Below, piece by piece: positions 1 through 64,000 of a stretch of 64,000 bases of DNA (positions are counted from its first letter, which is position 1; every line of letters begins with the position of its first letter). Under the pieces are notes generated by a model. It was not told the DNA's origin, did not search any database, and saw only the letters and a program-made list of their open reading frames with translations. The DNA is from Octopus vulgaris. Its lineage: Eukaryota. The DNA lies in assembly GCA_951406725.2 (NCBI GenBank), contig OX597818.1, positions 74,152,001 through 74,216,000 on the forward strand, in the 5' to 3' direction. A program made the translations under genes and the position numbers.

Positions 1-666
1 GGTGATGCCAACATCATTTGGGCAATGCTGATGGAATATTTTCCACATCATGCAGATGATGTAGCGCTCACGACGACGTTGGAGAGAATAGAGTTTTAGC
101 TTTTCTAGTCGACCCCAATAGTCGAGGCCTGTCATGCCATCTATCTTTTTTGTGATTGCCCTTTGAGGTGCTTCGACTTTTATGATACCTTGTATTGTGT
201 GGGGAGACCACAGTGGACAACAGTATTCAAGGTGGGGTCGGGCAAAAGTGGAGAAGAGAAGGATAATGGTGTGGATATCTCTCGACTGGAAAGTTCTGAG
301 AATCCAGGAACACATTCTGCGGGCCATGTCAACTTTGGTGTTTATATGAGTGGCCCAGCTTACGTTGTTGTCCACAATTACTCCCAAGTCTCTGATGTTG
401 TTGGACGCCGTGAGAGTTTCACCTGAAGGAAGGGAGTATGGGAGTTTCAGGGCATCCTCTTTTCCAAAGTGGATTAGCTCAAATTTATCCTCGTTCAGCA
501 GCATATTGTTTTTTTCTGCCCATTGGATAACAGCCAGTAGATCTGACTGAAGGCATGTCCGGTCACTCGCCTCATTTATGACCTTCTGTAGCTTGGAGTC
601 ATCTGCAAAGATTTTTATGTTGCTGTGCTTGATGATGTCATTAATGTCATTAATGTAAATGATGAA
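1..666 (-). mobile_element. CR1/L2-type LINE ORF2 fragment (RT C-terminal half), 5'-truncated, continues off the window
   Basis: Hand translation of the minus strand is open throughout: FIIYINDINDIIKHSNIKIFADDSKL...IRDLGVIVD...ARPHLEYCCPLWSPH...LKLYSLQRRRER. These are RT FADD, DLGV and thumb motifs typical of CR1/L2. Confidence 0.9.
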
Positions 667-712
667 ATATATATATATTATATACATATATATATACATA
701 TATACATATATG

Positions 713-766
<54 letters not shown>

Positions 767-885
767 GAAGATAGATAGATAGATTTATAGATAGATAGAA
801 AGAGAGAGAGATAGAGAGATAGATAGATATGTATGTGTGCGTATATGTATGTATGTATGTATGTATGTATATATGTATGTGTAGG
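667..885. repeat. Compound microsatellite (TA)n/(GA)n/(GATA)n/(TATG)n
   Basis: Directly visible. Confidence 0.95.
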
Positions 886-930
886 ACGTCTGATAGTCAC
901 AAAGACCGATGTTCCAGTGTTCCTTTTTTC

Positions 931-1365
<435 letters not shown>

Positions 1366-1559
1366 CAAAATGTCTATTCATTTACATATATTGTAAATGC
1401 CACTCCTGTCCTACTACACTTAACCGTACATTTTACAGTTGCTATTAAGGGACGAGAATGATGGATACTGTAATATAACCCACACTTCCACTTGTAGAAC
1501 ATGCGAGCGATTTCCACAAATTCCGTCAACCTCTTTTATTATGGCATGTTAACCATACA

Positions 1560-1645
1560 TTTGCTTAGCTGTTTCAGGAGTGGGATCGAACCTGCGACTT
1601 CCACAATATTGCAAATTGAATTTCTTTATTACCACTCAGTCATAT
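1560..1645 (-). mobile_element. Degenerate tRNA-derived SINE head
   Basis: The reverse strand has B-box-like GGTTCGATCCC and A-box-like TGACTGAGTGG. Confidence 0.45.
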
Positions 1646-2559
1646 CAACATCAACCGATTTATTGTACGCACTCATTCCCACTACTAAACATACACATGA
1701 ACTGATGCATGAATGTATATATACTTGCGTATGTGTGTGCATGTGTATTTATATCCATAAATATATATATATGTCTGTGTGTGTGTGTGTGTATGTATAT
1801 GTGTATGTGTTAATGTATTTATATTTAAGCATACATACATATATGTTTATGTATGTGTATGTGTAAAAAAAGAGGTAGATAGGTGTACTTAAACATCCAA
1901 AATACATTCACAATCTTACACTCGCCGATGTATATGCGTGTCCGTATACGCGTGCTGCGTATATAGGTGTGATACATAGTTTTATAAACATGTGTGTGTG
2001 TGTTTATTAGTATCTGTGTGTGTATGTGTGTGTATGTGCACATACATACTGACATACTGACATACATATATACATATCATCGTTGTGATCTGTATTTTGA
2101 CGCTGTCAAAGTTCTTTACAAAATCTGTTACCTGATAAACATCCACTTTGTGTATTTGGTTATTTGGCCCTGAGAACAAGATACTGGCAACAAGTAGACC
2201 TTACACTTCCCCAGTTCTTAGTCCTGAAGGCCCCTGTTTTCGAACTCTAGTTCGATTAAACAGAGACTGATCTGTCCTGGTCCAACTTGACACCTTTTGT
2301 CATTGCATGAGCAGCGATGACACCGCCATTACTGACATATGAATTCGAAGCGGTATTCGAACTGAGAATGAGAGGAGAGCATGAACCAATACCACAAAGG
2401 ATCATGTCAGACGCTCTAACATCTCAAAAAGTTTCACCAAACTAGGCTGGGAATTTATGGACCCTGAAATAATTTAATGGAAATTTGAAGCAGTGAAATT
2501 TGAACTCAGAGCAGGGTTGAACGTCAGAGCTGTTGTCTGTATACACAGGATATTGAATA

Positions 2560-2632
2560 TATATATCACAGGACATATATGCTATATCAACATACATCTG
2601 TATATATATATATATATATATATAAAGTGTAC

Positions 2633-2701
<69 letters not shown>

Positions 2702-2767
2702 GCAAATATATATATACATACATATATATATATATATATCTAGTAATCTGATTACACAAATATATAT

Positions 2768-2813
<46 letters not shown>

Positions 2814-3259
2814 GTGTGTATGAATACTATGTATACATATATTTTTGTACATGCACCTATGTATACTTATCGATATACATATATATATATCTAAATACAT
2901 ATGTATATATGTATGAACAGTTTATTTTTATACATATATACTTATTATAGTCATATATATATATTTGTATATACATACAAACTTATACTCATACACACTT
3001 ATGAATATACATATACAAATGTCTGTATATATGGACGTATATGTATGTATATATTCGCATGTATAAGTATAGATTGTAGAGAAGATATATATATATATAT
3101 ATATATACATTGACATATATATTTATATATCTATATACATATACATATATAAATATATACATATATACTTGTATATACATATATATATATATACACACAC
3201 ACAGACATAGGTAGATACATATATACAGAGATATAGGCTGATAGACAGAGAGAGATGGT

Positions 3260-3350
<91 letters not shown>

Positions 3351-3480
3351 GCAGACAGACAGATTGGTGGATGATTGATGTGACGTGTGTTAATATGTAT
3401 ATATGATATGCATATGTGTGCAGCTGTGTGTATATACATGTGTGTTTATATATACACATATAAATGTCAAAGTCATATAT
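2560..3480. repeat. Long degenerate (TA)n/(GATA)n microsatellite field
   Basis: Directly visible. Confidence 0.95.
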
Positions 3481-4213
3481 ATAGATGCTTTTTCTCAGGA
3501 AAATTATTCATCTCTTTTCCATAATATACCGAAGATGAACAACAACGACAAAGAAATAAAATATATCATAATATAAAATTAAAAGTTACACAACTCACCA
3601 GTTTAGGCCTGTTTTCAAAGAAAATAACGAAAAAACCCTCCAAGTTGTATCCAGAACGATTTGTCATCAGTTATGTTCATCCAACGTTAAATAAGAAAAA
3701 ATTTGTATCGCTTTTATATAGATAATATCTGTGTAGCTAGGCGGTAAATATTACACTCACAGATTATTTTACAAACAACACAGTGTTATTATTGTTGTTG
3801 TTGATGTTGTTGCTATGTTTAATGTTATATCTGTTGTTCTGAATTAATTAGAAACAACAGAACGTAGAGATTGTGATTTTAGGCAGCAAAACCTTAGCTT
3901 GGTTTTTATTATTCTTTCGAGAGAGGGCGGTGCGTTTTCCGGTTGGTGTTGTTGTTGCTATTGTAATTGTTATTTTGTGGTGTTTTATGATTGTATCATT
4001 CACTTCTATTCTTCGTATATATTGCTGTTGACGTCGCTGTTGTTGCAGCTATTAATATCTTTGCTGTTCTCATTAACGTGTTCTGTTTTTATTATTTTCC
4101 ATGACAGTATTGTAAATCGGCTTCTTTTAACTATTAAACTAGTATGTACTATAAAACTTTTTTATGCTTGATGAACATAAAAGCGACTTGTGCCGCGTAT
4201 ATACATATATATG

Positions 4214-4255
<42 letters not shown>

Positions 4256-4350
4256 GTACAGATACGCACTCTAACAACGTAGACAGAACTCTTCTTGACT
4301 ATTAGTTTCAAGGTTCAATTAACTATATATATCAATATATCATATTATAC

Positions 4351-4453
<103 letters not shown>

Positions 4454-4976
4454 TGTATGTATGTATGTATGTATGTATGTACGTATGTATGAATGCTCTG
4501 TATGTTAAGGCGTACTTTTTTCTGTATGATATATATGGTATCTTTATTTCGATAAATCGCAAGAATGTGTAAGCCAAACCCACCACACTCAAATAATGAA
4601 ATAATCTGCTACGATTAACGTATGTGAAACACCACAAATCACTTTAAATGCGTTTGCATTTTCCCATAATCCTTACGAAATGACAAGGATTAAATAATTT
4701 TAATAAAAGGTGGAGAAACACATGTTTCTTAACATTTTCCGGCTCCGTAGACGCAGTAAAGACAGGTATGTGCTGTGTGTGTGTGTGTCTGTGTGTGTAC
4801 GTGTGCATGTATTTTTGTTTCTATGCCAACCTGTGTCGGCGTGTGTGATAAATATATATATATATAAGCGCGTGTGAAAACGTCTGTGTATCTCTCTCTG
4901 TATCTGTTTGTGTGTATGTGTATGTTTTTTGGGAGTGTCTGTCTATATGTAGAAATGTACAAGGGGATGTGTATGA

Positions 4977-5008
<32 letters not shown>

Positions 5009-5135
5009 ATCTATGTATGTATAATGCAATGCAGGTGTATATATTGGAAAAACAGATATCGCTCGAACAAGTGGTTTTATAGTGCTGTTTTAAATATATT
5101 TATATATTATATTTTTCCTTCATTCTTCCTTGTCA

Positions 5136-5168
<33 letters not shown>

Positions 5169-5383
5169 CCTCTCTCTCACACACGCAAAATGGGTAAGAT
5201 TGTGCAAAAATAATTTAGTGAAAAATGCAACTGAAGTATATAATGATAATATGAACAAGGCAGAAAGTTCCGTTAAAGTTAAATCTCCGACTGAACAGCG
5301 GTGAACTGAGTAATTACAGCAAAAATAACAATGATTGCACAAACAGAAACAGCAACCTCAAACAGCAGCAGCAATTACAAAAC

Positions 5384-5425
<42 letters not shown>

Positions 5426-5775
5426 TGTGAATTGCAAAATCAAAGATAACGGGAAAAGTAATTAAGTAAACAAACCAATGTAATAATCAACAGAGAGTCA
5501 CATATGCAATCTGCCGGTACAGGTGGAATGATCAGTTAGAGTAATTAATTTTGTGTAAGCTTAACAAAACAAACAGATATATAAGAGAAATTTTGCGGGG
5601 AGGTAATTGGCATGCGTTGACCCACCCCCGGAAAGGGGTCGATACAGGTAGCTTATAACGTCCTTCCTATCTGATAAACCAACACACGAGTTACACACGT
5701 ACACGCACATGCGCTCACTGAGACACATGGAAATACATACGCTGAACTTGCTAAAGACGATGATGATGATGTGAA

Positions 5776-5848
<73 letters not shown>

Positions 5849-6378
5849 TTAGAGGTGTTGGTCAGCGGGGGTAAAAAGCAACTTAAGTTTTAAAAGCCAT
5901 TACATTTTTCGTAAACAAAACAAAAAGCATGCAGGTGTGTAGATTTATGTGTGCATGTGTTTGTGTGTGTGTGTCTGTCCGCGTATTTGTGCGTGCGTGT
6001 GTGTGTGCTTGTGTGTGTGTGTGTGTGTTTGAAATTATGTATGTATGTGTGTGCATACATTTATATGTAAATTCTTTTTCTGTTTTTTTTTTTTTTTCTT
6101 TTGCAATATATCCCACACACGGTGCACCGTTGTCGATTGTCACAGAATTGTCATCCTGCAAGCGAGTGTTGTTACATTAGTTTGTTAGTCAGCTGGATGC
6201 GGTGCAGTGCACAGACAGACACAGCAGCATCACCAGCAGAATCAGCAGTAGCAGCAGCAGTACAAGTCTACTGAAGGCCAACTAATGGAGGCAGCATCAG
6301 CACCAGCAGAAGCAACAACAGCAGCAGTCGTCAGTACAACAGATGCACCGACAGCAGAAAAATACGTGTTGCCATTAC

Positions 6379-6433
<55 letters not shown>

Positions 6434-6512
6434 ACTATTATTGTTGTTGTTGTTGTTGTTGTAGTTGGTGGTGGTGGTTTTTGTTATTGTTGTTATTGTT
6501 GACATTGACAAT

Positions 6513-6720
6513 AAGCTGGCATAATGGTTAGTACGCCGGACAAAACGTTTAGCGGCATTTCATCCGTCTTTACGTTGTCAGTTCAAATTCCACCGAGGTG
6601 TGAATTTGCCCCCCTACACCCTTTTCAGAGTCGATAAAATAGGTACAATTTGAGTACTAGGGAGGATGCAATCGAGCAGCCCCATACTCCAAAATTTCAA
6701 GCTTTGTACTACAAACAATT
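6513..6720 (+). mobile_element. tRNA-derived SINE family B copy with (TTA)n tail
   Basis: agctggcataatggttag...gttcaaattccaccgagg...gtcgataaaat. The same family occurs at 12412, 43310, 43481 and inverted at 39665, 40635, 40863. Confidence 0.75.
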
Positions 6721-7069
6721 ATTATTATTATTATTGTTGGTGGTGGTGGTGGTGGTGGTGGTGGTGTTTTTGTTATTATTATTACTGTTTACGAAAATGC
6801 ATTTTATTTATGGACTTTACATTTTTTTATGGAGGTGAGGATCGCTCCGGTTTCGCGTTGGGGTTAAACTGGAAGGAAAAGATTCATAACAAAGTTTTTC
6901 CAGTCGTGACCCTCCCGTCTTTTTCTCTGATGTTGTATATGTTGGAGTACATCAACTTTTATTTTCTTTATTATTTCTGCTAATTTCATGTCAAGGTGCC
7001 ATGTGGACAAGATTTGGCTGTTGTTTCTAGCAATTCTAGACCTTCGAAGGGCTCTACGCGTTTCTGATG

Positions 7070-7153
7070 CTGATGATAATGATGATGATGATCAGAATGG
7101 CATTGCTATTTTAGTCGATAGTAGTGTTTATAAGTACCTTGTTAGATCATGAT

Positions 7154-7228
<75 letters not shown>

Positions 7229-7930
7229 ATGGTTGAAGTGGTGTTTGTGTTGCAGTCTGTGGTCTGGAGGTGTTGTGACGGTAACGGTAGTAGTGGTGGC
7301 GCTACCGGTGGTAGCGGTAGTGGGACTGGAAGTAGTAGTGGCGATGGTGATGGTGTTGGTAACGGCGGTTTTGGTGTTCTTGTTGGTGTCGGTGGTTGTG
7401 AGGATATTGACGGTGGTAACGATGGTGGTGATGGCGCTGGCGTTGGCGAAGGAGAGGGTGCTGGAAGCGGGGGCGGTGGTACATCTGAAGATGTTTGCAA
7501 TGTTGCTGTTATTAATAGTGTTCATGGCGGTGATGATGATGATGATGATGATGGTGGTGATGTTGGTGATGGTGATAGTGATAGTGATGGTGTTCATTAT
7601 GATGGTGACGACGACGAGGATTGTGCTGGCGGAATAGAAGTGGTGGTGGTGATGGTGGCGGTGGAGGTGGTGGTGGTGGTGGTGGTGGTGGTGGTGGTGG
7701 TGGTGATCACATAGCTATTGATTATGGTGCTGATGATGACAGCTATGATCGTGATGCCATCAGAAATTGCAGCATCAAAAGCAAAAAGACAAACAAAAAC
7801 AAAAAAGCCAGCAGGTAGGTAACAACAATAACAACAACAACAACAACAGCAACAAGTGATGTACGTGGAAGATAAAAAAATAGCGGTGACGGCAGCAGCA
7901 GAAGTTGATGCGGGGATTGGTGGTGACAAA
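7070..7930. repeat. Compound trinucleotide low-complexity region (GTA)n/(GGT)n/(GAT)n/(CAA)n
   Basis: Directly visible; explains the overlapping Val/Gly/Asp-rich ORFs. Confidence 0.9.
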
Positions 7931-8108
7931 AACAGAAACTGATGAGGTGTGACGGATCAGCTAACAAAGAACGAGAGATAGAGAGGGATAGAAGGTGAGA
8001 GATAGAGAGAGAGAGAGGGGGAGGAAGCGAGAGGTGGGGAGAGTGTGTCAGTATGGTGCGTCGCGCTTGTGAGTGTATACATATATAAAGAGATACATAT
8101 GCATGTAG

Positions 8109-8230
<122 letters not shown>

Positions 8231-9554
8231 CATACATATGTATATATACAAATATATATATACATACATATATATATATACTTTATTATATATATATATA
8301 TATATGCACGCACGCACATATATATACATACACATACGTACATACATACATGCATTTATACGCATATAAGTATATAAATATATATATATATATAATCTTT
8401 TATTTTTATTTGTTTCAGTCATTTGACTGCAGCCATGCTGAAGTACCACATGCACGCGCGAGCGCACACTCGTATCTATGTATGTATATTTATATGTCAT
8501 TCAGTTTATTTCAAGATTTCTTGCCAATTGAGAAAGATCCGGTTTCTAACCTAGATCCAAGGCTCCTTCTTTGGAATTTCAACATCAACAATAGGGTAGT
8601 TTTTGTTTGTGTGTATGTACGAATGTGCAGGTTTTGTTTTTTTTTTTGTATTTTCTGCGTATGTATGTATGCATACGCATGATCACATACAGGTATATAT
8701 AGTTATGTATACATAGATTGAAAGTAATTGAAAAATCTGTGCGTCGCGTGGGTGCGTATGTTTGTATATGTGGTTGTCTTTATGTGTACGTGTGTGTGTG
8801 TGTATGTGTGTGTGTGTAAGTGTGTGTGTGAGTGTGTGTGTGTGTTTTGTATGCGCGCGTGTTTGTATGTATGGTATATACGCAATACACACACGCACGG
8901 GCGCACGCAGAGGGAAAAGAAAGAGTGAGGAAGAGAGATAGAAAGATTTGACTGTAGAGACACGCACAGACGCGATTGAAAGCGAGACAAGCACAGAAAA
9001 GAAAAATTGTATGAAGCGAAAGAGTGGGAGGTATAATGATGTGAGGGGTGGTGGCGTTAGAGTATGAATAAGGATTAGCGGAGGGGGGGGAGAAAGAAAT
9101 ATAGATAAAAATAGATGTGTATATGAGAGGGAGGACGATATTTGTGGGATTGAGAGAAAGATCGGTGAATTGATGACGTCTGTGACAGAGTAAGCAAGAG
9201 AGGAAGATGCTGTGAGTGTGCTTTAGGGAGGTATTGTAATGAAGTGAAAGGTTTTAACACAGAGTTGTGAGATTTAGAGAGAAAGCCAGAGAGAGAGAGA
9301 GAGAAGGGGAAAGGTTGTGGAAATGTACACCACACATACATGTATATTTATATATCTAGAGAGAGAGAGGGCGAAAGAGACGGAGGCTGAGCGACAGGGA
9401 GGAATAAAAATAACAGCAAATAAAGAAGCAAGATTAAGCTGGAGTGGAAACACATGGAACTTACGTGTGGATAAAGAGAACAGAATACAATTGTAGTGGG
9501 ATAATAGATAAACAGACGAATCTACAGGTAAATAAACAGGTAGACATAGTGAGG

Positions 9555-9616
<62 letters not shown>

Positions 9617-9852
9617 CACACACACACACACAGAGAAAGATAAACAGATATATAGTTTAATAGCTAAAAAAATGTTATTCAGAGTAGATACATATCTACA
9701 TGTGTGTGTGTGTGTGTGTGTGTGCGTGTGTGTGTGTGTGTGTGTGCGTGTGTGTGCGTGTGTGCGTGTGTGTATGTGTACAAGAGTTGAGTTCTTGTAA
9801 AAGAGCCTACGAAATATTAAGCTGCATAATATATATACACACAAATTATCTG

Positions 9853-10060
9853 TTATCTTTTACTTGTTTCAGTTATCAGACTGTGGCCATGCTAGGGCAT
9901 CGCCATGAAGACTTTTAGACAAACGAATGGACCCCTACACTTTTTTTAAAGTTTAGTGGTCATTCCAGTGTTCTCTGTTACGGAACTGGTATCTTACCGA
10001 ACATAAGCCCGCCAACACCGGTTATTAAGCGGCGGTTGGTGACACAAACACAGATACACA
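9853..10060 (-). mobile_element. Partial SINE family A (3' part)
   Basis: tcttttacttgtttcag...ggccatgctagggca...caccggtt...aagcggcggttgg. Confidence 0.7.
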
Positions 10061-10234
10061 CACAAACGCACACACACAGACACACACACACGCACATTTA
10101 TTTATTTATTTATTTATCTATTATACACACACATATTGAGGGACATGCATGTATGAAGAGAAAGTGTTTTGTGCTGCATGTCATACGTGAAAAAATTCAG
10201 TGAGATGATTTGAATTTGGTTGACATACATATAT

Positions 10235-10272
<38 letters not shown>

Positions 10273-10589
10273 AGACATAGAGAGAAATGTTTTGAGTGAG
10301 GGGAAAATGCAGTGACGTACAACAAATATCTGTAGCTACTGGATTTATTGGGTATATAAACAGATTGGTGTTGGTCAATTTGATGGACCACTTTATATCA
10401 TAATTTTCCTCTCTCTCAAATCCCAAATACATTTACTAAGGTTCATAGAATTACAATGTCTTCTAAAGTTAAATGAAGAATTATAATGTAATCTAGATTT
10501 TCAAATTGTAGAAGAGCGTATGTGATAATGGGTAATGGGTATGATCCCCTGCAATTACGTTACATTGATATACTGTATTCTTCCTTAAC

Positions 10590-11174
10590 ACGGATTTGTA
10601 AAAGACAGATGATTTTGTTTTTGAAATATACAAAGGCATTTGTTCACTCGTATGTAGCACTCACGGCTCAAGGATTTACTACTAACTCTCCTCTCAGAAT
10701 GAAGTGTTAAAACAGGATCATTAGCAGTATTATAATCTATATTATTATTTTCAGAGTTGGCATTACCTTTACCAAAAGTATCAAAAACTAGTTCAGGAAA
10801 ATTATCGTTATAGTGTATTTCACAATTAACCGTATCGGTTCCTCTTGTGTTTAGTAATTTTGAGTTGCGATAATGTCTAATTTTACTTTTATCTGGTGCT
10901 CTACTTTCAACCAGATTTCTGAGCGATTAAATAATTTCTCGTACTCACTTGAAGACAAGGAATAGTTATTCAGCGCTGCAAAGAATTTCCAAGGAATATT
11001 AGTAGTTGTGTAAAATACACCTGGTGCATTATACCAGACAATATTTTTTGAATTAGCCTTTCTGTTAACGACATAGACATTTCCCCTAATATAATCACTA
11101 TCGCCATGTTTATAAGTCTTAATCCCAAAAGTAGATGATCTCCTGCCGTAATTCGTATACTTAAAGTCATTCAT
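10590..11174 (-). pseudogene. Frameshifted coding-like relic, possibly parvovirus/densovirus capsid-derived endogenous viral element
   Basis: A 107 aa ORF (…TTTNIPWKFFAALNNYSLSSSEYEKLFN…VKLDIIATQ) continues after a frameshift as KLLNTRGTDTVNCEIHYNDNFPELVFDTFG…. The region is non-repetitive and Asn/Thr-rich. Similarity to parvoviral VP is by eye only. Confidence 0.3.
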
Positions 11175-11228
11175 ATCTATAAAATTATTATTATAATTAT
11201 TATTACTATTATTACCATCATCATCATT

Positions 11229-11281
<53 letters not shown>

Positions 11282-11311
11282 AATTATTATTATTATCATC
11301 ATTATTATTTT

Positions 11312-11900
11312 ATGGGTTGCATAAATGTACGTGGCATGTGGTCGTCGTGGAAGCAAGGACGCTTGCGCAACGACCTCGGGTGGCTAAGCCTGTATGTAAT
11401 AGCCATCAGTGAAACCAGGATCGCGGATACACCGGCCTTAACTCCAACTTTTGATGACTTTGAGATTTTCGCATCTCTTAGTCGACTGGGAATGGGGGTG
11501 GGGCAGTGCTGTTCAGAAACGGCCTGGATCTCGAGATACGTAAGGTAAGTCGGTGGTCCTGGACGTGAATGATAACGCAGACAGTGCTTTTAGACTAGTC
11601 GCAGTGTACGCACCGACTGGTGCGGGGCAGCCGGAGTTTTTCAGACACCTGGAGGCCTTTCTAGGGACGTCTCACTCTTTATGGCTAGTGGACGATTCGA
11701 ACGCCATTTTTGATGGATGTGTGGATTGGGTGTGACTAGCGGATAGGAAAGGGGAATACACAAGCCTCGCAAACTTGCTAAGTCAATTCCAGCTGGCGGA
11801 CAGGTTCAGAGTGGATTTCCCGAATACTCCAGTGTGAACATGGGCAAACAGTGTCAGATTATCCAGATCTTAAGTAGCTAAGGTATTTTGTAGGCTAGCA
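11312..11900 (+). mobile_element. L1/Tx1-type LINE apurinic endonuclease (APE) fragment, degenerate
   Basis: GCINVRG…IAISETR, FRLVAVYAPTG…FF..L, LVDDSNA (decayed GDFN), LADRFR…TW: APE motifs in the expected order. Confidence 0.85.
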
Positions 11901-12004
11901 GATAGGAATTGCTTCTGTATACCTTCTGGAGGAGTTACCTCATTCCTATAAAATATTACCAAAAATGAAGTAGATAGACAACTTTATTTTTTGAACCTGT
12001 GGAA

Positions 12005-12076
12005 GGCATATGGTGTAGTGGTTAAAAGCGCGGACTACTAGCCTCAAGATTCCGAGTTCGATTCCAGACAGTGACT
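12005..12076 (+). repeat. tRNA-like module followed by (AAT)n tail; repeat-derived, not a functional tRNA
   Basis: A-box TGGTGTAGTGG and B-box GAGTTCGATTCC; the acceptor stem does not pair; a second copy lies inverted at 16395-16466. Confidence 0.7.
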
Positions 12077-12163
<87 letters not shown>

Positions 12164-12164
12164 G

Positions 12165-12205
<41 letters not shown>

Positions 12206-12411
12206 GCTGCTGTTGCTGTTGCTGTTGTTGAGGTTGAGGTTGAGGTTTATACCAATCATACATTTAGTATCGACAGAGTTACGTCTATGCTTAATATTGG
12301 TTTCAAATTTGGGCGCAAGACCACGGATTTCGAGGCGGGTGGGAAATCGAGTGAAGGGACTAGGTATGCTGCTGCTGCTGGTATTGTTGCTGTAATTATC
12401 AATGTTGTTGT

Positions 12412-12612
12412 TAAGGTGGAAAACTAGCAGTGTCGGTAGCACACACCAAGCAAAATGGCTAGCGACATTTTTTCGTCTTTACGTTATGAGTTCAAATTCT
12501 GCTGAGGTGAACTTTGCCTATCATCCTTTCAGGGTCGATAAAATCAGGAGTCGATGTAAACGGCAAGCCTGCCAACCTAAATTTCTGGTGTGAGCATATA
12601 TTAGAAAGAAAG
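12412..12612 (+). mobile_element. SINE family B copy
   Basis: gagttcaaattctgctgaggtgaactttgcctatcatcctttcagggtcgataaa. Confidence 0.75.
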
Positions 12613-12634
12613 ATTTTTATCGTCATCATCATCA

Positions 12635-12665
<31 letters not shown>

Positions 12666-12679
12666 CATATGATTGTTCC

Positions 12680-14885
12680 ACATTTGATAGTTTGAGGCAA
12701 ATTTCTACTACACACTTGCTACACCTCTGTTTAGGGTTATGTGCAGCATTGTGTGTTCTTTTCTGCCGTTGGGTATGTGCAAACTTTTCCCGCTACTGTA
12801 ATACGTTAGTTTTCTTCTCTTAGGGGTGGTGCAGTCATTTTTTGTGTTACTACTTGTATTGTGTGTTGAGTGTGTAATGCACTGGATATCGAGGCTGCTG
12901 GTGGAAGTTTATTTCACTGAGTAATTGCTGTATAGAGCATGTCTTGTGCTTGTGGGTTGTTTTGTTCAGGTTGTATTATTGGAATGATGATATATTGCGT
13001 AGGATGTAGACTCTTTCTAGCAGGGCTATTTTTTCGGATAGAGTATAGTATAGTGTTCAGAAGCCAGGTATAGCTTCTGTGATTTTGTTCATATGCATTT
13101 TTATCATACCCAGTGCTCCAATTATTATAGTTATTATTTTTACCTCTATGCCCCACATCTTGAATACTTCACTTTCGAAGTCTTTGCACTTGGACAATTT
13201 CTCCACTTCGTTTTTGACAATATTTTGTTGAGAAGGGACTGCAATGTCTATTTAGTAAGCAGATGTTGTTTTTTCCCCAATCCTTGATTATTATGTCTGA
13301 ATGATCAGTTTTTATTTCTTTGTCGGTCTGAACCGGCCTATCCCAGATGATTGTGGCCTGATGATTGTTTGGCATATCCTTATACTGCTACTGCCTATTG
13401 TCAGTTTTAATGTTGTAATGCAGGCGTATTCCCAGTGGATATAACTGCGTACTTTGTCATGCCTGTATATATATATTCACACTTGGTAAGGACTGGGCAG
13501 CCTGAGATGATGTGGTCAACTGTCTTATTGTGCTGGTTGCACATTCTACATTTGGTGATGAAGCATGTTTTCGTTATTTTGTGCAGCGAGAATCAGTCCT
13601 GTTTCAGCTTTTAGTCCAGATCATTGTTGGCTTTTACTGCGGATCACCTCCAATCTGTCAAGCTTTTCAGGGTGTTGGCCGTGGAGTGATTATTTTCTCC
13701 ATTTCTTCTCCAGTATGTCTTGTAATTCTATGTTAATGTTGTTTTTTGTCTCTTTGACCATTTCTGCTTTGTTGCATCTGAGTGTCAGTGTGTCCGTGTA
13801 GTTTGTTTCTGTTTTGTAATGTGTCGCCTCCTTGTGTATAGAGAAAAGTGTTTTCATTTTCTCGTGTTTCTTTACAACATACACTAGTCTTCGACACTTT
13901 GTTTCTTACTAATTTCCTAGTCCAACTGTTGTTATTTTCTATTAGTTTTCCATCTGTATCAGGCCACGTCAGCCTTCTAAGCGGGGTAGCTATATTATGC
14001 CTGCGTCTGTTTTGGGGTGGTAACTTCGGTACGCTGTTAGTAGTGTTCTAGTTTTACTATCTAGTTTTCTCAATTCCCTGCTCTTCTAGTCTATTATGTT
14101 AAAACTGTAATTTATGACTGGTATGGCTAGCGTGTTCATACATATTTTTAGCATATTTCTTATTTTTTAGCATTAAGTTCAGTGTTTAGTATTAGTCTAA
14201 TTCTTCAGTAATATTCTCTCCTAATTTTCTCCTTCATTTCTGTAGTTTGTATTTTAGCTGCTTCGTCCATTCCAATATATCTGTACTGGCGGTTATGGTC
14301 GAATTCTTTAATTTCTGTGTCTATGTCGAGTGCAGTGTTTTTAGTTCTGAGGAATTTTCGTCTTCCCAGTGAGACTCTGGCACATTTGTCAATGTTGTTG
14401 GTCTGTAATATTGTGGGTGTACGGTACATTTGTTTTGGGGATTTAGGTGGTTTGTCCTTCTAGCATCCAGTTTGGTGTTGATTCTGGCTCACTTGTCAAT
14501 AAATTGAATTCTGCAGCTAAGTGGTTATGGGTAATAGTGAGGTATTTAAACCTGAACTCGGTGACCTTGTCTATCCCTGGAGTTTTCCAGTTGTTGGTAC
14601 TTCACAGCGTGTCTGTAATTTCTTGACCTATGATGGTGGGCCATATCTATGCTTCTAATGTGTTCTTCTTTTCCCTCTCTCTATTAATCCAATCAGCATT
14701 TTTGTTGTGTTGTTCTGGTTTGCTCCATATTGCTTCTCAGTATGACTCAATCGCTGATGTCCTTAGCATAGTATCTATTGATATAATGTTTTTGTTTAAC
14801 TTTCTGTAAAAAATTCTTGTGCTTATTTGGAATTCTCTATTTTGTTGGAAAAAGAATTACCGTTTTGTGCGGCAAGGTTTTGCTG
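12680..14885 (-). mobile_element. Degenerate R4/Dong-type non-LTR retrotransposon (RT, CCHC knuckle, restriction-like endonuclease)
   Basis: CRMC…TVDHIISGCP…YRHDKV and IIWDRPVQTDKEIKTDHSDIII (RLE region); upstream DKCARV…YRYIG…MKEKIRREYY. Many stops and frameshifts. Confidence 0.85.
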
Positions 14886-14904
14886 CTTTACCTTTACTCT
14901 TTTA

Positions 14905-15302
14905 CTCTTTTACTTGTTTCAGTAATTTGACTGCGGCCATGCTGGAGCACCGCCTTTAGTCGAGCAAATCGACCACGGGACTTATTCTTTGTAAGCCCAG
15001 TACTTATTCTATCGGTCTCTTTTACCGAACCGCTAGGGTTACGGGGACGTAAACACACCAGCATTGGTTGTCAAGCGATGTTGGGAAGTACAAACACAGA
15101 CACACAAACATATACACACACACACACATATATATACATATATACGACAGGCTTCTTTCAGTTTCCGTCTACCAAATCCACTCACAAGGCTTTGGTCGGC
15201 CCGAGGCTATAACAGAAGACACTTGCCCAAGATGCCACGCAGTGGGACTGAACCCGGAACCATGTGGTTGGTTAGCAAGCTACTTACCACACAGCCACTC
15301 CA
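14905..15302 (-). mobile_element. Near full-length tRNA/CORE-type SINE family A
   Basis: On the reverse strand: tRNA head (TGGCTGTGTGG…GGTTCAGTCCC), CORE-like CTTGGGCAAGTG, internal TA/TG tract and (TAAAAGAG)n tail. Resembles octopus tRNA-derived SINEs; exact family not verified. Confidence 0.85.
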
Positions 15303-15529
15303 TGCCAGTTTAATTTTTTATTTTACTTCCCTAGTATCTTCGTTATCTTTTATGTTGTATTGTTTGGTAATATGGGAATTTTTTTTTTACATATTATTTT
15401 TTATTTTTAATGTGCATGTTTGATACAGTCACTTGCTGAGACACATGCAGTGCCCTGGTGCGGGTAAAGGATAAGATATGTTACAGTTTGACTGAAAGCT
15501 TGGGGAGGGGAAGTAGCGAAATATGTATG

Positions 15530-16340
15530 CAACATAGACATTTGCCTGTTTTGTTACTGGGTATGATGCTTTCTTGTTTTCATGTTTTGAGACAAGTTTT
15601 AACATCCAGTCCTCAGAGTTTTTCAAGTAGGTATCTAGGCCAATTGTAGCAATCTTCATTGTTATTACCACTTGTAAAAGTCCACGGCCTCCCTCTTTTC
15701 TTGGCTGATAAAGTCGTTCTATATCTGCCTTAGGGTGGTGCATTCTATGCATTGTCAACAGTTTTCGTATTTTTCTGTCAAGATTACATATTTCAGTAAT
15801 TGACCAGTTAACGATATTGAAACTGTAAGTCACAACTGGTATGGCTAAAGCATTGATCGCTTCGATCCTGTTTCTCGCATTCAGCTCTGTCTTGAGTATT
15901 GCTCTTACTCTGTGATAACATTCTCTCCTGATCCTTTCCTTCATCACTGAATGCCTTATTCCATCCCCTTCAATTATCCCTAGGTACTTGTAGCTCTCCG
16001 CTGGGTCTAACTCTTTAACGACATTCTGCTGGTCGAGGTAAGCGTTAGATGTTTCTGTCATTTTTCCTTTGATAAAAGTAGCTTTTGCACATTTATCGAG
16101 GCCACATTGCATTCTGATGTCCTCGCTGAATTGTTTAACAATCGTTAGTAAGCCCTTGAGTTGTTGGTCGTTTTTTGCAAAGAATTTAAAATCATCCATG
16201 TAACTGAGATGATTTATATTTTTATCCAACATTTTATATCCGTACTGTGCGTCATTGAGCAATTTTGAGAGAAGTATTAAGGCTAAACAAAAGAGGAGTG
16301 GTGATTGTGAGTCGCCCTGGAAAATGCCACATGAAATTTT
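15530..16340 (-). mobile_element. R4/Dong-type LINE RT fragment with long open frame
   Basis: GIFQGDS..PLLF, HLSYMDDFK, GLDKCA, YKYLGI, RLYQPRKEGGRGL (ORF 15429..16262). Confidence 0.92.
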
Positions 16341-16394
16341 AATAAAAATGAATTATTATTATTGTTGTTGTTACTATTATTATTTTTATTATTC

Positions 16395-16466
16395 AGGTCA
16401 AAGCTTCGAATCGAACTCGGAATCTAGGGGTTAGTAGACAGTGCTCTTAACCACTACGCCATATGC
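16395..16466 (-). repeat. tRNA-like module, second copy, with (AAT)n tail at 16352-16392
   Basis: Reverse complement GCATATGGCGTAGTGGTTAAGAGCAC…GAGTTCGATTCG matches 12005-12076. Confidence 0.7.
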
Positions 16467-16497
16467 TCTTGGGCAATTATGGAAAGATTTCCCCAAG

Positions 16498-16541
16498 ACA
16501 CCTAAGGAATGCTGGTGGGTATATCAGCTGAAACGTTGTGT
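16498..16541 (+). ncRNA. Minimal type I hammerhead ribozyme motif, G5-to-A mutated
   Basis: ACAC-CTAAGGA-ATGCTGG(TGGGTATA)TCAGCT-GAAAC-GTT-GTGT: stem I ACAC/GTGT, stem II GCTGG/TCAGC, palindromic stem III AACGTT. Confidence 0.7.
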
Positions 16542-16594
16542 TAACATCAAACAATACGAAGACAAATATCCGTCAAATGTAAATAATGTAGGAA

Positions 16595-18415
16595 TTGTTT
16601 CTCTTTTTAGATTCCATGTTCGTGTTACCTCTATTTCTAGATCTTTGTATTTTGAAACTTTCTCCGTTTCTTTTAGAAAAACATTGTCATCTATTGGTAT
16701 TGATACATCGATTAGAAAGGATTATTTTTTTCTTGGTGATCTCTAACAACTATATCCAGCTTATTGATCTTAACTTCTCTATCGCTGTGTATTGGCATAT
16801 CCCAGAGTATGGTTGCTTTCTCATTTCCTGTGACCTTTTCCGGTGTGTGTCTATACCAGCTTTTTCTGTTTTTATTCCATAGCGTTGGCATAGCTTCCAG
16901 TGTATACAGGTCTCAACACTGTCTTGTCTGTGAATATATTCCTTCTTTGCCAGAACTGGGCAGCCAGAGACAATATGATTTATTTTTTCTATTCCATCTC
17001 CACATATTCTGAAGATACCTGCATTTTATCCATTACATGTTTTTGGTAATTCCTGATGGGGAGGCTTTGACCTCGTGTTTCAATTAAAAATCCTTCAGTC
17101 TCTGCTTTGAGTCCAGAGTTTCTCAACCTTTGTTGGGATTTTACTTTGTCTATTTCTTTTCTGTTTAATTTAAACCAGTATTTGCCTAGAAGGGACTTTT
17201 CTTGCTACCGTTTTATCATGAGCCATTACAGTTCCAGTTTTAGTTTTGATTCAGTTGTTTTACAACTTTTATTTTCTTCTTTTTCTTCAATGTTGTTCGC
17301 TTCCTTAAAGACTGAAAACAGTTTTTCTTTGTTTTGTTCATGTTTTGTGATTATTTGTATTAGATTTCCTTGCTTCTGAAGTAGGTATTTTGTAGTCCTA
17401 TGATGGTTGTTTTGTTATAGTTTTCTAGCTGCATAATGCCTCTACCACCTTCCATACGTTATATATATAACCTTTCTATGTCAGAGTTTGGAAGGTGCAT
17501 CCAAAATCCTGCGATTAATTTTCTTGTCTTCCTGTCTATTTTGATTAGTTCATTTAAAGTTCAATTAAGAATATTGTAGTTGTAACTTATAACTGGGACG
17601 ACTAGAGTGTTGATACCTTTTATCTTGTTTTTCACATTGATCTCTGTTTTCCAGTATGAATCTAACTCGTATATAGTATTTTTTTCTCATCCTCTCTTTC
17701 GCTTGTGTGTGTTGTATCGTATTTAGTTCATTGATTCCTAAGTATTTCTTTGTCTGCCTTTGGTTTAATTCTCCTTTTTGATCTGCTTTATCTAGTGTGA
17801 TGCTGCTACTCTGAACTAGTTTCCCCCTAATTAAGATTGCTTTGGTACATTTTACTAAACTAAATTTTATGTTTATTTCTTTGGTAAATCCATGTACTGT
17901 TTGTAGCAATGTTTCCAGTTGTTTCTCATCTGTAGCGTACGGTTTTCGGTGATCCATATATAAGAGATAGCTGCTTGTTTTGCCCTAACAGTGGTACCTA
18001 CATCCAGTACTGTTTAACATGTCAGATAAACGTGTCAATCAAGCAGAAACGGAGTAGGGAGAGAGTGTCTCCCTGGAATATTCCTCTTCTAATGGGATGG
18101 CTTTGATTTTTATGAGTCCCTGATTTGTCTGGAGCTATAGCACTGTCTGCCATTTATTCATGGAGTGTTTTATATATTTTAGGATTATTGATTCTACTTT
18201 GTTCATCGCTAGTGTTTCCAGGATCCGTGTGTGGGGAATACTATCAAAAGCCTTCCGTTAATCGATCCATGTCATACTTAGATCCTACTTCGTTCTGCAA
18301 CTGTCTTCCATTATAGCTTTATTGCTTATTAGTTAATCTTTACAGTCATATGGCCCGTGAAGCATCCCTTCTGCTCTTCTGGAAACAGGTTGTTTTTTCC
18401 AGATATTTACTCATT
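16595..18415 (-). mobile_element. Two adjacent degenerate R4/Dong-type LINE fragments (RLE region 16595-17030; RT region 17300-18415)
   Basis: ILWDMPIHSDREVKINKLDIV at about 16.8 kb; RRGIFQGDT, LLYMDH, FSLVKC, KKYLGINE at 17.7-18.1 kb. Confidence 0.8.
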
Positions 18416-18466
18416 CTTTGCGATATTATTGCAGTAAAGGCTTATTATTATTATTATTATTATTAT

Positions 18467-18536
<70 letters not shown>

Positions 18537-18734
18537 CAACGGTAGTAGTAACAGCTGCTTATTAATTTTCCTAAGTGGGGTGGCTTATTCTACCCAGAAT
18601 TTATTCAGTTTTCCTTGGATGAAGTATCTCTTTATTTAGCAAAATAGAAGTTACGGCTATATTAAGTTAGACTTAGGACTCGCGTTCGATAAAATATATT
18701 TAGTAAATTATATACTCAGACTGGAAATGTTTTA

Positions 18735-19160
18735 ACATAACTGGTAAGTCACATTACTCTAGTGATGGGCATAACGTCAACCAGTCACATTTCACTTGTG
18801 AGTCATATAATATCGGTAATTCACACAACTTTGTTGAGCTACGTAATATTTGTGAGCTACAAGTATTTGTGAGTCACTGATCATTGGTGATTCAAATAAA
18901 TTTGGCGAGTCACAGAACATTGATTATTCAAATAACTTTGGTAAGTCACGTAACACTGAAGCAATGTATAAAACTGGATGTGTCACATAATATTGATGAG
19001 TCGTATAATAGTGAGAGTCGAATATTATTGATGAGTCATACATTATTGATAAGACTCATAATACTGATGAGTCACAGAACTTCGGTGGCTCACATAACAT
19101 TGGTAGGTCAAATAATATCGATGCGTTGTAAAATATTGATGACTCATAATATTGGTGGAT
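18735..19160. repeat. Degenerate ~19 bp minisatellite (consensus near ATATTGGTGAGTCACATA)
   Basis: About 20 imperfect units; five exact TGAGTCA/TGACTCA at 18799, 18870, 19032, 19068 and 19140. Confidence 0.8.
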
Positions 19161-19459
19161 GATATTTTCTGCCATTCAGTTTCCAGGATATTGTCCGATG
19201 TCATGAACTTGGTTGAGAAATTAATCACTCAGTCATATCCGTCTAGTAATTCTACCACTATTGCTATAGAAATCGATTTATTGGCATAAAACATGGAAGA
19301 GAAATACATCAGATGATTCAATCCAAGAAATTCTCCTTTCAATTTAATGAAACTATTTATAACATGACGACGTTCGTCATGAGATTTCCGTGTGATTCTG
19401 GAACGAAATAGTCAAGCAAAAATGAGCGAATTGATTTAAGAAATTCCATAATGCTGAAG

Positions 19460-19690
19460 ATGCGTGGAGTAATGGTTATGGGGTTGCACTCACAAGATCG
19501 TAGTTCTGAATCTCGCATCGGGCAAACCGCTTCATTTTATTTTGCCCAAGTCTTGAGCAAACCGCTTCATTTCATTTTGCACAAGTCCACTATATGACTA
19601 AACCTGCGACAGACTGGCATCATGTTTTGTGGGAATACTGTGGTCGATTAAATGGTCATGGAAACCGTTAATCGGTGTTATGAGTCCTGG
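19460..19690 (+). mobile_element. Degenerate tRNA/CORE-type SINE with internal ~35 bp duplication
   Basis: tRNA-like head, then gcaaaccgcttcattt…ttttgc.caagtc repeated twice. Confidence 0.5.
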
Positions 19691-19775
19691 GACTCGACAT
19701 AGGAAGGTGCAGGAGTTATTGATGATGATGATGAGGAGGAGGAGGAGGGGGAGGAGGAGGAGGAGGAGGAGGAGG

Positions 19776-20290
19776 ATTTAGAAGGACAAGTCAGTTTAAT
19801 TGAGGGGTCAATAAGAAAGCTAGGTTTATGGTCCTTAAGCATAATCCAGGGTTTTCTAGGGATGTATGGCTCGGTTCTATCATCTTTAGCTAAATCTCTA
19901 ACGATTTGAAACCCTGTATTGTTAATCCTTTCAATATCTAGTTACTTGTGTGTCTATATTTGCTGTGCAATTCCTTCCTAAACATAGGCTTATATAACTC
20001 AATATCAACAATGCCGGTGTTATTTGTTTTGTCCGCTGGCATAAGTATCCCTAGAGCTTTCTTGAAGTCGACAAGTAATTTTCTGATTTTCTACTAATAT
20101 ATATTACACTTTCTAGGGTATTTCCTGAACTTAATGTTCTTAACCATACTAGATAATTCCTCTTCAAATCTGATTAGATGCTGGTTAGTCGGTGGGTTCC
20201 TCTTACATTTGAATACTTTTCTTAGTAGGTCGCCATGTTCAGGTTTGTCATTTGATTTAAGGTACCTATCAAAGAAAAAACCGCATTCTA
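19776..20290 (-). mobile_element. Penelope-like element N-terminal/RT-fingers fragment
   Basis: FKCKRNPP…LIRFEEELSSMVKNIKFRK, ILMPADKTNN (PLE ADK motif), PWIMLKDHKPSF…KLTCPSKS. Confidence 0.75.
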
Positions 20291-20439
20291 CGTACAAACT
20301 GGTTGCTTTTCTCGATGTTTTTGTCATGGGGCAAAATTGGGCCATCTCTGTTCACTAGTCTGGGCTGCTTCTTCTTCAAATTCTCATGCATACAATCAAT
20401 TTCTTGGCAAAACTATGTTGCTGTTACCGTTTTTTTTTT

Positions 20440-21686
20440 TTTTTTGCAAAAATGAATAATGAATAACCCCCTTCGCAGACCACTATACAGTGGCCACTAA
20501 CATTTTAAGGTGCAATGGTGGTTTTGAGTAGTGTTTAGGTAACTCTCCTGCATCTAATCATTGTCCTGTTCAACTGTTGTTGCCAAACAGTATCTATTTT
20601 TCATTCGATGCAGAAATGGTCTTTTTCCAGTTGAGAAAGTAATAAAGAGCACATTTAGAGACGCCTGTTCTTGTGCATCTCATTCAGTTGATGTGGAACA
20701 ACCCTATCCATTTTCTTAACGTTCCTGACTGCGATTAAATGTCTGATACGAAACTTGCATGTCTGGTGTGCAATTTGCCGATTTTTTTTTTTTTACTGTG
20801 TGGGTGGTTCTGGATTTGGGGATCAGTTTTGTCTCTGCCAGTGCTAACCAGTGTGGTATGCTACTGTACCCAATGAGAGCTTGTGTTATAGATTGATAAT
20901 ATATGGTCAGTAGAATGTTAGCGTCTTGTACCAATATCCAACAATCAAGTCACTTTCAGGTGCTTTTCCATTCTGGAGTTCCTGGATCAGTTACAAGAGC
21001 TTCACTATCAATGTTGTTTGTCTTGGATGTAACGCAGGGGCAATAACTTTTTCGGATTTCCTTCAGCCACAGGGCATCATGGTTATATTCCGTCTCTTCA
21101 CTCCAGATTTCACTCCAGAAGGAGTTTATGTCTTCTCGTAGAGGAGCTTCCGTGATGTTTACTGCTCCTTCTCTCCTGTATGTGTATACTGCTGCCTGGT
21201 TGCGGTTAAATTTTTTGTTTATTGTTCTCTCGGTTATTCTCTTCTGATGTCGGAGTTATTCACTGACAGTTTTAGCTGCTGCTTGAGAGTAATCAGTTTT
21301 CGAGTGTCCTCTTTTTTGCTGTCTCTAAACATCATTTCTATCTCCTTTACTTTCTGTTGGTAGGACGTATAGTGGTTTGTTTGTTTGCATGCAATAAGCA
21401 TCATTACATGACTAATAGTCTTCCATAAACCAGTTTTCTTTTTCTCTCTCTTCAAAACCCACGATGATACTTTCTTTCTAATTTCGGTTTTGTTTACTTT
21501 TCGAAAATCATTCATGTACTAGTTTACAGTAGTAGCCAGAGCATATAGACAGGCGTTAATCTGCCAGTAAGTGTTTTTTTTATTTACTTTGGTATAAAAA
21601 ACCCTCCTCGAGAGAGTGCTTCAAAGTCGAAGTTAATTTTCTCGGAAAATTTCAGTAAGGGACCATTTCATTGGCATATAATCCTA

Positions 21687-21766
<80 letters not shown>

Positions 21767-22450
21767 AATAATCGTTGCTGTTGTGCCTGCTATAGTCGTA
21801 GTAGGAGGGGCAGTGGTCAGTTACTTGACCCAGTAATGTAGCAGGCACTATGGAATGTGTTGGAATGTCGCTAGCTTCGAAATCACGTAGTAGTCTTATA
21901 TTATTCACATATTCATTTTTGTTTATAGAGTTGGAAAGAAGGTTAATTTTCGAATTTTTTATACAGTTACAGTTACTAACCTTCTTCCTATGCTTTACAG
22001 CTGTTGCTTGTTAGCGTAGTTACTTCGCAGTAAAATTAGTTAATTCTGGATGCAGATCGTCCCATTATGATTTCAATTGATTCATATAGCCAACAGCAGG
22101 GTTTTATTTCGCTTTTTTGAAGCAATTAAATAGATTATTATTCAATTCATAACTCCAAGAGGAATTAGTTTTGTAGTCAGGGTTCTTCTATAATTACAGC
22201 TAGAAAGAATCTTTTTACCTGTTGAGCTGTTGCTTTCGTTCTGTTCCTCGATTGTGTTGTTGATGTTGCGTCCAACTATGTAGTTTGTAGTAACTCTCTG
22301 CATGCTAAATTCAAGTTTCAGTCGAAAATCACTACGATCGTGAATAAAAGACTCCCTCTGTTAATCCATCTGAAGATTAACCAGTTGTTTAACAAGGCTG
22401 ATAGTTGTGGTTCCAAAGTTGGAGATAGTATTATCGTATTTTTGATAAAT
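20440..22450 (-). mobile_element. Degenerate R4/Dong-type LINE N-terminal and RT fragments interrupted by (CTA)n
   Basis: IPHWLALAETKLIPKS near 20.8 kb; PAVGYMNQLK…WDDLHPEL near 22.1 kb. Confidence 0.6.
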
Positions 22451-22509
22451 AGTTACCCACGTCAAATACGCGAATTGTCGTTTGAGTATGTCAGATGTAT
22501 GTATGTATG

Positions 22510-22543
<34 letters not shown>

Positions 22544-22574
22544 TGTATGTATGTATGTATGTATGTATGTATGT

Positions 22575-22810
22575 AGGCCTTTTCAATCTCAAGCACGGAT
22601 TTTTTAATTAATTTCTTTTAACTAAACACTTTGAAACTTCAGATACTGGTTGAATGTGTCACGTAGAACACTGTTTACTCTGAAGGCTATAGCCAAAATT
22701 TTATATTTTAGAAGTTATTTCATGTTAAAGTTGTCGTTTTGGAGTAATTTAACCAATCAATGACGTGTATTCATCTAAAGAAAGTTACTGCTGCTGTTTG
22801 CGAACAATAT
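22575..22810 (+). mobile_element. One arm of a long-TIR MITE family (inverted homolog at 25680-25918)
   Basis: About 230 bp alignable by eye to the reverse complement of 25680-25918. Confidence 0.7.
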
Positions 22811-23011
22811 CTGGGTCCATTGATAAAACGATGAATCTTTGAAAAATTTAAACTAAAAGTCTCCCCTTAGAGATGCTTTATAGCAAGATATATGAGAATG
22901 TGTCCATCTATCCATCCATCCATATATCTATCTCGAGCGTTAAACTAATATATCTTCTGTTGTTTACACACCTGACATCGTCTTTTGTTTTGTTTATTTT
23001 GTAAATTCCAA

Positions 23012-23061
<50 letters not shown>

Positions 23062-23416
23062 TTTGATACTTTGATAGGTTTCGGCCATTATTGGCCCAGG
23101 CCATGTCTAACTTAATAGCACCACCTGGTATATATATATATATATATATACATACATATTAATGATAGGCAGAAGTTACAGAGTGACAGTAGCCAAATTC
23201 GTGTTTAATAAGTGCCAATACACGAAACTCAGCTTTTGACTTACTCTCTAACTTCTGCAAATGATATATATACATATTACATATATGTGTAAAAAAAATC
23301 TCGTCGCGCAATCGAACCAATGAAAGACCCTCTACCTGGTCGCTAGACACATGCATAAAATAGCAGCCAAAGTATTCCCCTACCTAAATCACACGCCCAT
23401 AGTGCGTAATGTTCTA

Positions 23417-24695
23417 TTGGGTTGTCCGGAAATTTCGTGCTGATTTATAGTAGCTTACTTTTCGACTAATTTTAGAACATGGTTGAGTCCATAAAATAGG
23501 ATATTACTACACTTCAATTTAGAGCACAGTTTAAGCTATCTTATCGTAAAAAAGATTTATGTTCCTATTACTTGTGTTAGTTCTGTAACCCTTTAAAATG
23601 GAGGATAAGAAAGTTCATTTTCAGCACTTGATGCTTTTCTTTTTCCGTAAAAGGAAAAATGCCTCACAAGCAACGAAAGAAATATGCGCAGTTTACGGCG
23701 ATGTTTCTTTACCCGAAAGAACTGTACGGAAGTGGTTCGCAAGGTTCCGAGCTGGAGATTGTAGCCTTATTGATAAAGAGCGATCAGCCTGATCATCCAC
23801 TACAGATGATGAACAAATCAAGTCATTAATTGAGATTAACCCACATTGCACAACCTGAGAATTGGCAGAAAGCCTCAACCTAACAAAATCCGTCGTTTAT
23901 GAGCACCTGGTGACGCTTGCGTACACAAACACTACGATATTTGGGTACCACATGAGTTGAGTGAGGAGAACCTTTTGGATCGCATTTCCATCTGTGATTC
24001 TCTTTATAAACGGAATGAAAACGCGCTTTTTTAAAGCAAATTGTGACAGGCGATGAGAAGTGGATTATCTACCGAAATGTTCAGAGAAAGTGATCCTGGA
24101 GTAAGCAACATGAACCACACTTAGCCACCCAAAAGCGGGTCTTCACCCTAAAAACGTCTTGCTTTGTATCTGGTGGGATTGGAAAGGAATTCTGTACTAT
24201 GAGTTTCTCCCAAGTAACCAGACAGTTAATTCTGAGAAATACTGAACACAACTGGACGAGTTAGAAGCAGCAATTCAAGAGAAACGTCCAGAATTGGCCA
24301 AGAGGAAGGGTGTTGTTTTCCAACATGATAATGCAAGACCGCACGTTTCTTTGGGAACCAGACAAAAATTGCTGTAGCTCAGCTGGGATATGATACCCCA
24401 CCCTCCATATTCACCAGATATTGCTCATTCAGATTTCCACTTATTCAGGTTTCTGCAGAATAGTCATAATGGTAAAAATTTCAATTCCTTGGACGACGTA
24501 AAAAGATACCTTGATGAATTCTCTGCCGTGAAACCACCTCAATTCTGGGAAGAGGGTGTTTTCAAGATAAAGGAAAGATGGAGACGCATTGTGCAACAAA
24601 ATGATTCATATTTGGTTGATTAAGATATAATTACAAGCATTTATTGACCTTTTTCTTACCTTTAAAAATCGGCATGAACGTTCCGGACAACCCAA
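23417..24695 (+). mobile_element. Full-length mariner DNA transposon (1279 bp), inactive
   Basis: TIRs TTGGGTTGTCCGGAA…/…TTCCGGACAACCCAA, each flanked by a TA target duplication. Confidence 0.95.
23598..24623 (+). pseudogene. Mariner DD34D transposase pseudogene
   Basis: HTH (TVRKWFARFR), WVPHEL, VTGDEKW, HDNARPH, HPPYSPDIAHSDFHLF; several stops and frameshifts. Confidence 0.95.
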
Positions 24696-25465
24696 TATAT
24701 TATCCCTTAAAAGACGGTTTCCTGAAGGCTGGAATGTCTTTCATGATAGGTTTGCTGTATCAAGGTTGATTTGAGGCTAAATAACAACAAAATTATTACT
24801 GAGACAGATCAACGGCAGAGCCTGTATGTGGTTGCATGACCTGCTAGAAAAAGTAGCCACACTCTTCTATATACAGAATAGAAAAAATTCTATCCTGTGA
24901 TATACACGTAGAGTCCATTATGTCTGGGAAGAAAGACAGAATGGTCACAGCTGGGATGTCTTTGATCATATCTGTTCAATCAGATCCGAATCGGGACTAA
25001 ACAACAGCTGACGAAAGGAACGAGATGAGGCAACGAGAGAGCCTTTACTTGGTCGCTCGAGTTCCTAGAAAGAGCAACCAAATCTTCCTGACAAAAATAA
25101 AGGATGAAATTTCTGTCTTCAAGAAAAAAGAAGCAAGTTTATATTATTTTATAATTTTCAGTTAGGAATTCATTACTTCTAGAAAAGAATAAGATAAAAA
25201 TGGTCATAGCTGGAACGCCTTTTCTCGCAGATCCATTACAGTCAGATCTATCCTGTGGTTAGAACAATATTCTTCACTGAATGATGAAGCAGCTAAAGTT
25301 AAAGAAAAGTTGAAAGAATAAAAGATAGCAACTATCCATATTCCAAATATTGTAATTCCTTTGACTAGCGTAATTTATTCAAATTTTCGTATGAAATAAA
25401 TAGAAAATGTTATAGGAACTCGGTATATATTACGGCTAATATCCAGTGTTGTACGAGAGTAGTTT

Positions 25466-25918
25466 CACGGATTTTGTCAATCTCAGTCACAGATTATTAC
25501 ATTAATTTTTTAAAACTAAACATTTTGAAACTTCGGGTTCTGGTTGAATGTGTTAGAGGTTTTTCTAGTCTGTATATAAAAAAGTCTGGCTACTTTCTCT
25601 AGCAGGTCATGCAACCACATACAGGCTCTGTGTTTGGTATGTCTCAGTAATAATTTTGTAAATATAATGTGCCGTAAGTTGTTTTTCGCAAACAGCAGCA
25701 GTAACATTCTTCAGCAGTATACACGTATTTGATTGGTTAACATTACCCAAATACGACAACTTTAACACGAAATAACTTCTAAAATACAAAATTTTGTCAA
25801 AATGCTTAGAGTAAACCGTATTCTACGTGATGCATTCAATCAGTATCCGAAGTTTCAAACTGTTTAGTGTTTTAAAAAATTAATTTTAAAATCTATGACT
25901 GAAATTGAAGATCCATGC
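25466..25918. mobile_element. MITE with inverted termini and a captured internal segment
   Basis: Left end cacggatttt…ttgaaacttcgg…ttgaatg pairs with right end cattcaa…ccgaagtttcaa…gatccatg. Confidence 0.65.
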
Positions 25919-25928
25919 ATGTTTATAT

Positions 25929-26097
25929 GCGGCATGGCTGTGTGGTAAGAAGCTTGCTTCCCATTCACATGTTTCCGGGTTCAGCCCCACTGCGTAGCAC
26001 CTTCGGCAAATATTTTCTGCTATAGCCTCGAGCCGACCAAAGCCTTGTCAGTGGATTTAGTAGACGGAAACTGAAAGAAGCCCATCATATATGTATA

Positions 26098-26172
<75 letters not shown>

Positions 26173-26496
26173 AGGGAAAAGACCTCTATTAAGTAATTCA
26201 ATAGTGAAAGACATCTATATTATATAGAAAAAATTTTAACATATTATAATAAATATTATCAAAAAATCACTAAATTAAAGAACATTTACTTAATTTAGTG
26301 ATTTTTTAATAATATTTATTATAGTATTTTTAATTTATTTTCTGTATAATATAGATAATGTCTTTCACTATTGAATTACTTAATAGAGGTTATTTCTCTT
26401 AATTATATATACATATATTATATATTGTGAAATTAGATTTAGAATTGCTAAACTGAATTTTTCTCTGTAAGTTTGGAATTATATTCCCTACGAAAT

Positions 26497-26541
<45 letters not shown>

Positions 26542-26757
26542 TATATGAATGTATATATTTGTGTATCAGGGTTTCCCCACCACCATCACTTGACAAACGA
26601 TGCTTGTGATTACGTCTCCGTAAACTTAGCCTTTCGACAAAAAAGACCCATAGAATAAACACTAGGCTTACAAAGAATAAGTCCTGTGGTCGATTTGTTC
26701 GACTAAAGGTGGTGCTCCAACATGGCCGAAATCAGATGACTGAAACAGGTAAAAGAA
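25929..26757 (+). mobile_element. SINE family A split at its internal (TA)n by a fold-back cassette
   Basis: Head at 25929-26090 and 3' half at 26560-26757, with a foreign hairpin at 26169-26498 between them. Confidence 0.85.
26169..26498 (+). mobile_element. (TA)n-flanked fold-back cassette, PLE-terminus-like, no HHR seen
   Basis: Arms 26171-26278 and 26291-26401 are near-perfect reverse complements; a one-sided extension runs to 26498. Confidence 0.7.
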
Positions 26758-26774
26758 TACATACATACATATAT

Positions 26775-26852
<78 letters not shown>

Positions 26853-26857
<5 letters not shown>

Positions 26858-27287
26858 ATGGAAGAAATGGAGTTGAACGAAGATTGTACAGAATTCCTTT
26901 TATTACATTCTACACATGTTTCAAAGGCCACAATTTTCCAAATTCTGATTAAATAAGGATACCATATTGCAGCTTTCTCTTCAGGAAAAACCAGGAATTT
27001 CCTGAGGAGAAAGCTGCAATATGGTGTCCTTATTTAATCAGAATTTGGAAAATGGTGGCCTTTGAAACATGTGTAGAATGTAATAAAAGGAATTCTGTAC
27101 AATCTTCGTTCAACTCCATTTCTTCCATTCACTAATTATATTAAACTTCAATTATCCGCACCAACGCACGGTTGCAACACCAAATGGTCTTATCTCCAAC
27201 CGTGTTTTTTTCTGCTGTGATTTTTGCTACCCAGGTATCGGTTAAACTTTTGAATAATCTGTAACAAGAAAATTCATCTTTCCATTT

Positions 27288-27294
<7 letters not shown>
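26853..27294 (+). mobile_element. (TA)n-flanked fold-back cassette with HHR motif in both arms
   Basis: About 135 bp arms (26853-26988 / 26998-27133) plus a one-sided extension to 27294. Confidence 0.8.
26999..27078 (+). ncRNA. Type I hammerhead ribozyme motif with extended stem II
   Basis: TTC-CTGAGGA-G-AAAGCTGCAAT…ATGGTGGCCTTT-GAAAC-ATGT-GTA-GAA; the mirror copy on the minus strand has CTGAAGA. Confidence 0.65.
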
Positions 27295-27353
<59 letters not shown>

Positions 27354-27649
27354 TATTCGATATATATATATTTTTCGATTAACCCACACATAATATAATA
27401 TATGTGTGTCTGCACCCATACTCAAATTTCTAGCTATACATAGTGATACAGCAAGGGCTGATCGTATCATTATCACCAACTCAACATCCCCTGCCACCTT
27501 TAACAGAACAACCACCATCATGATCTCCCCACCCTTATTCAGCCCCACTAGAATTACCCCTGCCCCAACCTCTACTATCACTGTGTGTTATATTTACTTC
27601 CTCTCTGTTTCCTATTCTGATCAATAAAATTAAAATAGCAAAACGAAAT

Positions 27650-29030
27650 GCAATAAATATTAATGACAAAAATAACGGAGTGCAGAAGATGGAGGTGGGA
27701 AAGAAGGCGAGAATGAGAGGAAAAATAATATAGACTGAGAGAGGGAAAGAAGAGAGGCAACTGAAAAAGTGTTTAAGGAAGTGGGAAGAATGTAGTACAA
27801 GGGAAAGTGAGAGGGGGATAAGTTTTAGGGGAAGGCATGTCAGAAAAAAAGAAATAAAATGTATGTGAGAAAGAGAAATAGAGCGAGTGAGTAAATGAGT
27901 GAGTGAGTGAGGGACAAAGTGAAAGAGAGAGGCAGAGAGACAGGAGAGAACAAAGAGATGTGGAAGGTGTTAAAGAAAGCGGAAGTGTGAGAGAGAATGA
28001 GAAAGAGAGAAAGGGAGATGCAGACAGACGTAGGAGAGCTTGACTAAGTGGGAAGTGTTAAAGAATGAATTAAAATAAAACGAGAAATGAGTAAAAGGAG
28101 GAGGTGAATGTTAGAAGATTGAAGAAAATGGGAATACAATACGAAGGAGAATGATTGAGGGAAAATGGCAGCAAAATAAAAAACAGAAAGTGTTGAAAAT
28201 AAATGAATTGGGATATTTTTAGATATGTGAGTATTGAGTGTGAATGTGAGTGCAGGTTATAGAAGGAGGGTAGTGAGTGAAGTTGTGACGATATTCAGAG
28301 TGCGAGAGTAAGAGAGAGCAAAAATCGGTATAAGAAAACTGGCGCCTAACAGGAAAAAGAAATATAGCTAAAAGAATGAGTAAGAGGAGATGAAGCAGTA
28401 GGGGAGGGAGTAAATGTGTTGTGTGGGGTAAGAGTCAGCAAGAAATTACTGCTGGAGATGAAGAATGTGTCTGAGAGAGTGGAGAAATATGAGGAAGACA
28501 CTGTAAGAATAAAAATAAACAGGCAGATAAGATACAGAGAGACAGAGCAAGTGAGTGAGTGAGTGAGTGAGTGAGTGAATGAGTGAGTGAGTGAGTGAGT
28601 GAATGAGTGAGTGAGTGAGTGAGTGAGTGAGTGAATGAGTGAGTGAGTGAGTGAGTGAGTGAGTGAGTGAGTAAGTGAGTGTGTAAGCGAGTGAATGAGT
28701 GAGTAGGTGAATGACTGAGTGAGTGAGTGAGTGAGACAGGGATAATTGGATGGAAATGTTCGCTAGCGAACGAGTGAGGAGTTAATTATGAGAAAGTGTG
28801 TGTGAAAGAGGGGGCATGAGAAAGAGAAAGAGATAGAGGGAGATGTATAAAAGAGCAAAGCTTATGAAAGTGTTGTGAGGGAATAAATATAAAAGAGAGT
28901 GCATATAAAAAATAGAAAACACAAAAGAGCATTTAAAATATAGGAGAGAGTGACAGAGAAATAGAGAGAGAAACTGGGGGAAAGAGTAAGAGAGACAGAG
29001 AAAAAAGCGAATGAAAAAGATGGTAATATT
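27650..29030 (+). repeat. Purine-rich low-complexity tract including (GAGT)n at 28548-28735
   Basis: Strong A/G strand bias is directly visible. Confidence 0.85.
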
Positions 29031-29039
29031 TTGAATATG

Positions 29040-29830
29040 TCAGTCACCGTCCCCACCTGGTTTACTGAAAAGCGACGGAGAGTTGGTACCAAGCAGGATT
29101 AAAAATATAACCTGTCAAAGGGCGGAAGGGCCACTCAGAGGGAAGCCAACGGCCAACCATATCTGCAGAGCAGACTGGCGCCACCAGTGTTATCTTCTGA
29201 TTAAAACGCTGCATGATCATGCAGCCAAACTTCAATATCATACTGGGTCGGCTTGGGCTGAGAATAAAACAAAACACTAATATCAGCAACAATACCTCAG
29301 ACATTTTTCTTAAGACGAATTAATTATTATGCGAAACAACCAAAGTAAAAGTTAAAAGCATAACAAATTTCGTTGATAGTTGGAACTTGGCATTTACGAA
29401 CTATTTATCAATCTGAAAAACGACAACAGCTAACTTAGGAGATGGAGAGATACCGTTGGAACATTTTATAGGAATGGTTGACGTAAAATTGAGAAACTGT
29501 AAAGAATTTATGACAAATACAGGCCATAAAATATGGTTAGGTTGGCAAGAAAGCAAACATGAAAGGTGCAGAGGTTACATGGTGCATAAAAATAACTTTG
29601 ATGTCTGTAACATGTTGCACAACGATTTCCAGTAAAATACACACTATAAGATTGGCAGTTAAGCCATACAACAGCTTAATCAACCGATGTTAAGTTCCAA
29701 CTAACGAATACAATGACGTAAAAGTGAAGAACTATCAAGACCTTGAAAAAATAATTGGCAAAAATAAATCAGCAAATAAATATATAAATGAAGATTTATT
29801 TATAATTCAAGGTCACTAGAATGCAAAGAT
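29040..29830 (+). mobile_element. Degenerate RTE-type LINE 5' end and APE fragment
   Basis: GTW….EMERYRWNI, GHKIWLG…KHE and decayed GDWNAK (caaggtcactagaatgcaaag) motifs. Confidence 0.6.
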
Positions 29831-30189
29831 TAAAGATTGGCTCAAATGATTATCGCAATAAAAAAGGGAGAATTAGTGAAGTAAAAATATTTTTAAAATC
29901 TCGACAAAGTGCGTAGATAATCAGAAGTGTCCAAAACAACTCACACTAATTGCAGCAGCTACAAGATTCCTCATCTTCGGTGATAAAAACGCCCAAAGTT
30001 TTATACATACATACATGCATGCATACATTCATACATGCATACATACATACATACATACATACATACATACATACATACATACATACATACATACATAATT
30101 ACATACATACATAATTACATATATACATATATACATACATAATACATACATACATACATACATACTTACATACATTTGTAAGGTTCATT

Positions 30190-31310
30190 AGATATTTCCA
30201 AAAATTCTCCATATGAGATTCTTATGAGAATAGATAGAAACAAGTGAATGTATGTATCGACAGTTCAACCAACGCAACACAACCACATATTTACAAACAC
30301 CAAGAACTGTCTTAACTCAAAATATTTTGTTGCTGAACTATCAACAGGCTTCAACACTGATTCTGAGGAAAGCAAAGTCTGGTTATATATTCAAGAGCCG
30401 CCATCACATGGACGACCTCAAACTTTATGATAAAGAAGAATACCAAGTCAGTTTCCTCGTTGATACGGTGTATAATGTCAGTGCTGATATCAGAATGGAT
30501 TTCGGACTGAGAAAGCATGTTAGTCTTGAAGAGAGGCAAAACCAAATGCATGGACGAGCTAGCGATGCCGTCGGCAGAGGTTATGAAGTATATAGAAGAG
30601 ACGGGCAATAAGTACTTGGAGATATTGGAAATGGATATATTGATGGAGAAAGAAATGACAGAAAAAATTAAGATGGAGTACTTGCGATGATTGAGACTGG
30701 TCCTTAAGTCGAAATTAAACGGATGGAATAAGATTGTAGATATCAAAACCTGTGCGGTTTCACTCCTTAGATGTGGAGCAGGAGTAATCGCATGGACAGT
30801 AGATGAACTAAACAGCTTAGACAGGAAGCTGAGGACGTCGCTGACTAGATATGGGTCACTCCACACAGAAGGTGACACAGACAGACTTATGTACCAATAA
30901 AAAGAGGGGCAAGAGGACTTATTGGATGCAAACACAGTATTAGAGCAGAAGAAAACAATATAGCAAGGTATGTAAAAAATGCAACAGAACCGATATTATT
31001 GGAAGTTCGAAGGTCAGGCTTGTATAGGATGAAACGTTGCAAACATAAAGCACTCTAGAAGTACTTGAGAATGAATGAAACTAGAAATAGGAGGGTAAAG
31101 AAAAGAATGCATCGACAATTTCATAGGGATGTTGTAAGTCACTCGGACAGAGACAAAAGATGGCTATGGATGACTAAAAGTGATTTAAAACTGGAAACGG
31201 AGGCTCTGATCTCTGCTGCCCAAGGGCAAGCATTAAGAACCAAATGCATCAAATACAAAATAGATAACATTTCAGAAAGTGATAAGTGCAGAATTTGTGG
31301 ACAAAACGGA
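30190..31310 (+). mobile_element. R4/Dong-type LINE fragment (RT to CCHC knuckle)
   Basis: HMDDLKLY, IRMDFGLRK, KYLEI, LKLETEALISAAQGQALRT, CRICG. Confidence 0.88.
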
Positions 31311-31339
31311 CGTTATTCCTCACTCCCGTAAATAAAATT

Positions 31340-33570
31340 TAAAAAAAAAAACATAAATGGACACGGGAGGAATATATTTCAATCCTACACGCTTATTTTA
31401 CAGCAGTGTTCTAGCAACAGAACGAGAACACAACAACATGTACGTATAAGATCTAGAAGAAAATAACTTAGATAAAGATTTGCATACAGTAATGAACCTT
31501 GATAAACTATCTAACGTACGGAGAATATCAGAAATAGAAATAGAACTCTCAAAAGTAAAGGTATATTAGGAAAACGTAGATAGTAACCACACAGCAATGC
31601 CAAATATCATAAGCACCGTGACTCTAAAATAGGAAGACAGACGTAACATGTTCAACAAAAATGAAGTAAACAGCAAAAGACAACAAACCTATACCGTAAG
31701 AATGTATAATGATGAGCAAAATGCAGCAACACAGACAAAACTATGAACGGGAGGGAATACGAATCAAATCTAAATCCTGGAAACAGTAAAGGTGAACCTA
31801 ATGATTATGATATTCTACAAATGAGCATAATCAAATAATTGAAAGCCACAGATCTCAGTATGGACCACCCATTGTACCTCCCAAAATTTTAAATTGATGA
31901 TAAAGCAATATCAATAATAAATAGCATGAATCTGGCCGTCACAGAACTAATAGTCAGAGAAATAAATGTTAATATAACCAAGCTAAACGATATGATATAT
32001 GCAGCGGCTTCTGTGGCCACAAAAGAAGATAGACAACCCTTTAATCCCGTACAAACGGGAGTATCACCACCAAAACATACTTTGTGGATAAATAATATTC
32101 AGAAAAAATAGAAAATATGAGAAATGATCTGTGAATCCTTAATGAAACTAGTAGACAATCAACGCTACTAAGCAACAAGAGAAGAAAAATACTACGTAAA
32201 TACAAAATTACACAAGGTATACTTGAGATAAAACAATAGCTATATTAAGATATCCTCGCTAAAGCACAGCGTATCCGCAAGTATGAGAAAAGCAAACATT
32301 TCCTTGAACAAAACAAACAGTTCAACTCGAACACCAAACGATTCAACCAAGAACCTGGCAAAAATTAAAATAGAGATCAAGGCAGCACCTACAGTAGAAG
32401 TGGAAGAATTTTGGAAAGAGATATGGTCGGCGAAGGAACAACTCAGAAAAGATCTATCAAAACAACGAGCACAGCATCTGAAAAACACTGGACCCTATAA
32501 CAGCTGAAGAGGTCACCCAGGCACTTGAGAAACTAAGCAACTGAAAGAGACCCGAGCACGAAAAGATCCCAATGTCTGATTAAAATAGCTAGCAGGAAGA
32601 CAAAAAAAAGCTGGTTAAAAATTTAGTGAATGGCTCACAGAAGGGAACACTACCCTAATTCTCAAATCCACTGAAACGGCAAACCCACAAAACTACAGAC
32701 CGATATGTCTCCCTAAAATTTACAAAGCCTTTGCTGCAATAATATCGCAGAGAATGGGCAAACACCTGATAAAAAACAAGCTGCTTACAGAAGAGCAGAA
32801 GGGATGCAGCAAGGGTTCATAGAGATGTAAATATCAGCTACTGATCAAGAAAGCCATTCCTGAAGACAGCGGCAGAAAGAAGAAGGGTTTGAGTATTGCC
32901 TGGATCGATTACCGAAAGGCTTTTGATAGTATTTCTCACACATGAATCCTTGAAACACTAGGCATGATCAAGGTAGCTCCAAAAATCATAAAATATATAA
33001 AACATTCCATGAATAAATGGTAGACAGGGCTACAGCTTCAGACAAATGAGAGACCCATAAACATCAAAGCCATCCTCATTAGAAGAAGAATATTCCAAGG
33101 AGCCACACTTTCTCCACTCCTTTTCCGCTTGACACTGACACCTTTATCTGACATGCTAAACAGAACGGCAAAACAATCAGCTATCTCTTGTATATGGATG
33201 ACCTAAAGTTGTACGCTGCAAATGATAAACAGCTGGAAACATTAATACAGACGCAACATGGATTTACCAAAGAAATAAACATGAAATTTGGCTTAGAAAA
33301 ATATGCCAAAGCAACTTTGAAAAGAGGAAACCTAGTTAAGAGTAGCAACATCACCTTAAATAAAGCAAATGAAATAAGACAATTAGACCAAAAGCAGACA
33401 TGCAAATACTTAGGAATCAATGAACTAGATACGACACAACACACACAAATGTAAGAGAAGATAAAAAGGAATACTATATATGAGTCAGATTAATTTTGAA
33501 AACAGAACTCAATGCAAAAAAACAAGATAATAGGTATTAACACTCTATCCATCCCAGTTATAATTTAAAG
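31340..33570 (+). mobile_element. R4/Dong-type LINE, N-terminus to RT, degenerate
   Basis: VEEFWKEIWS, NYRPI, EEQKGC, IAWIDYRKAFDS, IFQG, LLYMDDLKLY, KFGLEK, KYLGINE; closely related to 17300-18415. Confidence 0.9.
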
Positions 33571-33769
33571 CTATATCAAGATAAACAGTGCATGAACTTG
33601 CAGGTGGTACCCAGATAGAATGTACTTTGGGTATGTGCTGTAGTATGTCGTGATGCTCATATTTTTACTGTATTGAAAGTGTTTTACTAGATCATGCCTT
33701 GCTTGCAGCATGTCTCTTTCAACGCGTCGTTTCCACCGTGGTTCTTTTACTCCACCATTTTTTGTTATC

Positions 33770-33852
<83 letters not shown>

Positions 33853-33857
33853 CATCA

Positions 33858-33934
<77 letters not shown>

Positions 33935-34000
33935 GTTATTGTTGTTGTTGTTATTATTATTATTATTATTATCATCATCATCATTATCATTATTATCATT
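33770..34000. repeat. (TTA)n microsatellite, about 230 bp
   Basis: Directly visible. Confidence 0.97.
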
Positions 34001-34149
34001 TATTTATTTATTTGTATTATATAAATAATGACATGGGACAGAATTATTGGACAAAGAAATATTAAGAGTCAGTGATTAATTCGGATTTTTTATCTAATAA
34101 ACGAAAAATGTGAAGAGAGAAAGAATGAAAAAATACAAAGCACCCGTAC

Positions 34150-35050
34150 ATTTCGTTAAATGAGCTAGCCATCTAAAGAAGATTTCGTTATCTGTTTTAG
34201 TTGTACGAATGCAATATGTTACTTAGTACTATGCAGGCTGACTTCTATGAAGGGAGACAATGATGACTAGATTTGAAACCCAGCTATTTTAGGCTGAGAA
34301 CAGACCATCACTCAGAGCATTACCATTACATCAGAGAGTTAAAATAAAGTATTTTGACCATATATGCTTGCCAATAGTAAATGTTATAAACTCATGATAT
34401 GAATATGCAAATATTGGTGTTTTTTTTAAGAGAAATACTTCGAATTAAGCAAAGTGTTCTCTCACCGATACTACTAAGTATATGTCTATATAACGAAGGA
34501 AACCCTTGAATAGTTGAAAGGAAATGTTGAAGTAGGTTTGCGAAATACTAGAACACAATGAAAGAGAATTTATATATTTAACAACGCGTTTTGCGACAAG
34601 AATTTATGGGAATGGAATTAAATGTTGTAGAAAGTAAAATACTGATGACTAGTAAAAGAAGAAAAAAGCAAATAGAAACAGTAATTGAAAATAGCTCATA
34701 AAACAGTCAAACAAATTAATGAATTTAAATATTAGGAAAGGATAATGGCTGAAGATTTAAGATCATAGAATGAATTAAATTGTCGCATTGCAGTTGTTAT
34801 AGCAGTTTTAGAAAAATTAAAGTCTGCTTGAAAAAAAAATTAATAAAGAAATCACCAGATTTTTTGAAGTACATTTTATGGATGCGTATCATGGATGTTA
34901 GATAATAAAAATTAGGGAAATAAAAACTTATGGCCTTTGAAAGGAAATTTTTGAAGTGGTGTTTCACGTTCTATATACGGAACCACGAACAAACGAAAAA
35001 ATTTTCCGAAAACTGCGACCCACAAACTTCTGCTGTCAGTTATTAAAAGT
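34150..35050 (+). mobile_element. Highly decayed LINE RT fragment (RTE/L2-like)
   Basis: Residual QINEFKY.G…ELNCRIA and LMAFE motifs. Confidence 0.45.
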
Positions 35051-35361
35051 TAAAAATTAAGCGAGTTGATCAGTAAATTTTGATGGATTGAATGCACAGG
35101 TAATAAGAAATAAAGGGGAAATCATATGTAATAATAATAAAGAGGGGGAGACAAAGAATGACAGAGAGAAAGAAAGGAAGGAAGATGGATATAAAAAGCA
35201 GAGAGCGAGGAAGATACAGAGATATTTTGACAATGGGAAGGACCTCATAGAAGAGCGAATCTAAATAGTAACGGATTGCGCATATATATCTGTTAATGGA
35301 AGGTGACCGCCGGGCAGTGTCGATAGAGCATCGGGCAAATTCTATTCCATCTTTGCAGTTT

Positions 35362-35417
<56 letters not shown>

Positions 35418-36769
35418 ATTTCACTCTTAAATCTTCTCTTCCAACTCTACACTTAACTGCTTAAAATTTTATCCAATTTGTCCGATACACCTCACTTCAA
35501 ATACCGCATTTGTCAACTTTCCCTCTTCGTCATTTCGGGGTCATTAAATAAATATTAATCTTGCCCTGGGGCCAACTCTTCCCATTCTGTCTTTTGAGAA
35601 GTAACAAGTTGTGGCAAGATCTGAAGAAATGTTCTAAATATACCCCCAAACACACCGTATAAAGTTTACATTGTAGATGTACGGATCATGTTGTAGGTGT
35701 ACGAGGTCACAATGTCGATTTAGATATTACGCAGAAGATTAAGTATTGTATTAGTGACGTATGACTAAGATTACCGTGGAAGACCTTATATTGTTTATAG
35801 GCGTCAAAAGAAGTGTATAGAGGGATACACCTCGTTTGAAAGGACACAAAAATGAGAAAGAGGTTCTGAAGCATAAAACATACGATAAGCCTTCTACGCG
35901 AGAAAAAAGGTAAATATGTTCATGTGTATGTATATATGAGGAAGTGTGTAAGAGAAGAGATGATGAAATGTGTAAGAGTTAAGTGTACAGTTGGAAGAGT
36001 AGATAACAGTGGAATGTAAAGTGAGAGGGAGAGAAGGAGAGAAGGGACGGAAAACTGTAAAGGTGCAATAGAATTGGAGAAATGGAAAGAGAGAGGCAGT
36101 GAGAAGTTGGGAGGAGTGAGAGGGAGAAGGTAGAAAATACATTTATAAAATAGAGAGAAGCTGGAGTGTGATGGAGACTGTGTGAGAAGAAGAATATATA
36201 TGGAAACTTTTTATAAAGGATGGAATTGTAATAGCGTGTATAAATGTGTTTTATAAGTGATTAGAATATAATGTTTTTGCATAATAGTGTTTACAATATA
36301 TTATGGTATAACAAATAAATAATAGTAATATTTATAGTTATATAATGAAGAATGAAAGGGTTTATAATGAATTATTGTAATATATAATGATAGATTGTGA
36401 TAATGTTAAAAATATATTTCATATAATATATTTTTGAAGTGTGATAGTGCTTTTGTCATTGGAATCACTTGAAACTGCATCGGTTAAGGAAAGCCTGGTT
36501 CGGGAATTCCCAAATATTGAGGAGTGTGGAACCACCTCTTATGCAAGGACATTCATACGCAAAATAATTGCTCCACGTACTCCATTCTGTTCTTCCAGAA
36601 CAGAATGGAATAAGTGAAGCAAGAACACACGAAATGTGTTGCTGAAGAGGCCACAGATGTGTTACAAAAGATTTCCGGACAATGAACATGAGTTAAAACA
36701 ATAAAATAAGAACAGTAATAAAAGAATGAAGAAAAAATAGAAAACATATATGGTACATGTGTTTATTTG

Positions 36770-39260
36770 ACAAGAAGAAAATGACCATTCCCAGAGTACG
36801 ACAATATCTGTTTGAACACAGGATTTCAAGTCCAACACCCGTATTTAAGCCAAAACGGAATGTATCTTTCGCGGCAATAGAAGGAACTTGTAAGACTTGA
36901 AAACCTAGGAATAATCGAGAAGACGCCCAGTCAGACTGGGCAGCATCTAAGGTCTACGTAAAAAGGAAAAATAATAAGTTAAGAATTTGTGCAGATTTTT
37001 CAACGGGGTTAAATGATTGCTTAATCTCACATAACTACCCATTGCCTAGTCCTGAGTAAGTGTTTGCACAATTGAATGAAGGAAAAGTATTCCCAAAATT
37101 AGACCTCAGGGAGGCACATCTACAAATCTAAGTAGAAGAAGAAAGCTCACACATATTAACTATTAATACACACCGTGGTTTATTTGAATTTAAGCAACTT
37201 TCCTTCGGTGTAAAAGTGGCTAATTCCATATTTCATCAACTAATGGAAACAATGCTGGGTGATTGTGATATTGCTATCGCCTATTTAAACGATACCCTTA
37301 TAAAAAGCGAATCACATGAACAACATTTAGAAAACGTTGAAAGGGTATTCGAAAAAAATTAGAGAATACGGCTTCAAATTAACGAGTACTTTCTGAAAAT
37401 ATTGAATACTTGGGCCAGATAGTAGATAAAAACATATGGAAACCGGATCCATCCACAGCAACAGCGATAACAAATATGTCCATGCCGAATAATGTAACCG
37501 TTCTACAAGCATGCTTTGGTTTAGTAAATTACTATCAAATTTAGATTCCCAATATGCATAATGTAAGAGCCCGCTCACTTGTCTATTAAAGAAAAATACA
37601 AAATGGTGCTGGACTGATAAGTGCCAGAAGGCATTTGACAGCTTAAAATATTTTAACATCGGACTTATCGTTAACGCATTTTCATCTAAAGTTGGATAGC
37701 ATATTGGCTACAGATGCGAGTGATTACGGTGTAGGAGCCATGCTTCTTCACAAATATGACGATGGTAGTAAAAGGTCTATAGCCCATGCGTCACGATCGT
37801 TATTACCAGCAGAAAGGAACTATAGCCAGATAGAAAATAAAGTGTTAGCAATCATAGTCGGTGTGAAAAAATTCCTTAGATTTATTTATGCAAGCAATTT
37901 CTCTCTTACAAACCGATTATCGGCCAATACTGTCAATATACGGTTCTAAAAAGGGAAAACCAACACACACAGTGAATAGACTGCAGCGATGGGGCACAAC
38001 ATTATTATATTATCATTACAAAATGGAATATTTGCGGTCAAAATAAAACTAGAGCATGCTGATCGTTTGCCTAGACTGATGCTGAAACATTGCAAGCCAT
38101 TCAAAGATACGGTAATCGCAGGTTTAAAACCCAGAAGGAGAAATAAAAATGTAATATGGAATGTGGTACGCGAATTACTGATAACCCTAGAAGACACAAA
38201 AAGAAATGCGGTAAAGGACGAATTCATTACAGATATGAAAAGAATATTGTGGTCAGGAAAAGTAAATAGAAACAGGATAGGTGCGAAACAAAATCAAGAT
38301 GTGAACCTATACTCAATTTTTCATGGCGAACTGATGGATGCATAGAGAGTAGTAATACCTAAAACATTGCAAAAGAAAATATTGAGGGAATTTCATGATG
38401 GACATCCTGGTAATTCAAGGATGAAAATTTAGCGAAAGGCTGTTGAGGATGTGATCTAGCGACAAAATTGCTGACGATAAAATGTGAACATTAGCAAAAG
38501 TAATGTTTCGTGGTCGAGACTACACATCGATTTCGCTAGTCCCTTAAACAGTTCATACTACTTAGTAGTAGTCGATATTTGTAAGTGTAAAAAGTGAACC
38601 TTCTTAATTGCGACAATTTTTTTATACCAGCTGTTTGCGAAATTTGGCATCACAGATGTGATAGTGTCTGAAAATGGAACGCAATTTGTATCTTTGGAAT
38701 TTAAAAAGTTTTGTGAAACGGTCGCTCTAGAACATGTAATTACGGCGCCATACAATCCTAGATCTAACGGACAAGCAGAATGCTTTGTCGATATGTTCAG
38801 GAGACCCCTAAGAATGTCAAATAAGGAAGTCACGGATGAGGTAACTCTACAACAATTCTTAAGAGTCACCATGTGTCACCAAATCCAAATACACTAGCAG
38901 GTATATACGAAGAAAATGAAATCAGTCTTCGACAAATTGCTATGTGGCGAGAAAAGAAAGATGGCAATGAAAAATGTAGCAAGATATTTCAAAATCAGTG
39001 AAAAAGTATTTGTTATGGAATATAAGTACAGAAAACAAAGTTGGGAAGATGGCGTGATTACCAAACGCATTGGGAAAATGCTATACTTGGTAAAAGGAAG
39101 AAAAAAGGTATACAAGAGACGCGTGAATCAACTAAGAAAAGATTCGTTGAGAACGAGCCCAAGAGAATGGAAGAAACAACGGAATAGTTATATGAAACTT
39201 TTCAAGTACCAACGCCACTACAAGTAATTAAACCCAGATGCACAAGCGTAAGAAAAATGA
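36770..39260 (+). mobile_element. Decayed Ty3/Gypsy pol (RT-RNaseH-integrase)
   Basis: SDWAA, LRICADFSTGLN, YPLPSPE, LATDASDYGVGA…IAHASRSLLPAERNYSQIE, RLHIDFA, IVSENGTQF…APYNPRSNGQAE. Confidence 0.92.
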
Positions 39261-39427
39261 AACTGTACAGAGTTCCTGGGAGAGGATGCCAAAGGAATAA
39301 TATTAAATGTGTAAATGTATGAAAAAAAGGAAAAAACAGAAAAAGGAAGGTGGGGAGATGTAAAAATTATTGCTATTAAAACGAATAAAATTACACTCCC
39401 TAAGAAAAACGAAAAGCTTTAAAGGGA

Positions 39428-39624
39428 TGTTATTGGGATAATAATAATAGTGGTACACACCTCCACGTGACGAGTGGTATGTGATAGTCATTATAAATAA
39501 TGTCAATCAGGGTGAGTATGGGTAGAGAGTAGACGGTCATAGATAGTCGTGGTCTTTCTTGTCTGACTATCTATACTGCTATACCGAAGTGACGTAATAA
39601 AAGTCCGACGAAAGGATTGCAACA
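39428..39624 (+). mobile_element. Candidate short 3' LTR of the Gypsy element
   Basis: Starts TGTT after purine run AAAGGGA, ends AACA, with AATAAA near the 3' end. No matching 5' LTR was found. Confidence 0.45.
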
Positions 39625-39664
39625 ATGATAGAGTAATTTGCTTATAAATGAATTTTATAGAAAC

Positions 39665-41082
39665 TAGTATTTGATTTCAAATTTTGTCATATGACCAGTA
39701 ATACCGGGAAGGGGGTAAGTCGATTATATCAACCGCAGTTATCCACAGGTACTTTTTTACCGAGCCCTCGATGGATGATAGGCAAAGTCGACCTCGGTGG
39801 AATTTGAAAAAAGAAGGTAAAACTTGGAGAAATGCTGCTAGGCATTGTGACCACGATTCTTTAAGGTCACCACCGTTAAAGAACCTAAATATTAACGGAA
39901 TCTGTAACGATGGCCGTCACTCTCAAGCGTGTATGACCTTTTTAGATGTATCATTGTAATATGTAATACCTATCATTGCTTTTCTTAATTATTTTAGGCA
40001 CGTGTAGTCTGATCAGGTATGAACATCCACTTGGGTTTTTGTCTCTCTCTCTTTGATGCAATTGACATCGATTATATTGACAACGTGTGAGAGGAAGAGA
40101 CAGCATTGCGCCAGTACTAGGGCAGATAATCGTTTTCAGCTGAGTAGACCAAAGCAACACGAATTTAAGTATGTTGTTTAAGGACATAACGCACCAGCCC
40201 ATCCAGGAATCGAACGACCAAATATATGATAGTAAGCTGAATCCCCTAACAACTAGGCCTCGCGATATTTTACTATGGCAGAGTTTGATAGTTGTTATAA
40301 TAGTTTATTATGGAATATAATCAAAGAGTAGTATAGTATAGCCTATGTACAAAAGTACAATAATCTTTAAGTATAATATCTGAATATAATTGTAAAGACT
40401 TGTACAATATGTGAGACAGAGTATAGAAGTCAGAACGAGTGGAAAAAGAGGGTCAACCAGAAAGAAGGAAAGGAATGAAAAGAAAAGAAGAAAATAAAAA
40501 TGAAAGGAGGGACATAGATTAGAGAGGATTATATGGATTAAGGGCATAGAAAAATCATCACATATTGTCATTTGCTCATGTCAAGTCATGAATAATGGAA
40601 GCGTGAATGACATGAAAATTGGATGCCATAAATAATGTTTTTAAAGTTTAGCACGTGGCAAGCAAGGTTATGGCAGGTGGTAAGCCGGTTACATGAACCC
40701 TGGTGCTCAACTGGTACTTATTTTATTGGCCTCGAAATACTGAAAATTAATGTTGACCTCGCATAAGTTGAACGCAAAACGTAATGAGTCAGTAGAAATA
40801 CCGCAAAGCATTTATCTGACACTCTAAAAGTTCTGCCAGCTTCCAGCCTTGATGTCCTAAATAATCCTTTCTACAAAAGGCACAAGGCCTGAAATGTTGT
40901 GAGTGGGGGTTAACCGATTACATCGAGCCCAGTATATGACTAGTACTTATTTTATCGATTCCAAAATAATGAAAGGCGAAGTCAAACTTAGCAGAATTTG
41001 AACTCAAAACATGAAGCCGGAATAAATGTTGATAAGCATTTTGTCTGGCATGTTAATAATTCTGTTAGCCCGCCACCTTTCG
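39665..41082 (-). mobile_element. Cluster of degenerate SINEs (family B at 39665-39878, 40635-40830, 40863-41082; CORE-type at about 40130-40265)
   Basis: Reverse complements of the family B body (tacttatttt.t…gaaaggc.aagtc…gaatttgaac). Confidence 0.65.
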
Positions 41083-41149
41083 ATGCCCTAAATGATTGTA
41101 TATATGTGTTAGGGATAGTTTACCCGGCTGTCATCAGAGTTTAGCGACA

Positions 41150-42290
41150 GCGAATTTTCAAAGTAGTTTTTCTATTTCTGTAGATTTTCCTCTGAGTTTT
41201 TCAACGCTGCCCACTTTAATATCAACTGTGGCATATTTTGCACCAATACAATATTGCAGATGTTAACGGAAGCGAGAATGGAGAAATGGATGGGTGACAA
41301 ATCTTATGCGTGTGAAGTAGAATATGTATTTAATGGATCCTATTATTTCAAAAGTGGCTTGTAGCATAAGGTAAATTTTCAGAATATAGTGCGGTGTTAG
41401 TTTCATACAATTGAGAATTTGATACAAATAACTTCCCGCTATCGATTCTGGCTGACCTCCATATAGTTGGCTAAGGATTTACTGATTGATACCTTGTGTT
41501 TTTCTGGAGTATTTACAATTATCTTATTACTACTGCTTTCAACAGTTCCGAAAAACAAACCACTACATTATAGCATTTCACTGAATCTGTGCCGCACAAA
41601 TTCAGTCTTTGGTATCCTCATAGGGAGAAAATAAAAACAGAAATTTCAGTAAGTAATATCCTTTGTAATACCTTGAATTTTTGTATTGGTACTCTTGTCA
41701 TATTCTTGGTCACTGAAATATTCCAAGAAAATACCATTTTTATTCAATATTTCCTTTATCAGGTTTGCAATGTTAGAACCTGTTTCTCCCGGCAGACTTC
41801 AAAAAGTCAAAATCTCTCTGGAATTTACTTTGAAAGCAAGGTATGATAAATATTGTCTGTTTGACATGTACGGAATCAGATATTGCATCAAATATTACTG
41901 AATAGTATTTTACCTTTGATCTTTCGGAGAATATGTGTTTCAAAACGTGATCGGAGCAAAGGGAAATAAATTTATTTTGTGATTCAGTTGACAAGTATAT
42001 GTGCTTCCAGCTCTTCGCGTTTTTGCTGGTTTTATTTGACCTTCCTGACACAGGTTCAAATACAGATTTTAAGCTCATGGTTTTCTGGAAACTTGCAGAT
42101 GTATATCGTTGCACATTGTAAATGATTCATTAACCACAATTTCTTTCCAAGGTTGCGACGTAAGGGTTCTGTTTCTAATTTGCTGTTCACGAGATTCTTC
42201 ACGTTTTTACTGATAAAATATTCATTATTTGTTTCCAGAAAGGCTTGTCCATCTCTTTCTTTACTTTCAAGTTGCACTGACGTGAATTCA
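41150..42290 (-). mobile_element. Decayed hAT transposase fragment
   Basis: IYLSTESQNKFISLC…VKYYSVIFDAISDSVHVKQ matches the YLS..IQNE / YYS...D...D.SH..Q catalytic block of hAT transposases. Confidence 0.7.
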
Positions 42291-43309
42291 ACTTAAAGTT
42301 TGATTCGAAATATTTGCACAAATTATAATCTATTTCGCAAAGTATTGGGAGAACCGATAGAGCGTCAAATAAAATGACTTGAGGTTATAGATATGATTCT
42401 CTGTGCTGTGTTCAAATCCTACTGAGGCCAGTACTCAAATCCTGCTGAGGTCTCTGTTCTAATCCTGATTTTCATCCTTCAAGAGCTGATAATTAAATTA
42501 TCAGTCAGGGAATTGATGGAATTATTACAAGGTCGGACAAGAGGTTTTGCGGTATCTATTTTGGTTCTTTGCCTCTTACTAATCAGCAGAACTAATCTTG
42601 ACCATGAGAAGAACCAACTCAAAATACAATCAGCCAGTGGGATATGTAGGCCAACAGCCAGCTTAAGTAACCTAGGAACTGCATGCTATAGCTTTGCCCA
42701 AATGTGAAACGAAAACCGCTGAATTGGAATTGTATTTAGATCAGCAGTAAATATTAGGCTTTCTATGAAACTACCAATAGCAAATTAATGTCCTTTTGTG
42801 GATGCTGACTTTGTGTCTGCGCAACTAATTCGACGTGTGTAAGACTAATGAGTGACTGCCGAATGAATGGAGTGTGTCTATGTGTTTGCGTAGTGTGTAG
42901 GTGTTTCTTTGTGCCTATATGTTTGTGTGGTATGTGTGCTTGTTTGTAAGTGAATATGCTTGTCTGTGTATGTATGTATGTATGTATGTATGTATGTATG
43001 TATGTATGTATGTATGTATGTATGTATGTATGTTTGTATGTATATATGTATGTATGTATGTATGCATGTATGTATGTATATGCGTGCGTCTTCAGTGATG
43101 AAATAAAATAATCCATGCAGTACAAAGGAAAAGTATTGAAAGAATAGGGAAATTGGTCCGAAAGAAGCTGAAGGCGATGGAGTTGGGATGAACAAACGTG
43201 GGTACAACAACAGACTCATACGGGGGTGATAATGCACACCCCTGTATATGTGTCTGTATTTCCACGTTTCGATATATATATCTATATATATAGAAATATA
43301 TACTAACAC

Positions 43310-43680
43310 ATTCGTCTGTCTTTAAGTTCTGAGTTCAAATTCCGCCGATGTCACTTTGCTTTTCATCCTTTCGGGGTCAATAAATTAAGTAACAGTTGCG
43401 TACTGGAGTCGATTTAATCGATTCCCCCTCCCCCAAAATTTCGGGCCTAGAAAAGAATATTATTATTATTGTTGTTGTTAAGGAGGGGAGCTGACAGAAT
43501 CTGTACGAAATGCTTCGTCTGTTGGCACGTTCTTGGTTCAAATTCCGTCGAGGTCAAATTCGCCTTTCATCCTTTCGGGGGTCGATAAATTAAGTACCAG
43601 TTGTACACTAGGGTCGATATAATCGTCTAACACCCCCCTAAAAATTCCTGGCTTTTTACCAAAATTTGAAGCCAATATTA
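43310..43680 (+). mobile_element. Two tandem SINE family B copies
   Basis: gttcaaattccg.cga.gtc…tttcatcctttcggggtc occurs twice, each ending in an AT-rich tail. Confidence 0.8.
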
Positions 43681-44609
43681 TAATTTTTGTTGTTTAATCC
43701 TTCTTCTTGTTCTTGTTTTTCTTCTTGTTCTTTTCTTCTTTTTCTTATCAGTATCATCATCATCATCATCCTTTCCTTGTTTCATTGTTCCAGCTTTAAG
43801 AAATACAAGTTGTACACGATGTACTGTCTACATTTCTAGCTTTCGTTGGAGACCGCGACCATAAATACTTAATATTCTGTTTTGTGTAAAAGGTGCTGTC
43901 AATATGAAATCGAAATAAATGAATTGTTTCCATAATAAATATTTAGTCAAGTTATAAATCGAGAATATCTATTCACATTCTGATTTCTGTATGACAGTTA
44001 TCAATCCAGTGAATTAGATTAAATAATATGTCAAACATTTATAGTATGTGAATTATATATTTCAGTTCTCTGAAGCTAATAGAGTTTATGTATAGATAAA
44101 CGTATTGGCTACTTCTTTTTCTGAAGTTGGCCAATTGATGTAAAAACATTTGACGAGATACTTAGAAAAGTCGAAAATCAATTAAGGCTGCTCATCAGTC
44201 TTTATTTCTTTGTTCAGTCTACAGAGAAACTGACAAATACTACCAATTTCCTCCGTAAAATTGGGTTAACGGCGGCCGTCGGAGAAATAAGTGCCGCGAG
44301 CTGGAATGACGCTGCAGTAAGTCTCGCTGACCATTCTCGGTGGCAAAGCCACCGCCGACATAAGCGCGGGGTGCGGCTGAGCACACCATTTGTTCTGGGA
44401 TATATGGCCCATTGCCCACTATCTTCCATCTCCCACTATATTTCGCTCCTGTACCTTTTCTTTCTTTTCGTTTTTTTATCTTTTTTCTTTCCTGTTTCTT
44501 TGTATTTAAACATTCTGATAAAACCTCATTACTCCAAAGATATATAATCTTAAGTCACTAATATGCATCTCTATAATCAGCATGTAAGCTGAAAGAATAC
44601 CGTCGTATA

Positions 44610-45254
44610 CGTGTGTGTGCGTGCGAGTGTGTCTTTGTGTCTCCTGTTACCGCTTGTCAACTGGTGTTCCTGTGTTTATTTCCCAGCAAATTAGCGATTT
44701 GGCAAGAGAGTTCGATAGAATCAGTTCCATGCTTTAAAACTAAGTACTGTGGTAGATTCATTCGGCTAAGACTTCTTCAAGGTGGTGCCCCAGCATGGCC
44801 GCAGTCTAATGACTGAAATAAGTAAATGATAAAAGATATAAGCATATTTGGTAGAGTAAAAGCGCCATAGGAGACACAATTCTCGAACGTTAAAAGATAA
44901 TTCAGTTAACGCTAGCGTAACACTGTTGTGAGCAATAGTAACTATTGGTTGAGTGGTCCACAGAAGTGAGATTTTACTCTGATACGTTAGTAAGCAACTC
45001 AGTCAACGTGATAAAAGTATTCATGGTACAGTTGGTTGAACTTGACAAACGTGTTCTTTATTCTTTTATTCGTTTCAGTCATTTGACTGCGGCCATGCTG
45101 GAGCACCACATTTAGTCGAACAAATGGACCCCAGGACTTATTCTTTGTAAGCCTAGTACTTATACTACTGGTTCTTTTGCTGAACCGCTAAGTTACGGAG
45201 ACGTAAACACACCAATATTGGTTGTCAAGTGATGAGGGGGACAGAGAGTCACAA

Positions 45255-45312
<58 letters not shown>

Positions 45313-45670
45313 GACAGGCTTCTTTCAGTTTCCATCTACCAAATTCACTCAGAAGGCTTTGGACGGCCCGAGGTTACAGTAGAAGATACCTGCCCAAGAT
45401 GCCACGCAGAATCCCACATATGGTGAAACCGGAACCATGTGATTGGTAAGCAGTCTACTTGACACACAGCCACTACTTGTATTACTCATTGGATTCCGGC
45501 CATGCTGGGGCACCACCTAGAAGGAGTTTAGTTAACCGAATTCACTCCAGTACTATTTTCTCTTTTTAATCTGGTACTTCATCTATCGAGGTTGTTTTGC
45601 CGAACCACTAAGTCACGGGAATAGAAACAAAGCAACACCGGTTGTCAAGCGGCGTCAGGTGCAAAAACAA
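44610..45670. mobile_element. SINE family A cluster (partial + 44610-44840; full - 45058-45473; partial - 45495-45670)
   Basis: Alignable by eye to 14905-15302. Confidence 0.8.
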
Positions 45671-45730
45671 ATTCAGCGACACGTACATATACACACACAC
45701 CTACATACACACGTGCATGCACACACACAC

Positions 45731-45814
<84 letters not shown>

Positions 45815-45817
<3 letters not shown>

Positions 45818-46360
45818 TGGGTATGACATTACACTGCATCCGATAGTGAATCTCCAGTTCTAGAGTTGTAAGGAGCATGGATTCACCCCTTAATTAGATT
45901 TATTCTGACCCATGACGGTAGTAATTTTCAGGGTCCTATCTATGGGGCAAATAGGTTTTTGTAAGAGTAGATTTAGTGCCTTAGCTACGGTGAAAGCAAT
46001 CAAGTTAGAAGAAAGAAAATTCCAAAATTAACATCCACTTCTAATATTCCTAAGTCAGCATGGAAAAGTATGACTGATAAAACTAAAACATGAGGTATAT
46101 CGAATGATCTTGATTCAGATCAAAGGGGTTCACCTCTGAACCATGAACAGGCGACCAGGAGGGCTCAACAAAAGTTCCGAACCTGGGATTCACTCTAACA
46201 ATCTCGGACCCGAGTATGCCTTGAATGATCGAATACCGCAGATGCAAGTATCTAATGTCGGTGCACATTCTGCTGCAGGCGGAGATAGTGAGAAATATAT
46301 GAATCAACAGTTTTCATTTACCAAATTCAATGTCAAGGCATTGGTTAGCAAGGTACTTTA
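45815..46360 (+). mobile_element. Possible decayed RTE 5' UTR and ORF start
   Basis: gcaatcaagttagaagaaagaaaattc resembles RTE 5' UTR motifs; FTKFNVKAL resembles the APE start TFNVRTL. Confidence 0.35.
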
Positions 46361-47619
46361 ATAGAAAACCACGTAACTACAGACCGAGGTTCAAAATTAT
46401 GAGGCATCATATGTAAGTGTTCGCACAGCACTCATGCACTTAGGACGCAGGATGCCAAAATTGTCATAGCGCATCACCTGTAACAGGTTATACCTGAAGT
46501 ACCACGATCAGTACTCGAAGTAGGCCATGCAATTATTGTGTAGCTGGTTCCAGGTGGGAATTGTCTGGTCAGTGCTCACTGCTAATTGCGTACTTGGCAC
46601 ACAATCTCAGTTCTCTGTTAAATGTCTCTCTGGTACACAATCAACTGTACTATCATTTACAACATCTTTTAAGCTATCTTGTCCCGCTTTCAATTCAATA
46701 ATCCAAACTACTTTGAAATATTCATACATTTAGATACGTTTAGATCGTTTATAGGTATAACTTTTGAGTATATGCTGACAACCTTCTGGTTTTGATCTGT
46801 TTAATCTAAGCTCACATTCTATCATTTTGGAAAATATCCAAACATATATGTCGAATGTAATTAGCTTACTTGTTCATATTTTTAATATATTTCTGTTTAT
46901 CTGAAAAATCAATATTGTAGGTGATGTGAGTAATCAATAATACAATATTATTTAAAGGAGAAAAAGGAATTACAGAATCGGTAGAGTGCCAGTCTCATAG
47001 TCTTTCGGTATTTAATATTACAATTCATATCAGTCGGGGGACAGACTTGTCTTTGATAATAAGAATCATTCCCATCAATTGTAAAGTGCTGTAGCCCTGC
47101 CAGGTATGAGAGATTACTTATCAGTCGAGACATGGTCCAGCAATGTAAGAGTATAAGTGATATTTCAGTCATGTAGAAGGATAATTCTCAGACATTACGG
47201 CGGGCATAGATATTAAGTAGTTTTAAAAGGAACCAATATTAGTTATGTGTTACAATTGAGGCGCAGGTTGGAAGTGTTATAAATATGAGGCCTGATTCGT
47301 TGACAATGCTGATAGTTCAAGTGTTGCTTGCTTGAGGAGTTTCAGGCTTGATTACTGAGCAATTACACACACACACATTCACACACACACACACAGATTT
47401 ATTCAGTATGTACGTACGTAAGTATGTATATATGTTTCTTACAAAGATATCAAACTCCACCTTAGGAATGTAGATAACGAAAACAATGACACATTCTAAA
47501 CTCGAGAAAGAAGTTGTGCATAGTTTACTATTCCGCTTACAAATTACGTTTGTTATGTGCGAATCAGTTGGTTGATTTCTTTTTCTGAAAATCCAAGTTG
47601 ATCCAGACTGACAGTTAAG

Positions 47620-48930
47620 CATTTCCTTGCAAAACCAAGTGCTCCAATTATTATGGGAATAAATTTAAATTCGTAATCTGGATATCAAAGCTGGTGTTAT
47701 CGAAGCAGTTGTCTATAGTTATCTTCTTTCCCTTTGATTTTCAAAGACATATTGTCATCTGTACGACAGCTGACTTCTATAACGGTACATACTTCTTCTT
47801 GTCTGTCCCAAACAACAATATCTGGCCTGTTATTCTTTCGCTAGACAGATGTTTTGATGTCCTCCCAGTATCCCTTGTTATGTTTTGCACATATTCAATA
47901 ACAGAGGGATTCTCTATGCTTATTCCAGGACAGTATTTTTTTCCGAATGGCATTGTCTATTGTTTTTGAGACAACATCATATCGCATAGGGAGGTAGTAC
48001 CTTGATGACATTTTTCAGCAGCTGCTAATCATATGCCTGATGTCTTCCACAAAAATATGACATATTCTACATTTACGATTGCACTTTGGAACTGCAAAGG
48101 CTTTACTGTCTCTTTTGTTTATTAAGTATTTAGTAGCAATCTCCTGTTCTTGGATTGCAAATGCGTAGCCTTAGAAGTGTGATGTAATGTAGCGGTCATG
48201 ACTCCAAGAAATGCTTCGCTTTATATCAGTGTTATAATCTTCAAATCTTCGAGAAACATATCAATGCATGGTCTTTTCTTTTTGATTTTCTGAGGGTTTC
48301 ACCTCCAGTTCTTCTTTGAGGTATCCTAGTTCGGCTGATTTGGAATTGTAAAGGAGGTTATCAAAACGAGAGTACTTCTTGAGGAGCTCTCTTCTAATAC
48401 GAAGGATATTCTTTTCTCCACTTTTCAACACTGAATTAATGTATAATTTTTGTTGTTGTTGCTTAGTAAATGCTGTCTCAGAGAGAGAGAGAGAGAGTAT
48501 GCGACACTCAAAGGCTGGTCTGCACTGATCTGCAGCCCATACCCATTTTATTTCTTCATAGGTAGAGCCTGACTACAATTTTTGTGGAGATTTCCAGTTG
48601 ACGTTACAATATTGCAGGTAATGTGTATTGAGTGGTCTCCTACAGATCAGTCAAGTATACCAAATGATGGAATCAGGAGTGGCACTGCAAATACATTGTG
48701 AGATATTGTTTTGTTGTAATAGGAGAGATCAGACTCTCATATTTTTCTTAGTCTCGTGTAATATTCTTGGGTCACTGTATTTTTATTCAAAGTACCTCGG
48801 TATGATAAATTTTCATCAATGCCTACGTACGTGTAGTATTCTTCGTGTGGGACAGGCGATATAGTGAGACCATTGATGCAAAAAGTTTTGTGCCAGGGGG
48901 AATGATTTTCCGTGTTCAAAAATTAAATAC
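47620..48930 (-). mobile_element. Degenerate R4/Dong-type LINE 3' region
   Basis: YTYVGIDE…QEYYTRLRKI, YAFAIQEQEIATKYL, CRIC…EDIRHMISSC, NRPDIVVWD. Confidence 0.8.
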
Positions 48931-48958
48931 GAACATTTCATATATATATAAATGTATA

Positions 48959-49841
48959 CGAGGTCTGATCAATAAGTATATGTACTGTTAACAAAGTAAC
49001 GAAGCTAAAGCACAGAGAGTGAAGCTACCTGGTATAAATTGACCTTGAACGCTGTTCTGCATGAGGACTAAGTTTTAACGTTCTAGCTCACCTCCGCTAT
49101 TTACAGTAGTTCTTTGAAGGAAGGTGTGTAACGTGTGATCGTCGCATTGCCCATGACTGAGAAAATTGTCATGGCGGTACCTGCTCAGATGCCTACGAAC
49201 AGTTGCAGAAAGTGTATGGAGGGGAGTATATGAGCTGCACGCAAGTGTACGAGGGTTTCCGACGTTTCCAAGATGGTCGAAAAAATGTCCATATTGGCGA
49301 ACGTTCTGGGAGACCCGCAACCAGCACAACTGAGAAAAACATCACAGATGTGCGTGCAGCTATGAGGAGAAAACGTCGAAACACCATCCGTGAGTTATCA
49401 GAGAATGTGCAGATTAGTTATGAATCAGTTCAGTCAATTATCACTGAAGGTTTGGGCATGAGACGCGTTTCTGCCAAGTTTGTGCCAAACCTGCTTTCCA
49501 CTAACCGAAGAGACACGGGTTTCCTTTGCACATAATCTGCTTGATTTTGTCGAGAACGATAAAACATTTTTGAAAACTTTGAGTAGGCCTCTGAGCGGAT
49601 ATCACCAAGGTTTTGGAAAAATTTGATCCTCTGCTCAATTCTTTGTCATGGTCAATGCTAAGATCACCCGCTACACACCTTTATTCCAAGCACTGCTGTA
49701 AATAGCAGAAGTGTGTTAGAAAGTTAAAACTTAGTGCGCATACACAGGAGAGCCCACCGCCAATCTGTGCCAAGTGATTTACTCTGCGTGCTTAAGCTTC
49801 GTCACTATGGCAACAGTGTGCATACTTATTGATCAGGCTAT
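48959..49841 (+). mobile_element. Internally deleted mariner with long (~150 bp) imperfect TIRs
   Basis: TA-CGAGGTCTGATCAATAAGTA… / …TACTTATTGATCAGGC; ORF 49203-49535 has the HTH (VYEGFRRFQDGR…RSGRP…GMRRVSAKFVP) but no DDD domain. Confidence 0.85.
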
Positions 49842-49850
49842 TTATATATG

Positions 49851-49911
<61 letters not shown>

Positions 49912-49914
<3 letters not shown>

Positions 49915-50177
49915 TAAAAACGGTAAGATAACAAAAGAAAGAAACAGACCTCAATATTATGTAAATAGAGGAAATTTATCTGTAAAATAATATGTGACAA
50001 TTATTCAATAGCCAAGATAAAACACTGAGTTTCGGATGCCGAAGTGGAAATCCACAACACCATCGCTTCGGTTATCTGGCCAGGTAACCGAAGAGACGGT
50101 GTTGTGGATTTCCACTTCGGCATCCGAAACTCAGAGTTTTATCTTGACTATTGAATAATTGTCACATATTATTTTAC

Positions 50178-50182
<5 letters not shown>
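49912..50182 (-). mobile_element. (TA)n-flanked PLE fold-back cassette, same family as 52093-53584
   Basis: Loopless palindrome 49977-50182 centred at TGGCCA (50079/50080), plus extension 49912-49976 nearly identical to 52093-52156. Confidence 0.88.
50079..50150 (+). ncRNA. HHR motif with CCGAAGA core (mirror copy on minus strand)
   Basis: AGGTAA-CCGAAGA-GACGG…CATCC-GAAA-CTC-A-GAG-TT-TTATCT. Confidence 0.6.
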
Positions 50183-50225
<43 letters not shown>

Positions 50226-51386
50226 CATGTATGTATATATATATTTATACATATATATATATGTGTGCGTGTACGTGTTTGTGTGTGTGTCTGTATGTGT
50301 GTGTGCAGGTGTGTATTTATGACTATGTGTATTACATCGGAATGAGAAAGCGGTGCTACAATACCTGGCTTGTATTAATTATAGTTAAGTAAACTAAAAC
50401 AACATGGTAAGGCACAAGATGATGCCTGATGCAAGATTTGCTCTACCATATACCAACATACTAGTAGAACCTAATAGTATACCAGCATATCAGTATCGTA
50501 TAGAGTATATTGGTATAGACTGATGTGATATGATGTAGTGGTATCTCTGTGTATACCTCGTCAGCATCAGCACTACACAATTCAACGATAACATTTGGAT
50601 TTTCTAAGTGTGTTGCAATACGACAATTCGTGTGACGTGATCCTGCATGCGGGACTCCAAGTATTCATTTGAACTAGTGGGAATAACAACCAAATTTACC
50701 TCGAATTACATTCATATCTCGCAGTGAATACAGTTTATATGAGATAATGTATATTGAAACAGAAGATGGGATGGTCAAAGATGGAGTCGCTTTGATCGCG
50801 TGTCTGCTTGAACAATACTGATTTGGAACTAAACAACAATAATACCGGCAATACTAATGATACAAACAACGACAGCAGCAATTACAATCACACAACACTG
50901 AAGTGAATACATATGATGCACATTATCTCAAAGTGATCACATTTCTTTTCAATAGAAGCTTGTACAATAACAACATAAACATAATTGGGTAAACTCTAAC
51001 ATTTACGGCTATCACACTAATCACACAGTCTACAGCGACAGCGACAAGACAAATATTTAATCAATGCTAATCACAAATAATAACATGAATATACATAAAA
51101 CATAAGAGTAAGATGAATTACGAGAATGATGGCAAGAATAAGAATTGAGAGAGCGAGATGGTACACAAAATATATTGAACCACAATGTAAATAGACAAGT
51201 CGACTTTGAATAGAACTGCGTATGAAATTTATGGGATCCACTCAACAGGACGTAAACAACAGATAAGAACCTATTCTAGGTGTAGCTGAGATTTCCGGGA
51301 ACACACACACAACCCTTCTCTACAACTGCACACAAACACATACTCACACACATATAATATATACGCACGCTCATATATATATAAAC

Positions 51387-51422
<36 letters not shown>

Positions 51423-51431
51423 ATATATATT

Positions 51432-51548
51432 TGGCCAGCTCGCTTTGCCTGCGGGGTGGCGTCATTTGAAGGCTAAAACAATGCAAAGCGCATTGTGACC
51501 AGCGATGTGTAGCAACATCTGATAGCCTGGACTGTCACGGTGATCACG

Positions 51549-51553
<5 letters not shown>
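51432..51553 (+). mobile_element. 3' fragment of SINE family C
   Basis: Matches 57620-57742, including the (CACGGTGAT)2 tail. Confidence 0.85.
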
Positions 51554-51617
<64 letters not shown>

Positions 51618-51694
51618 ACAAAACACACACACATATATAAATATATACGTATAGAAAAAATATATATACAGAAATTCATATACCTATAGACATA

Positions 51695-52094
<400 letters not shown>

Positions 52095-52631
52095 ATAAAA
52101 CGGTAAGATAACAAAAGAAAGAAAGAGACCTCAATATTATGTAAATAGAGGAAATTTATCTATACAATATGTTACATTACTCGGTAGTCAAGATAAAACT
52201 CTGAGTTTCAGATGCCGAAGTGGAAATCCACAACACCATCTCTTCGGTTATCTGGCTATTTGAAAACGTTATGAAAAAATATACCGTTAAAAATGAAGGG
52301 AAATTACTCTGTTATAACTCTGCTTGCCTGCGTACTTATACATCGCTCGCATTTTTCGTCATAAAAATTATATAAAAATACATAAAAAATATATAAAAAT
52401 ATATAAAAATATATAAAATCTTCTTGGGACATAACACAGAAAGCATGTTCTATCCGTTTTCTTTAGGGGACCAAAAACGTAACAGAAATTTAGTCACATG
52501 TGGGCATGATCCGAAAAGTTCTGTCCTTGTATTTAGACATGTGGTAGGGTCTAAGCTGCTTTTCCAGATAAGCCATCTCTCCATGTCGCATAAACCGCAC
52601 CTTCCGCTGCCGTTAGTATAGGGCTTACATC

Positions 52632-53291
52632 TGGTTTACGCCCCCTTACTCACCCGAGGTGGCCTTCAATATAGGTAAATATTTCCTAGCACTGATAGAT
52701 AGACATTTTCCAGTTAACCATGCTTATAGGAAACTCTTCAATAGACACAATTTAAAAATTAGTTTTAGTTCAACTACCAATTTTAAAAACATAATCAATC
52801 ATAACATACAAAAAACACAAGAAGAAAACAGCTGTTCATGCAGGAATAAAGAATTGTGCCCGCTAAATGGAGCTTGCATGTCCAAGACCATCATATATGA
52901 GGCTACCGTAAACTCTATAACCACTAAAGACACCGTTTTGACGAAGAAATACGTGGGCCTGACAGAGGGTAATTTCAAGGCCAGGTTCAATAACCACACT
53001 TTGAGCTTTAGGCACTGGAACAAAAGAAAAGCGACACAATTATCCAATCATATTTGGTCTTTAAGAGATAAAGGTGTCGATTATAACATACAATGGAAGA
53101 TTTTGGCCAGATGTAAGCCCTATACTAACGGCAGCGGAAGGTGCGGTTTATGCGACATGGAGAGATGGCTTATCTGGAAAAGCAGCTTAGACCCTACCAC
53201 ATGTCTAAATACAAGGACAGAACTTTTCGGATCATGCCCACATGTGACTAAATTTCTGTTACGTTTTTGGTCCCCTAAAGAAAACGGATAG
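52632..53291 (+). CDS. PLE RT-thumb plus GIY-YIG endonuclease, open frame but 5'-truncated (listed GTG start at 52659 is probably not real)
   Basis: WFTPPYS…NIGKYFL…HFP, CSC-x5-C linker, IIYEATV…YVGLTE…FKARFNNH (GIY-YIG), WKIL, CGLC, LNTRTE…CPH. The motif layout recalls the Hydra clade of PLEs. Confidence 0.88.
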   Translation, partial: WFTPPYSPEVAFNIGKYFLALIDRHFPVNHAYRKLFNRHNLKISFSSTTNFKNIINHNIQKTQEENSCSCRNKELCPLNGACMSKTIIYEATVNSITTKDTVLTKKYVGLTEGNFKARFNNHTLSFRHWNKRKATQLSNHIWSLRDKGVDYNIQWKILARCKPYTNGSGRCGLCDMERWLIWKSSLDPTTCLNTRTELFGSCPHVTKFLLRFWSPKENG

Positions 53292-53482
53292 AACATGCTT
53301 TCTGTGTTATGTCCCAAGAAGATTTTATATATTTTTATATATTTTTATATATTTTTTATGTATTTTTATATAATTTTTATGACGAAAAATGCGAGCGATG
53401 TATAAGTACGCAGGCAAGCAGAGTTATAACAGAGTAATTTCCCTTCATTTTTAACGGTATATTTTTTCATAACGTTTTCAAA

Positions 53483-53556
53483 TAGCCAGATAACCGAAGA
53501 GATGGTGTTGTGGATTTCCACTTCGGCATCTGAAACTCAGAGTTTTATCTTGACTA
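53483..53556 (+). ncRNA. HHR motif in the PLE 3' pseudo-LTR, CCGAAGA core (mirror copy at 52185-52258, minus strand)
   Basis: AGATAA-CCGAAGA-GATG…CATC-T-GAAA-CTC-A-GAG-TT-TTATCT: 6 bp stem I, predicted GUU cleavage. Confidence 0.65.
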
Positions 53557-53581
53557 CCGAGTAATGTAACATATTGTATAG

Positions 53582-53613
<32 letters not shown>

Positions 53614-53839
53614 TAAATATATTATAGTATAGATGGCCCATTAGTAATTCAAACCTAAAGGTAAATTAATAAACAAGGGCACAAAACAGTACCAGCATTG
53701 CTAGAAAAAAGAGTCAAAAACGATTCACAAAGCCACCAAAAAAGCGCTAACTCAATGAATTGACGAAACAGGGGTAGCGGGAATGCATCTTACCGTAGTG
53801 AGAACAAACTCACAAATGAAGTAATAGATATATACATCT

Positions 53840-54650
53840 CACGTGATTTCGAGCTCTGATTAATTCAGTCTTAGTTCTTGGTAGTGGATCTTCATCATCA
53901 TCATTGTTCGACCGTGGTCGAGACAATGGAATTTACCATGCTACGCCAGACTTCACGGTCCATCATGGCATTACGGAGGTCCTGTTGCTGGATGCCTGTA
54001 TCCCTGGAGATTACATCAGGGTAGGAGAGTGTGCGCCCTCTGGTATTGCGAGTAGATGGCTTCCAGAAGAGAAGAGTAGAAATTACCTCTTTTTCAGCTC
54101 TACAACAATGTCCAGCAAACTGGACGCTCTTACCTTTCACAAGAGATGACACAGCTGGTAGTTTCCCATATATTTGCATTTTGGTTGGATGGCGCTTCCA
54201 CGAGAGATTTTGAGCTCTCATAAGGAGGCGAGTGTAGGTTCCATCCAACCGCCTCTCAAGCTTCTTTGATAACGTATAGATTTCTGAGCCATATAGTAGA
54301 ATTGGTTCGACTGTGGCTTTGAAGATTTCAAGTTTGAAGTCTCTACTTAGATTTGATGACCAGATCTTATGCACAGTGGATCTTACTGTGCTTAGGTTTA
54401 AAGAGTAACTCGCCACGTCAAACTCATGAGAAAAACGTTGTAAAGCATCTGCGAATTCAAATCGGTAGGAGTGCATAGTATGAATAAAATAATATGATAT
54501 ATTAAATATATCGTAATATAGGTTACCCGTAAGCATTTCAAAACTAAAGAGAAATAATAAACACGCTTTTCGACGGTCTTTATCATGCGTTTGACGACGT
54601 GAGTTACTCTTTGACCCTAGTAAGATCCACTGAAGAGAACTAAGATTGAA

Positions 54651-54655
<5 letters not shown>
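53840..54655. mobile_element. Older fold-back cassette between TA tracts, interrupted by an RTE insertion
   Basis: Left arm 53858-53892 plus 54385-54446 pairs with 54566-54655; HHR remnants CTGAAGA at 54630 and GCTC-GAAA-TCACGTGA on the minus strand near 53840-53856. Confidence 0.65.
53893..54374 (-). mobile_element. 5'-truncated RTE-type LINE 3' end with (TGA)n tail and 10 bp TSD
   Basis: KIWSS…FKATVEPILLYGSE…RLDGTYTRLL…FAGHC…DREVWR; AGTGGATCTT duplicated at 53883-53892 and 54375-54384. Confidence 0.92.
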
Positions 54656-54716
<61 letters not shown>

Positions 54717-54718
<2 letters not shown>

Positions 54719-54927
54719 TAAAGACCCCCTTCGGTCATGAATGATCATGGGATTGCACCTAGAAAGTTACCCTCCTAGACACAAGTCCGGGCAAGGTTGT
54801 TTATGGGAAGCCAGCAGTCGCCCATGCATACCAGCCTCCCCTCTCCACGCCACCAGTGTTATCCAAGGGAAAGACAAAGGTCAATACAGCTTGGCACCTG
54901 TGACGTCGCAACTCATTTCTACAGCTA
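54717..54927 (-). mobile_element. GC-richer retroposon (SINE/RTE-related) 3' fragment
   Basis: Composition break next to (TA)n; resembles cephalopod SINE bodies from memory only. Confidence 0.4.
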
Positions 54928-54990
54928 GAAATATAATTAATCAAATTATAATTAAATATAATTAATCAAAAAACGGAGAGAAAAAGACAA

Positions 54991-55033
54991 GAACCTGAAG
55001 ATTGCATAGCGTAATGCATGAAAGTACTTGCTC
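54991..55033 (+). ncRNA. Minimal HHR motif with canonical core
   Basis: GAAC-CTGAAGA-T-TGCAT(AGCGTA)ATGCA-T-GAAA-GTAC-TT-GCTC; palindromic stem III AAGTACTT; one mismatch in stem I. Confidence 0.75.
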
Positions 55034-55176
55034 AATCAGAATGGACGTTTAATATTCTATCATTTCACTATATTATATCATTTTATATTTTATAATTATA
55101 AGATTGTAAATAAAACGTGAAAATCAAAGTTGAATTTCTTTAAGTAGTATATTCTTCTACACACAATGGTAGACAC

Positions 55177-55242
<66 letters not shown>

Positions 55243-55416
55243 TGCTAACAAGACAAGCGAATTGAATAGTGTGTCATTTAGTGTAAGTTCCATCAATGCC
55301 AGTTCAAATATTTGCCGTACGTTTAACTTTATTTGTACGTAGTTGTGTCAATGCACGTTATTTAGATTCTATTAGGACTATTGTTCATAAATGCATATTT
55401 TTATTTAGTTGGCATT

Positions 55417-55777
55417 AGGAATAGCTGTGTGATAAGTAGCTTGCTTCCCAGCCACATGGTTCTGGGTTCAGTCCCTCTGCGTGGTACCTTGGGTAAGTGT
55501 CTTCTACTATAGCCTCGGGCCGACCAAATCTCGTCGTATATATATGTATATATATAAAATGTGACCGCGTGTGTACCATTGGCGATTTTTTTCCTCTGTC
55601 TTCCCTTCCTTGGATCTTTCCTTTTCCTATGTTTCTGACAAAGAGCTCCGCTCGAAACGTTAAATCTTCCTTCCTTTCCTTTCCTGAGCATCCAATAACA
55701 CTATACTTGTTCCACGTCGTCGCGTTGTTGTGTTTTCTCTTTGTGTTTTCATGTTTGATTAACTATATATATATATG

Positions 55778-55813
<36 letters not shown>

Positions 55814-56045
55814 TGTATGTATGTATATCTTTGCGTGTCTTTGTCTCCCCCACATTGCTTGATAACCGATTCTGGTGTGTTTACGTTCACGTCAATTAGC
55901 GGTTCGGCAAGAGAGACCGATAGAATAAGTACTAGGCTTACAAAGCATAAGTCCTGGGGTCGATTTGCTTGACTAAAGGCGGTGCTCCAGCATGGCCGCA
56001 GTCAAATGACTGAAACAAATGAAGGAATAAAAGAATAAAAGAAAA
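55417..56045 (+). mobile_element. SINE family A split at its internal (TA)n by an HHR element
   Basis: Head at 55417-55540 and 3' half at 55830-56045. Confidence 0.85.
55632..55664 (+). ncRNA. Minimal HHR motif (G8-to-A) within the TA-flanked insert 55556-55763
   Basis: TTT-CTGACAA-A-GAGC(TCC)GCTC-GAAAC-GTT-AAA. Confidence 0.7.
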
Positions 56046-57346
56046 AAATTAATATAATTTATAACTAAACAATTTTGCCTGTTCATTAGCTGGTTGACGA
56101 TACTATAAATTATACAGTTAACAGATATTGTTAGAGTTGAATGTACAGTGCGTTGATTCCACATCATTTAAAGTAAGCTCAGATATATTTACTAACACAA
56201 TTTTACTCAGCCAGAGTACGAAGAAATTTGAAGGGGTCTTTCTAGGTTAGAATATTTCGGCTGCAATTGAACGGTGTTGGTCTCTTAGACAATTTCACAA
56301 AGCAGCAACACAGGTGGCAAGATAGATAATTCGCGTCAAGCATACAGTCGAGTGTCGCACAGCACTGAAAGTTAACTGACTTTATGAAGCCATGTTACAT
56401 ATCTGTTTATGTGTATGCCATATAATTTTAACTGTGTGCCAGTGGACCATGGTCACCATATGCAGAAGGGAAATAACTGCGTAAGAGAAAGGCAGAGATT
56501 GTGTGAACTGTAATTATGATTGGTTCAACTATATTTATGATGCAAGTCTTTGCCGTTTTAAAAGGAGTAGCGTTTGATTTCTTTGTACTCTTGATTTGTT
56601 CTTGGTGGTTGGTTACACATGTCAATTATCCTTAGCTGACCTTCAAGATTCGGCCCGATGTGCAGACATACGCTTTGGTTCACATATACTTCCGTAGACG
56701 CACCAACGCTCGAACACACTCACGCACGCGCGTGTGCATCTGTATGTGCGTTTGTGTGTTTTTGAGTGCGCGTGCGAGTGTGTCTGTATTCGTGTGAGTG
56801 TATGTGCCCGAGCGCCACGCATCCATTTCCAAGTAGTTTATCTTAGCATTTTTGATTCGACTCTACCCTATACTGTTCTCTCTTCCCCAACCCTCTTCTC
56901 TCTTATCATTTCTCTAATTCCTTTTCTTTCTCCCATTCACCATTTTTTTCCATCTGTCTCTCTTCTATCTTTTCTCTTGTCAAAGAAAACATTTCTCCAG
57001 CATTCGCTATTTTACCTTCATCTAGTCTAACGACCCTCCATGATTCTTTTCTTTTGGTTCCTAGTATGTCTCCACTGTCACGATTTTGTTACCAACTTTG
57101 TCTCTCCGCAAATCTCAAATTATATTTTGGGTTTTATCTGAGCGTCTACCTTCGAAGACTCATATTGTCGTTCAATGCTCGAAATGAGGAGTAGATGGAC
57201 AGCCGGAAATTGATGAAGGGTCGTTCTTTATATTAATTGTCATCTTTTCCATTTGTTTCTCTCGTTGTTTGCTATTCAACACTTGTTTTCATATTTCATG
57301 TTGTTTACGGTTTGTTACGTCCTATAGCCATATATTCATGTGTATA

Positions 57347-57394
<48 letters not shown>

Positions 57395-57444
57395 AGTGTG
57401 TGTATCATTGTATCTAACTACGACTATATATATGTGTGTGTGTG

Positions 57445-57978
<534 letters not shown>

Positions 57979-58032
57979 TATATATGTATATATGTATGTA
58001 TGTATATATATGTATATATATATATATGTGTG

Positions 58033-58840
58033 TACGAAAGAAGGTTTGAAAATGCAATTTAAAAGATGTTTATTTACTTTACCGGTTTCACTCTTTGGAA
58101 AAAGATTGTTAAAAGTAACATGTAGAAGTTTGGTTGCGTTAATTATTGGTTGTTACAAATTGCTGCATTACATATATACAGTCTTTGGTAACAGGGACAT
58201 GTTAAGGACCTAAAAAAGTTCAACAAGTTCCTTAAAATATTGGGCACAAAAGATTACTACATAAATAATCGTTCTCAAGGTCAGTTTTAGCTTCACTACT
58301 ATTATAATGTAAATCTTTTTGAACTCATAATATTCTGTACGTGTATACTGAACTTTTTTAATAATTCCTTCTGGAAATTATCTTGAGAATGTATAATATA
58401 TTTGTTGTAATCTTTTGTGCCCATTATTTCAATGAGCTTGTTAAACTTTTTTATATTCTCAACATGCTCTTGTCACCAAAGAATGTATATTTATATGGAT
58501 TGTAGTACTCTGTGTCAACCAATATTCTGTGCATGTTTGAATATACAGATACAATACCAATACCAATATCAATTCCTTCTGGAAACTATCTTAAGCATGT
58601 CCTTGAGAACGATTATTCATGTAGTAATCTTGTTGAACTTCTTTATGTTACCAAAGACTGTATATATGTAACGTAGCAATTTGTAACAACCAATAATTAA
58701 CGCAACCAAACTTCTACGTGTTACTTTTGACAATCTTTTTCCAAAGAGTGAAACCGGTAAAGTAAATAAACATCTTTTAAATTGCATTTTCAAACCTTCT
58801 TTCGTATATAATTCCACTCGTGCGGTACCCCACATCTTTG

Positions 58841-58842
<2 letters not shown>
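58033..58842 (+). mobile_element. (TA)n-flanked fold-back cassette with ~160 bp arms, scrambled interior and HHR
   Basis: 58033-58192 mirrors 58646-58806; extension to 58842. Confidence 0.8.
58721..58765 (+). ncRNA. HHR motif with TTGACAA core
   Basis: TTACTT-TTGACAA-TCTTT(TTCC)AAAGA-GT-GAAAC-CG-GTA-AAGTAA: 6 bp stem I, palindromic ACCGGT, GUA triplet. Confidence 0.6.
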
Positions 58843-58926
<84 letters not shown>

Positions 58927-58946
58927 TTTGTTATATATATATATAC

Positions 58947-58996
<50 letters not shown>

Positions 58997-59129
58997 TTTA
59001 AAGAAATACGTCGCGTGTATATACGTATGTTTGCATACATGTATATATATATATATATAAGAAAATCGTTCAGTCATGTATATATATATATATATATATA
59101 TGTATATACATATATAACCAAGTACGTAC

Positions 59130-59169
<40 letters not shown>

Positions 59170-60469
59170 TTCACATTTAACCTTCTGATAGATAGATAGA
59201 TACATACATACATACATACATACACACATACATAGATATTGCTTTATTTTTCTTTCTATCTGTCCATCGATCTTCCTTTCTGTCTGTCTGTCTTCCTATC
59301 TGTCTATCTTTTTATCTATCTATTTATCTCTCTTTTCATCTATTTTAGTCTATCTGTTTATATATCAATCTTTCTATTTATTTATTCATATTTCTGCCTT
59401 TTTTGCACTCTAGCAATATATACCAGCTGCATCCAATTTCTGTTTTTATGCTTATTGTAGAAAAGATTATCATTAGTGTTATGACTATTGCAGAAATGAG
59501 TATTATTGTTTTATATCACGCCTTTTCACATTTCGATTATAGATTATTCTAAATTTTATTCTACTATTAAATTGTAACATAATTTTCAGATATGATAATT
59601 GAACATATAACGTTTTATAGTGTTTTTGATCAAAAATATTAGCAAATTAACTTAGTGGTGAGCAGCCAATTTTGAATGACTTTTGGTTAAAGAAATTCTG
59701 GTATGTATGTCCTCGAATGGAATTGGGTTCTCACTTTATATAGGAGAATTTTGCCTGTCGGCATTCTTAAATCTTTGGGAATGAATGATTATACCATACC
59801 ATATTTTGCATTTCATTCTATTGAATTGGCAACGCGTTGGTATTCAAGCTTTTCTTACAAAAGCTTAAATTCTAGTTCACTAACATATTTTCTTTACTCT
59901 ATTAAACGATACTTACATATGTGAGTTTACTAAGGTTAAAACTATTTAGAACAAATTCATATGCACATTCTTATAAACGCTATGTTCGATGGTATGAATA
60001 CTTTTATGCGGTTTACATTCCGACATTTGTTTGTATGAAAGGTTTTGATTTGGTGGTTTAAGAGTTAAAAGAAAACTGAATATGCAAATATTTATAATTA
60101 CATATAATGTAAAAAATGTTTTTAAAGAAGTTTGTATAATCTAAAAATATTTGTATGTTGGGAATGGATATTGCAAATACATATTGATCTATGTATAGGG
60201 GCATGGTCTAGGGTGTCTGCAGCTCTCGTGCTGAAACTTGCAGAAGGGATATGCGTGTGTGTTTGTGTATGCGCGGCGTGTAAGTATGTACTCACACATT
60301 CAAAGATGCTAATATATACATGCATCTATATTCATGCATACACACACACAGACACACATATACATGCATGTATGCACATATCTATAAAAAACCCGATTGG
60401 CAGATTCGTTAAAGTGTCAGATTAGATCGGTTTACGATAATCGTTCCGGGCCTCTACGCCTTCAGTTTG

Positions 60470-61220
60470 CTTGTCGCATTAGTTGGTAGCAACTCAAAGT
60501 GGATCACTCTTTTGCAATTCCACAAAGAGAGAGAAAAATCTTCATCGCATGGAGTTCTTTTCCGGTTGTGGCTGGACCTTTTTCCCTAACCAAGCCAATG
60601 TTTATGACGCTTAATATTTTGATAAAGAACCCTTTTTCATCACCGATCATCAGTCTGTCTCAAAAGGGTGAGATGTGTTCACACGAAGGTAGAGCAGATG
60701 TCCTCACAGGATTTGCAGTTAGCTTCTGACAAATCACGAGGCACCAATTTTCCAGCATTTGACACATTTCCAAGCTGTTGAAGAAGGCAGTGAACAGTTG
60801 TATGGATTGAACAAAGCTTGCTTGCCAATTCTTCAACTGAAATTGCATAATCTTTTTTAAGATCTACCAAAAGGATCTTGTTGTCAAACTCGATTGGACG
60901 TCCTGTTCAGGCCTTATATTCAAAGCTGAAATCTCCAATACTGCACATTCTTCATAACCCGAGTGAATATTCTGAGTCGCTCAGCTGCAGAGTTCATAAA
61001 GTATTATGTGCTTCAATTACTCTTTAGACATTTCTATGTTTGAAGAGCTATAATTAGTGAAATTTCAATTAGATTATACTGCAAAATGAAATTTAATTAT
61101 CTTAGATATGTCCAAATGCATATAAATATTATTTGATGCCATTCGACATTCTAAAATGCTGTTAAAACGTTTACAAATTAAAAATATAGAAGTCTGAACA
61201 TTAATTATGGGATAACCTGA
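60470..61220 (-). mobile_element. Decayed mariner 5' half
   Basis: GRPIEFD…SVEELASKL…LQQLG…GKLVPRDLSE, decayed TGDEK…YQNIKR; TIR-like TCAGGTTATCCCATAA at 61206-61221. Confidence 0.75.
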
Positions 61221-61258
61221 TCAATAGATAGATAGATAGATAACCATATGTTTATATA

Positions 61259-61356
<98 letters not shown>

Positions 61357-61372
61357 CATATTTATATATATA

Positions 61373-62412
61373 TCAAAAATAAGCAGCAAGAATCCGGTAA
61401 TTTAGTACAATTGTTTCATACTACAACATTTTATTAAAAGCTGTAAATATACAGATAAAGATGTAGATATGAATCTTAGGAACATGAGGTAGTGTAGTTT
61501 GGATGCAAACTGACAAAAACTTTGTTCGCAACTGACTGTTGTGAGAAAAATTCCTTAGTTATAAGGATAGGGGTAAGGGCAGGTCAAGAATTCAAGTTAG
61601 TTGAAGAAAAGAAGAGGAAAATTCAGGAGATGTAAAAGAAGAACAGATTGTCACGAGAACAAAGGGTCAATTTATTTATGTGGTGACAAAAGATTTAGGT
61701 CAGTGTAGAAAGATCATTAAATTCTTCGGAACATATGAGGTAGAAGGTCAGCTACTAAACTGACCAAACCTTACTTTCAACTGAAAGCCATCAGAATTTT
61801 TAGTAGGAATTTAGGTAAGGGGATGTAAAGAATACTGTAAAATGGGTTTAAGTTAGATGCAGAAAAAATACATGAAGGGAATTCAGGTTGTCACTAGAAC
61901 AGAAAGCTATTTATTTTTATGTGGTGAGAAAAAATCTAGGTCAATGTACAGAGGTCAATTAAATTCTTTTGCAAAGGGTAGGGGAACAAAACCTCATCTA
62001 ATTTATAGTAGGTATCGTATTTTATATCTGGGGGAATGGTATTAAATGTTAAAATTAGAATATATTTGGGGAAAGTAGCAATTTCATGATTATAGTGAGG
62101 TTAATCTAGTTGACTATAGAAGTAAATTAAAGGTTCGTATAGTATATCTCATATTATTATTATATTAAAAAGATTACAGTTAGAAAATGTAGGAAAACCT
62201 TAACTTTCTATTTAAAGTATTTAAAAGTTCTAATTGAGGAATGAATACAAGAGTTCCTAACTCGAGACGATTATTTAGTAGATTTTTGTTACTTCGATAC
62301 TTTAAAATTTCATAGGTTTCCATATAATCACCCCGCATATTTTTATGGGTAACACCATAAAAAACTCTGGTGCATCTAAATTAAGTGCCATATTCATTTG
62401 AATCTAAATTGT
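61373..62412. repeat. TA-flanked ~1 kb element with two diverged ~250 bp direct repeats
   Basis: Blocks ggaaca..gaggtag, aaactgac.aa, ggtaaggg, aagttag, ttgtcac.agaaca, atgtggtga and ttaaattctt recur in order at 61470-61727 and 61728-61970. Confidence 0.6.
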
Positions 62413-62431
62413 ATTTATATATATATATATA

Positions 62432-62833
62432 TACTCTTTACTCTCTCTTTTACTCTTTTACTTGTTTCAGTCACTTGACTGCGGCCATGCTGGAGCACCG
62501 CCTTTAGTCGAGCAAATCGACCCCAGGACTTATTCTTTGTAAGCCCAGTACTTATTCTATCGGTCTTTTTGCCGAAACGCTAAGTTACAGGGACATGAAC
62601 ACACCAGCATCGGTTGTCAAGCGATGTTGGGAGGACAAACACAGACACACAAACACACACATACATACATACATATACACGACAGGCTTCTTTCAGTTTC
62701 CGTCTGCCAAATCCACTCACAAGGCTTTGGTCGGCCCGAGACTATAGTAGAAGACACTTGCCCAAAGTGCCACGCAGTGGGACTGAACCCGGAACCATGT
62801 GGTTGGTAAGCAAGCTACTTACCACACAGCCAT
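62432..62833 (-). mobile_element. Near full-length SINE family A
   Basis: Highly similar to 14905-15302. Confidence 0.88.
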
Positions 62834-63595
62834 ATATATTTATTTATTAATATATATATATATATATATGTATATAATGATTATTATATTTACTGTTGCG
62901 CCTGTTTTTGCTGCTGCTGTTGTGGTTGTTCTTGTTCTGAGACGTGGAGACCTGCATCAATTCCAAAACAACAGTTTTTATAAATAATATCTGCAATTTC
63001 CAACAGTAAGATGTTGCCCACAAAGAGGATGCTTCTCAACCATTGGTTGAAGGACCTATGAAAGGATATTGAGGAAGTTGAACCGCAGAAATTTCCATGA
63101 CAGCCATAACGGCAGGAAACAATTTATGCAAAACCACGTGAAACTCATAAGTGAATGTTACAAAGTAATTTTATTCTTTATTGAGGTTATGGGTGGAATA
63201 ATAAAAGCATTGCAAATAGATTCGTTTATATACAATAAACAATATTCCTACGTTCAAAGGATTTTTAAACTCGAAATCTATGCATACGAAAGACAAATAT
63301 TTATATTCATAAGTACACATAAACACAAAAATGCAAATACAGATTTATATCTATACAATACGAATATATATATATGTGTGTGTGTGTGTGTGTTTGTATG
63401 TGCATGTGTGTGTGTCTGTGTATGTGGGTGTACATATATGTATATAAAATGAATATTTATATACATATATATATATATATATATTGTGTATATACATATA
63501 TATAAATATATATCTTTTGTGTGTATGCGTATGTTTGTGTGTGCATGTGTGTGTGCGTTAGCGTGTGTGTGTGTGCATGTGTGTGTGCGTGTGTG

Positions 63596-63661
<66 letters not shown>

Positions 63662-63769
63662 TGTGTGTATCTGCATACGGATGTGTTTGAAACTTGTTTA
63701 AATTCAAAGAATTCTTTGATAATCACCAATTGCACGAAGAAATGCTTTCGCTTGAATGTGAACAATTTT

Positions 63770-63801
63770 ATTTATAATAATAACAATTATTATTATTGTT
63801 A

Positions 63802-63893
<92 letters not shown>

Positions 63894-64000
63894 TAGTTTT
63901 ATTTTTATAGCGTGCTTTCACTTCACTACCGAGCGCAGCTCTGTGTGCCTTGGGTATGTGCTGTGATTTGTTGTGATGCTCTGATGGTTATTGTATGGAA
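63770..64000 (-). mobile_element. (TAA)n tract abutting a probable 3' end of an R4/Dong-type LINE
   Basis: ttgggtatgtgc motif shared with 12769-12780 and 33628-33639, which adjoin R4-type fragments. Confidence 0.5.

Follow-up and report, generated by a model that had tools for sequence, protein, structure and literature searches.

The question raised by this locus is how a Penelope-like element (PLE) comes to lie in the genome as a head-to-head palindrome with a tail at one end only. In the window, i.e., the whole 64,000-nt stretch of Octopus vulgaris contig OX597818.1 analysed here, two arms (52157-52634 and 53107-53584) are exact complements over 478 bp, and the two halves of a (TA)n target tract flank them on the left (52043..52092) and on the right (53577..53631). 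Alignment to the family resolved a 5'-truncated, long-ended (L) arm on the minus strand (52090..52634, unit positions 2047-2585, terminating in TCAATA), which has the bases ATA at 52090-52092 in common with the left TA tract, and a 5'-truncated, short-ended (S) arm on the plus strand (52628..53584, unit 1568-2518, terminating in TAGATA). The minus arm has a 3' excess of 64 bp, or 67 bp when the ATA common to the TA tract is counted, and this one-sided tail occupies the interval between the short and the long end site (52093..52156, minus strand). The plus copy extends 479 bp further 5', and comparison of the arms leaves an unpaired spacer of 472 bp, present in the S arm only (52635..53106, plus strand). 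An earlier note on this DNA, made from the letters alone, had described the identical arms, the TA tracts on both flanks and both inequalities of length, all of which were borne out. The overlap of six letters (ATCTGG) that it placed at the inversion junction exists as well, but when measured against a full-length copy the head-to-head microhomology comprises seven, CATCTGG (52628..52634); overlaps of at least 6 nt arose in 0.26% of random joins. Moreover, the two arms have two rare indels in common, one of which occurs in 1/59 and the other in 2/60 of the loci scored on both arms.

Within the S arm, a stop-to-stop frame of 224 codons (52617-53291) contains the last 220 codons of a 708-aa reverse transcriptase-endonuclease (RT-EN) ORF (52629..53291, plus strand, from translation and family alignment), and 52629-53288 encode residues 489-708 of the family ORF (220 aa) at 99.5% identity. 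The frame features the motifs CSCRNKELC (the CxC-x5-C linker), IIY...YVG (GIY-YIG), CGLC (CxxC) and CPH (CxH), and matches the Pfam GIY-YIG family at E 0.02, which is weaker than the Pfam cut-off. It had been called an intact endonuclease frame, and it is indeed open and carries these motifs; however, neither an RT nor an ATG upstream of the Cys linker was found in 52617-53291, so that it represents a truncated fragment and not an intact gene, open because the copy is young. The window copy is an inert 5'-truncated fragment of a very young Hydra-clade PLE family, and the palindrome is the usual form of this family and not the product of a special event.

A search of the octopus's own genome with the window frame, in which the best 150 of 26353 first-look candidates were scored, returned the full-length RT-EN copies that the earlier note had suggested looking for. 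All 150 showed 100% identity without stops, and 23/150 featured a 717-codon open frame; the full copies encode the 708-aa RT-EN in tandem units of 2579-2590 bp (~2.59 kb). Different insertions differ at 0.20% of sites, a value taken from a 15% subsample of pairs among top matches and therefore biased towards young copies. The inference of a recent insertion from a very young and likely still active family thus agrees with the near-identical copies and full open frames present in the genome. Copies that are otherwise identical repeatedly show open frames of 543, 607, 664 or 243 codons, i.e., these reflect shared frameshifts, probably at homopolymer runs, in defective sublineages or as sequencing errors.

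The family shows the features of EN+ PLEs, namely one ORF encoding an RT plus, at its C-terminus, a GIY-YIG domain, and tandem or partial-tandem as well as inverted insertions with a one-sided tail. The Hydra clade is defined in the accessible part of PMC8557442 by RWK, DKT, CxC-x5-C, CxxC and CxH motifs, by the absence of CCHH and of an N-terminal endonuclease, by a unit of <3 kb and by insertion into (TA)n. Consistently, the 708-aa ORF contains MRWKAFF (RWK) and FSDKTKN (DKT), its GIY-YIG endonuclease is C-terminal with none at the N-terminus (as would be typical of Naiad/Chlamys), and by eye no CCHH, the feature of Neptune, Nematis and Penelope-Poseidon, was found between YVG and the conserved E of the endonuclease; the unit of <3 kb, the (TA)n insertion and the CxC-x5-C/CxxC/CxH set also agree with the Hydra pattern, and the earlier note had likewise assigned the element to this clade as probable. 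On the basis of these motifs and by-eye comparison, we consider the family a distinct, very young Hydra-clade PLE, which is likely still active. A protein search gave 1016 relatives at E <=1e-20 among 7997 scored candidates, the best with 52% identity. RT motif 5 reads YKDD in the family (L014, 34-2157), whereas YRDD occurs in 117/120 and YKDD in 0/120 of the listed relatives; the family is young nonetheless. An AlphaFold model of the 708-aa protein (pLDDT 86.7) gave best fold matches to RTs including TERT (E about 1e-8), with no PLE structure among the fold matches listed, and at E 0.1 the full protein had no Pfam family match.

The nearest described element is Hydra-1_Obim, which, according to the available text of PMC8557442, resembles the octopus family in its unit of <3 kb and its single RT-EN ORF (709 aa vs 708), and shares, with its clade, the RWK/DKT motifs, the linker, CxxC/CxH, the absence of CCHH, a 3'-UTR hammerhead (predicted in the octopus family) and (TA)n targets. 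The two proteins are colinear by eye, with 31/43 identical residues by hand count in one gap-free RT stretch. Unlike Hydra-1_Obim as presented there, the octopus family has another 3' UTR, YKDD for YRDD, and many near-identical tandem and inverted copies. An annotation of octopus repeats lists, in the part available, 30 recently active Penelope families (PMC13282606), and this family or a sister may already figure in that catalogue.

The structure of the insertions was addressed with 80 stretches fetched around the higher-placed of the 150 scored matches and merged with the window into 78 insertions; as top endonuclease matches, these loci favour young and longer copies. Two discrete ends were found, S (TAGATA|AAT, unit about 2518) and L (TCAATA|AAT, about 2585), 64-67 nt apart. 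Both ends could be classified in 64/78 insertions, of which 63 were L/S, one L/L and none S/S (binomial P 7e-18); the remaining 14 comprise eight without an inverted arm of at least 40 bp and six in which an end is lost at the edge of the stretch or lies elsewhere. The flank of the sole L/L locus, L098, is mirrored over 1404 bp, which identifies this case as a larger inverted duplication, either a real fold-back or an assembly artefact. S or L ends run into at least 8 nt of TA in 120/140 cases, compared with 3% of random window positions. The association with (TA)n reported from the window alone thereby holds for the family, and the preference of the nuclease proposed along with it would be a reading of these flanks. 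Loose ends that continue into (TA)n are also present in contigs from public runs: X16 and X20 have them at the L site, X20 in addition at the S site (two contigs), and X1, X16 and X20 at the L site of an older subfamily. The accessible parts of PMC8557442 and PMC3846280 already describe the clade, its preference for TA, the inverted arrangement and the tail at one end, and it is the count of one long end paired with one short end that is new: in the open-licence literature, with subscription journals outside the scope, no statement of strict L/S pairing or of twin priming was found for PLEs.

We consider it likely that the two ends left by a cut in a (TA)n tract prime at two fixed sites on one element RNA, and disfavour a fold-back of a single cDNA; the evidence consists of genomic end products in one assembly. 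In such a reaction, the GIY-YIG domain of the element would cut both strands of (TA)n, and the two target 3' ends would pair via a few A/T bases with the RNA, at TAGATA|AAT (S) for one end and TCAATA|AAT (L) for the other. Both cDNAs would then grow towards the RNA 5' end; on reaching the S site, the L-primed one would either stall or proceed through strand displacement, and the cDNA ends could finally be joined by microhomology-type end joining, e.g., over the 7 nt of the window junction, and filled in. In L1 twin priming, two target ends prime on one RNA and the inversion is joined at microhomology. The second site is variable there and the parts do not overlap, whereas the octopus family has two fixed sites and, in most cases, overlapping arms, which yields a palindrome.

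A biochemical parallel exists in the Poseidon-clade protein PAc of the green anole, which, as described in the accessible part of PMC11167929, cuts and extends both strands in vitro and starts reverse transcription at two sites bracketing the tail. No difference in start site was seen there between the strands, and start sites without homology to the cut DNA were reported, both of which count against the present reading. Two start sites around the tail, the use of both strands, the AT-rich target and a dispensable hammerhead cleavage are what PAc would have in common with the reaction proposed for the octopus family. PAc, however, belongs to another clade, and in that account its two sites are not tied to opposite target ends and no strand bias is seen; in the octopus family, ATA|AAT is common to the two sites, together with a few bases that match the TA target. 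Published PLE insertions, including Pen2a_Av, show the same head-to-head layout, partial tandems and a tail at one end in the text available (PMC8557442, PMC3846280), with a tail of 30-40 bp there against 64-67 bp here. The same sources propose endonuclease-mediated resolution or self-priming on an antisense template, whereas here the pairing itself could be counted (63/64) and related to the alleles and lengths of the arms.

The lengths of the two arms were compared at 62 L/S loci, the complex locus L032 being omitted. The furthest 5' reach belongs to the S arm at 35/62 loci, including the window, to the L arm at 20/62, and is equal at 7/62. In three loci (L062, L066 and L110) the L arm consists of the tail only (65-71 bp) and breaks at the S site, which is the geometry of twin priming and supports it. 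The 20 loci with an outrunning L arm would in turn require strand displacement past the second primer.

As to the form of the template, the 3' UTR holds a predicted type I hammerhead (53486..53552, plus strand; assigned from the sequence and the Hydra pattern) with stem I CCAGATAA/TTATCTTG, core CCGAAGA..TGAA, a palindromic stem III ACTC-A-GAGT and a predicted cut after 53544. Its predicted mirror copy lies in the L arm (52189..52255, minus strand), with core CCGAAGA and C at position 4, as judged by eye against the Hydra table in the available part of PMC8557442. The Hydra rows of that table agree with the octopus family in stems and GAAA and differ in the core, CTGA there vs CCGAAGA here. 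The C at position 4 (window 53494-53500) occurs in both subfamilies. CCGAAG might alternatively pair with CTTCGG of stem II, possibly holding the predicted ribozyme off. Rfam gave no hammerhead at E up to 5, its sub-threshold matches falling mostly on TA tracts, and neither the predicted hammerhead (z -1.06) nor the tail alone (z -0.59) folds better than shuffled sequence. Since the S and L ends lie 40 and 107 nt downstream of the predicted cut, i.e., both beyond it, the template would have to be uncut at the last hammerhead, or circular; the 5' ends show by eye no pile-up at the predicted cut. A pairing of GATAAA with TTTATC as an element uniting S and L was dropped, as the older subfamily has TTTACC.

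Whether one or two RNAs serve as template is addressed by the alleles of the arms, for which opposite arms, tandem units and different insertions were compared at 14 polymorphic sites. Disagreements were found in 23/614 comparisons between the opposite arms of an insertion, in 19054/89636 between different insertions and in 37/464 between tandem units in one arm. In the outermost arms, the minor allele is common to both at 53/57 informative sites, where 9.6 would be expected for independent templates; of the rare substitutions, 15 occur on both arms and 40 on a single one. This sharing demonstrates one source locus, not strictly one molecule, as judged from the sequences, and two RNAs of one active locus, or gene conversion from arm to arm, would look alike. 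Two-ended priming could also use two RNAs, or two units in tandem on a single transcript, brought together in a protein or hammerhead dimer whose geometry assigns S and L. The palindromic stem III corresponds to the dimer-type layout described in the accessible part of PMC4209133, a dimer is predicted for PAc in that of PMC11167929, and no displacement would be needed where the L arm outruns the S arm. Likewise in its favour are a private variant in the S arm of L047, which agrees with the inner unit of the opposite arm but not with its outer one, and the differing arms of L085, a locus with three haplotypes. However, the three tail-only L arms, broken as they are at the S site, speak for a block on a common template, and the allele sharing demands that both RNAs nearly always stem from one locus although several haplotypes are young, so that we regard priming on two RNAs as unlikely. 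Against twin priming on one RNA we count the eight of 78 insertions without an inverted arm, the 4/57 discordant sites and L085. Arrays with at least four tandem units in one arm and seamless unit borders were seen in L071-L074, of which L071/L072 mixes two haplotypes. In view of such mosaic arrays, a single monomer circle cannot account for all tandem units, and together with the 37/464 disagreements this left rolling circle on a single monomer unsupported as the rule for, and as the sole source of, tandem units, though it may contribute to some.

The joining of the arms was studied at 68 resolved junctions out of 70, aligned to the full-length reference. Inserts were absent from 47/68, of which 26 showed an overlap of at least 2 nt and eight of at least 4 nt, compared with 17.8% and 2.2% expected for random joins; the other 21/68 contain inserts, 13/21 of at least 7 nt, many of them copied from the element (13/18 on a looser list). 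At 8/68 junctions the two 5' ends are no more than 30 nt apart, vs 1.8 after shuffling (P 0.0002), a result compatible with a common RNA 5' end and equally with a fold-back. An identical inversion junction (unit 697/711) is found at L046 and L055, which differ in contig and in flanks, and further 5' breakpoints recur at about 244, 387, 423, 591, 1230 and 1905. A single cDNA which folds back or switches template at microhomology, copies itself and later loses the tail from one arm would be close to the self-priming and the endonuclease-mediated resolution proposed in the available parts of PMC3846280 and PMC8557442, respectively. It accounts for identical arms, allele sharing and microhomology, and the nearly coincident arm starts in the eight junctions and in the mini family described below, as well as the mirrored flanks of L098, speak for it. 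A copied arm, however, cannot contain sequence absent from its template, and in the window each arm does; an L-primed fold-back should moreover leave the L arm with the furthest 5' reach in every case, in conflict with the 35 loci at which the S arm has it, and tail-only L arms have no palindrome at all. The template switch by which the earlier note explained the window junction is therefore not supported in this form, and we consider a fold-back still less probable than priming on two RNAs.

Polishing or gene conversion could inflate the sharing between young arms, and older mini-palindromes hence provide a better control. One of 254 bp lies in (TA)n within the window (49917..50170, from sequence and genome search) and consists of the 3' end of the same family, i.e., hammerhead and tail, in L/S arms; it belongs to an older subfamily about 90% identical to the young family. 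A search with it, in which the best 40 of 1450 candidates were scored and which would retain L/L and lose S/S copies, gave at least 40 matches of full or near full length at >=90%, and the exact 26-nt centre occurs at 55 places in the genome. All 30 of the 30 minis fetched, the window's own included, are L/S. Their arms differ by 4.2% yet have subfamily alleles in common at 30/37 sites vs 7.5 expected, an outcome that assembly polishing would not be expected to give, and no fixed differences between the arms were found among the 30. Each mini was thus apparently built anew from a one-armed template. A MITE or DNA transposon with terminal inverted repeats was rejected in view of the asymmetric ends, the varying junctions and the lack of fixed arm differences in the minis. 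The mini arms join at TGGCCA directly 5' of hammerhead stem I, where the young family has TAGCCA, and this point may mark the RNA 5' end.

In L087, about 300 bp (about 4400-4790) interleave two parts of the element, likely as a consensus artefact, and the assembly is accordingly not error-free inside these repeats. That the palindromes as such are assembly or long-read fold-back artefacts, or chance pairs of independent insertions, is nevertheless very improbable: L087, the mirrored flank of L098 and the finding that no public-run contig is listed across the window junction, the opposite-strand joints there being ordinary family sequence, are the points in its favour, but the arms differ in extent at either end and their flanks are unrelated, dozens of loci repeat this layout under the same L/S rule with breakpoints that vary, the older minis have diverged arms, and the public runs contain loose ends at the L and S sites.

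A read-through transcript of the window palindrome would, judging from its arms, form a duplex of 478 bp. A scan for fossil traces of ADAR in matches of at least 150 bp, taken from the window and the 80 stretches, gave no A-to-G excess (A>G 17 and T>C 16 vs C>T 62 and G>A 39) and no cluster. Apart from the palindromes, the window holds a C-terminal LINE-type RT fragment (53901-54500, minus strand; weak DUF6451 match), which we take to be RTE-like, and three more RT fragments of LINE-like character, at about 1-714, 15431-16352 and 30353-30995 (minus strand). Faint matches to the family protein at 10914-11042 (E 0.58) and 19783-19929 (minus strand; E 0.011) are possibly old Hydra-like fragments.

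The origin of tandem and inverted PLE insertions is called open in the part of PMC8557442 available, and the steps after first priming are left unvalidated in that of PMC11167929. In this context, the L/S rule and the shared alleles reduce the question to two points, the start site of each strand and the number of RNAs involved, one or two. Extending twin priming on one RNA from this family to PLEs as a whole, we lean, with slight confidence, towards an obligate and programmed process, in which a double-strand cut in (TA)n is followed by priming at two fixed sites on one uncut or circular RNA and by displacement past the second primer. The 254-bp, MITE-like hairpin family would likewise be explained as retrotransposition products. 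No Hydra-clade biochemistry was found in the PLE literature cited here, and the family supplies an intact 708-aa protein with a simple (TA)n target. If the proposal is true, PLE integration would yield as its primary product the head-to-head palindrome tailed at one end, and this Hydra family would be a ready system to show it.
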